Assembly (NCBI GenBank): GCA_013239625.1
Contig: MU057344.1
Span: forward strand, 12,917,276 to 12,981,275
Source: Lama guanicoe
Lineage: Eukaryota
Direction of reading: 5' to 3'
DNA length: 64,000 bases
Shown: positions 1-64,000 of the stretch, piece by piece
Position numbering within the stretch: the stretch's first letter is position 1
How the letters are laid out: each line of letters starts with the position of its first letter
Notes under the pieces: model-generated
The model's database searches: none
Told to the model about the DNA's origin: nothing
What the model saw: the letters and a program-made list of their open reading frames with translations, nothing else
Translations under genes and position numbers: made by a program

Positions 1-386
1 AGCACAGTTACCAGGTCTGCAGATGGCACTGCCAGACAGAGGCCTGTGGGAGAGCCGGAGCGGTGACATAAGTACACCACGCTCCCTTCTGCTCCATGAA
101 GAGAGGACATGGATGCAGGTGACTGTACTCCAGTGGAGTGTCCAGAATCGGAAGCTTTTTACCATCACAGGACCTGCTCAGCTCTGCTCTGGCTCACGAT
201 GTGACACACCTGCCTCCGTACACAAACGTTCCACCAAACGCAGCAATCCCTGCTCAACCTGCCCCCCCCCGTGACCAAGCCCACGCCAGCATGAAAGGAC
301 GAGGGAAGCAGGCTGCGGTGGGAAACGGTGCCTCTCTGGGCAGCTTCTGCCTCAGCCTCTAGCTGACCAAGATGACCAGGACACAG

Positions 387-404
387 CCCCCCCCCCCCCC
401 CCCC
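387..404. repeat. C18 homopolymer (G18 in the UBR4 pre-mRNA)
   Basis: Direct read. Confidence 0.95.
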
Positions 405-1770
405 TAAGGGACGTGAGCATGGGTTACAAATGTCTGGCATTTGAGAAACACAGTAACACCTGAAGCCACCAGCTCTGTTCTGCTGGGCAAATCATGCTGC
501 CTCTCTGGGTCTGTATTTCTCCCCAGAGAACGGAAAAGTCCACTCTACCTCACGGCTGCCAAGAAGAGACAAGGGCTCTGTCAAAGGCCCCACGGACACT
601 GGCAATTAGCACTGCTCAGGCCTGAAGCAGTTTCGATAATGGGAATGTTTGTACTGTCAATGATGCAGGTGCTTCTTCTGACAGCCTGAACATTTGAGTA
701 GATGATGTAATGACTGATGGAGACCCGCCAGTGCCTCTTTTTAACAATGAAGCCTGTGGTCTCCAGGTCAGCCTTTTATCTCATAAGGAAATGGGAGGGA
801 AGGAGAAAATAACTTTGATGAAGACCAGAAAGGACAAGAGACAGATTGTTCTGTTGCCTAAACTGAACTGCAGCTGCCTTGGGTGGACTGTACGCAGCCT
901 CTCAACAACCTGTCAATACTCTGCCCAATAGGTGTGTACGACTCCTGCGGAAGACGGGGCTGAAAAGGATGAGACCGTTAAAATTAAATCTAAGAGCTAA
1001 AGTATATTAAATCTAGGGTGGAATGAAAGACTGTTCTCTGCCCACTTAGCATTTCTTTAAAATTACACCTTTAAAGCAAAAAAAGAAACAAACCAAAAAA
1101 ATAAAATTAAATTAAAAAATAACACCTTCATGTATCAACCTGATTCACCACGTACATACAGCTAAAGACAAAAATCTGGGTTTTTTCCCAGGCTACCTTC
1201 CTTCTCAGTTGACTTTCCCAAATAATCTTCAACAACCCCTCTCCCCTGACAGTTGCCAGAAGCATTACTCACTGGAGAGGAAACAGGGGGATCAAGTCCA
1301 GTTTCCATTTCTGAAATAATCGGTGTTTGCTTCTGCCACATCCTCAAACTATGAAACGAGCTGTAACAACCTGTGTGCCCTTGACAGTGACTGTGTGCAG
1401 CCCGGACCCACAGCCTCCCCCATCCAAGGGAACAGAGTCTTGCAAGTAGAGGCTACACTGAAGCAGAAGCTTTGATGATCTGGCCTCTTCCACTTCCTGT
1501 TCCGCTCTGGGCTGCAGGTCAGTCCAAGGATGCAGCCCTTGGATGCCTCTGGCAGGAGCTGAGACAGTTTTGGAAAAGCCACCCTCCTGCTTTATCCTGT
1601 GTGACTCTAAAAGGGCGCAGATGAACATTCCGACTTTGGTAAAGGCTGCCTTGGGCCAGACGTTAGTTCTGGAACTAACTATAGCGGATGTGGGAAAGCT
1701 GGGAGAGCTCGCTGGGCAGGGGAACACAGGGTCGGTCAGCCCGGGCGGCCCCGAGACATGGGATACTGAC

Positions 1771-1965
1771 GTGTTCAGCACGTAAAGCACAGTGTGAACG
1801 ATGTACGGGATCAGGTGGATGTTGCTCTCCCGGCCGCCCCCACCGGTGTCCGCGCTGAATGACTGCTCCATGGCGAAGCGCAGGAAGAGCAGCTTGATGT
1901 CGTGGATGTTGAGCTGGTACGTGGGCTCCCGCTGGCCCGTGCACTCCTGGAGGTAAGTGTTGTGC
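1771..1965 (-). CDS. UBR4: UBR4 exon (R)HNTYLQEC...VLYVLNT, hemiRING/UZI region
   Basis: cctag acceptor, GTCAGT donor, 195 nt, phase 2-2. Confidence 0.95.
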
Positions 1966-3004
1966 CTAGGGAGAAGCACAACGGACGGTGAGATGGAATC
2001 AAGTTCCCTGTTGGGAAGGCAGAGCCCCTCATCGGGCCACTGGCTGTGAAGGTTACACAGATATGGACGGAGAACGAAAGAGAGTCAAGGACAAGAGCTG
2101 GGCTGGAAGACAAACGCAGGGGCCACTTTCATTTCCACTGTGATGGAAGGCGATGCTCTCCAAGCTTTGATGAGAACGCGCGGTTTTGCAGAGCCCATCT
2201 CTCGATGGACCAATGTCATAGGACATACTGTGACACATCTGGAAGTACATTTTGGAAGAAGCAATGTAGGACGTACTGATTCTGACTGACAGGGTGCTCT
2301 TCCTGATCACCTCAACCTCCAAATAGAAGTTTTTTTCTATGTCAATATACGTTATCATCTATCTGGGCTCTACCTCTGATTAACTGTGTGTCTTGATTTC
2401 TTCATCTATAGAACGTGTATAATAATAACACATGGTAAGCATTTCAATACACTGCCCAACATTACTTTCATCATTATCACTGCCAAGAACCTGGTCTATG
2501 GCAAGTACCTTTCCATCCCTGAGCTTTAAAATAGGACTTGGGGTAGGGCACCACTCCACAAGGCATCTGCAAGAGATGAGGACCTCAAAGAAGGTTTAGC
2601 TACTCTACTCTGGATTTTAGGTCCAGGGAGGCTCTGAAAGATACGCCCCATGCCATTAAGCTATTTTCATTATTTAAACCTCAGAGAAATAAAAGTAAAC
2701 TCTGGGAAACTCTGGCCTCAAGGACCAAGTCAGGGGCCCTGTGTTTCGTGTCTTAGAACAGCAGCGGAGGAGAGGCGGCAGATCGCTGGAGAGTGCACGC
2801 ACTGCGCCAGACGCGAGGCTGAGTCCGCTGGTTTCTCCCAGCAGAGCCCTTCCATTTGAACAGCTCCCCTGTCAGTAAGCAGAGAAACACGTGGGTTCCT
2901 GTTGAAGCTGACAGGACATGGTGCCCTGGGGGCTGGACTGACAGCTGATCTTCCCCCATCTCCTGAGAATCCTCTTTCCATCACGCAAAACACTCCACAC
3001 TCAC

Positions 3005-3130
3005 CTTGCCAGGCAGGTGGCAAAAGCTGACTCAGGGACGTGGGGCCCCCAGACCGGAAGGAGCCCGTTGCACTTAGTGTTGGCGTTCTGAAGGGCGGCA
3101 CTCTCCCACTCTTCCCGGCCCCGAGCCAGC
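3005..3130 (-). CDS. UBR4: UBR4 exon LARGREEW...ATCLA(R), hemiRING
   Basis: tctag / GTGAGT, 126 nt. Confidence 0.95.
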
Positions 3131-3584
3131 CTAGATTGGGAGGAGAGCAGGGACAAGTGACTGCAGGAATTAATTTGGCAACCAGGCAGCTGGCTGAGTG
3201 AGGTAGAGAAGGGCTTGTTAACATCAAGGAAGTAAGCTAATGTGCCCGACCACAGACAGAACCAGCCATTGTACTGCGACATGGTCAGCACCGGCCGCAC
3301 TGCTTCAGGTCAGCAAGACTGCTCTCAGCAGCCCTGGGCAAAAAGCCGAGTGTACTTTCCTGGTCAAATGGCAGGAATGGCTCTTGGGCCCATATGGTTG
3401 AAGGGAGGACACCCTACTTCCCAGAGACTAAGGAAGAGAACTGAAGCCTCGGGGCGGTGGTCCCACCCACTCCCTGTCCCGGCCCTGAGCAAGCTGCCCA
3501 CTCCCTGCAGTGACCCAGGTCTAGAGCTGATCCACACTGAGGGGAGACATGGTGAAGGAGCCACTCCACAAGAGCCAGGCCTAC

Positions 3585-3727
3585 CTGACAGCAGCCAGGT
3601 GGCAGTCGTAGTGCACGATGTTGAAGTGGGACACGGTGCTGTAGCCCTGCTGCTTCCGGGGCTTGTTCTCCATCTCCTCCAACGCTACCCGCTTGGTGAA
3701 GGTGTAAATGCCCAGGACCTTGGTGGG
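3585..3727 (-). CDS. UBR4: UBR4 exon PTKVLGIY...HYDCHLAAV(R), hemiRING Zn ligands
   Basis: tgcag / GTAGGC, 143 nt. Confidence 0.95.
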
Positions 3728-4698
3728 CTGCAAAGACAACATGGGCAGGAGAGGTGAGAAACTCCAAGGCGGGTGCTGGAAGGGGTGCAGGAGAGCAGAG
3801 GAGACCCCAGCGCCTGCCTTCTGAGGAGGGGATGTGTTCGGGAGAGGGGGTGACAGTGAGCCCCTCAGTCTCTTGGTTAAGCACTTGGCTGGGCACAGCC
3901 CCAGGAAATACGGGTGGGGAGCAACCAAAATAAAGGATGCTGCGCAGACAGAAGGGCAAAAATGTAAGCCTGAACTGTCCTTTTGTTTTTACTTCATTCA
4001 TCTGAAAACGAAGAATAAAGTGCCTTCTTGGTAAGTCACCTGCTTTTCAAAACTTACCAAAAGGCTCCAAGGAGCCTGTGTCGCAGCAGGACTCGCAGGG
4101 CTTGTGGCCCAGGGTACTTGCCCTTCAAGGAACTTGGGTGCTAAGCAGTAAATTTAAGCTGGAGAGGAAGAGGATGCCTTTTAAAACGGCCTTTAGTGGA
4201 GCAAACTGGTTCCCTGCTGTTCTTCTCCTTTCAGATGTAAATCTAGTTTGGTGAAGCCTAGAAAGCCGGGGTCCTGATCTCCCCCAGCTATCTGCAATGG
4301 CAGCTGCGTGGTGTCTTTTGAAGTCTCAGGTCGGGAGTCAGAGAGCCTGGGCTAGAACTTGGGCTCTGCTACGTGAACTGTTTTCTCATCCATAAATTAG
4401 GGCTTTTTACAGTTTTAAAGATAAAATTAGCCAGTTAACACAAAGGCTCCGGGCACAGGGCCCAGCATACAGAAGGAACCCAATGAGTGGTTGTTGATGG
4501 TGACAGTGTTGATGAAGACAATGATCTGACTAATGTTCAAATCAGTTTCTCTTCCTGCCTTTAAAGAGGACAGCTGGCCTTAAGACATGAGCCTTGACTC
4601 TGGCCTAAGAACAGGAGAGGGAGGCCACCGGAACAGGGGGCCAGGCTGCACCCGCAAGCCCGGGCCCTCACGACTGCCTACAGGGCCAGCAGCTGTAC

Positions 4699-4812
4699 CT
4701 GGAACTTGTACCCCTCCCTGCAGATGCAGCACGTGAGGCCCGGCTCCTCAATCAGCTCCTCCATCTGCTTCAGGAGCGCCGTCTTGGTCACAACCTGGCC
4801 CTTTTCATTCGT
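4699..4812 (-). CDS. UBR4: UBR4 exon TNEKGQ...TCCICREGYKFQ
   Basis: tacag / GTACAG, 114 nt. Confidence 0.95.
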
Positions 4813-5199
4813 CTGTAGGAGGAACCAGGCGCATGTCAGGCGGGGATCCACCCACCCTCCCACCACAGCTTGGGGACACGCAGGCACAGGGCCGACTGTC
4901 CATATACACTAAAGGACTGAAAGGAAAGCTCTTCAGCTGGTTTCTAATGAGGGTAAAGACCCAGATTCTCCTGCCATCTCTTCCTACAGGAACCACTGAA
5001 GCAGAGGAAGCCATCCAGCTGGAACCCTGGCACGCCGCCACTTGCCACCAAAACAGTCCCCTTTCTTTGTGCCAGCAGTACCAAGTCTCAGCTGCCAAGG
5101 GCTGTTGCAGTATGAGTCACTTACTGTTCCCATGGGAGTTTTAAAACTGCTGACACTCAAGTGTGTTGGTCTGGAAAAGGCTACTGCTTCCTCCACAGT

Positions 5200-5425
5200 G
5201 GGCCAGTGAAAAGAGCACAGAGCCCTTCACATTGAACAGACCCGGTTCAAATGCCTATCAACCACTTGTTAGTTACGTGCCCTGGCCTATTTACATCACC
5301 TCTCGGCCTCAATTAGTTCATCTAGAAAATGGGTATAATACCAACCTCACAGAACCACTTGAGGGCTTAAATAAAATCTTACAAGTAAGGTGCCTAAGCA
5401 CAGTGGCTGGCATATAGTAAATCCT
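5200..5425 (+). mobile_element. MIR SINE (boundaries approximate)
   Basis: ggttcaaatgcc...cctcaattagttcatctagaaaatgggtataata...gtgcctaagcacagtggctggcatatagtaa, MIR core and tail. Confidence 0.8.
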
Positions 5426-5716
5426 TGATAAACAAAGTTATCACCATTTTTCCCGTTTTTGTGAACTTGTTAAGTCATTTAACCTCCAAGTCTCATCTGT
5501 AGAGCAGAACAAGGACAGTCCCATCTCTAAGGGTTGCCGGGAAAGTCAGACAAGGTGCAGCCTCTAGCACAGTGCCCAGCACTCCTCCTTCTCTCCGCCC
5601 CCGTCCTCCTCCCCCACCATCCAGCCTTCGCCTTCACCAATCCCCACCCGTCTCTGTCCACACTGTGCCACTGCCACCTCCTCATCACCAGGGCAGGCAC
5701 GACCACGCGGCCATAC

Positions 5717-5935
5717 CGTCATGCCCAGCGTGCCCAGAGCCTTCTGCCTCATGGCCATGGCCATGCGCTTCTTCTCAGCCCGTGTCTCCCTGCGGGCCGC
5801 GTCAATCTTCTTGTTCACGTCAGGGTGTTCCCGCAGCGCCTCCAGCAGGTTCTCTGCCAGGGTCCCAATGCCCTCATCACTGGACACCTGCTCCAGTTTA
5901 TGCAGGTTTGTGATGGAGTCAGTTCCAATCAGAAC
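5717..5935 (-). CDS. UBR4: UBR4 exon VLIGTDS...GTLGMT
   Basis: ggcag / GTATGG, 219 nt. Confidence 0.95.
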
Positions 5936-7019
5936 CTGCCAAGAAGGGACCAGAGAGATGAAGGCCTCCAATTATGTAGCCAAGTGTTCTTCTCAGGGGC
6001 TTAAAGGTTTAAAAAAATTAACAGAATGTGCACAATCTCATGTCATCTGCTTGGTTTCAATCAGATCCTTTGATTTTACATTTCAAGAGATTTGGACAAA
6101 TGGAAGAGATTGAGGCTCTGCCACTGACCAGACTGGTCACCATGCTCTCCAGCCTCAACATCCCTCTCTGTAAGAGGGGGGCAGTGCCAGGGCTGCTGTG
6201 ATGACTGACTCAGATAACATATGCAAAGCCCCCAGCACAGTCCAAGTGCAAGGAGCTCAGGTAAGATTCCCTGGAGAAGCAGCAGCTGACGAAGCCTCGT
6301 GGTGAACTCGTGACCACACTGGGCACAGCAGGCCCTTGGCATTCCCAGGGCTGTGCTGAGTTCTTCATCTGGGATCACCAAACCCAGGAGCACAGGAGTT
6401 TTCTCAACTTAGGGATTCCAGAGGTACAACTACATGGGGAAGTGGGGATGAGAAAAAAACTAAAAAAAAAAAAAAGTAAACCCAAAAAATCCCTATGCTT
6501 AAAAATGTTGGCACCACACTATTGACGGGGATGGGAAAACATCACAACACTGAAGGCAAGTGTAGAGTCTGAAAAAGCTCTCCAGGCGAGCTCACTGAGA
6601 AATCTGCACCACCCCATCACTAGTGAGTTGACAGTTCATACTTGACAATAAATCAAAACAACAAAGCCAGCTTGCAATGTGAGAGCTCAGCACCCAGGTC
6701 ACTCACTAGCTCGTAAATCTCTTTTCACAGCAGGTATGCTTCAAATTTGTACCTCAGGAAAACTTCAGGTTAGCTGACATCTCACAGTCCTCAACGCTCA
6801 TAGTTCAACTGCTTACTCAGTGTTCCACAGGAACCCTACACTCAACACTCTGGGTGTTTACTGTGCATGTGTGTACACACGTGTGTGTGAAGCAGTGTTG
6901 CAGGTGTTGGGGAAACAAAGCTCCTGCCCTCCTGAAGCTTATGTTCTAGTTACAAAAATAGTCTAACAGAGCGGACTCTCCTCCACCTCATCCCAACCCT
7001 CCTAGGCTCTCCATCTCTT

Positions 7020-7660
7020 CTGCTGACACCACCACTCCCCTGTCACTTAATCCAGGCACTGAGGAGAGTTCTGCATTCATCCAGCTCTTCACTCCCCCTC
7101 ATGCAACCCATCTCCAAATCCCATTTATTCCACCTCCCAGAGCTCTGCCGAATCCATTCACTGTCCACTGCACTAACCAGAGTCCCGCTGCCATGGCCTC
7201 TCACCAAGACTATTGTAAAAGCCTGCCAACTGTTCTTTCGACCTCTCATCTCACCTCCTTCCAATTCATCTTCTAAAATATGGCCAGGGGCACTATCCTC
7301 AGAAGAAAACCACACTCCTCTCCTTGGAGAATGTGATCTGGACCCAAGCGCATGTCTCCAGCGACAGCTCTTGCCATGCCTCACCTTCAGTGCAACTGCC
7401 TTCCGATTCCTGGAGTGCTTTAAGCTCTCCTGCCTCTGAGCCTTTGCAGGTGCCATACTCCCTCATTAGAAATCCTCCTTCCTCTGACCCCTTCCACACT
7501 GCACTTACCCCCTCAGCTATCACTACGTATTTAACTCTACCCTCCACCAGACAGGAAGCTCCCAGAAGGCACAGACTGTGACTGTCTTGTTCACCAATAC
7601 TGCCTCAGCCTAACCCAGCACAGGCACACGCCAGGCACTACATAAATACGTGTTGAAAGA
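7020..7660 (+). mobile_element. L2 LINE 3' fragment
   Basis: Pyrimidine-rich L2-like body ending ...tcttgttcacc...cccagcacaggcac...cataaatacgtgttgaa. Confidence 0.65.
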
Positions 7661-8079
7661 GAAGCGAATGGTCAGAGATTAAGCCTTATTTTTTAAGTAA
7701 TTCAATTTAGTAGCTAAGAATAAGCCTGGAATCCCCTGACCTGAATTCTCAGCTCTGTGTTGCTACTGCGGCCAAATCACTGTTCTGTCCCTTGATTTAC
7801 CCACATTCAAAATAAAGATGTTCCAAGCTGGGGGAAAAATAAGTGAAAAAACTCTTACGTAGGAAGAATTATCTCCACAAAGAGGTATTAATTATGACTG
7901 TCTCCACTGAATTGAACAAAAGTTGAGAACAATAGTTATTGGAGCAAGACATATGAAAGAATCTTTACTGTAATCAGTTAACCACGTTGTTGGAATGAGT
8001 TCTCAGAACAGATTACCAAGTGAGAACGTGCAACTATATTCAAGGTAGGCTGCTCTAAACAGAAAAAAAAATGCAGTCC

Positions 8080-9010
8080 TGAGGACTCTCAGAACTCAAC
8101 CTTAAAAAAAAACAAACAATACTATTAGAAAATGGGCAAAAAATATGGACAGATCTCTCAGCAGACAGACATATGAAGCACATGAAAAGGTGTGCAGCAT
8201 CGTTAGCCCATAGCGAAACGCAAATGAAAACCATGAGACGTCACTCCGCATCTATCAGCAAGGCCAAAATAAAACATAGTGACACCGCCAAATGCTGCGG
8301 AGGACGCAGACAATGCAGATTGCTCACATGTGCTAGTGGGAACGCAGAGAGGTGCAGCCACTCTAGATAGAGGACAGTCTGGCAGTTCCTTGTAAAGCAA
8401 ACTAACGCACTACCACACAAGTCAGCAACTGCAGTCTTGGGCATTTGTCCCAGAAAAGTGAGAACTTATTCACACAAAAACCTGTACATGCACATTCACA
8501 GCAGCTTTATTCGTGACAGCCTCAAACTAGCAACAACCCGGAAGCCCTTTAATGGGTGATGGTTAAACAGGCAGTGGTGCAACCCCAACGGGGACACAGC
8601 CCAGCAGTAAGACAGAACAAACTACTGATATGCACACCAACCAGGACGCACCACCAAAAACTTACACCGAGTGAAAAAGCCAGTCCCCAAAGGTTACATG
8701 CTGTATGATTCCATTTAGTCTATCACATTCTTAACATGACAAAATTACAGAGATGGAGAGATGGTTGCCAGGTTAGGGAAGGTGGATGTGGCTATAAAAG
8801 GGCAACAAGAGGGGACCCTGTGGTGATGAAACTGTCCTGAATTCGAATGCATCGACGTCAGTACCCTGGCTGTGATAATTTACTACAGTTCTGCAAGATG
8901 TTCCCAGGGAGAGAGACTTAGTAATGGGTACCAAGGATGTCTCTGTGTTACCTCTTAATGACTGCTTGTGAATCTAAAATTATCTCAAAATAAAAAGTTT
9001 AGTTAAAAAA
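8080..9010 (+). mobile_element. Old L1 (L1MC/MD-like) ORF2 end and 3' UTR, antisense to UBR4
   Basis: aaaatgggcaaa...atgcaaat-like ORF2 tail, cagcagctttattc, tgtatgattccattt, ends tctcaaaataaaaagttt. Confidence 0.85.
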
Positions 9011-9520
9011 ACACATCCAGTCTGGCCACCTGTCTGGGCCAGTTAGGGTTTGTGAAGGTGACCAGTACCCCGGTCCAGTGACTATCAGGGACGGGCGGTA
9101 CAGTGGACAGGTGGGCCTCCCTGAGAACCCACCCAGTTTCTGGCTGCCAGAGGCAGAGCAGAAAATGGCAGTGATGGCATTACAAGTGTCCCAGGGACTG
9201 TGGCCAAAAAATCAAAACTGTTTTACGCTCTGGCCAGCCACACCCTTGCAACTGCTGCTCAGCGGAGCCGTGAGATAATGAAGCCTCACATAAGGATGAG
9301 ATGAATGAGGAAATCACAAGTGGATCTCAATCCTCTCCACAAACAGAGATGAACCAGATGCTTCCGAGAGTCCCTTCTACTCCAGGAGTCTTATGTTAGG
9401 GCAGTCATGTCTCAGGGCTAATCAAGGTGGCTGTCGCAGGAGATGAGAAGAGTGTGCACGGTTCCCTCACACGACGTGTCCTGCTCAGGAATAAGGTCCG
9501 CGTGCATGCCGGTTACTCAC

Positions 9521-9620
9521 CTGGGTGGCAGGGTGCTGGATGGCCAGCCCCCGAAGAAGCCTCAAGATAAATGGCAGGGCTGGACGAGACAAAAACTTCT
9601 TCCAGATGTCAGCATCCAAA
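9521..9620 (-). CDS. UBR4: UBR4 exon LDADIWKK...HPATQ
   Basis: tgcag / GTGAGT, 100 nt. Confidence 0.95.
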
Positions 9621-9945
9621 CTGCAAAACAAAAGTGTTATCAGCAGGCCAGAGAAGCAAAGGCCCCCTAGGAACAGGCTGTGGGTTCTGGCTTGTTTAGA
9701 CGTGACCCTTCCAGCGCACCATAAAGAATCACAAAGGACCACGCGCCTCAGCTGAGAAACCAGATAGAAACGGGTACTCTAAACAGAAACCAACAAGCTG
9801 CCATCCTTGCCCGTAGCCCCAAAGGACTCTGCAGTGGCTGCGTGGTCACCTCGCTAGTTTCCAGGAGGGGAGGGAGACCCCAAGGAAGGCAAAAGGATGC
9901 CAAGGTGGTGAAGGAGAAAAGGCGCCTGACAGAGGGACTCCTTAC

Positions 9946-10119
9946 TTCTTGGCACTGGGAATGTGCTTCTTCATGTAGTCAAGTGCACTCTGGGTGATTC
10001 CCTTCTGGAGAATCAGATCCTTCAGCTGGTGCCCATTGCTGTTGTTCTTGATGCCGGCTGCTATTTTACAGAAGCAGTCCAGGAAGACTTTATCATCGCC
10101 ACTGTGGTCCTCATCGTAC
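9946..10119 (-). CDS. UBR4: UBR4 exon YDEDHSG...IPSAK(N)
   Basis: cctag / GTAAGG, 174 nt. Confidence 0.95.
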
Positions 10120-10573
10120 CTAGGAGGAAAGAGCAAAGACGGCCATAAAAGCTGATCAATTTATTCTCTTGGTTAACAATCCTCAGTGACTTGACTTCAA
10201 TGATTAGACCTGAACTCTAGGTTCAAGTCCAAGCTCCTGAGCATAACACAGAGACCCTTCTGACCTGGCCCCTGCCATTCTCCCTCTTACCTGCCACATC
10301 CCCCAAGCTCCCAACATTCTCTCGCATTCTCCTCCATCTTGTCATACCCTCTCCCATGTCACCAACCACTTCACCTTCTCTGCCTTGCCAGCTGCTACTT
10401 TAACACAGTATATTTTAATTATTGACTCCCCAGTTTGGACCGAGTCTCTTAAAGGCCAGGCTGGCAGACAAATATCTAATAGAAACTCAGGTGATTCCTC
10501 CTTATTCTCGCAGAACTAGTTCAGGGTTTTTCTGGGGACTCTCATTCAGCTGTCTGGAGTCCAAGCAACATAC

Positions 10574-10764
10574 TTATCAAAACTGCAGTAAGGTTTGAAC
10601 CGCTCCACCAAGATCTGCATTTTCTCCACCTCTCCAAAGGAAAGGTATGGGATGATGCGAAGCAAGCCCTGGAGCACGCTAGGGTTGGAGCGAACAAAGG
10701 TGCTATTGATCTGGTCCAAGAGCATCACGAGCTGATCCTTGTCACCCGTCAAGAGGAGGTTGCC
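10574..10764 (-). CDS. UBR4: UBR4 exon GNLLLTGDK...YCSFD(K)
   Basis: tgcag / GTATGT, 191 nt. Confidence 0.95.
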
Positions 10765-11477
10765 CTGCAATAAGGAGGGAGTTGGAAGGCCCATTAATAA
10801 GGTCGGGGCTTTAGCTATATACAGCCAATACCAGACCCCTAAAGGTCATCCACTTCCGTCAGAGTCATCCCTAGGAAAAGTGTCTCAGCACTTCCTGGGG
10901 AACAATCAACAGTGTGAAGGCCATCTCGTAAATTACTTTCTGAGTCTCCGTGGTGGCTCTGTTAATACCAGGTGGTCAAAATATACCAACACAATCTCCT
11001 GCTCCCCCAGGAGAATGCTGGCTGCCTGAGATTCATTTGATGGTATCTCTAGCCTTAGCACCAGTAAGAATGAAGGAATGCACAGCAGCGTTAAGTAGAG
11101 AGAAACTGAACTGGGAGTTGGCGGTGTGGGTTCTAGGCCTCCAACTACGCAGTAACCAACTATATGACAACAAATGGCTCAGTTCATTTCTCTAGACTTG
11201 GAGTTCCCTCCACTATGAAATGAGGGGCTGTACTAAGCCTCTGTCTATCAGCTGGGACAGCCAGGACTTCATTAAGGAGCAGCTTCTGAGTGAAAGAATC
11301 TCCTTGGCAACTTTGTTGCCTCTGAATCTGGAGCTCAGGCTTCAATGTAATGATGTCACCATTAGTTGAGCCTTGCCATTCCTATGAGCTGAGCAGGTTC
11401 AGCAGATCTCGGCTGACACAGCTGGACACAAACACGCCAGTGACTGGCAGTGAGGCAGAGTCTGCAGATGCACTCAC

Positions 11478-11597
11478 CTTGTCCTCACTCAGAGGCTCGG
11501 CGTTGGACTCATCCAGAATGATCTCCATGATGCTAAGCACCTGCTCGGCCACAGCTGCTCCACCACTATCCTTGCTTTCTTGCTCAGCAACCAGGGC
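11478..11597 (-). CDS. UBR4: UBR4 exon ALVAEQES...LSEDK
   Basis: tgcag / GTGAGT, 120 nt. Confidence 0.95.
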
Positions 11598-12073
11598 CTG
11601 CAGAGGGAGACCCAGTCACTCCAGGGGTATGACCACAACCATTCATTGCTGATGGGATCTGCTCCTCAAAGATGTTTCTCATGCCTTACTTCCCAGAGAC
11701 AGTGTACGTGCATGGAGGGTGGGGTGGGAGGGTAGGGGTGAAGCGTGTGGGCTTTTGAGGACAGTGAAAACGTGATGTTTCAGATTTCTGTCCGGTTGCC
11801 CTGAGGCGAATGGCACTAACTGTCCATTTGTGTGCAGTCTGGACTGTTGTAGGGACCAAGGTCCTTTCGCCTCTGATCTGAATTCAGGAAAGAAACATGA
11901 TGTAGGTGTCATGGCAGCAGCATGCATGGGGTGAGTCAGCAGGAGGATAAGGGACAGCGTGAATAATTCAAGCCTCTGAGCCCATCAGTTAGACAGATGA
12001 AGGGCCTGAAAAGGCCACAAATCCATTTCATCTGAGGGTGCGTTCTTTGCCTTTGACAGCCCACGCTCTTTAC

Positions 12074-12181
12074 CAAGTTGAGAGTCCCCAGCATGACGTT
12101 CAGAGTGTTCATTTCCAGCTTGACCAGCTGCTGCCGGTTGACTTTCACCTTCACGCAGTAACTGAACAATTTCAGCAGCAC
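12074..12181 (-). CDS. UBR4: UBR4 exon VLLKLFSY...GTLNL
   Basis: gtcag / GTAAAG, 108 nt. Confidence 0.95.
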
Positions 12182-13094
12182 CTGACAAGAAAAGCCAGTC
12201 AAAACCCATGAGACCACCTGAGAGTGAAGATGTGGGGACAAGCAGGAAAGAAATGTCCGGGAAGGGTCATGTACAGTCAGCGGACACTATCCTGAAATAC
12301 AGAGGACAGCAGGAGAAGGTTCCCTAAGGGTCATGATAAGGTGGCTGGGATCTCCTAGCAGACTGGTATTGTAAACAGCAATGTTCTCCAGTGGTAGCTG
12401 CCACGGTCTGGGTACATCGCTACCACCTCCAAAGCTATGGCAGTGACACCAATTCCTAATGGAACGGGTGATGCTCTGTTGTCTTGGGGGAAATTCCAGT
12501 ACTAACTCGGACTCTAATATAACTAACAGTAAACATAATGTTAATAGTAAACAGAACGATCCCAAAGCTCATGGCCTGTGGGAGCTCAGAACCATGTAGA
12601 TCATTTAAAACATAGGCACAGTGTATGCTCTCACATACCCTGAAGGCGAAGATAACAGTGTAATATTTGTGGTGCCTTTGGAATCCTCTACTCTTTCCTA
12701 GAGAGATAGTTGGATGAACACTCAAACAAAATCCTATAAGAAATGAGTTACTTATAAAATCTATTTAAAAAGCAGTAATAATAATTGACACGAGCGCATC
12801 TTGGGGGGAAAGACAATTAAACATTGGTTCCAAGTGTGACTAAAGGAATATAGCAGAAGGCTGCCATCAGACTGTTTCTGTGGGGGTTAGGCAGGGGGCC
12901 GGGAAGAAGGGAGTTGGAGAGGGAGTCTAAAGTGTCGAGAGCCAAGGAAGCTGCCAGGTCCTTCACTGGCTGGCGCTGGTCCGTGGCACCATGCTGCTCT
13001 CTAGGGTTAAACAGCACAGCAGCCACCAGCTTTCTTCCACAGGGGCCTCTCCCAAAGCAAAAGGGCTAGTCCCACCTTGCAGCCTCCAACTCAC

Positions 13095-13222
13095 TGTTAG
13101 AAGGTGGCGTCCCTGCTTGAAATCTTTGATCCCTGCCAGTCTGTTGAGCATGCATTCCAGGCCCCCACACTGGGCCATCACACCAGCCATCTTATACACT
13201 TCTTCCTCATCCTCTTCTTCAT
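13095..13222 (-). CDS. UBR4: UBR4 exon (D)EEEDEEEVY...GRHLLT
   Basis: cccag / GTGAGT, 128 nt. Confidence 0.95.
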
Positions 13223-13596
13223 CTGGGGGAAAAGGGAAGCCAAGCAGAAATGGAGGGGAAGGTGAAGACAGGAATAAAGCACAGCCCTCTTCCAGGCTGA
13301 CAGCTACTCCTCTTTTCCATACCTCCAATAGAGAAGGCAGTCAATAATAAAAGGGGTCAGTAATAGATATTAAATTACCAGCTTTTGTAGTTTTTTAAAG
13401 AATCAAGTCAATTAGAATCACACACTCAAATGTGAAAATATAAGTACTATAACTACCAATGGGAAAAAAAAACTAAATAAACATATTTGAACTCAAGTTT
13501 GTTGGCTAATGGCATTCTCCCTCCAACCCCAGAGGTATCTGAATGAGGTCATAGATAACTGTTTTTCCCCAGAGGAGTACTCTCCCCTCAATCCTG

Positions 13597-13722
13597 TTAT
13601 TTTATATTTTTTTTAATTTTCTTATTTTATTTACTTATTTGTTTAATGGAGGTACTGGGGATTGAGCTCAGGATCTCATGCATGCTAAGCATATGCTCTA
13701 CCACTCAGCTATACCCACCCCC
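13597..13722 (-). mobile_element. tRNA-derived SINE of camelid (vic-1-like) type
   Basis: Reverse complement GGGTATAGCTGAGTGGTAGAGCATATGCTTAGCATGCATGAGATCCTGAGCTCAATCCCCAGTACCTCCATT with A/B boxes and A-rich tail; possible degenerate TSD ctcaat(c/t)ctg. Confidence 0.85.
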
Positions 13723-13855
13723 CACACCTCTCAATTCTGAACAGAGTTACAAGAGAGTATTGGCCCAGAATACCCCCAAGTCCCAGGATGTGAATTGCTC
13801 ATTGGTCCCAAACCTCAAACCCAACATGCAGCAGTGTCTGTGAAAAGGGCCATAC

Positions 13856-13943
13856 CTGTGGTGGAGTCCAGGGACTCAATAAACTCCTCGGTAGCATCAC
13901 CCAGCAGCCCCCGCATTCGATAAACAATCCTCATGGGCTCTCC
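13856..13943 (-). CDS. UBR4: UBR4 exon GEPMRIVY...LDSTT
   Basis: cttag / GTATGG, 88 nt. Confidence 0.95.
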
Positions 13944-14119
13944 CTAAGCAGAGAAGGTTGGGGAGAAATGTGAACAAGCCCAGAAAATGCAAAAGGACTC
14001 AACACCTGGTCTTGCTTAATGCTTCAGCAATCTGGACAGTTTCTACTTCCCTACAGGGTCTTAACCACAAAATCTAGAATCCAAGTGCACTATAATTCAC
14101 TTCAAGGAAAGGAAGCTAA

Positions 14120-14330
14120 TTTTATTTAGGGTCTATTACAGGCCAGGAATTGTATGAAGCATATTATAGACACTATCTCGTTTAATTTCTTTAAAACTAT
14201 GTAATAACTGTAACAACTATTATTTACTGTTTGTGCTAAGCTGTAATTAAGCACTTTACATTATTCCTTTATTTGAGGCTAAGCAGCTTTTTCAAAGTTA
14301 CTCAGATATAAGACCAGTTCTGTTTCCAAG
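14120..14330 (-). mobile_element. MIR fragments
   Basis: tttatttagggtctattacaggccagg..., tttgaggctaagcagctttttcaaagttactcag. Confidence 0.5.
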
Positions 14331-16187
14331 CCTCCTTCAGGAGTAGAAAATCTCTCTAATCAATAGGGACCCTCTTTAAAGAATTAGGACAAGGGAAGTC
14401 AATTTGATCAAAGAGCTTTGATTCCAGTCTCAGGAATCAAAAGCAAAAAAAACCCAGAATATACCAAGCTTTGCCTATGGAGATCCTGAGTTCTTCATAT
14501 AATCATATAGCAAGGAGAGGATTCATCCACGTTTCCTCAAGCTAAAGCCTACAACCTCATAGAAAGATCAGCAGTAAGTCTCGTAAATTAGAAGATTACA
14601 GCTACTTTCCTAAACTGGAAATGAGACTTTATTCTATACCGGATACCGAGCTAGGCATTCTAGCACAGAGAGTATTATCCTCACTCTGGAGGCAAGAAAT
14701 GGGGGCTTGAAGTCACATTAGATGAAATTAAGTGAGAGAACAGGCATCACACTAATTCAGCCTGCCTGTCTCTAAGCCACGCTCAGCTTTAGGAGAGGAA
14801 ACTCTAAAGGGAAGGAACATGTCAGGCCAGTTCCAGAGCGTTTCCAGCTGTGGAAGCCCAGAGGGAACTAAGAGAGGGAACAGCCATAGACCATGGACAG
14901 AAGGAGACAGAGAGAGAAAACAGGCCCTTACCAGTAGCTGAAGAGATGGACTGTTTATCAGGGAAACAGGGGGTAAAGTAAGAAGGGAAGTTGATGAAGG
15001 CCCAAGGAAAAAGCTGCCATAAACTCTGGACTTTGCCAGAAGAACCCTTTGGTGGATTAAGCACATTCATGTGAAAAAAAACGATCCTCAAATTCTACCC
15101 TGTTTCATGTTCAAAAGAGGAGACACCCATGGGTATTCTTTGGGTTCCATGCCACCATTTACAAGGCTGTCCACAGAAGCTTGGTCTTAATTTTTTATGT
15201 GCATTGAGGATTAAATCTGTATCGTTCTGTTTTGATGCCAGAAAGTCAGTGATTAAGATGCAGTGGATGGAGCAGACCTCTGACTCTGCATGTCCCTCTA
15301 CCAGTGGTGCTATATCCACCCAACTGGCAGCAGACCAACAGCAAACACTGACCAGGGTTCCCAGCACAGTAGAAGAGAAAGGAGAGAAACAAAAATATGT
15401 AACAAATTAAAGGCCAAAGTGTACTAATAGTACACTACCAATTTAGTTTCTTAAACGCTACAGAAATATTTGAGACTAAATATAGAAAAGTTTGCTGTGT
15501 TTCACTGGTACACTAGTTCACTATAATTCAATTACTTAACATTTGTTGATTCATTTACTAAAAATCCCCTTAGTAGAGAAAAGAGATGGAAAGAAACAGA
15601 GGAAGACTGGAAGACAGGAAAGGAAGGAACAAAAGAGAGGAATTAAGAGAAGAGCAGGGAGGGGAGAGTGGAGTATCTAAGACTTCCCTGAGTGGACAAA
15701 CAGAACTGAAGTGTCCAAAAGGACCAGAGTACCTCGCTTCCTTCATTTCCCTTTTCCCTCCGCAAGAACTACTGCCCTTTGAGTCTCAACTGCCCAACCA
15801 GTAAAATAGAAACTATGCTCCTTGACACAGCACCAGAAAATGCTCTGAAAAATGAGCAAGCCCAGAAAAGCTGAGGATTAACCTCAGTTAAGAGACGCCG
15901 TACGCAAAGGGTACAAGACAGCAAGCCATCCCCATCACAGCTTCCTCAGACTCTGCCCAGCCTGGATGCGCACTGCCAGAGACTCTCAGCCTCCCCAAAG
16001 CCCTTCTGTTGGCACCAGGCAGATGCCTCATGAGGACAGGGGACTGGTTTTCTCTAAACACCAACAGGGAAGGAAAGTTCCTTAAATGCTGCTACAAGCT
16101 GGGCAAAGGACAATTAACAACATTCCTAGCACAAGTCTGTGTAAGTCAGGAAAAGTAAAACCACACCCCAAGAAAACAAGCACGTAC

Positions 16188-16268
16188 CTCGTTCGTGGTA
16201 CACCAGACCTTCTTGTAAACCTCGGCCACAGGAAGGTCCAAACTGATGATTTTATTGTTCACTAGGAG
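16188..16268 (-). CDS. UBR4: UBR4 exon LLVNNKII...CTTNE
   Basis: ttcag / GTACGT, 81 nt. Confidence 0.95.
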
Positions 16269-16958
16269 CTGAACAGAAAAGAAGACGAGGCTGTTATTCC
16301 AAACAACTGTAAGGCAAGTACATTCTAAGATCAAAGGGCACTTTATGGCACAATGTGTGTGTATCAGGGGCCTACCGCCTCTCCTTCTCTAAAAAGCACA
16401 CGTGTGTGCACAACACACAGAATTCTGTGCACAATTTCAGGGGTTACAAACAGCCTTAACCCAAACCATGGACTCGAAGTTAAAAACCCCTGCAGAGAAC
16501 CTTCTCCTAGCCTGAGCCCACTTCAGGCTGCGCACCAGCACAAGCACTTTTCTCTATTTTACCCAACATGCTTTTCACCACGTACAGGATAACTCCAGAC
16601 CTAGTGCTGTCTGCCAGAAGACCCCAGACCCAGGGCCAAAAATCTACACAAGGGCTAAAGTGCCAGTCTTTAGGGAGCTTAATTAACCTGGAATCACAGG
16701 GAAGCTTCTGCCCGAGCAACAAGAATAAAAGCCTATGCCACGACAAGCAACAGCCACCAACCATTCGCTTACCACATGCCTGACGCCGGCAGAGCCTACT
16801 ACAGGCAATTACCCTGAATGCCAGGTGAGGTTGGTAGGTGGGAATCACTAGCCCCCATTTACAGATGTCCAAGGTTAATTAGCTACTAAGGGAGAGGAAC
16901 CTGGAACTGATCCCAGCCCATGTGCTTAACCACGACAGCGGCGTCCTATGCTTGTTAC

Positions 16959-17156
16959 CTCCATCCCACTATCGTCCTCNNNNNNNNNNNNNNNNNNNNN
17001 NNNNNNNNNNNNNNNNNNNNNNNNNNNNNNNNNNNNNNNNNNNNNNNNNNNNNNNNNNNNNNNNNNNNNNNNNNNNNNNNNNNNNNNNNNNNNNNNNNNN
17101 NNNNNNNNNNNNNNNNNNNCCAGGGTCACGAAGAACTCAGTGACTTCATTCTCCTC
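16959..17156 (-). CDS. UBR4: UBR4 exon EENEVTEFFVTL[N-run]EDDSGME
   Basis: Both ends visible (tttag / GTAACA); 198 nt including the 140-nt N-run, in frame. Confidence 0.9.
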
Positions 17157-18052
17157 CTAAAGGACAGAGAGAAGGAAGCATCAGAAGGGATGGCAGAGGC
17201 CTCTTGGATTCAGGCCACGCCACCTTGTCCATGGACACTCTGAGGGAAGCACACCAAACTCATCCAGCTCTTTACACATTGACAGATATAAAGGACAGAA
17301 AGCCCAGAGGCGGTTCCAAAAGTCCAAATACAATTCACACAGCCTTACATATCAGGCATCTTCTCTGAAACTCAAGGTGGGTAGAAGAGAAAGCCTAACA
17401 AAATAAGCAGATGAGGAGTAACTCATGAAAGCTGTATTGCTAAAGTGAGGGCAGAGGGAGCTTTCCCCCTCCTGCTCGTCTCATGTGACGCTAACCCATC
17501 TGGGGCCAGATGACTCTGCCGCTGGTGACTCTCAAGTCAGGGAAAGGGTCTTCTCTATATTGCATAATATTCAGGCAAGCTCAACCCTGACGATCTCTCA
17601 GTCTCATCATTAACTGAGGAGACTGGTGTTTTTCATCCTTCCTCAGTAACGGGATCTCTGGATAACATGCTTCCATATACAGTTCAGGCTAGGGAAACAA
17701 ATACACATGCATGCACAAAATGTGGGCGGGGAAGGGGGGAAGGGAGTCAAAATTTCCTTATGCTCTAACTCAACACAGCTTCTTTCATAGCATATTGGAT
17801 TAAAAAAAAAAAAAGACTGGCTTGACCTTGAATCTAGGAAATAAGACTAAGGAAGGTCTTTAGATTTCCCATCATCAGGAACAGGAAAAGTGTGAGGCTG
17901 GTCTGTTTTACATCAGTGGAGCTTCCTAAAACACGGACTAAATGGCCCCACAGCTGGTAAGATTGCCCATGACTATAAGGAGCCACCAAAAGTCTTCCTG
18001 CAAAATGGCTCACGCCGACACCCTTAGAACCATGGGAAGCACCACTGCTTAC

Positions 18053-18174
18053 AGGATAAATGATGCTGCAGAGCCGCTCAAAGATGAAGACAGGAGTCCG
18101 GTAGTCATCCAGATTGTAGCGCTTGGCTGTCTCAATGCACACGGCCATGAAGGCCTTGGTTTCCGACTCTGTAC
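18053..18174 (-). CDS. UBR4: UBR4 exon (G)TESETKAF...SIIYP
   Basis: ggcag / GTAAGC, 122 nt. Confidence 0.95.
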
Positions 18175-18999
18175 CTGCCAGAAATCAACGTGGCCAAGTC
18201 AGTTAGGAAAGAGCTTCTCACACAAAAATGAAGATGAGACTTTAAGCGAAGTTCCATCACTGACAGATTCTCTCTGCCTAGTAAGTCTTTAAATGCCCTA
18301 TGTGGCAATATCAATATTTCAATCAGAAACTTGAAAGTGATTGGTTTTTATACTCAGATCACATTCCATTTGAAAGCCTTAATAACCAAGTCAACAAAGA
18401 GCATCGGGCAGCTGTGTACATGTCTTGCTCCCTCTTGGAGTTATAACCTTGTATCCTCTCGCCCGAAATAGGAACTCAGAAATGCCAAATAATGATCCTA
18501 ACTGCACTGCACTCAAGTCGAAAGGAAGTTATAGTTTTCAGCTTCATCCTACAAGATTAGACAGGTTGCCCTCTATAAGCCAAAGAAATAACTTCAAGTC
18601 ATACAAAAAAGTAATAAACTCTCGAAAAGGACCCAGTTGACAAGGTCACAAACCAGCTCAGCACGGGAGCTGAAAATGGCACCAGGAGGACCTCTGTGTC
18701 TGGCAGGCAACACGGTAGACTGTGTTCCCTGACCTACTTTTCACTTCTCCATTTAAAAATAATTTAAAATACTAAGTAAAAAGGTATCACTGAACTGCCA
18801 CATGAACAAAGACTATAAGCCAAAAACTAAGAAAAATCAGGAACCCAGGAAGGTTAGCAAAACACTGAGGCTGATTTTTGCCATGAACTCTGGTTTCCCC
18901 AACCCGCCCAGATTTGAGAGCTGGATACAAAGCCTCAAATCCGCCAAGGTGGAGAGTCTGGCAGAAGCCCCCACAATCCCACATATATAGATGTAAATC

Positions 19000-19790
19000 T
19001 GGTACCCCAAAGAGCTACATCCTTGGTGTAGCGATCAACTAAAAATAACTCCCTTTCCCCGCAAGCAAGTCAATGAAAGGAAATTGTCTTCCCTTAAACT
19101 GCGGCACTGAGCAAAGGGGGAAAACACCTGAGAACTCATAACAAGCTGCCCTCACAGGGGTTTGAGGCTCAAACTACCTAGGAGGGCTGAAAAATCTAAG
19201 TTCAGAACTTTGCTGAAGGTGGCTCTGGGATAGCAGTGCCCTGAGATGCCTCACAGAAGCAATTACAAATTTTCTCTGGAAAAACCCATCTTTGATTCAG
19301 GTCCTGAAGAATTTCCACAGATAAACACACCAAACACAAGCCTGTAGTCAAAAAAAAAAAAAATCACAAAATGCAAAAAGCTTTAAGGCACCATAGGCAA
19401 GAGCCAGAATGACTAAAACACAATTAGAACAATAAATATTTCAAATTTTAGAGTTATCAGACACAGAAACATGTTTGCTAGGCTGAAAAGATTATAAAAG
19501 GGACGGTAAATGTCAGTCAAAACAAAACTAAAGACTATAAAATCTATGTAGAACTATAAGGATTCAATCAGTGTACTAAACAGACAACACAGAGTGAAGC
19601 AAAAATGAATGAACTGAATGACATGGTACAGAACAGAAGAAATTACCTAAAATCAGCATAAAGATACAATGAGATGAACGCTATGAAAAGGAGGTGAAGA
19701 GACCCAGATGGCAGAGTGAGAGTGGAGCTCCACAAAGACAAGGGAGACAGGAGCAAAAGCAACTGGGGAGATCACGGCTGAGAATCTTCC
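19000..19790 (+). mobile_element. Degraded old L1 (5'/ORF1-like) fragment
   Basis: A-rich, tcaaattttagagttatcagacacag, gaatgaactgaa...agaagaaattacc patterns typical of L1M ORF1 remnants. Confidence 0.5.
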
Positions 19791-20070
19791 AGAACCAACA
19801 AAAGACACCAATTTGAGAACTCTTGACCTCTTCCTGCATTAACTATGAGCTCAAAATGAAAAGCCCACATTGACTGAGCCCAGCTCTGGAATTTCACAAC
19901 CCCAAGAACCAATAGTCTTGAGAGAAATTTCTTCTCCTCCTCACATTCAAGGAAAGATGTTTGCGGCCCCTGCTCTGGCTCCGAGGAACTCGCGGAAATC
20001 TGACTAGTGCACTTAGGCGGAGCCAGAGGGGACAAGGGGGTCCTGGGCTGCAGGCCCCAGGCGCTGCTAC

Positions 20071-20244
20071 CTGTGGTCATGTCCTCCAGCATCTCCAGCA
20101 GCATGTCCTGGGTCTCATCGATCAGCTTGGTCCTCTGTACCACCAGCTTCCGCAAGCACAGGTATCCATTCAGCACGGTACCCACCAAGCGACTTTTAAA
20201 GTGTCTTTTGATGGATTCCACCTCGACAAAGGAGGAAAGAAGGC
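20071..20244 (-). CDS. UBR4: UBR4 exon (G)LLSSFVEV...EDMTT
   Basis: cacag / GTAGCA, 174 nt. Confidence 0.95.
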
Positions 20245-20573
20245 CTGTGGGGACAGGAAGAAGTTACTGCAAGAGCTCAGTTGAAAATATAAGCAAAGAA
20301 GGTCCATGCCTTCAAAAGATTATGAGCAACTCAAAAGCAGGGAAAAGCTACCTTGGTGCTTAGCATGGAGCAGGTGCTTAATGCCGTGAACTAAGCAATA
20401 GCCGAGAGGCGTTCAAAAATGTAAACCCATCAATGAGGAGAAAAATGCAGAACTTAAAATGCATTATGGTCAACAGGGAGGGACGACAGTCAACCTCAGC
20501 ACCCAGGAACTAAGGGTCGGCTCCCAAACTATACCCAGGGTGCCCTAAAGGAAGGGCCGGGGGCTCTCTCTAC

Positions 20574-20655
20574 CTGTGAGACTCTTGAGGGCATAGCCCT
20601 GCTGCAGATCAGTGCTCAGGGTGGCCTCCTCCAGGGCCAGCAAGCGGGCTATTTC
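20574..20655 (-). CDS. UBR4: UBR4 exon EIARLLAL...LKSLT
   Basis: tgtag / GTAGAG, 82 nt. Confidence 0.95.
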
Positions 20656-20939
20656 CTACACAGGATGATAACAAGCACAGTGAGTGTGACAGCACTGCCC
20701 ACAACACTGGTCAACTCCACCGCTGGTCCGGCAGCTTGTAGCACAAACCAAAGACACTCCATAGTCACTGTCATTTTATTCTAATGATCCCTCAGGCTAA
20801 ACCTTTGCAGAACTCCTTCAAGAAGCCAAGGACAGTGGCAATGATGTTAAGGGACTGCTTAAAAAGGGGAACAGCCTAAATGCCCCTAAACAAATTGCTA
20901 CATCTTTGTGATAAATACAATAAAGTCATAAAAACACTA

Positions 20940-21247
20940 CAGGCATACCTCAGAGATAATGCGGGTTTGGTTCCAGACCACTGCACTAAGGCAATTATTG
21001 TAATAAAGTGAGTCACACCAATTTCTTGGTTTCTCAGCACACATAAAAGTTGTATCTACACTCTACTGTAGTCTGGTAAGTGTGCAACAGCATTATGTCT
21101 AAAAAACCAACATATATACCTTAATTTTAAAATAATGTTGTTAGAAAAATGGTAGCAATAGTCTCACTGGACACAGGGTTGCCACAGACTTTCAATTTAC
21201 CAAAATTATGCAATATTGGCGAAATGCAATAAAGTGAGGTATGCCTG
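20940..21247. mobile_element. Tigger1-derived non-autonomous DNA transposon (TcMar)
   Basis: Perfect 13-bp TIRs caggcatacctca / tgaggtatgcctg, TA on left and CA on right; internal ggttccagaccactgc as in Tigger1 end. Confidence 0.9.
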
Positions 21248-21358
21248 CATTTTCAACAAATATTTCTTCGCAGCATAGAAGACCACCGCAAGGTTTACGG
21301 AGAGAAAGAGGACAATGAAAACAGAGCCAGGGAGAGGGGCTCTCCTGGGCTGGGCTAC

Positions 21359-21500
21359 CTTGGTGATGAGGTTGCCTACATAGGGCAGGACGCCTCGAGC
21401 TGCCAGGTAGACTTTCCAGTGAGCTGAAGTGATGAGCTTCTGGTAGAGAGCCAGGTACTCGGCGGCACACTCGCCAGCGATGCTCAACTCATCCAGGTAA
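21359..21500 (-). CDS. UBR4: UBR4 exon (S)YLDELSI...GNLITK
   Basis: ggcag / GTAGCC, 142 nt. Confidence 0.95.
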
Positions 21501-22170
21501 CTGCCACGGAGAGACAGGGCACTGAGAGCTCAAATACCTCCAACAATCCTAACAGATCCTCCGTGCTCTGCCACCTTTCCTGTCTCTGCTGTCCTTCAGG
21601 GACCCAAGAAAACCCCAACTCCCCACTCGGGAACTCCCCACACTTGGGAAGAGCTCAAGAGCACACAACAGGCAATGTGATGCCACAAACTATACACATT
21701 TGGAATAAACAGCAAAATACGAATGGTGGCTATCTGGGCTGTGAGACTGCAGTTTTGACTGAGCCACTCACAAGGCAAGTTCCCACAGCATTTAATGGCT
21801 AATAACGTGGGCTGTGGAATTAGACTGGATTCAACTCTGATCTTCTAGAGGACAAATTAATTAACCACTTCAAGCCCAAGTAAGGATTAAAAGAGGTAAT
21901 GCATGCCACTCATTTATAAGCTCACAAGATCTCACACCAGCCGCTGGTTCTGCTGCTCTGTTACTACTACTACCACTACCACTTCTAAAACTCTTTTTTT
22001 TTTTAATTGAGCTTTTTGATACTTTTTGCTCCTGTGGTCTTCTACAAGGAATGAGACAGTTACAGAGCACAGGTGTGCCTCCCACTGCTCTGATCTATGG
22101 ATCTATGGGAAAGCAGAAGGGGGTCTAGAAGAAGTCCAGCCATGCTGTCCATCCCGCCCTCAAATAGTAC

Positions 22171-22280
22171 CTGGTGAGGAGGTCGAGGACCTGCTGCTTG
22201 CGGCTGGGAATGGTGGCTAGAGCCTCCACGATGGTACAGGCTGCCTGCCGTGCAGCCTGCGTCGCCGGAGTGAAGAGCAC
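22171..22280 (-). CDS. UBR4: UBR4 exon VLFTPATQ...LDLLT
   Basis: tgcag / GTACTA, 110 nt. Confidence 0.95.
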
Positions 22281-22999
22281 CTGCAGGGTGTAGAGAGAAG
22301 CCCTGGCTCAGGGGATGGCCTGTCTTGCCAGGCCTCCAGCAGGGGGCCACCCAACCAGAAGGAGTCCTCGGAGCACCTCTTCAGGAAAAGGTTAAAGGTA
22401 AGAATGACCAGCTAACACAAGGTCTGACTGCTGCAGACTGGGAAAGAGGCTGCTTAAGAGCCACCTTCCTCATGGAGATTTTCTCCATCAAGTAGTTTGG
22501 AGAACATATCCAAGATGACCAAACTAGGAAAAAAGACAAGCAGGTATTTTCTATAATTCTATTCTGGAGACATCTACATGCTAAATACTTACATTTAATA
22601 TAAACCAAGTATTTTATGTTACACGCTAACAGACAAATGGATTCTCTAAAATATAGTTACTCTAATCTTTCAAAGCATTAGTTGGAAAGAGGGGATGGAC
22701 AGCAGAAGACATGAAAGGTGGAACGGCGAACAGGGAGGGAAGGCACTGAGTTAAGTGCTCCGGGAGGAGAGGAGAGAGGAGGAGCCTGATGAATGGCGGA
22801 GAAGAGCTCTGTTTCGGCCAGTCCACCGTGCCAGCGCCTGCAACCAAGATCCTCTACCTACTTCCTATCTGAGAGGAAGCAAGAACAGCAAAGAGAAAGA
22901 AGAGCAGGCGGAGCTGACAGGCAGGGAGGAGCAGAAACACCCTGCTCGGTATCTGGGGCCAGCGCAGCAGGGCGAGGGGCGTGGGAGACGGCCACTCAC

Positions 23000-23157
23000 T
23001 TGCCGCAGCCAGTTGTTATGGCCGAGTTTGAGATCCAAGGGGGAGGTCCTCTTCCCCCGACGACTCAGGAACTGCTTCCACCTCCACACGTACTTCTCGG
23101 TCAGATAGAGATGGCGGAGCTCTGACTTGCTGGGGGACTTCCCGTTACCCTCAATCC
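23000..23157 (-). CDS. UBR4: UBR4 exon (G)IEGNGKSPSKSELRHLYLTEKYVWRWKQFLSRR...WLRQ, calmodulin-binding helix
   Basis: gctag / GTGAGT, 158 nt; basic amphipathic segment corresponding to the known CaM-binding region of p600. Confidence 0.95.
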
Positions 23158-23281
23158 CTAGCAGGCAAAGGGGTGCAGGGAAAGGTAAGGAAAAGCGAAA
23201 GGGGGAAAAGAGGGGGGCAGTGGGGCTGTCAGGACAGGGGTAGGAATGGCTGATTTCCAAGTCCTGAAGAGAGAGACACAC

Positions 23282-23411
23282 CTCTGATGGGAAGACACTT
23301 CTTCCAGGCTTCGTAGGAGGCTTTGGGGTCTCTCTTGAGCCAGAGTTGTGCCTGGGCATGGATCTCGTTGCAGTACGGCTTCACTGTGGTGAGGGCCTCG
23401 ACCGGAACATC
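23282..23411 (-). CDS. UBR4: UBR4 exon DVPVEALT...CLPIR
   Basis: tgcag / GTGTGT, 130 nt. Confidence 0.95.
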
Positions 23412-23821
23412 CTGCAGGAGGAAAGCGGACCGAGGTGAGAGAGCACCAGGGCACACTGGAGCCCCAGCCCCAACAATGGCACTGGTACCCCAAGGGGACG
23501 TACACAAAGGCCAGAAGGTCAGAAGGATCAACATGCACAACTTTCATGCCCCGTATGTGTTCCTGTTTAAGCATTTTGATCCAGTTTAGCAGCAGCACCT
23601 GCATGCTGAGCTCACGGTCACTGATTTTGGCAGTGCAGGATAGGATGTAACTGGCTTCCTACAGACAGTCCTATAGCCACACACAGTAATTCCTATCCCA
23701 AGGCTGATTTGTAGTTTCCAAAAATAAATCTTCAAGGGGTCACTGAGCAGTCTCCAGAATTTAAAGAGCCATTACTAATCAGAATTAGCCTCACAGCAGA
23801 GCCCCAGACAGCACTCCAAAC

Positions 23822-24976
23822 CAGTGGTTCTCAAACTTTTCAGCCACGGGACATCACTATACTCTTAAAAATTACTGAAGCTTCCAAAGAGCTCTTGTAT
23901 GTGTGTTTTTTTCCATTGATATTTATCATATTAAAAATTAAAGTTCAGTAATTCTTAAAATATTACTAATTCATTTAAGAACAAATCCATACCTGTCAAC
24001 CTAAATGACTTTTTTTATATTTTCCAAAACAAAAATAATCTAGAGAAAGGAGTGGCACTGTTTCATATTTTGTAAATCACTTAATGACTACCTTTATAGG
24101 ACAGCTGGATTCTTATACCTGCTTCTGAGTTCAAACTGCTGTGATACATTGTTTTAGCTGTGGAATACAAAAAATATCCAGCCTCACACAGATACACAGT
24201 TGGAAAAAAGAGAGTATTTTAATAGGTTTTTTAATTAATTTTGATTTTTGATAGTAAATCAAAAAATTCAACAAAGTACAGGTTCTTAACGGTTGGCGGG
24301 AATGTGGAATCTGAAATCAATCAATAAATGTTTCATATTCCATTCCACTAAAATTCATCCTCTGCTGATGCATGATTCAGTAACCTGCCCTGGTCATTTG
24401 CATAACACTGGTTCACTGAGTTACGTCAATTCCTCTTTAAGTGACAGGTTCACTTCATTCACTTTTCAAGAAAATGTCTGCCAAGTACCCAATTCTGAAT
24501 AACCACAATTCACAATTCACCCATCAGTCGTTCTATGAGCACAAATGAGGTTCCATGAAATAAGCAGCTGGTCCACCCTGCACCCCAGTCACACAAGTGC
24601 TTTCCCCCAGGATGCCCACTGCACCTCAGCACGTCACAGAAGACTGTCTGCGTACCTCACACACTGTCACACTGAATGTTAAAAAGACTGGTACTCAAGC
24701 GCCAAGATTTACTAAAATTAATTTGTAATGCATGATCAAGGATGCTCGTGAATGAAACTGCCGGCAGTGAAGAGCACGGCCCCGAGCCCAGCAGGGCGTC
24801 CCCACCTCTTCACGCTTAGCACCAGCAGCCCTGCCACACTGATTCCGCACTCAGCACAAAGGCCACAAGAGTGCCAAAAATCTTGGGAAAATTATGAAAA
24901 TAATGTTGACCTCACAGATTCCCTGATCATCTTGGGAACACCTACGGATCTGTGAGCTGAACTTTGAGAACCACTG
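23822..24976. mobile_element. hAT Charlie1-family internally deleted element
   Basis: TIRs cagtggttctcaaa / tttgagaaccactg; degenerate 8-bp TSD ctccaaac / ctcaatct; about 1.15 kb. Confidence 0.85.
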
Positions 24977-25719
24977 CTCAATCTAGGCTAAAACTAAGCA
25001 AAATGTGAATACAGACACTGGGCTTCGGTGGTTAGAGGGTAAGAACCCTGGGGGAATCTTTCACCTCACACTGTTTAAAAAATAACAGTTACGTGCGGAA
25101 GCGGTTCCTCTTTGCAATCAAGAACCAATTTTTATTTGCTGGGAATGAGCTCTGAGGGGAAATAAATTTTGACCAAAGAGAAGGAAGGAGGATCCCTCAG
25201 ACGTGTCTTTTTCTGAGGACTGTCCAGGCAGACCAGGAAAGGGAGTACACTGCTCACCATCCCACTTCCTCCCTCGTGCTTACCACACAGAATCCTGCAA
25301 TGAAGACTCCATTTCTCACCAAGGGATTCCATGAAGGAGGAGCAGGAATCAGAATGGCCCAAGGACTACAGAGGTGGATAGGAGGCAGACAGCCCCAGGC
25401 ACGGCCAAGGGAAGGGACTACGGCCCGCGTAGTCTACAAACTGGTACAAGCAAGTCAATCTGTGGCTGGACTATCATTATTTTAGGATTAACAATGGCTT
25501 TATTTATTCACTTAACAATGATTTACCAAGTGGCTATTATATGCTAGATACCATGCTATGCACTGGACCAAAAAACAAAAACAAAAACAAACAAAACAAT
25601 TAGTGAAACTGTCCCTGGATTCCAAGAGCTCACAGCCAGCCTAGCAGAGGAATGGGGCATCCAAAGAGCAGCTAACAAAGTGAAGGAGAGCATTCTAGCA
25701 GAGACGACGCCACACAGCC

Positions 25720-25950
25720 ACAACTACCATTTATTGAGGACTAACCTGGGCCAGACACTGCTCTGAGTGCTCAATCTGCATTAAATCATTTATTCTTCCC
25801 AGCACTACAAGGGGAAAACTGTATTCCCATTTTATAGATGGGGTAACTGAGAAATCTAAGTACCTTGCCCAAGTCACAATGCCAGTCTACGGAAGAGCTG
25901 GGATTTGAAACCAAGAAATCTGCCCCAGAGCCCGGGGCCTTCACCACTGC
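25720..25950 (-). mobile_element. MIR SINE
   Basis: catttattgagg...cccattttatagatggggtaactgag...cttgcccaagtcaca...gggatttgaaacc. Confidence 0.85.
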
Positions 25951-26316
25951 ACAAAACTCCACGTGTAAAAGGAACAGGGGTGGGAAAGAGCACCGAGCCC
26001 CTGAGTGCTGACGATCACCTGACGCGACTGAAGAAAGAGGCAGCCCTCCATGGCTAAGCGCTTTGCGCTCGCCTTCAGTGGACGTGTGGGGTACTTTGCT
26101 CTATGTATTTTTTTTCGTCTTTACTCTTGACTTTCCTCCAAGAAAACTTCCGTCTCAAAATCCTCAACTGGTCGCCGCTGACCTGTCACAAGGGAAGCAC
26201 TGGCGCCCCCGCCAGGTCAGGGGAGATCAGGGTGGGCAGAGGCCTTGAAGAGGCAGGACAGGCGCTGGCCAGGGCCTGAGGGGGCTGCTGCCCTGCTGTC
26301 CCGCTTGGCCCAGTAC

Positions 26317-26444
26317 CTTGTTCTTCTTGCTAGTTGGGGCAGGTGGTTTAATCAGCTTCTGCAAGATCCGCAGGCACATGAGGGTGATGTTCTCAACAAC
26401 CACGGGAGTCTTGATGTTCACAGCCATGAGGAAGAGGCTGAGTG
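26317..26444 (-). CDS. UBR4: UBR4 exon (A)LSLFLMAV...SKKNK
   Basis: cctag / GTACTG, 128 nt. Confidence 0.95.
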
Positions 26445-26602
26445 CTAGGGACAGGAAAGAAAGGCAGAGTCATGACCACTAAACAGCCAGCCTGTCCAAG
26501 TGTAGCTTCCCCTGCCCTCTCCCGCTCTGTGCTTAAGACTGCACCCAGGAGCCTCCTCTCTTTCTCTGAAAAGCTGCTAACCAGATGTTCCCCCAAACTC
26601 AC

Positions 26603-26687
26603 CACAGCGTAAGCGAAGTTCCCAGCAGCTGTCCTCCTTCGAGATAGAGTCTGTGAGCAACAGCATTTCATACTGAAGGCTACTTGC
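26603..26687 (-). CDS. UBR4: UBR4 exon ASSLQYEM...ELRLRC
   Basis: tctag / GTGAGT, 85 nt. Confidence 0.95.
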
Positions 26688-27009
26688 CTAGAAGGCCAAG
26701 GGGAAAAAATGTGAGTAGAAGAGGGTCTGGAGGGTCAGTCCCAGGACTAGGGCTCATGTCCAGCTCTGATTCAGGGACTCAGAACTAAAATGTCTGGTTG
26801 CAGGTGGACCACGAGAGAGAAGGGAGAGATGGAGACCCTCCACACGGCTGATCACTCATCTCTCTTTTCTCTCTGAGGTTGGCCCTGACCTGGGAAAATC
26901 ATTCTGGGACGCGAGCTCTGCCAACGTCACGAGCAGACTGGCGGGGAGGAAGCCGAGGGGGAAGAAGGGGAGTGAGGGAGGAGTCAGAGGGGACGGCTGG
27001 CCTGCTCAC

Positions 27010-27100
27010 CAGGTCAGGATTGGCCCAGTGGCCCTTCAAGGCTGTGGAGACTTTGCCAATGATCAGGTCATTCATTTGCTGGGTGGCTTCTGGATTGTCT
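27010..27100 (-). CDS. UBR4: UBR4 exon (R)DNPEATQQ...ANPDL
   Basis: tccag / GTGAGC, 91 nt. Confidence 0.95.
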
Positions 27101-27519
27101 CTGGAGAAGCAGAGAAAGGAGTCCCGTTACTCACTGTTGGCTATGTTCCTCCTTTGCTTGAAGGAGCCCAGAGAAAAGGAAATCAATGTCAAGGGCTATC
27201 TGGCCTTCCCAGGACAAGGGACAAGACTACACATTAGGCTCACAAAACCCTGCTGTGTAATAAAAAGGGATGTGACTGCTGCCCCTCCCAGGAGGAGACT
27301 GACTGAGGGCAGAGCAGCAGCGACATATGGGAGCTTTTCTCCTGGGTCCACGTCCCAGGCTGCAGACACTGTCCAATGGGTCATCATCTCCAGAATCTAG
27401 CTGTATATGCTCAGTCTTGGTCACAAGTCTTTCCTCACTTTCCCCAACTGCCCCCACTACATTTCCCACAAGGAATCCACACTGTCCATCCATGCCACTT
27501 TGTAATAATATGTATATTA

Positions 27520-28085
27520 ATACTAATAAAAAACATAAATTATGTCATACCACTTTCTTGCTTCCTGACATGTTTTGAATAAAATACAAAGTCCTTACAG
27601 TGGCCTACAAGACCCTACAGGATCTGGCCCCTGGTGACCTTTCATTAATTCCCCTCCCCTTTGTTCTCCCACTGGTGTCCTTCACTCTGACGACACAGGC
27701 CTCCGTCTGGCCACCGCCCCTCAACGTGTCTGGCACAGCCTCGCCTCTGGGCCTGCTGCTTGCGATTTCCGTTGCATGCAGCTTACACCTTCAGTATCTG
27801 CACTTGACCCCTGACCTCACGCAGGCGTCTGCTCAAGTATCATCCTCTCAGGGGTCATCCTTGACCACCATATCCTACACAGCAACCCTGACCGCTATGA
27901 GGGTCACTTCATCTCATCTCCTGACACTGCACTGTGTAACTATCTGTTTCCTGCCATTCTTCTCTCTAGAACATAGACTACGTGAGTGCAGGGACTTTGT
28001 TTCATCTACCACTGTATCCTCAGAGTCTAGAACAGTGCCTGGCATTCAGCAGGTGCCCAATAAATATTTGTTAAGTGAGTGAATA
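27520..28085 (+). mobile_element. L2 LINE 3' end
   Basis: tggcctacaagaccctacaggatctggcccctg ... agaacagtgcctggcattcagcaggtgcccaataaatatttgttaagtgagtgaat. Confidence 0.85.
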
Positions 28086-28269
28086 ATACAGCAAGTAATA
28101 TTCACCAACCACCTAACATGTCCCAGAACTTACGCCACATACTCAGTAAATAACCCACATCCAGCTCTGGGTGCTGTGTCAGCACATGAGAAGTCCTCCA
28201 CAAATGTGAGTTATTACTTATGGGACTTACTTTACTCCATCCTCTCCACAAGCCTTTAAGACATTTGCT

Positions 28270-28395
28270 ATTATCAGTATTTTTCAGATAAGGAAACCTT
28301 AGGCTCAGAGAAGTTAAGTAATTTGTCCAAGGCACACAGTACAAGGTATCAGATACTGGGTCTTTCACATCCAGTCCAAGCTCTTAACCACTAGG
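28270..28395 (-). mobile_element. MIR fragment
   Basis: ttttcagataaggaaaccttaggctcagagaagttaagtaatttgtccaagg. Confidence 0.8.
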
Positions 28396-28739
28396 CCCCC
28401 CTGCTCTAACTGTCTCTTCTTTTGTGGGAGTCTTGAGTCCAAGTGCCCAGTCACCCCCCCCCAACCAGAACTCAGAAACTTTCCTCAGGAAACCTCACCG
28501 GAACCAACAAAGTGCAAGCCAAATATACTACCCACAAGGAAACTGGGCTCCAAACGCTCCCCAGGTTCGCTCGTCTATACCCGGCATATCTCCCACATTT
28601 CCCTCTCTTATGAGCCAGCCAACCCACTTGGCAGCGAGCACAACCCCTCGCAGCCTGCAGCGCTCCCAGCACTGCCACTGCTCCCAACCCCAGCGTGAGC
28701 AGCAACGACCAGCCCCGTAACCAGGGTGTGGGCTCTGAC

Positions 28740-29083
28740 CGAGTCAGGAGGCACATGAGCTGGCGGACCTCCTCCCGCATGGCCGCAGAGCCTCTGCGAA
28801 GATTATAGTCAAAAAGCTCCCGGATGAGGCCCTGGGAGACGAGGATGTGCCTGAGGGCAGGATTGGTGGCCAGGGCCCGGAGCAGCGTGATGCAGTGTTC
28901 GGTGACGGCCGAGGCGCAACCATAGCACTTGGTGGAGGATGTGTGGCCACAGCCAAGAACGGATAAGGCGCGGTACTGGCTGGCAGTAAAGGTGGGCTGC
29001 ACGGAGGTCCGGGATGATTTAGTGGCCGCTTCCCTCTGCTGCAGGTCATATTCCAACAACTCTTTGCGTGAAGCAAAAACTTT
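28740..29083 (-). CDS. UBR4: UBR4 exon KVFASRKE...MCLLT(R)
   Basis: cttag / GTCAGA, 344 nt. Confidence 0.95.
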
Positions 29084-29897
29084 CTAAGCAGAAAAAAAAG
29101 ACAAAGAGGAGAGAAATTAACAATTAAAATAAGGAGAAAGAGGACGTTAACTGGAAATTAGCTTTGGTTTGAGAAAACACTTTACACGCATTATCTAATT
29201 TAACCTTCTCAATAATCCTACCAGTTAGATATCTCATCCCCGTTTTACACAGTTGGAAATAAGCCTAGAGGGGTTCGCTGGACCAGAGTAAACGGCAGTT
29301 AGAACTCAGCCTCTGATTACAGGCACATGCCCTTAACTCCCACGTAACACTGTCTCGTAAAGAACAAAGTCTGAAATGACGTGCAGGTAGCAAAGGTGGC
29401 ACTCCAGCAAGCCGGGGCAAGGACGCTGGCTGCTCTTGTCCACGGCCAGCCTTCCACCCCATGCGGATGAGGCTTGTTACAACCCATCCACGTTATGACC
29501 CACACGGGCTGCCGGGAGTTGTGCCCTACCCTCCTAGCCTCAACACGTATAGCAGAGAAAGAGGGAACCGAATCTTGGCACCCAATTTTTTTTAAAACCA
29601 GTTAACCCCTCTCCTAAAAGATTGGTTGTGAATGGTCAAGAAAAACAGATCTATAATAATTTGAATAATCTCCATTATTCTCTGATTTTCTGGAATGAAC
29701 TCAGCTCTCTGCTAAGCACCTGAAACTGCAGTCGGGGAGAAGCTGTGTGGTGGGGCCACTCGGGCTCTGCCTTTTGGCTGGACTAGGTGAGGGCACCCCA
29801 AGAGCTGATCTACTGGATGAGAACAACAGAACTACTCTGACAACACTATCGATACCACATGACAAAACCCTCTCTCCAGCTGCTCGCGTTCCTCTAC

Positions 29898-30026
29898 CTG
29901 GATGATTTTGGAGAGTTCATCGAAAGAGTTCTTGCAGTCTCCACAGTACTCCTGGGCCAACTGCAGGATGTAACGATTCACACTGGCTGAGGTGGAGCTG
30001 ATGCCCCCGGCCGTTCCCGAGTCATC
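29898..30026 (-). CDS. UBR4: UBR4 exon DDSGTAGG...SKIIQ
   Basis: tgcag / GTAGAG, 129 nt. Confidence 0.95.
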
Positions 30027-30141
30027 CTGCAACCCAAGAGGCAAGCTGTCAGCCTTCCACCTCGAGCCAGTCTCACCTAGGGGCCGGTCTTCTGATTGGG
30101 ATCCAGAACTGTCTCTAGGTGCCCCTCCAGCTGGGGGTTAC

Positions 30142-30267
30142 CTGCGGCTTTTCAGGCGCTGCCTCGTTCACTTTGCAGAGCAGGCTCTCCAGCTGTGGGC
30201 GATGTCCCATCAGCTGATGATACACTCGATCGGCTTTGTCCAGAAGCGTGTTGATGCTGGAAACCGC
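30142..30267 (-). CDS. UBR4: UBR4 exon AVSSINTL...PEKPQ
   Basis: gctag / GTAACC, 126 nt. Confidence 0.95.
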
Positions 30268-31017
30268 CTAGCCGGGAAGAGACAGGGAGTGCATGAAGGA
30301 TTCTCCTCTGAGTCACCTGAACTGCCAGCCATCACTGAGCACTGCCTATACGTCAGGTACTGTTTCACACTATTGCTATTCTTCACAGAAATCCTGTGGG
30401 TGGGTATGTCTGTTTGTTGTTTTTTTAATAACATACAATGTATGTATACATACAATACACATATAAACAAACAACGCTAAGAGAAGTCACTTTTGCCAGA
30501 TTGCACAGTATTAAAAAGCACGGGTGGAACTGGAACTTCTGTCCTTCTAACTCCAAAGCCAGATGTTCTTTTTCTTTCCCAAGCTGCTTCTGGTGACCAT
30601 CCCAACAGTTCCCCCTTTTCAGTGACCTCTGACATCCAGACCCACCACATCGTGCTGGCTGAGAACCAGCCCCTGGACAAGCTAACACTGGGGTAGGCTA
30701 GGAGCTGCAATTTGAAGCAGGCTGTGGAACAAATGCAGGGCAAGCCACCCAACTTCTATCTGCCTTCCCAAATCTAAGGTTATTTGCCCTATGAGATAGA
30801 TATTCTAGCTTAATTACCAACCAACACGTCTCCAAGATCCTCTACAAAGCATGTGTTCCTATATGCCTTATTCATTGCCACACAAAAGCCAAGCCTTGAA
30901 AACAGTGCTGAGTTGAGGAAGGCTTGAGCTAGAAGGAAAAGCACGCTCCCCATACCAGTTGGGCCCACAGCTCAGATCAAAGCCACCTTCCTGAGTCTAG
31001 GACAGACATGGCCTCAC

Positions 31018-31156
31018 CTTCTTCCGGTCCTCCTCATTCTCAATGGGATCCACTGCACAGCAAGGCTTGGCATAGAGCATGAAGTCAAAGCGAGCATATT
31101 TACAGAAGCCACAGGCGTTGCACAGGAAGGGATCCTTTTCATCATAGTTGATGGAT
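31018..31156 (-). CDS. UBR4: UBR4 exon (R)[19 protein letters not shown]...EDRKK, Cys-rich domain
   Basis: ttcag / GTGAGG, 139 nt. Confidence 0.95.
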
Positions 31157-31568
31157 CTGAAAAACCAGTGTTTGGGTCAGGCGGACAGCAGAGGTTTGGT
31201 GGCGAGGAGACAGACTATGCCCCATCTGCACTCTGGAAACTACTGCAGGGATGACTAGAGGGACAGCAGCAAACAGGTGAGGATGACTGAGGCAACTAGG
31301 TAACAAGAACGGGGGACCCAGAACTAAACTTAGGGACACCCCCCACCACTCACCACAGGATGGGCACCAGCATGCATGCACACACACACACACCCTCCCA
31401 TCCTTCCCCTTCCTCCCTCCCTCTTCTCTCCACCCTTGAACTTACCATTCTACATACCCCACAATCCTCTAATTACTAAGAGAGCACCGGACACTGAAAC
31501 TGCCCACAGCGAGACTCATAGACAAATGTAAGGGATGTACGTGGCCTGGGCAACAACCACTCACTCAC

Positions 31569-31808
31569 CTGCACTTGTGACACTGGTAGACGTTCTCCCC
31601 ACAGTTGCCACAGACCCCTGGGCTGGCAGGGACAGAGGCACTACAGCGTGGGCACTGCAGGGTCTCTGTGGAGGCCTGGTAGTTTTCATAGAAGTCTGCA
31701 AACTCAATCATCAGGTTGGAGGCCACAATGGGCAAAGGCAGGTCGATTTTCACCTCCGTCTGTCCAGGGGTCAGCTGAACCTTCTTGGCTTTGTGCCAGC
31801 GAGCCGGC
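31569..31808 (-). CDS. UBR4: UBR4 exon (K)PARWHKAK...CPRC...CGNC...CHKC(R), Cys-rich Zn domain
   Basis: catag / GTGAGT, 240 nt; CxxC pairs. Confidence 0.95.
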
Positions 31809-32329
31809 CTATGAGAGACAGTGTCAGACAGAGGGGCTGAGGGTCTGAGAGCCTCTCGTGTGACCCTCAGCAACACTGGTCTGATGAGACGAAGAGAGGA
31901 CTGTCCCTACCTATCTATTCTTCTAAGGCAATAGTTATTCTAAGAAATGGAAATCTGGCAAACAAAAGTAACCTAATTAAAATTCTTTTTTTCCTCTACC
32001 CTTTCTCTATTAAAAAAAAAAAAAGGATATACAGGTGCTTTAAGATGTTATATGATAATTTTTGAGATTCCAGAAAAACAGCAAGGGAATGCGTATCAAG
32101 GGAACACATTACTCCAAAAATATGCCACAATAAAACCTATAATCCAAAGAGGTACCATGACAATGACTGCCTTAAGCTCCCACCACGACAACTACCTTAG
32201 AAGGATAAAACTCAGGTTGCTTTAGAGGCAGAGGGACATACCAGGATCCAGACGAAGTGCTAAGTAGAGTCAGAAAGAGAAAAGGCATGTAGTAATACTT
32301 TAGAGGTAACTACATTAATACAATCAGAA

Positions 32330-32540
32330 CTAACATTTTAGATGAGCACTTAATATATGCCAGGCTCTGTTCTCAGCACTTCACATATACTAACACATTT
32401 AATCCTAAAAATAACACCCTGAAAATAGACTTCTCTCCATTTGATAGTTAAGGAAACTGAGACTACGTAAATTCTCCAAGGTTGGAGAGATAGGGAGTTG
32501 AACTGGGATGTGAATCCACAGTCTCATTTCAGAGTCTGAG
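32330..32540 (-). mobile_element. MIR SINE
   Basis: gagcacttaatatatgccagg...catttaatcct...aggaaactgagact. Confidence 0.75.
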
Positions 32541-33378
32541 GGCTTTCCCGGCAGCTGTGCTGACTCTACACAAATCCACCTTCTCCAGAGGGACCGGGTC
32601 GTCCCCATGAGCAGCTTCTGCTTGCAGGTCACCAGTGTTAACTCTGCTTTTCAAAGGACAAAGAGAAAACTTCCTTTAAGCAGAGCTCGAGGCGGCCATC
32701 TGCTCACATGGTATATGCTGGCTTTGTGCCTCCTCTCAGAATTCCACCAACACTCCTACACAGAGAACAGCGCTCTCACTGGAGGTCTTAACAGTCAAGT
32801 AACATCTGTCTGTGTTCTCTACCCAACAGCAATGCCTGAGTCTTCAACACCAAGAGCTTGGTCTCCATAAGAGTCAACACTACAACCCATGCTGGTCTCC
32901 TCTCTGGCCCATAAATGACAGGCCTCCATTCAAACAGTGGAACACATGAGCAAGAAAGATCCAGCATCGACATGTACAGAGGGAAGGCACCATGCAGAAG
33001 TGGGAGGACTCTGCATTAGAGAAGGTTTTTGAGAAATATCACCTGCTCTGCGAGCAAGAGAACAGCATCTTAATCCAAGACAACGCCGCCTACCTCCCAC
33101 ACAGAAGGTTTTATAGAGAAACTAGGACTGCTCCAGTTAACACGAGCAGGCTGTGAGAGCTGAGACCCCGAGGGCGCTACAGGACACAACTTCAAGGTGA
33201 TCTTCATCAGCATCCTCAAGAACTGGCATCTACTTCAGACCCTCAGCCAGGACCAAAGCAGCGCGGCACCGGACCCCAGCCACCGGAGCCGACAGCCATG
33301 TTAAGCCTCTAGCGCCTGCTGTCCCTGCCCACGCCCCTCCCGAGCCTGCTGCCCGGCCCACTCCCGCGAAGCCCGTAC

Positions 33379-33572
33379 TTGTTTTTCAGCTCCACGATGG
33401 CCTGCACAGTTCGGTTGTTGTANNNNNNNNNNNNNNNNNNNNNNNNNNNNNNNNNNNNNNNNNNNNNNNNNNNNNNNNNNNNNNNNNNNNNNNNNNNNNN
33501 NNNNNNNNNNNNNNNNNNNNNNNNNNNNNNNNNNNNNNNNNNNNNNNNNNNNNNNNNNNNNNNNNNNNNNNN
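33379..33572 (-). CDS. UBR4: UBR4 exon [N-run]YNNRTVQAIVELKN(K); 5' end inside N-run, inferred
   Basis: GTACGG donor visible; acceptor hidden, end estimated from the expected 194-nt exon; pyrimidine tract at the right gap edge. Confidence 0.8.
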
Positions 33573-33828
33573 NNNNNNACAAAAGTACACAGAAAACACT
33601 GTGTTAGTTCAAGGTCAATGGCTCATCCTGCTCTCTTCAAAACTCATCAGTAGAACCCACTCTTCACCCATGGATGAAGTTTCTGTTTGCAGTAGGATGG
33701 CAGGCAAGGCTTCACACCACTGGTGACCGGCTATCAGGAGAGGAACACCTGTGCAGTAACGAACTGGAAACAAGAAACCCCCTGGCCCTGTAAGCCCCAA
33801 GATCGTCCACATTAAAGATGACACTTAC

Positions 33829-33916
33829 ACAAAACGGCACTTCTGGATTATTACACACCAGGCAGGGGTCACTCTCCAGGTAATAGCCATCAAATTCCAC
33901 TAAGCCAGACAAGGTG
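33829..33916 (-). CDS. UBR4: UBR4 exon (N)TLSGLVEF...EVPFC
   Basis: ctcag / GTAAGT, 88 nt. Confidence 0.95.
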
Positions 33917-34618
33917 CTGAGGAGGAAAACAGTCTCAGCATGAGGACATTTTCATTACAGAAGGCACAGAGCTTCACAAAGAAGCCAGGAAATAGAAAAC
34001 CAGGGCTCAATACTCCCCAAGGCAAGCCCCACTCTAGTCAGAACAAGGAAATGGGAGAAATCCCAGCAGGGTTTACAAGTCACAGGAAGAAAATGTCAAC
34101 TGATAGACGTTCCTACTTCTGGACTGTCGTGAGATCAGGGGAATCCTAGAAAGTTACGTTAAAATTTGACTCAGAGAATAGTCACAGTTAAACTTACTAA
34201 AAATCACTGAATTGCATATTTGAAATAGGTAAATTCTGTTGTGTATAAATTATTCCTCAATAAAGTCTGGGGTGGGGGAGAACAGTCACTAATAAACCAG
34301 AGACATGACAAACTGACAGTTCAATAAACATTCTCAGAGTTTTTCTTTAATGCAGTCATTTTCTGTAAACCTGGCTTGTGTGATTTAGACTTGGACCCTT
34401 GAAACCAGAGACTTTCTTAAATTACTGCTTAACAAACCCTAACTCAACAATTGCATTCTGAGCACCATCTGCACACAAGGCCCCAGCTACGAGGGAGGCA
34501 TTCAAAGACCAACTAGACAGGAGTGCGCTGAGTCATATGTAAGAGCCCACCAGCGTGGAAATAGCAACTCGGACTGTTGACTGAGCTTCAAATAGGAAGA
34601 AAGCAGAACAAAGCTCAC

Positions 34619-34704
34619 TTGTAAATGTTGGAGTTGGGATGGTTGGTAAGAATATGGTTTTGAGTCCGCAGAATCTCAACGGCCTTCTGTGAATACTCTT
34701 TCAA
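34619..34704 (-). CDS. UBR4: UBR4 exon LKEYSQKA...NSNIY
   Basis: ttcag / GTGAGC, 86 nt. Confidence 0.95.
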
Positions 34705-35294
34705 CTGAAAACAGAAGTCAATACAGGACCACAGTTAAAGCCCAAGGGAAAGTCTTCCTGGAAAAGACTGTTCTCCTCTGCTTTCTAGCTGGTACGGCCC
34801 TAGAAGTACCAGTTCTCACTCAGAATCATACAAAGCTGGGCCTAATGCCTAATCGTTTATAAAGGGTTCTATCTGCTTCAGAAGCTTCTATAATCTTAGG
34901 GACAGTCCATCTGTTAACACTCTTGTGGAGGAAGATAAACTTTATTATTGTGGAGAAGCCATGAAATGGTTCTCGAACTGCAGAAACACCTCTAGATTTG
35001 TGGTCAGGACTGCCAGGAAAACCAGAGGAGCACATTCTTTCCCAAGTAACTTAACTGAGTTGCATTTTCTTCCCCACTCTATCTACTTCTGTTTATCGGC
35101 TAAGCCAAATTCAGACTGTATTTATTTGCTAGTGTATAATATCTAGGTGGTACATATATACTAGGAATGCTTAATACATATTTAAAAGAGATTTCATATG
35201 TGTACCCGCTATGTGGGGTGGTCATAACGTTCTTAACTCAAGAGAAGGATTAAACACGGCAAGTTAACCTCTCTGACCATCAATCATCTGTTAC

Positions 35295-35439
35295 CTTCTT
35301 CTCCGTCTGTGGGGTTTTCAAGGAGAAATATCCTAGTAGGTCCACAAACTGGGCAGCCTTACGACCGTAGGCAGGGAGTTCCGGCCATATGGACCACATC
35401 AGATCTAGCAGGAGCTCCTGTTGAGATTTGCTAGAGTTT
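35295..35439 (-). CDS. UBR4: UBR4 exon (R)NSSKSQQE...QTEKK
   Basis: tgcag / GTAACA, 145 nt. Confidence 0.95.
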
Positions 35440-35952
35440 CTGCAGATAAATGACAGGTCACATTACAAGTAGCAGAAAACCCTGAGGTTCCTTCATCTAT
35501 CAACAAGGCCCAGATACTGTTTGGAACCTGCATCTATTTTCCCGTTACCAGGGGTTAAGTCTGAACGGCGCTGTTGCTCTTTTCACAATCAGCCCTAACA
35601 GATGCAGCACAATCCTTCCCTGTCTTCAGGAGGTGGTCTACTCCCACCATCCAACATTACTCAGTGGCAGAAACTGAGCTTGTTAGCCTGAAGGGTCAAG
35701 CCTGGTCACTTTACAAACTTCCAAACAAGCCTTCTTAGTGGAAAACAGATCATCTCTTGCTTATGATATCAGTTTAATAGCTAAAAAAAAAGTTAACTCG
35801 ATGAAGAAATCTGCAATAGTCAAGAAGATTCAGATTGCTGTAAACATTGATACTGTGACCTTGAGTATGTAACGTAAAACCAGGACAGAACTACATCACC
35901 CACTCTGGCCCCAGACCCAGGCAGTCTGCTAAAACTAAGCCCCAGACCCTAC

Positions 35953-36121
35953 CTGTAGATATGCAGTGTCAGGCAGTGGGCTTGCCAGCGCACTGAGGAA
36001 GAATTGGACTCTAAGAGGAAGCAACGCAGAAACTGTACCAAGGTTTCCTTATCTGCAAACTTGTTCAGTTGGTTCACCAGAGCTGTGCACAGTTGGTCCT
36101 CCTGGCTGCCTGAGCTCTCAC
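35953..36121 (-). CDS. UBR4: UBR4 exon (G)ESSGSQED...LHIY(R)
   Basis: tgcag / GTAGGG, 169 nt. Confidence 0.95.
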
Positions 36122-36411
36122 CTGCAAGATCAAAGCAGGACTGAGGGCTGAAGAGTAGGCAGAAGTGGCCTAGGGTCCTACAGCCAGTGCTCGGGTGGAG
36201 AGGGAGGGGATTCTGTTCATGTCTAAAAGTTTCACTGAAATGACTGTCACCTGAAAACAACTTTTAGTTGTTTACTAGGAGACAGAAGATCAGCCCTAAA
36301 TATAATAATGCTACCAAAAAAACACAAGATAAAGTGCCTATATAAGCCTACACTGAGCAAACATAGTTACACTGAAGAAAGAACTTCCTTTCAAAAGTCT
36401 GCTATCCAAGA

Positions 36412-36530
36412 GAGGAGGGTGTAGCGCAGTGGTAGAGTGTAGTGCTTGAGGTCCTGGCTTCAATCCCCAAGACTTCCAATAAAATAAGTAAATAAATAAA
36501 CCTAATTACCTCAAAACAAAACAAAACAAA
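36412..36530 (+). mobile_element. tRNA-derived camelid-type SINE (internally deleted head)
   Basis: gagggtgtagcgcagtggtagag...gaggtcctggcttcaatcccc...aaataaataaacctaattacctc then (aaaac)n tail. Confidence 0.8.
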
Positions 36531-37112
36531 AAGAACTGCTTTAAAAAATAAAGTTCTTTATTAAAAAAAGGCAACATTACTATAGACCTGCACAGAGGTA
36601 TCTAAATAATTAACTGCAAGAATGTGAACCACCCTCCACTGCTCTCCACCACTGATCACCCGTCTCAGGCCTCCAAGGACTACGAAAAGCAGGGAAGGAG
36701 AAAAGCTTTTTTGCCTTTCTGATGGCAAGGAGTCAGCTAAAGCTGACTACAGCTTCCATATGTAGTGCATTCACCAGTTTACAAAGTATATTTATTAGCA
36801 AAGTTTCATTTAACACTGACAGCCTCTCCAGGAAGCAAGTGTTATTTCACAGAAAAGGAAACCTGGCCTACTAAAAAATGTCCAGTGCACTCGGACCTTT
36901 CCCATTACAGCCACTTGGTATGGGAAGTCACACTTTTAAGGTGTCACCTTCAACATCACTGAAAATGACACCAAAAGTAGACACTAGAGGGCGTTTGAGT
37001 TTTAGATCCCTGTAAATCTGAATGAAAAACCTTTCAGAAGAGAATGAACTACGTGTTCCCAGAGAGCTCAGAAACATCACCCTGGACACCAAGACAAAAG
37101 GGTGACTCTTAC

Positions 37113-37358
37113 CCTCTTTCTCCTTTTCCTTTTCTTCTTTCTTGCTCTTCTTTGTGGACGACTTCGACTGTGTTGTGGCTTGTCCAGAACTGGTGGCCAC
37201 AGGGGCCGAGGAGGACGAAGCACTGGAGGACCCCGCGGAAGCCGCCAGAGCAGCAAGCACCTTGCTGCCACACAGAGCGCAGGAGAGCAGCTGCAGCAGC
37301 ACCGGAGACACCCCCTCGTCCACCAGAAAGCTGACTTGGAGGAGGAAGTACAGGACGG
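37113..37358 (-). CDS. UBR4: UBR4 exon (S)VLYFLLQV...KEKEKE
   Basis: tgcag / GTAAGA, 246 nt. Confidence 0.95.
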
Positions 37359-37847
37359 CTGCAGGCAGAGGAGACAGTGGCTCAGCCCCGAGACAACTAC
37401 GAGACTCACACACAAGAACGGCGCAGCTTCTCCACACGGCCAGGGCTACCTTATTCCCACCACCTTCCTTGTCCACGTTCTCTGCTGGATGCTACCGAGA
37501 AGAATTCACACCCTCTGTAGAAATACCTGACCATTTTGTAACAACTACACAGAGACTGGCTTTCAGCCCCCAGTTCTCTGGAGATGATTCTCCTCTTCAG
37601 TTTACCACCACAGTCTGGAAGTCAGATACTCCTACCTGTGCTCCCCTAGCACCCCAAATTTTGTCTATGGACCCTTATCAGCCTTTTACGTTTTTACTTG
37701 TCTTCTTTGCTGGGCAGAGTTCTGTCTGTCTTGCTCACAGCTATAGCTCTAGCACCCAGCTTAGTGCTTGGCGCATAGTGGGCCTTGATGAATGGTTCTT
37801 GAAGGAATGAAGGAATAACAGCAACCAAAAGGAGAGTCACTGCTTAC

Positions 37848-37926
37848 AGTCGTCTTTGATGCAGAACTTCTGCCAGTTGATGGTTCGCTGGGCAGCGATC
37901 TCTGCACAGGCTTTCAGGTGCTCCAT
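37848..37926 (-). CDS. UBR4: UBR4 exon MEHLKACA...CIKDD
   Basis: ttcag / GTAAGC, 79 nt. Confidence 0.95.
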
Positions 37927-38701
37927 CTGAAATGGAAACCGATCACCAGAAATGAGTCGCCCTGCCGAGCGGCCCACGCCCGCTGCCTTGAGAGGTCATC
38001 ACCTCAGCTCTGGATTACAAATGCCAGCCCTCTGTGCAAGGTTGACTCAGTGCCCTGGTGAACATGGGACGAAGGCCCACACACTGCAGCTCTTACTGAG
38101 CCTCTTACGTCCAACAGCCCACCACGCAAAGGATCCTTCAGACCACCTGATAATGCAGCAGCAAAGGCAGGCTGCGCCCTAAGACACTACAACCCAGTTT
38201 ATTTTTTTCTTGCAAAAAGCACAATAGTAAGAGCATTAGATACGGAGTCTTTAATACTGAAGATGTTCTTTCTGGATGTTCCTGTGCAATATATTCCATT
38301 TACTCCCCAAAGTCAAACAATTTATCTTAGGCGGTCGGAAATACACCATTTCTTTAGTTTTCAGGGACAAGGATGAGAGGCGCACACATCTCAGGCTGCT
38401 CCTGTCTACGACATGAGCAAATGACACTGGTAAGAAGCCCAAGCCACCCCTCCTCACAACGGCGGAAGCCCTGCCAGGTAGAGGTGGGCATGGTGGGGGG
38501 AATCGCAGACCCTGAGGCCAACTGCACATGGTACAGCACCCAGGTGGGTGCCATGGATCTACCCTGACCGCCACCCTGGCCATGACGTCCTCTAAATATT
38601 ATTGAAAAGCCCTGTGTGTGCTGCTCCAGCCTATCACCTACTTGGCTGAGCCTCATCACATGCCTTCTCCTGGCCCTACCGCCCTCCCGCACCGGCCGTA
38701 C

Positions 38702-38929
38702 CAGGCTGATGAGCGTGTCATACTGCAAGGCGGAGCCTGAGCTGGCTGTGACCACGCTTGCCCGGAGGAATATCCCCTGCTCCTCCAGCAGCTTCTTGAT
38801 CCCACGCACGTGGGAGTCCAGCGTGTGCAAATCCCGCAGCTGGCGGTATTTCTCCTTTGACCCACAGATGAAAAGCAGAAGTTTGCGGACTTGGCGGCGC
38901 ACAAACGGAGTTTGCTGGATCATCAGGTA
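38702..38929 (-). CDS. UBR4: UBR4 exon YLMIQQTP...DTLISL
   Basis: tccag / GTACGG, 228 nt. Confidence 0.95.
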
Positions 38930-39359
38930 CTGGAGGAGAGGAACAACACAGAGTCAGTGACACTGGAACTGCATTGGTACCGGCCACAGCTCCCTGGGTT
39001 TTCACAGACTGTTACTAAAAACCGGTCAGAAACACAAACCAAGCTACTTCCTTGCAGTCAAGCCAACCTCTGGTGAACTTCAATATTCCTTACAGAAACC
39101 AGGAGAAAAAAAAGCATAGAAATAAGAACATCAAAAAGAGAAAAAGAGCACTATTCCTGCTCCACCTCATGGAGCGCTTAGGAGTCTACAGGGAAGCTGG
39201 TCTCCAATCCAGAGTGAAACCGTAAGGGAAAAAACATTCAGAACCTCTCTTTTGGGTAAAAGTGGTGGGGAAGAAGTTGGGTTGTTGTACTTGCACCACC
39301 TGAAATGGTCATTTGGGGTTTGCTAACATCATTTCTTCCTAGAGTTAATCTCACGCTTG

Positions 39360-39780
39360 CTGGGCGAGTTACTAAGCTGTTTTCTCTCGGCTCCAAACCC
39401 ACCACCCCACTACCCCGGGCTCTGTGATGTCCAGTCCACAGCTATGTGCTAACTGCACTGCTTCTTTGCCAGCTGGTTCCCTCTTAGGTTCTGCCAATAG
39501 GGAGCCCTAGAGGCACACCAGAGGCAGGAGGAAAAGAAGGGACTTGCTCCCTCCTGTTCGCCTGCTGTCCCAGCACCAGCCCTTCACCCCGGCAGCCTCC
39601 AGCGTTCCTTTAGTAGTCAAGGGCAAACCAAGTTCAGGTGGTCCCAGTCATCAGCTTCCTTCTGTACTTCCAGAATCAGCCACATCACATCCCTCCAGAG
39701 CTCCTCAGGGATCAGCAGCAGCACGCCCTCCTCAGATCCACCAGGCCTCTCCTCTCCATACGAAGGGCTGCTGGCAGCTG
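39360..39780. mobile_element. Possible old ERVL-type solo LTR fragment
   Basis: ttgccagctggttccctcttaggttctgccaataggga motif resembles LTR33/LTR16 families. Confidence 0.35.
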
Positions 39781-40184
39781 CTTCTTCAGTTACTATCTCT
39801 GTTACCTCAGTTGCTCCCTTTTTATCTTTTTGGTTCTTCAATGACTATTTAACCAATTCTGTATGTTTAGATCTCTCAGTTATATTTAACTACTATATGT
39901 TCTGTTTTCCACAATCCAAACAATTAAACCTGCCCGTGATCACCACATGTGGGGGAAGTTAAATGTACAGAATTAGAACCTAAAGTGGATGGCTTGCTTT
40001 GATACACACCTCCCACATTCTCACCATTAGCACACTCTGGAGGTGCAAGGGACTCTGCTAAATAGTGGGAGGGACTCTGCTAGGGGAAATACTGCATGAG
40101 GGTGAGGACACAACGGGGCCACAAAGGCAGTCCCAGCCATGTGTCCTCTCTTCGACTGGCACACTGCCTGGGACCTTCACTTAC

Positions 40185-40334
40185 CTCTGAGAGAAAGTAA
40201 AACCACGAATGATCAAAGACAGGAGGTGGGATTCGAGAATTAGTGTCAGCGATCTTTTTGATTTGGTATGGCAGCCTCAGTACCATCTCTGTTAGAAGCT
40301 GTGTGTAGGCCTCAAACACATCAGCAGCGTGGCC
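40185..40334 (-). CDS. UBR4: UBR4 exon GHAADVFE...YFLSE
   Basis: cccag / GTAAGT, 150 nt. Confidence 0.95.
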
Positions 40335-41479
40335 CTGGGAGAAGAACACTTGTTTAAGAATCTGTGATTGACAGTTTTCTGTGACCACAATTAGGAAAAA
40401 GGCTGCTTTACTGTTCATAAGGTATATCCTTTGTTGGAGATGGTAAAAGGCGCCTTTCAAAGCTGGAACCATGACTGACTGACAGCTTAGTTTACAAACC
40501 CAGGAAGGCTCCAGGCTCCTGTGGGCAATTTCATACCAAGGTTACAGTGGATGCAGATCTCACTGGTCTTAAAAGTTCCAGCATTTCACTCTGGTTTTTG
40601 ACACTGGATTGATTTTACTCTGCTTACATAAAAATTAGTTAGAACAAGAACAAACTGAAAAAACAGTAGTAGGGAAGGACTTTCTATGAGAGATAGAGAT
40701 GCATTTCATCCCCCTAGAACCAAAGCTTTCCAAGACAGCAAATATTTATATATATGAGGGGGTCAGCATCACCAAGCTCAAGTCGAGATCCTGGGCCCAC
40801 ACAGAGAGGCAGGGGTACGGAGAGATGTGAAAACAAACAACAGCCATCCTGTAAGCTGTGTGGTCCCCAGGGAGAGTCGGCAAGAGTTTGGGGGCATATG
40901 TCTCATAATTCAATCACCAGTTACTTATCAGTTCTATGCAAGCAAGCACTGGGGTGCTAAGAGGAATAAAATAAGGTCTTGACTGGTAGTTTGGAGGGGA
41001 AGACTCCACCAGTGTGCACAGGGTACTCTGGGACCCAGGGAAAGGCTCTCTTGATCAGACTTGATGACAAGGAAATACGCATTGGGGAAGGATCTAATGC
41101 TTGAGCTGGGTGTTGAGGAAGGACTAGGAATTAACTAGATGGGGGAAGGAAGGGATGCAGAAGGAGAGGAGAGAATTTCAGAATTTCAGGACAGCATGCA
41201 CAAAGGCAACATTCACAGTGGGGGAAACGCACAGGTAAGCAGGGCTGCATGCAGGGGTGCTGTAGGTGATCAAGTAGAGTTAAGTAAATAGCCGAATCCG
41301 CAAAGAACTTTTTGGCCTAAAAGTCATAGAAAATCACCAAAAGTGCATAAAAAAAGAGAGAGAATGGGAATAGATTCACATTACATTTTCCTATTCGCAG
41401 CAGTTGAGTGTGCAACAAGACGCACAGCTAGTCCAGCCCATCGTGTTCTACTGTATGGGCTCAAATGGGACTGAAATGG

Positions 41480-41690
41480 CGATAATAACATTTACTGAGC
41501 AAGGGTACGTTCTAGGCACTGTGCATTACAAACATCATGTCATTTAATGCTCACAACTCTATAAAGCAGATACGATGTGTATCCTCACTTTCCAGGTGTA
41601 CAGACTGAAGCTTACTGAGGTTAGCTAGAACTTGCCCAAGCTTCAGGGCTGCTAAGGGGGAACACCTGTTCCCAGGACTTGTTTCCAGAC
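41480..41690 (-). mobile_element. MIR SINE
   Basis: aataacatttactgagc...tcatttaatgctcacaactc...actgaggttag...cttgcccaag. Confidence 0.75.
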
Positions 41691-41857
41691 TCACCTGACC
41701 AGAAAGACCATCTTTTAAACTAGCGTGTTTAAGGGCCTCTTGTGACAGCAAGGGTAGTGTGTGACTTAACTCGGCTCCTTCAGTGCTACTGAGAGTGAGG
41801 AGGACAGTGCTCTGGATGAGGGACAGAGCGGTCACTGTGCCCGGGGAAGGCCCTCAC

Positions 41858-42067
41858 CTTCACATACTGGCGGAGGAAGAACGGGCTCATGTCGGGTGGG
41901 GATGAAGTAGTATGTGGTTTTAGCAACTGGCTGGTCGCCATGGGCTCCTCCTCATTCTGTTGGCTCTTCCAGTACTCCAGCAGGGACTTGAGCACGTGCA
42001 GGCAGTAGTCCACAGCCCCAGAGCTCAGCAGGGCTGCCGCCGTGGCACTGGAGATGAGGGAAGACGA
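41858..42067 (-). CDS. UBR4: UBR4 exon SSSLISSA...RQYVK
   Basis: cccag / GTGAGG, 210 nt. Confidence 0.95.
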
Positions 42068-43012
42068 CTGGGGAAAAAACGGAGACGCTAAGAATGGCCT
42101 ACAAAACAGTGTGAAATCCAGCCGGGTGCTGGGGATAGGAAACACGCTCACAACAGCCTTAGAGTTAGCTGTCCTGAAGTGAGTCAGTCTCTTGAGTTAC
42201 AAGTTTCCCGGCTAGCTCAAAAATTTCTCCAACTCTTTTGAACAACAGCATGGTTAAGAGAAAACAAAGAAATGCCAGTTCTCAACTCTAATCTCCCTAC
42301 ACATATGGGCCAGAGGCCAAGAAGGCAAGGATTAGATAACCTTTCCACCTGGAGGGGACAGGTTTTCTTTTTCCTTGGGCAACTTGAAAAGTAGCCCATT
42401 TATTTCAAGAAGAGAGAAAACTTTCCACTAGAGGCACTTCTTAGCAACCCCACCCTCCTAGTAGGGGCTCTTCCCATAGAACCAGCCTCCAAAGGAGATG
42501 GGGTAAGTGATCACGTGAATAAAAAAGTAGGAGAAAAGCTACTGTAAATAAAACCATTAGAAGAGCCTTGCAAATCCCAGCAAACCCCACAGCGCATAAG
42601 CTCATTAAGATTGGATGCAGTTTCTACCATTTCTACCTTCTCTGCTTTGTGTTAATCTCCTTTCCACCACGCACACGCTGCTTTCTCTCTGCTTTATTAC
42701 CATACCTTATAGCAACGTACAGCAGGGGAATCCTCTTAGTCACTCTGCGCCTTGCAGAACAGTCTCCTGCTTTTCAATAATGGAATTTCCAAACCCTTTA
42801 ACCCCTCCATTGGCGGGATTGTTGGAAAAGATCAGAGCTTGGAAGGGATTCTGAAAAAGGTGGAGGCTCTGGCTCCTGAAGAGGTGACAGCTTAGAATCT
42901 TACTCCTCCCGAGCAACAATGGACTTACTCTAACAGCCTCTGCCCTTTGCCCTAGCACCAACCAGACAATTCTCTTTCCTTTCCCCACACCCACTAGCCC
43001 AAAGCAAAATAC

Positions 43013-43129
43013 CTCACATATGGAAGACTTGGACCCGGATTTGGTCCTGGACATGAAGACACTCAGGAGCCTCATCACTACCAGGTGGACCTCATTCAGC
43101 GCACTGCGCTCGTTCTTCTTGGAGACGTC
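43013..43129 (-). CDS. UBR4: UBR4 exon DVSKKNER...SSICE
   Basis: tgcag / GTATTT, 117 nt. Confidence 0.95.
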
Positions 43130-43594
43130 CTGCAGAAGGGGCAGAACCCAGAAGGCCACACTTACTTTAACCTTGAGGCATCCTCTCAACAAGATTCCCT
43201 TACGCTTATCAATCCTAAACGTTTCTCATGTGGAATCAGAGACAAAACAAGCTCCAATGGACCTGTGGTCTGTACCCCATGATCTAGAGCCCGATACACC
43301 TAGAAGGCCATACTAAGACACAAACAATTCATTGTTTTTAGCTTGTGGAGTTACAAAAAGTCAATGAGGGCAGGGACTTGATTTTGTTCCTCATTTACAG
43401 CCAAAAAGATCCAAAAGCATGACCAGGCCAAAGTATGCCCTAAAAAGGCTTTCTGGTGAATCGAAAGAACTGGAGCCCTCAGTGGCTGGTCCCCTCCTGA
43501 AGCTGGATGGAGTTCCTCTAAGAGAGGAATGAAAAAGTGAAGACTCATCTCAGCTAATCCCTGCTTCTCACATAGTATGATGCTCAAATTTCAC

Positions 43595-43702
43595 CTTTTT
43601 ATCCATGCCCAGTTCAGCAATTAGCTGGGAGAGCAGGTTGTCCAGGGCCCCCTTGTCTTTTTCATCTTCTCCATCCAGATCTGTAGTAAGCATCAGAATT
43701 AC
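43595..43702 (-). CDS. UBR4: UBR4 exon VILMLTTD...GMDKK
   Basis: tccag / GTGAAA, 108 nt. Confidence 0.95.
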
Positions 43703-44332
43703 CTGGAAGTCAACAGAGAGGTAAAACATGGAAGTCAATTCCCTAAAGAATAACAACTCTAAACACAAGGTGTTTCAGAAGAAATCCTAATTTTCCTGAC
43801 TTTCCTGTCAATCATAACTATAACCGATGAAAAGGTTCTAAGTCTTGAGGTACCCAAAGTTGAAGTGTCCAGAGTCAGAAGAGTCAAATTGCGGTATATG
43901 CCACCCTTGGCATCACAGAAAATGTTCTGCAAAACTAACTAACTAACTGACTAACAGTATATCCAACCAAAGTGGCTTAAGACATGGCAGTGTGCTGTGC
44001 TAAGAATTAAAGAACAATTTTGCCTAGGAATAGCTATCAGACCATGCCTTATCACTAATACTAGAGCTACTATATACTAAGAATCTCTGGAGCAGACTTT
44101 TGCTCCTGGCTCTGTCAATAACTGCTGGATAACTACAGACATTTTTAATTTTAATTCTCTGATCCTCAGCCTTCTCATCTCTAAAATGAAGGGCTATAAC
44201 TTGCAATTCAAAATTACATTGCATTATTTTATGACCTAATGCCAAACAATACCAAGCCTCTGGAGAGAACTGTGAGCATGCTTAAGGATGGTCCAACTAT
44301 GATGTGATAGACCCAAGTGAACTGAGGGATAC

Positions 44333-44429
44333 CTGCATGTATGGGATGGCCCGGACACCTCCAACATTTCGTAACTGGGGCAAGGTTTGCAGTAGTCTCT
44401 CCAACAGCATCAGACGAACCATGTGCAGC
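44333..44429 (-). CDS. UBR4: UBR4 exon (R)LHMVRLML...IPYMQ
   Basis: tttag / GTATCC, 97 nt. Confidence 0.95.
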
Positions 44430-45239
44430 CTAAAAGGTGAAGAAAAATACATGAAACATGAGCCAGCACACAAACACTAGCCAGCTGAATATAGTTCTTT
44501 CCTCCTGCCACCAGGGTAAACAAGGAGCCTACTGCTTAGGAAGAATCCTAGCATTAAAAAATGTTAAGAAATGTCTTCAGTATACCAGCAACAAAGAAGG
44601 AAAAATCTCCCTCTGTTAAAAGAGAACAAAACTATTCCAAAATACAACAGATGGTACTGAAACTTACTACAGGAAAGTCAAAATATCTCTCAAGCAATAG
44701 GGTCCTAGTGGTTCTCAGCATTAACACCAAACCATCAACAGTAAGCTTGATGACTTTTTCTGACACATGGTCCTATTCTGCCTCCACGCATTGTTTTCTG
44801 GACTTCTACCTAAACATTTTACATTATCCAGTTGCACAGTGGCCCAGATCTTTCTTTTTCTTGCTTCCCAAGCCCTTAGGAAGGCCAGTCACTGCTTTAC
44901 CTGCAAAATTCAACTTCAGTATCAATACTAGAACCATGAGTTCTCCCATATATGCAGCTGGCCACTACCTAGCCTTCTTCACCTGCAGATATACAGCTGG
45001 GTTCCCAAAGTAAGTGTGTGCTTCTGGATCTCTAGTGCATATGCTAATTTAAGAAGAAGAATATGAAAATTAATTAGGGTGTTGTCGACTTGGTTGGCAG
45101 TCTCACCTAACACAATCTTACACAGATTAACAGTACATATGCTGAATCAATTAATGGATTCACTCTCATAATTAATAAACTGTTTTTGCTTCATTTTACT
45201 TTACAGACTATTTATAAGAAACCACAATTTTTATATATA

Positions 45240-45680
45240 TATATATTTTTTTTAATTAATAGACTTTATTTTTTTAGAGCAGTTTCAAGTTCACAGCAGA
45301 ATTGAGTAGAAAATACAGAGAGTTTGCACAAAGCTCTCCCCACCCACACACATATACTCCCCTACCCTCAAAACATCCCTCATCAGTGTGGCATATTTGG
45401 TACTATCGATNNNNNNNNNNNNNNNNNNNNNNNNNNNNNNNNNNNNNNNNNNNNNNNNNNNNNNNNNNNNNNNNNNNNNNNNNNNNNNNNNNNNNNNNNN
45501 NNNNNNNNNNNNNNNNNNNNNNNNNNNNNNNNNNNNNNNNNNNNNNNNNNNNNNNNNNNNNNNNNNNNNNNNNNNNNNNNNNNNNNNNNNNNNNNNNNNN
45601 NNNNNNNNNNTGGAAATCATGATCTTTTTATTGTTTCTGTAGCTGTGCCTTTTCTAGAATGTCATTTGGCTGGGATTAAG
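45240..45680 (-). mobile_element. L1 (L1MA-like) 3' UTR, sense to UBR4, interrupted by 200 N
   Basis: ttttagagcagtttcaagttcacagcagaattgagtagaaaatacagagagtt; gccttttctagaatgtcat. Confidence 0.8.
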
Positions 45681-46419
45681 TTATACATATATTTTAAAGT
45701 GTAATTTTCATGTATTAAGTACCCTAGCAGGTATCCAGCATATTTTCAAAATAATAAATCTTGAATGAAAATAGTCTTGAATAATTAATGATAATCATTC
45801 TAAAAAGAACTCAAAGGAATGAGCTAAACAACCTTCAGAATACAGTAACATATAAAAGCCCACGCATGCATCTTTGAATAATTAGGACAGCTGTGTAGGG
45901 ACTACAAATGAATAAAAAATGCCCAAGAACAGAGGTGTACAAGTGATGAAGGATGAGATGACAGCAGCAGCTCAATACTTTTAGGATAAAACATAAGTTT
46001 TGAGATGGACTAAAATGCTCAGATTTGGAGAATGTATGTGTGACTATACACACAAAGCAAACAGTCAACAAAACGAGGAGTCTTGACTGGGATCAAGATC
46101 ATACCAGATTACTGACTTTTCAAACTTTTAAGATAGTAGTACTCTTGAAACTTAACAACAACAAAAAGCAACAACAACAAAAAAACAGTATACCAAAAAT
46201 TACAATTCCCTCCTCTTGTGGCTTAAAGTTAAAACCAATTCAATTATTATATTATTTAAAATAGTAAGTCACTTAACAATTATTTAATTACTGAAAAATA
46301 AAGCAAACTTACACAACTTTAGAGAATTCCACTACCAACATGACCACATTACCTAAATTGACCCTCCACCGAAAAACTGAAAATTCTGAAAAGATATTAA
46401 CATTATTTTAGAAGTAATG

Positions 46420-47830
46420 ATGAGTCTCAATAAATTTCAAAGGATTGAAATTCACATACTATGTTCCCCAACTACAGTAAATTACACTATAAATCAACAA
46501 CAGAAAAATAATTAGAAAATACTCAAATGTTTGGAAATTTAGCAACATATTTCTAAATATCCCATGAGCCAAAGACTAAATTACAACAGAATTTAGAAAA
46601 CATTTTGAACTGGATAGCAATGAAAATACAACATATCAAAATATGTGGGCTACAACCAAAGCAAAGTTTACAGAGAATTTTAGAGAAAAACACGTAACTT
46701 CAAATATGTATCTAAAAATAAATACTTAAAAATCAGTAATTTAAACTTCTATCTTATGAAGCTAAAAAAACCAAAACACATAAAATTAAGCTCCCAAAAA
46801 ATAAAGTACTAAAACAAAATAGCTGGTAAGGAGAGGAAGGAAATAATAAAGAGTGGAAGTGAAACAGAGAGCAGGCATACAACAGAGAAAATGCAAAGCC
46901 AAAGTTGTTTCTTTGCAAGTAATATTGATAACTCCTGGCCAGACTGATTATTAGGAAAAAAAAATTTAAGTTACCAATACTAGAAATGAAAAGAGGTGTA
47001 TCACTACAGATCCTAAAGACATTAAAAGTATGATAAAATACATTATAAACAACTTTATGCCAATAAAGTTGACAACTTAAATAAAATTATCAAATTCCTT
47101 GAAAATCACAACATACCAAAACTGACACACAAACAGAAATAATTCTGTCATTTAAAGAATAAATCTATAATTCAATAGCTTCTCTTAAAGAAAGTCTAGA
47201 CCCAGATGACTTCACTTTTTCAAGAATTCATAGACGAAAAAATACCAATCTTACCCAAACTCTTCTAGACATCAAAAATACATCCACAAACATGTCCTCG
47301 CTTACTCTGACGCCAGAATAACATGAATACTGATACATGATAAAGACATTTCAAAGAAGAAAAATTACAAGTCTAAATGAAGTATTAGCAAATCAAATCC
47401 AGTGATAAAAAGGGTAAGACATCATGATCAAGTGACCCCAGAATGTTGGTTTAATAATGGAAAACCAATTAATGTAATTTACAACCTTGAACAGAACAAA
47501 AGATAAAGACATATAAACAATAAAGTGTAACAAAAGCAACTAGAAAGCTTCAGAAACCAATTCTAGATTAACCATCTCCCAGCAAACCAGGAACAAAACT
47601 TAACTTGATAAAGAATATCTATAGAAAATCGTCTAGGTAACATACTTAATGGTAAAATACTGAACCTCTTCCCTCATATCTGAGAATGAGATAAGATTTC
47701 CACCATCACCACTCCTGTCCTAGCCAATGAAATAAGGCAAGAAAAGGCAATTAAAAGGCCTAAAGACTGGAGAGAAAAAAATTATATGTTACTATTTGCA
47801 CTAGACAAGACTGCTCATGCAGAACCTGTA
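46420..47830 (+). mobile_element. Old L1 ORF2 (EN/RT) fragments
   Basis: tctcaataaatttcaaaggattgaaat, acaacatatcaaaatatgtggg, atcactacagatcctaaagacattaaaag, aaacaactttatgccaataaa. Confidence 0.85.
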
Positions 47831-49206
47831 ATCAGAATTAATCTAATTATCAAACCCATAATTATAAGTAATCTAATTATCAAAATCTTTAATTAGAATT
47901 TGTGTGAATTTAGAAAGATTATTGAATACAGGGATCAAAATAAAAGCAATAATGAGCTCACTAGCAATTAAGAAATTATTAGAGAAATAATCAAGAAGTC
48001 ACTCAGAGAATGAGTCAAGATAGAAATCCAGAGGGGTAAGCAGAGCCCTGAGACTGATTTTTAAGGCATCTGAAAACTTGAGGCCATGATGCTCTGAAGG
48101 CAGCTGGAGCAACTGGTTGCTAGGACCTCACAAGACATCTGGAATAGGCAAAAACATCCAGAATCTGCCCCAAGTGGGGAGAGCCTTCTATGAGAGCCTC
48201 ATGAAAGAATCACAGAAGGCTACACCTTGAGTTTAGAAGTAAACAGAAGGATATCACTTCTTCCCATATTAGGAGCCTACAAGAAAAATCAGCTGGTTCA
48301 AATCTTGACACTGAGAGAAAAGAAGGAAAAAAAGAATTAGCTGCTGAAATATAGTTAGTTTATACATTTTTCCCCCTTTTGGTTTAATACTAAACCTATC
48401 CAAGCAAAACTACAAAAAACACAATGACAAAATAAAGATCTTAAAAGCAGTAGTAAAGACACTGTTTTCAAAGAAGCAATAGCTGCAACAGCAGGTGACA
48501 TCACATTGGCAGTAACAGTGGATACCATTCTCAGTTTGGGGAGGGAAAAAATGTCAACACAAAATTGTATGCCCATCAAAAATAAAATAAATCCACAAAA
48601 TGTAAGCGAACTAAAAACATTTCCACAGGGGACCTCCCCTGAAGGAAAATCTAACAGACATACTTAAAGAAGAAAGTGACCCTAGATGGAAGGTCTGAGA
48701 TGCCAAAGAAACGATGGGCATAAAAAGTAGTAAACATGTGAGCAAATCTAAATAAACAATGACCACATAAACTCCACAAAACAGCAATAGTATCCTGAAA
48801 GCTTTAAAAGGCTTTTTTTCATTAAGACACACAAATATAATCGTTCAAATTCATAAGAATGAACAAAGCCGTCTGAGGTACTCATGTTTTCAGGAAGAAG
48901 CTACAGCTCTTAGGTAACTTTAGTTTTGGATAAGTTAAATATGCATGTTAAAATGACTAGTGTAACTACTAAAAGATTGGAAACAGAGCGAACAACCTTC
49001 AAACTTGCAAAGCTGCGGGGAGGGGGGAGGTAAGGAATGAAAAAATATCAAATCAACCCAAAAGACGGCTACAAAGAAGATAATAACAAACACAGAAACA
49101 GGCAGAACAAATAAGAAGCACAGAAGAAACTGCAGGTATAAATTCAAATATATCAGTAGTTAACATTCACTGTAAATAAACTTAACTGTTTCAATTAAAA
49201 AGCAAA

Positions 49207-49355
49207 TGTAATAGCACAGGGAACTATGTTCAGTATCTTGTAATAACCTTTAATGACAAAGAATATGAAAACGAATACATGTACGTACATGCATGGCTGG
49301 GACATTGTGCTGTACATCAGAAACTGACCCATTGTAACTGATGGTACTTCAATAA
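49207..49355 (+). mobile_element. Short 3' end of a younger cetartiodactyl/camelid L1 nested in older L1 sequence
   Basis: atagcacagggaactatgttcagtatcttgtaataacctttaatg...gggacattgtgctgtacatcagaaactgac...gtaactga. Confidence 0.75.
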
Positions 49356-50426
49356 CAACAACAAAGCAAATGTAGACTGGGTTAAAAGTATTTTTGAAAG
49401 TAAATTTCAGAGAACCAGAAATCACAAAGATCACATTATCTGAGCACACTGAATTAATCTAGAAATCACATTAAGAGGGAAAAAAAAGATTAAGTAGGAA
49501 ATGCCTTTATAAGTTAAACCCTGAAAAACAAACCCCATCAAAATATCATCAGTTAACTGAGCCAGAGGTCATCTTCACCAGAGATACTGCACAAGCTTGA
49601 GCAGAAGCAGCAGGATACAAGGAACACAGGAGACACTCTTTGACGCCCTCTCAAAATGACTGATACCTGACTGCTTCAGTGAACTCTTTTTCTGATAGAA
49701 ATCATTCAGTTCAAAATAGTGATTTCTGTACTAATGTGATAACTGTGGGCCTCAATGAATTTAACAAACATTCTATCACAAGTATGTCCCTTGGGTTTTT
49801 TCTATTTCTCCAGTGACCTCTTGGTTAAGAATACATTCATCCCACCAATCCAGTACCAAATACCACCAAAATTTCTTAAGGGGGATGGATTAGGATTTTA
49901 TGAATTATTTTCCATCTGCCAAATGCCCCACCACTGATATTTCTAGACATAAACATGCATTTCCTGTCTTACTTTTCTATTACCTGATCAACATACTGAA
50001 CAAGGAGTTACTTCTAGTATTTAGTTAGTAACTATCACTGTTGAGCCTAGAATAGTGCCATTTATAAAGAGAATGCTACAAAATGAGTTTATGGGTGATG
50101 ATGAAACATCAGAAAGATGGGCGTAAGGAGGATACATGTTCTTATGACAATAACTTTACAGGTACTAAGGGATATAGAGAAGGGCCTTAATAGAAAAACC
50201 GCTTCCTATTCTCTCTACAATTGATCTGATGAAAGTCTAATTAGGACCAAGAAGACAGACCTAGAACACTTCCCAAGATTTTTAAACTGTTTCCTGAGTT
50301 TATTACCTTTGCATTTCAAAAGAAATATACTGTTATGACACACTCCACCTCCTCAACTGATCCACCATCCTATTCCTGAAACCTCCCGCAGGAAAGCCTC
50401 TTGACTGCAAATGGCCAGGTCCTGAC

Positions 50427-50601
50427 CTGTTGCTAGCGTGGACATCTCCTTCTCCTTCCCCTTCTCCTTCTCCCTCGGAGCCATCTCCTTCCTGATGTCC
50501 GGTGGTGGTGCTGATGGCACCAGTGCTTGAGCTGACACTTCCTGGTCCAGCCGGATGCCCCTCTGCTGTGGTATCACCATAAGCACTGCTCCGGCCAGAT
50601 A
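50427..50601 (-). CDS. UBR4: UBR4 exon (V)SGRSSAYG...HASN(R)
   Basis: tttag / GTCAGG, 175 nt. Confidence 0.95.
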
Positions 50602-51315
50602 CTAAAGAGAAATGGTTTAAAAAGTGCAAATCAACTCCCAAAGCATGGTCCAATCCAATGCATTCTGAAGACAGCAATAGTTAGATGATAACTGGTAGCT
50701 TTAGAAACTTTTCTTCTATGTGAAGCTCAAGAAGGACTGAATTCATGATACTGGCCCCACAGCACTAAATGACTCTCTGGGTAGTCATTCATCCTCTAGA
50801 ATATAAGATCCACCCACAAGAATAATCTTAATCTCAGCTGCTGATAAATTTCCATCTCATACTCCAGAGGAAACATATACTGACTTGGGAAATTAGAAAT
50901 TATCAGCTACTCTTTATCTCCTCTACAAAAAAACTTTTCATATCCAACTTTTAAGCAAAGACGGATTTATAAGACCAAACCCAAATGGTGCTGTCATCCT
51001 TCTTCATTCCACAGCCCCACCCCTCATCTGCTAACATATCTGGCCTGCTTCATTAACACATCAGATCATTAATAAAAGGACTGCCCCAAATCTCTTCCCC
51101 CAACAGAAGGAGCAAAAACCACAGGTTGACTCATTTAAAAGCCATACCAAAACTGTTTTAGATTAATCGTGATCTGGGATTGTGTATGTCATTTCTTTCT
51201 TTACTAGCAGATAATTAAACTTCCCTTGGCTGGAACCAATCCCAGGACCCAGACAGGGAGTCCTATTTTGTTCCCACCCTCCGCCCAAGGAGATCAGGAC
51301 CCCCAGCCACATTAC

Positions 51316-51453
51316 CACTGTGCTCGCCAGCCACTGAGTCCACTGCACTTCCCCCGCTCTCCGAGCCCACGCTACCACCGTGGTCAGCAGGAGAAGTCCG
51401 AAGGGTGGAGCCGTCAGTCGCTGCTGTGCTGCCCTCATCGTCCGAGGCTGGAG
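51316..51453 (-). CDS. UBR4: UBR4 exon (A)PASDDEGS...AGEHS
   Basis: cccag / GTAATG, 138 nt, phase 1-1. Confidence 0.95.
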
Positions 51454-52874
51454 CTGGGAGAGTAACGAGAGCTGTTACAGGTAAAAACCCCTCCTTGGGG
51501 CGAAAGCATCAAACCACATAGTGCAGGGGACACAATGCAGTTTATGTATCCTGTCGTCAAAGAAAAAAGGGAAAAATCTGCTTCGCTGGTTAATCACTAA
51601 CAGGAACAAACACTATACACAGTGCATTGCAAACAGTACTTAGACAGAAGTGAAAACCCAGTTCACTGGGCATTTCCTTCGCTGTTACATTACAGTGCAA
51701 GTAAAATAGTGCAGAGATTCAAGAAGAATCTGTGACATGGACGCTCAGCTTTCTAGCTAAAATGCTTCCCGGTCACCATAGTCTAGGTGTTACTGACACC
51801 TGCTGAGATCGGAAACTAGCCATTACCATTCAAAAGCATAAACTCTGAATTTTAATGAGATTTGTTTTGTAATCAATTTATGCTTATGCTAGGAAATCAC
51901 TTTGCATGAGCTCTTGAATCAACCCTGTTTGGTTTTTTTTAATCAGGTGGTCTAGAGGGGGAGCTCATTGGGAAATTTCACACTTCCNNNNNNNNNNNNN
52001 NNNNNNNNNNNNNNNNNNNNNNNNNNNNNNNNNNNNNNNNNNNNNNNNNNNNNNNNNNNNNNNNNNNNNNNNNNNNNNNNNNNNNNNNNNNNNNNNNNNN
52101 NNNNNNNNNNNNNNNNNNNNNNNNNNNNNNNNNNNNNNNNNNNAACTGGCACAGCACAAGGGCGACCTCCAAGCCTGAAATGACAGCAACTAAACAGACC
52201 TAAGAAAAGCAACAAGCCATGGCAGCAGGTGAGAGGGGACAGCCAATTTCTCCCTTTCTATCTACCCATGATAAAATGCCCAAAACAAGAAAGAAAGAAA
52301 AAAAAAGAAAAACAAATATAGGGGAAAAGCATCAGTCTGAAAACTCTAAATCAACCCTTAAATCACTCAGGGGTTGATTTTCCAGCAGACTGTTCAGGTG
52401 TTCTGCCCTCCTGTATTTGGACCAATGCTCTATTCAGGGGATAATTTTTTTTTTCTTATCAGATTAAGAAAGAGATGGAAAGTAAAGACAAAATGAGGTC
52501 TAAAGATTTCCTATGCATTTGAATTGTTCACAAAAACCCTACCTCCCAAGCTCAGATCCCTGACGGTTACCCACACTGACATGAAGCGTAACTCAGCTTC
52601 CGGCAGCTTCACTTTTATTTGCAGATGGAAGAAAGAAAAAAAGTTAAAAGGTGTGAGCTCTACTTCTTGTCTCCTTTTTAATACTGTCTGAAATGTTAGA
52701 ACTCTGGTGAAGAACCCTAGAAGCTGTGATTTAAGACCTGAAGCTGATCAACCTGCAAGCCGCTCTCTCGGCCTTTCCTTGGGGAATCAGCTGAAGCCAG
52801 GCAGCATGCAAAGTGTAGGGAAGCGGAGCCATGAGCGCCTTTGCCAAGCTGCTTCGCTATGCCTTCCACACCCG

Positions 52875-54057
52875 NNNNNNNNNNNNNNNNNNNNNNNNNN
52901 NNNNNNNNNNNNNNNNNNNNNNNNNNNNNNNNNNNNNNNNNNNNNNNNNNNNNNNNNNNNNNNNNNNNNNNNNNNNNNNNNNNNNNNNNNNNNNNNNNNN
53001 NNNNNNNNNNNNNNNNNNNNNNNNNNNNNNNNNNNNNNNNNNNNNNNNNNNNNNNNNNNNNNNNNNNNNNNNNNNNNNNNNNNNNNNNNNNNNNNNNNNN
53101 NNNNNNNNNNNNNNNNNNNNNNNNNNNNNNNNNNNNNNNNNNNNNNNNNNCTCCAGACCCCGTCCACAACACTGCGTTGGCCACCTGCTGTCCTCCGGGG
53201 TCTAAACTCACCAGCGTGTGACCCCCTCTGGCCTAGAGGAAGTTATTCCACAGCCATTGCTGTCCACCCACCAAGTTCAGTTACAGAGATGGTGGAAGGC
53301 TTCCTTCAGCTCAGGCAGGACACAGGCTGGAGGAATCTAACAGATTCGGGAGGAAATAATCCAAAAGACCAAACTAACACAGAAACTATGCGGTTGGCTC
53401 TCCCACTAAAAACCCCAACACAATCCCTCTCACTCTCCACCTGTATCTCTGAACAGCTCTCACCCAGATCAACCTCTCCCCAAATCTGGGGACAAGCTAA
53501 GTCAGCTGGGTATCAGTAACTGCCAAACCCTCTTTCCTGTGCACGGCCAACGGGCCGCTGTGTTCCTGGCGTTGNNNNNNNNNNNNNNNNNNNNNNNNNN
53601 NNNNNNNNNNNNNNNNNNNNNNNNNNNNNNNNNNNNNNNNNNNNNNNNNNNNNNNNNNNNNNNNNNNNNNNNNNNNNNNNNNNNNNNNNNNNNNNNNNNN
53701 NNNNNNNNNNNNNNNNNNNNNNNNNNNNNNNNNNNNNNNNNNNNNNNNNNNNNNNNNNNNNNNNNNNNNNNNNNNNNNNNNNNNNNNNNNNNNNNNNNNN
53801 NNNNNNNNNNNNNNNNNNNNNNNNNNNNNNNNNNNNNNNNNNTAANNNNNNNNNNNNNNNNNNNNNNNNNNNNNNNNNNNNNNNNNNNNNNNNNNNNNNN
53901 NNNNNNNNNNNNNNNNNNNNNNNNNNNNNNNNNNNNNNNNNNNNNNNNNNNNNNNNNNNNNNNNNNNNNNNNNNNNNNNNNNNNNNNNNNNNNNNNNNNN
54001 NNNNNNNNNNNNNNNNNNNNNNNNNNNNNNNNNNNNNNNNNNNNNNNNNNNNNNNNN
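52875..54057 (-). CDS. UBR4: Hidden canonical UBR4 exons (expected DKDDDD...QQDQQ and SSSSALG...DTTAS) inside N-runs 52875-53150 and 53575-54057
   Basis: About 140 aa of the recalled protein between NTPMG and APASDD are absent from readable sequence; the gap sizes can hold them. Exact coordinates are unknown. Confidence 0.6.
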
Positions 54058-54844
54058 TCCCTTGGCATGGGATAAGATAAGGCACACGGCAAACAAAAAC
54101 CAAGACAAGCTACCAGCTAGCACCCTGTGCTGCAGAGGTGAGCTCCAAGGGGCTATGCCTGGCCCTGCTCTCTTGCTTCCTGGACCTAACTGGATCTGGG
54201 AAGGTGGTGTTGGCAGTGACAGCCTGCCCCACCACCCTTAGGAAAAGGCTTTTCTAGCTGATACAGGAAAAAACAAACAAAAACCAAAAACGTGGATTCC
54301 AAAGGGATTTCCATAAGGCAGAGAAACTGAAGACCAGTAGGCCCTATGAGCTCCCACCAACCCTCAGGAGACCTTGGGCAAGACAGGGAAAACAATACAA
54401 TGGAGATGTTTATCTGTTATCTGTACTGGCAGCTTGAAGTGTTATTTTACTGTTTCTTTCCCAAAACAACTGGGTCAGTGAGATTTTCACACTACACAAT
54501 CACTATGAGAAGAATCAGAATTGAAATGTAGAACCATCGAATGGAAGCTGAGGACAGCACTACAGGTCCGCCCAGACCAGCTTGTGTGTGAAGGGGAGAG
54601 GCCTTCTAAATAGGGACAAGTCCAGGTGAGACCCCTAATCAGAAGAGGATGGAGAGCTCGCCTTCCACTTGATGAGCTGAGAAAAGCATGTGGATATGGC
54701 TTTAGTTGAAAACAAACTGTCTGGACTCTGGCTTCTCCCCAGAGAAAAGAGAAACAAACTGTCGCTTGACTCATCAAAAGCTTAGATAAGATGAACGATA
54801 CTCGAGGAAGAAGGTCTGAAGGTCTCAAAGTTACATGCACTCCT

Positions 54845-55135
54845 CTAGACCTGCACTGTACCATATAGTAGCCACAGCTGCTACTTACAATGTCACTGGT
54901 CCAAACTGATGTGTGATGTTAGCATATAGTACCCACTCGATTTTAAGGACAGAACAAAAAATATTTTTCAAGAATGCAAAACATTTTACAAATAATTTTT
55001 TATGTTGACTACATTCTGAAATATTTTTTGAAATACTGGATTAAGTTAATTATTAGTAAGTTAATTTCACATATTTCTTTTTACTCCTTATAATATGGCT
55101 AACAGAAAATTGAAAACTATGCATGTGACTTTCAT
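54845..55135. mobile_element. MER33/MER3-like hAT MITE
   Basis: ctagacctgcactgtaccatatagtagccac ... gttaatttcacatatttctttttact ... aaactatgcatgtgact. Confidence 0.7.
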
Positions 55136-55685
55136 TGGAAATTTACTTCTGAGCCAAACCAAGTAACCAGAGTTACATAATATACTAACGCAGTATTTAG
55201 GCACTTCATAGAACTGCTTTGACTAAAATGTTAAATGTTATGTCCTTGACTTGTGTCCAACTGTATCACGAGGGAAGTCTCTTACGAAATTCGCTGTTGA
55301 TCTTACTGTAGGTAAGTCCACTGAGGATACTACCCCTCAGACAACAAAATGAAGCCTTAATGTAAAGGCTTTCAGGCCAGGAAATTTTTCATTTCCTGAA
55401 AAGTGGTATTTTTTTTCTTTATAGTCACTATGATTTTTGAACTGTTCTTATTTTAGTTTGGCTCTTAGGAAGCTTTCGGCCAAATATAAGAGCTTCCCTT
55501 AACCACCATGTAGGACTTTGTGATGTAGATTTCTTTGCATCCTTGGCTTGATTCTACTATTGTAGCTGTATTTCTCCCTGGTTTTGATTTTATTTTCATT
55601 CTAGTTACTATATGCATTTTTATATACCACCTTAAATTCTGTGTGGAATAAAGTAGAGTAAAACAAGTCTGCAGAACCTTGGTCA

Positions 55686-55901
<216 letters not shown>

Positions 55902-56199
55902 TCATTCTTATTCTTAGGTTTTATGTTACTCATGAAACTGTCTAGAAAACACTTTCCTTTCTTGAACAGTCACTTACAGTCACTACTCTCACCTGCAACC
56001 CTGCTGACCAAGGCCAGCAGTTAACCCCATTTCCTGACCTGAACAAGACAGACCAAGTACATCCCTTTCCAAACGCTTTCTTTTCCATGAAATAAGATCT
56101 TAAAGCTTTTTTAAATATTCACAATTCTTAATTCCCATTACCATCCTTTAAAACTGTTTTATTTCAGTAGTTGGCAAACGTACAAGAAAAAATTTTCTA

Positions 56200-56388
<189 letters not shown>

Positions 56389-57189
56389 CTACTAACTACT
56401 TGAGAGTCCAAGATAAAAACAAAAATTCTTATGCCCACATAAAGGCCAAGCTAACACAAAAATGACAAGCACACACAAAAACACACATGCAGATATAGGT
56501 CGTCAGCATTATTTGTGATTTGTTAATAGTCTCCTGAATCTCCCAAACTGTCCTCAAAAGCCTTTCCAAATATCCTGCATCACAGAAAAAAGTGTCTACT
56601 CTTCATGGACATCACAAGACAGGACAGAGAAGTGTGAAGAGGGGAGCAGATTCTAAATGTTCCCTACTATCCCCAAACGGCAGGTGATGATGAAGACGGC
56701 CTCCACGTGCCTTTCGGGTTTACCGCCCTAGCAACCTCCAAACACAAACGAGCACGAGGGGTCCTTCTATTTTCCTAGATAGCTATTCAGATCCTTACTC
56801 TTCCACCTAAACCTTGGAGAGCATGAGAAGTTAAATACCAAAGGAAGTACTGGCTGAGAAATAAAATAATTCTCAAAGATGATGCCTAACTTCTACCTTT
56901 TCAACTGGCTTTGAATCAAGCTTTCAAAGACTTTTAAAAATAATTATAAATACCAGTAAGCACGTGCACATATATACACATGCCTTTATGTGAAATATTC
57001 AACCCAACATGAAGAGAGAGAACAAAATCCCACTTCTCTGCTGCACTGCTAAGTTCCTGTATCAGGAACAATGCTTCCATCTCACAGACTTCTATTTCCT
57101 AGCTGTTCATTCTGGAAGAGATGGATGATGAGGGCTAAGATCAAGAGTTCAATCTGATCAAAGAAAAGAATTCACATCAGGCTTCACTA

Positions 57190-57399
<210 letters not shown>

Positions 57400-58151
57400 G
57401 NNNNNNNNNNNNNNNNNNNNNNNNNNNNNNNNNNNNNNNNNNNNNNNNNNNNNNNNNNNNNNNNNNNNNNNNNNNNNNNNNNNNNNNNNNNNNNNNNNNN
57501 NNNNNNNNNNNNNNNNNNNNNNNNNNNNNNNNNNNNNNNNNNNNNNNNNNNNNNNNNNNNNNNNNNNNNNNNNNNNNNNNNNNNNNNNNNNNNNNNNNNN
57601 NNNNAGGATCTTTACAGCAGATTCAGAGATCTCAGGTCCAACAGTTCAACTTCTAAAAGCTAGGGGAACATCTGGGATTTCCTGAAATGATTCCTGGATC
57701 ATAGTACCAGAGGAGGAACAGGATGATGACAGCACGTGGGAGCATGTAAACAAGACAAATGTAAAAGGCATCAATAAACTCTATTTGATGAAAGCCAGTT
57801 TGGTACCCAGCCAACATGAGGAGAGAGAAGAAAACAGAACCGAGCACTGCAAAAGGCCACTACACATATTAATAAAATACTGGTGAAAGAACAGCTTGAA
57901 AGCAAAAGATATGACCCTATTACTTTAAAGCAACCAGGACACAAGCTTAACTTTACCCTGAGGATTTTAAGAGGTAGTAATTTCAGAGACAGATTATAGC
58001 TGACGTCCAGAGCACTAAATAAACTCAAGAATAATCCAAGGGGTAAGCACTGGAAAGAGTATTTACATAGAATAGTACAATCCTAATGTCAAAATCCCTA
58101 CAAGGTACAAAGACAAGAGAATAAAATCCCTGTCTTAAGAGTCTGAAGTCA

Positions 58152-58418
<267 letters not shown>

Positions 58419-59422
58419 CTACAACAAAAGAATCACAGAGGATGAACCAAAAGCAAGGGCTGGGCACTAAAGCAAAGTGGAGAGGAGCACTGGCAAGTCA
58501 TCAGGACGGCTGCCTCCTCTCAGGGAAGCAGGTTAAGTACCACCGACTACCTGCAACAAAACTTCAAAGCAGCCCAGTGCAGTTAAACTTCTTAATACAT
58601 AAAACATTAAAGGTACTAAAAAAAAAAAAAGAAAAGAAAAGAATCAAAAACCATGAAATCAGTATCAAAGTATGATAGGAAAATTGGAAGCCACCCAATT
58701 CTCCAGAACTGCAACACCCCAGATCTCTTTCCTACCGAAGTCATTTCTTTGCAGGTTCATACCAAAGACATGTTTCCACAATTGCCTTTCTCTGAGAGGT
58801 TCAGCAGGTTAAACTCACATTTCTCAACTCTCTGGGTTGAAGGCACAAAAGTTAACCAATGCATCTGGGCTGGTGGCTTCTTCCTCATGGATCTGAACAG
58901 TCTGTCATATTTTCCATTTATAGAAACTGGTCTAACTTACTGCCTTCAGTCGCTACTTACTTTTATAGCTAAGACCCTCTCTCCCCAGATTTCCTCAGTC
59001 TCTCCAACAACCACTCAACAAATACCTCAGAAGCAAGTCCACCTTGTTTAGGGTGGTCCACAGCTGGAGGAGTGAAGACACCAGCAGACCTGATCTCCTG
59101 AGTGACTTCCCTAATCCCTCTTCCAGTGAGAAACCACCCACACTCAAATGTCCCTCCCCTCCCTTCCTTAATTCTTGCTGATCCTATTAAAGTGACAGGA
59201 AAAAAATGAACGCAAACCAATGGTGCACTATTGGCTTGTTCTCAGTTTGAGTGATATTCATTCATTTCTCAGGAGAAACTTAAGACTGTTTGGGTCTAAT
59301 CTCTATGGTATCCTTTCCCAATCATACTTTGCTATGTCCTTGCTTTACATCCAAAAAGCCAACTTACTTGATTCCCTGCCAGTATCACAACTTCCATTTC
59401 CATAGAAGGCATCCCTGATTAC

Positions 59423-59557
59423 CTTGTGACTGTGATAGGCTGAGCGGCTGGTGTGCAGGCTGGCCAGAAGGCTCTTGGACTGCTGCTGGACACTGGCAGG
59501 GGCTGGCAGGGACAGCAGCAAAGTGGCCAGCTCCTGAGCTGCATTCTTGTTTCTCTC
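59423..59557 (-). CDS. UBR4: UBR4 exon ERNKNAAQ...YHSHK
   Basis: atcag / GTAATC, 135 nt. Confidence 0.95.
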
Positions 59558-59984
59558 CTGATGCAGAAGACAGCAGGGTTGTCACTAACCCCACCAAATC
59601 CATGCAGAATGAACTATCTATACTCTGCCCTCCCTCTTCCTCCTTTCTCAGCCACCAGGATTAGGTGATGCTCCATGGACTGCAAGGAGCAAAACAAGGA
59701 ATTTCAGGACTACAATCCTCCCAAAACATAGCTACAGAAATTGAGTCTAAGCTCACGACTTCCAGAACAGTGTTCTTTTATCAGCACTCATCCTGTTCTA
59801 CGAAGCACTCTCATGGTAGGTCCCCAAAAAGTAGGACAGAAGCTGAAGACTTCTCTGTGTCATCTTTGCAAATCACCGTTATGTTATAAACATTCTTTAG
59901 CTGCAAGGCTTTAGGGCCTCTGATGACTGCACTGACTTCCTGCCTCTTTAGAAAGCGCCCATGTGCTTTAAAAAAGAAACTTGC

Positions 59985-60048
59985 CTTCTCGATGATTGGC
60001 CCAACAGCAAAGCAGCTTTCCAGGGCTTCTAAAGAACTCACAACCAGC
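59985..60048 (-). CDS. UBR4: UBR4 exon (R)LVVSSLEA...PIIEK with GC donor
   Basis: cctag acceptor; donor AAG|GCAAGT; 64 nt. Confidence 0.92.
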
Positions 60049-61982
60049 CTAGGGAGACAGAAAAGCTGGCTTGAGTACATCAACAACGCTTCTCTCCGCC
60101 TGGTGCTTTAGCCCTGCACAGGCTATAGTCGTGAGGACCTTGAGGACAGCTAATGAATGCCAAATACAAAATCAAAGCACAATAAGACCTGCCACAGGCA
60201 CCATGCATATCGTTTCCTTGTGTTACAGGCCAGAAGAAAACTGGCTCCTGCTTGGAGATCAACCTGAGGCCATGTTCATAATCCATAACTCAAAGACAGG
60301 GCTTGTCTTCCTCAAAGAGGATAAACGTGCTTCCTCCTGCTGCCTGTGGCAGGGATCACTGAGACGGGTTTAACAGTCTCGATGCAATGGGACCCAAATC
60401 TCAGGTGCCCAGAGATCAGTAGGCAAAGGGGATACACAAAGGGAAAGGTTAAAGCCATCTTCTTATACTGGGGAAGCTAAGGTTAGATTTTACTTACACT
60501 TCAAAGAAAATGCACAAAGGCACGTCCTATGAGTCCCTAAGAACGGGGAAGAGGACAAACTGTATTTTCAGGTGCATGCCAATTGCCAACATTCAAAGGT
60601 ACTATAAAGCACCTTTAGAAAACCAGGCAATTTTCTCTAAGGGAAGGATAGGAAACCCAACTGGTGAAGGGTATCAAGTGACATGCTCCCCAGGGCTCAC
60701 TCCTGTGGGTTTAATGCGGCACAGAAAAAAGACCAACACCCTGGGGGCTAAAGCTCTGGACAGAAAGGGAAAAGCATGGAGAAGGTAGCTGGAGAGAAAA
60801 AGGTCAAGGGGCAGAGGAAGGCACTGAAGAGCTGGGGAAGGGGGACCTGGGGTCTAAAACCAAGGCAGACAGAACAAGCTCTCAGGTAGCTTTTCAGACA
60901 GTAGAACTTCTCCATTGTCCTGGCACCCCCACCCCCGTTTCTCATCCACAGTACAGAGGGAGCAGAGAGGGACGGGGTAAGGAAGAGGAAGCCAAAGTCT
61001 GAAGCGGCCAACACCAAGCGCGCACGTAGAACCCTTCACATTCTCCACTTTGACACGGGACAGCTCTGCAGCCATGCAATGAGCAGAACAGAAAGAAGCA
61101 GAGGACATTTCCACAGACGCGGAATCAACGCAAAGCCACGCCATCGCTTACACGGCTCCCTGACACACACTCGCTCGTNNNNNNNNNNNNNNNNNNNNNN
61201 NNNNNNNNNNNNNNNNNNNNNNNNNNNNNNNNNNNNNNNNNNNNNNNNNNNNNNNNNNNNNNNNNNNNNNNNNNNNNNNNNNNNNNNNNNNNNNNNNNNN
61301 NNNNNNNNNTAAGCAAACAACATAAGAATAGGGTAGGGGAAGAAAAAGAAAGAGAAAAAAGGGAAGAGGGGAAGCTGCTGGTGGGAGACAGTGATTCCAA
61401 GCCAGGCTATTCTTACAACTTACAATGTAAGAACTGAACATCTTACATCATGAGTTACTGCATCTACCATGGCAAACCAGCAGCTCCCTTGCACAAAGAA
61501 GCCAAGCGCAATGCTTAAGAAGGCCACTGGGGGGAGCCTCAGGAGGCTCTGAACTCTGTGCCAGCAGTGTTATTACCACGTTAGGTAGCTGTTACAGAGA
61601 AAGATGAGAAGTTGATGGAATCAGGACGAAGGGAAGATTTTCCCCTATAATTTCAGCAAGACTGGATCCTAACCTATAACACTGGCTTAAGCATCTTCTG
61701 GTCAGCAGCCCCTGGCTACTCCAAAGGGTACCTGAGCATTAAGAGAAGGGAAGGGACAGAAGCCCCCAGGGAAAGACTAGGCAGTCAGACAGCTCTGAGC
61801 AAGACTCCAGGCTCTGTCTGCACATTAAGGAGACAGTGAGTGTTGGCGGGTTGCATGAAAACTTGAAAATCATAGGCTAAACTCATGAGACATTTATGAG
61901 AGGTTCACTTTCTCAAGACATTGGTTCCGCAGGGAGAGTGGGAAATGATGAGAACTGAAGCCAGCCCCACTGGTGCCAGTAC

Positions 61983-62199
61983 CTCTCCAGAACAGTTCCA
62001 CTCGTGGTGGCAGGGGCAGCTGAGTCACTGTCTCCAGTGCCATTGCTCTGGTTCAGGTTTGAAGGACAGATGTTGCTGACGGAGGCAGAAGGGAATTCTT
62101 CCGGGGGCTCATCGGGCCAGCCAAACTGCTCCTTCGTCTTGCCATAAATTTTTACAGCATCAATCATAGTGACACCTGCTGGATCCACCGAGGCCCCAA
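61983..62199 (-). CDS. UBR4: UBR4 exon (I)GASVDPAG...GTVLE(R)
   Basis: tgcag / GTACTG, 217 nt. Confidence 0.95.
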
Positions 62200-63047
62200 C
62201 TGCAGTAACCAAGAGAAGACTTCAGGATGCACATTCCCTGAAGGGCTAACACCACCGCCTCCAAAGCAAAGACCACACTAGCCTAGACAAAGTACCAAGT
62301 CACACTGACTTTACAGGCACAGAGGAACCTGGTCTCCTGAGGCTTCAGCAGCAATTTAACTGTGTATAGGTGCTGCATACGTGCAGAAACCAAAAGCTTA
62401 TGAAGTCTCCTGCTCAGAAGAAGAGTCCGCAGATGCCACTGTAGGGATCCTCTGGTGCTATCAGGGTACTGCAGCTCCCCCCACCCAGGGATCTCTGACC
62501 ACTCCCTTTGTTCAAAGTACAGACCATCGTCATTCATACTAACAGCAACTGTTTCAACCATTCTGGGAGAAAAAGTATCCAACAGGTGGCCAGTAAAGGG
62601 TAAGGAAAGTTGCCAGCCTTAGGAAAGGCTCAGAGCTTTGGACTCTAAAGGTTTAAAGGCACTGCTAACATCTCTCAGCGATGTGTGCCCTGTGAGACCC
62701 TCATCTGTGCCTTAAGAAAGGCTTGCGATTTCACGTGCTAATCTTGCTGCCTCTGCCCAAACCTGCAGGCAGCTCCATCAGCAAGGCTACCTCGCCCTAC
62801 AGAAGTGAACCCTGAAGCAGAGTTTTACCCTATCTTCACCCCCCGCCATTCTCAAGTATCCCTTTGCTGTCACCTTGTCGCCTTATATCGCAAATGAAGC
62901 TCCAAGTTTCGTGATGGCAGAGATCACAGAGAGATCAGCAGAGGGCTCCCAGAACACTGGAGAGCCACAGCGAAGTGCCCCTGCCCTGCCCCCAGGTCAG
63001 CAGTCTAATGAGAAGGATATGGTCTGTGTCAGGGGCTGGGGACTCAC

Positions 63048-63264
63048 TGAAGAGGTTCAGCTTCTTGTCAGCCTGCAGAGCTTCTTCTCTGGTGAAGGGG
63101 AAGTCAAACCAGCGTGAGCGACTCAGGTTAAGCTGCATAGTTCTGCCGAAGATCTCAATGTACGATGGGGCCCGTTCAACGGCCTGGGTCCCAATCTGGA
63201 TCCGCATGCCTGTCATCACCATAGTACTGTTGTTGTTACTAATCTCAATGCTGAAGCCACCAGG
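63048..63264 (-). CDS. UBR4: UBR4 exon PGGFSIEI...KLNLF
   Basis: tccag / GTGAGT, 217 nt. Confidence 0.95.
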
Positions 63265-63704
63265 CTGGAGGGAGGAGAAACAAATGTCAGAAAATGAACA
63301 CAAGTTCTTAAGGACAAACTTTCAGTCCTTTCTATGACAGTGACATGACGTGCGATCCTACACAGGACCCTTAACCTTTTAACTCTCCAGGAATGACTTC
63401 CTTTCTTCCCAGGATGGGAAAACAGAGGCAGGGAGTAGACCCTTCAACTGCAGGCTTCTTTCTCCCCAGCATTAACCACCTCCTACTGTCCTATCCACAG
63501 TAACCCTGACCCTGCTGGTAACATTGGAATAAGAGCCCTTCTGCATGGGAGTGAGAATACTCATTTATTCTAGGGACCATTAAACTAGAATCAAGGGTTA
63601 GTGACTATGAGTCTTGCCTTCTAAGAGAAGGTATGTCCTCAAACCATACTGCTCATGAGTCCTTCTACCCAGGGACTAGGTAGCCCAGTGCAGTCAGTCC
63701 TCAC

Positions 63705-63868
63705 CTTGGTGTTGGCCACATACATGCCAGTGGAATTCAGCCGGTGCTTTATCTGCTGTGCGTTGTAGACTTGCAGGAGGTCATTACCACCAAACTCCAC
63801 ATCTGTCAGCTGCTGGTTGTGTTCAAAGAAGTCAATGGGGAAGGTCACCTGGCTAGACGTGCGGGTTG
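63705..63868 (-). CDS. UBR4: UBR4 exon [10 protein letters not shown]...VANTK
   Basis: cacag / GTGAGG, 164 nt. Confidence 0.95.
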
Positions 63869-64000
63869 CTGTGAAGAACAGCACCAGATTGCCAGAGAGC
63901 ATTGGTCATTGAGGTCTCTACCACCTCTGTGCCCACTGCACAGATGAAGACCCCCCCAGCCTGAGCTCACATGCGCACGCCCTGACCTTTCTAAGCAAAC

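What the first reader, a model, noticed from the sequence alone, without database searches (positions are those of the whole stretch)
52543..52611. Candidate 69-nt in-frame cassette exon (VKLPEAELRFMSVWVTVRDLSLG) in the UBR4 linker
Seen on the minus strand: cttttaactttttttctttcttccatctgcaaataaaag|TGAAGCTGCCG...AGCTTGGGAG|gtaggg. There is a branch-like TTAAC, a long pyrimidine tract and a UGC near the AG. The length is exactly 69 nt and it is stop-free in phase 1-1, the phase required by the downstream APASDD exon. It would insert an ordered-looking 23-aa peptide into a Ser/Gly/acidic disordered linker and is not part of the canonical UBR4 I recall. An internal donor (TGG|GTAACC) would instead give a 41-nt frameshifting form. 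An AATAAA (52614-52619) overlaps the acceptor. Function and tissue specificity are inference.
Basis: partly seen in the sequence, partly recalled or inferred. Interest (0 to 1): 0.7.

Follow-up and report, generated by a model that had tools for sequence, protein, structure and literature searches.

The report
Likely pseudoexon in UBR4 intron 57
A 69-base exon-shaped stretch lies in an intron of the camel-family UBR4 gene, but its peptide is missing from every related UBR4 protein examined, so it is likely an ordinary look-alike that the splicing machinery mostly ignores.

Summary
The motifs are present as described: AG|69 nt|GTAGGG, open only in phase 1, branch-like TTTAAC, pyrimidine tract, UGC, AATAAA. 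Three canonical exons lie between the NTPM and APASDD exons, and the host is the orthologue of human intron 57 (phase 1, so the frame claim holds).

Against an exon: none of 56 mammalian UBR4 models, and none of 174 other sequences covering this junction, carries the peptide. The same sample does show the neighbouring real events (35-aa exon 58 skipped in 9 of 56; three exon-59 acceptors). The acceptor (AAG after a purine run) scores below all 47 real acceptors mapped in the window.

For an exon: strong donor, displaced pyrimidine tract and UGC resemble SRRM3/4 targets. That pattern occurs about 0.09 times per 55 kb of background, so roughly 30 chance cases over this genome's 331 scanned windows.

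No RNA reads and no mammalian intron alignment were available, so low-level or camelid-only use is not excluded. Verdict: pseudoexon about 0.62, lineage-restricted minor exon about 0.22. No earlier scan note covers this DNA. Side lead: a conserved UIM-like helix ends exon 57.

The parts
52543..52611 (-). Candidate 69-nt segment (likely pseudoexon), open in phase 1 only
   Evidence: peptide absent from 364 proteins held
52612..52620 (-). Purine run and AAG acceptor; holds AATAAA at 52619-52614
   Evidence: PWM -10.2 against 1.6 to 15.0 for 47 real acceptors, all of which are YAG with at most 4 purines in -12..-3
52621..52648 (-). Branch-like TTTAAC (A at 52644), pyrimidine tract (19 of 20) and UGC at 52623-52621, displaced about 10 nt from the AG
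52537..52542 (-). Strong donor GAG|GTAGGG
   Evidence: score 8.7, above 35 of 47 real donors and in the top 0.6% of intronic GTs
52565..52570 (-). Weak internal donor TGG|GTAACC (41-nt frameshifting form)
   Evidence: generic PWM 3.5 against 8.0 for the distal donor (frequencies recalled)
52805..52810 (-). TGCATG, the RBFOX-type element (motif name recalled), in the same intron
55769..55880 (-). Canonical UBR4 exon ending RSNTPM-G (phase 1 donor); three exons upstream of the host intron, not the direct neighbour
51316..51453 (-). Canonical APASDD exon (human exon 59 by inference), with alternative acceptors at 51471 (+18 nt) and 51447 (-6 nt)

Best explanation
The 69-nt segment is likely a pseudoexon: an exon-shaped piece of the UBR4 intron orthologous to human intron 57 that the spliceosome is predicted to skip or use only at noise level. 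Shown: a strong donor, branch-like motif and pyrimidine tract surround a frame-keeping segment, but the acceptor is an AAG cut off from the tract by a purine run. Inferred mechanism: U1 could bind the donor, but U2AF would engage the AG poorly, so exon 57 is joined to exon 58, or to exon 59 when exon 58 is skipped. Intron 57 may also be retained at times, as in human blood. The real regulated splicing in this linker is skipping of the 35-aa exon 58 and the choice among three exon-59 acceptors.
For: (1) 0 of 56 mammalian UBR4 models insert anything at the exon 57 junction: 47 go to exon 58 and 9 skip it. None of 174 other sequences with that junction carries this peptide. Best local score against 364 proteins is 36, self-score 121. 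(2) The sample detects neighbouring alternative events: an 11-aa exon absent in 24 of 56, a 28-aa exon absent in 37 of 56, the +18-nt acceptor used in 3 of 56. (3) Acceptor PWM -10.2, below all 47 real acceptors; 76% of intronic AGs score as well. (4) No hit for the peptide among proteins of 22-70 and 71-2000 residues, PDB chains or Pfam. (5) Look-alikes occur at 0.09-0.7 per 55 kb of background, about 30 or more expected over the 331 noted windows of this genome. (6) In human blood RNA, weakening the intron-57 donor gave intron retention, and the figure text shows one junction count per sample between exons 57 and 58 (PMC11382415, passages and supplement text; figure not seen).
Against: The donor is unusually strong. 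The layout (strong donor, strong tract and branch point set back from the AG, UGC between them) is the one described for SRRM3/4 targets (10.1101/2024.09.17.613571, passages), so a weak AG context is not by itself disqualifying. The combination was in 0 of 2000 shuffles at its own thresholds and is the only such site on the window's sense strand at the two stricter settings. Only the needed phase is open, and 4-mer content is more exon-like than 87% of intronic 69-mers. The 56 models are a small part of more than 2200 members of the mammal-rich clusters, and only one is camelid, a gappy GenBank model (P0115). An exon present in 2% of models would be missed about one time in three.
Confidence: 0.62

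Rival explanations
1. A lineage-restricted (camelid or nearby) minor cassette exon. SRRM3/4 or a similar factor would rescue the weak acceptor in neurons or endocrine cells, adding 23 residues right after the UIM-like helix of exon 57.
For: SRRM3/4-like layout; rate only 0.09 per 55 kb; only the needed phase is open; this linker tolerates insertions and deletions at this junction in frog and fish models (7-, 9- and 3-aa inserts).
Against: 69 nt is well beyond the 3-27 nt microexon range (abstract in search listing). UGC lies near 13% of intronic AGs. The one camelid model held lacks the insert.
Confidence: 0.22
2. A conserved mammalian tissue-specific cassette exon that the sampled annotation missed.
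For: Same sequence features; unannotated conserved in-frame cryptic exons exist in human (PMC11632617, passages); only 56 mammalian models were seen.
Against: 0 of 56 mammalian models, while three neighbouring conserved alternative exons and a minor acceptor were all seen. No short-ORF or fragment homologue. No UBR4 entry found in the supplement text held for PMC11632617 (weak, the exon table may not be held).
Confidence: 0.06
3. A non-coding element: a U-rich AATAAA intronic polyadenylation signal, or a decoy donor that binds U1 and promotes intron-57 retention or exon-58 skipping.
For: AATAAA with 18 T in the 30 nt upstream, more than any of 21 other sense-strand intronic AATAAA (at most 15). 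Human intron 57 shows intronic reads in controls (PMC11382415). Exon 58 is often skipped.
Against: AATAAA is common in these introns (21 sense, 37 antisense in 41 kb) and the downstream GU content is middling. No structure beyond shuffles (z = +1.6) and no Rfam match at the site.
Confidence: 0.1

Closest known systems
Pseudoexons: exon-like intronic sequences ignored by the spliceosome (PMC3800588, passages)
   Same: Plausible donor and acceptor inside an intron with an intrinsic splice-site defect, here the acceptor; no trace in annotated isoforms.
   Different: Non-use is not shown here by RNA; no activating variant is known.
SRRM3/4-dependent neural microexons (10.1101/2024.09.17.613571, passages)
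   Same: Strong 5' site; strong pyrimidine tract and branch point set back from the AG; UGC between them; frame-keeping.
   Different: 69 nt instead of 3-27 nt; the peptide is not conserved in vertebrate UBR4 models; neural inclusion untested.
UBR4 exon 58, the 35-aa cassette directly downstream (RefSeq-type models of macaque, orangutan, donkey, panda, guinea pig, right whale, shrew, bat, echidna)
   Same: Phase 1-1, in-frame, in the same low-complexity linker.
   Different: Exon 58 is nearly invariant from sharks to mammals and is annotated both included and skipped; the candidate is in no model seen.
Conserved cryptic exons of human introns (PMC11632617, abstract and passages)
   Same: Unannotated exon inside an annotated intron; a minority are in-frame.
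   Different: Those were defined by split reads, coverage and vertebrate conservation, none of which is shown here.

Membership tests
Conserved coding cassette exon | AG and GT boundaries with branch point and pyrimidine tract | tested here: met
   the acceptor is weaker than all 47 real ones
Conserved coding cassette exon | Length a multiple of 3, open in the phase of the host intron | tested here: met
   69 nt, open in phase 1 only; host intron phase 1 from human c.8488 and junction variants
Conserved coding cassette exon | Peptide present in some isoform models of orthologues | tested here: not met
   0 of 56 mammalian and 0 of 174 other junction-covering sequences; a sample, not all models
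Conserved coding cassette exon | Inclusion junction reads | not testable with these tools
   no run could be laid on the stretch
Conserved coding cassette exon | DNA conservation of splice sites and frame in other mammals | not testable with these tools
   scans gave 4 invertebrate-type loci and no locus
SRRM3/4-dependent microexon | Length 3-27 nt | tested here: not met
   69 nt; range from an abstract
SRRM3/4-dependent microexon | Strong 5' site; strong pyrimidine tract and branch point far from the AG; weak 3' context | tested here: met
   features
SRRM3/4-dependent microexon | UGC between branch point and AG | tested here: met
   52623-52621; also near 353 of 2798 intronic AGs
SRRM3/4-dependent microexon | Neural or endocrine inclusion that depends on SRRM3/4 | not testable with these tools
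   needs tissue RNA-seq or a minigene
Pseudoexon | Exon-like intronic sequence with an intrinsic splice-site defect | tested here: met
   AAG acceptor, 7 purines in -12..-3, PWM -10.2
Pseudoexon | Ignored by the spliceosome | tested here: inconclusive
   absent from all isoform models seen, but no camelid RNA was examined
Intronic polyadenylation site | AATAAA with U-rich upstream and GU/U-rich downstream element | tested here: inconclusive
   upstream very T-rich, downstream middling
Intronic polyadenylation site | 3'-end reads at the cleavage site | not testable with these tools
   no 3'-end data held

The most novel reading that the evidence does not exclude
A young, camelid-type, SRRM3/4-rescued neural cassette exon that places a 23-residue hydrophobic insert directly behind an unreported, animal-wide UIM-like helix of UBR4. 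Together with exon-58 skipping it would set the reach of a ubiquitin-binding arm inside the UBR4 (SIFI) chain-elongation ring.
Probability: 0.08. Interest if true: 0.55.

Novelty: not a real feature. Interest (0 to 1): 0.13.

Why it matters
As a pseudoexon it is ordinary and shows how well chance can mimic an SRRM4-type exon. If it were used, it would be a lineage-specific insert in an essential quality-control ligase whose splicing has been little studied (PMC12397408, passage). The more useful by-product is the map of this linker. Exon 58 is a real, widely annotated cassette, and it follows a deeply conserved UIM-like helix that the main texts of the two cryo-EM papers searched do not mention. 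UBR4 was pulled down as a binder of branched ubiquitin chains (PMC11109483, passages), so that helix is a testable lead.

Tried and rejected
RNA evidence: the look-up of sequencing runs on the 69-nt segment listed no RNA holder. This is no evidence either way, and it left no run to lay on the stretch.

Mammalian intron DNA: the metagenome scan gave 4 loci of invertebrate type; the prokaryote-genome scan gave none; a 23-nt pattern in viral contigs gave 0.

Peptide searches: none in proteins of 71-2000 residues or 22-70 residues, which do not cover full-length UBR4; none in PDB, Pfam or the Atlas (44, uninformative). A second cluster look-up returned the same mammalian members.

Repeat origin: no second copy of the segment and one 35-nt match elsewhere for another part of the intron. 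The search skips common words, so an old repeat is not excluded. RNA structure was no better than shuffles; Rfam found nothing at the site.

Literature: no paper found describing an exon in UBR4 intron 57. PMC6429586 and PMC5538435 name UBR4 only in references. PMC2678161 concerns a fusion. The preprint 10.1101/2024.02.28.582420 concerns a different, stop-bearing microexon, exon 50. Supplement text searches: nothing for UBR4 in PMC8187152, PMC12644568, PMC11632617, PMC12397408 (large tables and scanned files may not be held, so these blanks are weak); only the exon-50 event in the 2 of 4 places shown for PMC12424998.

Rejected: 'ordered-looking peptide' as evidence; N stretches as evidence of anything.

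Rows dropped: one doubtful intron boundary from the splice-site set (47 kept); EMC1, ALDH4A1 and five fragments without the linker from the mammal count.

Full report
Observation. The segment 52611-52543 is 69 nt between an AG and GAG|GTAGGG and gives the stated peptide; phases 0 and 2 contain stops. Upstream are TTTAAC (A at -33), a pyrimidine tract of 19 in 20, UGC at -12 to -10 and AATAAA at 52619-52614. The stretch is single copy in the own genome.

Gene context. The window holds the 3' half of UBR4 on the minus strand. Mapped exons match a Camelus ferus model almost residue for residue, and 47 introns could be placed with both splice sites. Vertebrate UBR4 proteins show three further exons between the NTPM exon (55880-55769) and the APASDD exon (51453-51316). 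They are not readable in my copy, so the direct neighbours are inferred. Human numbering fixes the place: the PASDD proline is residue 2866, the junction glycine lies 36 residues earlier, and c.8488 (codon 2830, phase 1) is the end of human exon 57 (PMC11382415, passages). The host is therefore inferred to be the orthologue of intron 57.

Isoform test. From 120 of 331 hits and two cluster look-ups I held 56 mammalian UBR4 models covering the junction. Of these 47 continue into exon 58, 9 skip it, and none inserts anything. Of 174 other sequences with the junction, three have short inserts (frog 7, whitefish 9, killifish 3 residues), none like the peptide. The best local score of the peptide against 364 proteins is 36, against a self-score of 121. 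The sample is sensitive to real events nearby: an 11-aa exon is absent in 24 of 56, a 28-aa exon in 37 of 56, and the +18-nt exon-59 acceptor is used in 3 of 56. Limits: the two main mammalian clusters hold 1741 and 485 members, the look-up returns the same 15 each time, and only one camelid model was seen. Searches of shorter proteins, PDB and Pfam found nothing.

Splice signals. Scored with matrices from the window's own sites, the donor is strong: 8.7, above 35 of 47 real donors and in the top 0.6% of 2326 intronic GTs. The acceptor is poor: -10.2 against 1.6 to 15.0. All 47 real acceptors are CAG or TAG with at most 4 purines in -12..-3; this one is AAG with 7. That is the intrinsic defect typical of pseudoexons (PMC3800588, passages). 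It is also the layout described for SRRM3/4 targets: strong donor, tract and branch point set back from the AG, UGC between them (10.1101/2024.09.17.613571, passages). This is the main point against my reading. The segment is far longer than a microexon, and UGC lies near 353 of 2798 intronic AGs.

Chance. At its own post-hoc thresholds the combination appeared in 0 of 2000 shuffles of the 731-nt readable intron segment, and in 4, 41 and 84 of 2000 at looser ones. On the antisense strand of the window there was 1 look-alike at slightly looser and 2-3 at typical thresholds. In 600 kb of other own-genome DNA, both strands, the rates per 55 kb were 0.05 (own thresholds), 0.44 (SRRM4-like; 0.09 with a weak acceptor) and 2.3 (typical; 0.69 weak). 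These rates include real exons and do not isolate T-rich sense introns, so they can err either way. The site is the best of its kind in this window, but 0.09 per window over 331 noted windows predicts about 30 such cases by chance. An open frame (33%) and the peptide's hydrophobicity (41% of intronic peptides as high) add little. Its 4-mer content is mildly exon-like: top 13% of intronic segments, low end of 41 real exons.

What is known. In a human carrier of c.8488+3A>G, intron 57 was retained; controls also show intronic reads, and the supplement's figure text gives one junction count per sample between exons 57 and 58 (blood only, figure not seen). Other papers found concern different UBR4 events. 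My searches found no report of an exon in this intron. Supplementary tables I could not see (Mazin 2021 and Margasyuk 2024 tables, bioRxiv files) may bear on this.

Mechanism and verdict. Most likely (0.62) U1 can bind the donor but the AG is poorly recognised, and the segment stays in the intron; this step is inferred. A lineage-restricted minor exon (0.22), a non-coding polyadenylation or decoy element (0.10) and a conserved exon missed by the sample (0.06) remain. Expression and DNA conservation could not be tested.

Side lead. Exon 57 ends in an acidic, LxxAxxxS-type helix (UIM pattern recalled) found in 266 of 266 long UBR4 proteins held (the search region contained it, so the count is biased). 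Pfam UIM matched it weakly in 2 of 5 proteins scanned (12-12.6 bits, cut-off 21). A fold of 34 residues with ubiquitin gave weak support: score 0.37, best of 3 controls 0.02, run agreement at least 85%, partner pLDDT at least 56. The mark was reached by 51 of 78 solved complexes and 2 of 108 mismatched pairs, but at 0.60 or under by only 5 of the 78 and by all 4 mismatches that passed. Peptides are untested in that calibration, and UIM-ubiquitin complexes are solved, so the pass may be from likeness. 'UIM' does not occur in the main text of PMC12286842 or PMC7618180 (term searches). The 8 papers were seen as a listing, one as passages. This does not depend on the candidate segment.

Noticed in passing
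exon upstream of the host intron (not readable in the window; P0115 residues 505-523): Conserved UIM-like helix in UBR4 from insects to mammals, directly before the exon-58 cassette; weak Pfam UIM match and weak predicted ubiquitin binding (0.37 against 0.02); not mentioned in the two structure papers searched.
   Followed up: partly
between window 52143 and 51454 (inferred; not readable): The 35-aa exon 58 is a real cassette: skipped in 9 of 56 mammalian models, nearly invariant from sharks to mammals.
   Followed up: yes
window 51471, 51453, 51447 (minus strand): Three in-frame acceptors for the APASDD exon (+6 residues, canonical, -2 residues), all seen in vertebrate models. The intron end upstream is well conserved among mammal-type ORFs. 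One bat model skips the whole exon.
   Followed up: partly
window 59984 (minus strand): GC donor (AAG|GCAAGT) at the end of the exon near 60050-59985, a GC-AG intron.
   Followed up: no
introns 61982-60050 and 58245-57366 (minus strand): Mammalian models carry an optional 11-aa exon and an optional 28-aa exon that map to these introns; neither was found in the readable sequence.
   Followed up: partly
window 59183-59043 and 25314-25258 (minus strand): Two further in-frame pseudoexon-like segments (141 and 57 nt) pass looser thresholds.
   Followed up: no
window 52810-52805 (minus strand): TGCATG element in the host intron, which could bear on exon-58 skipping.
   Followed up: no
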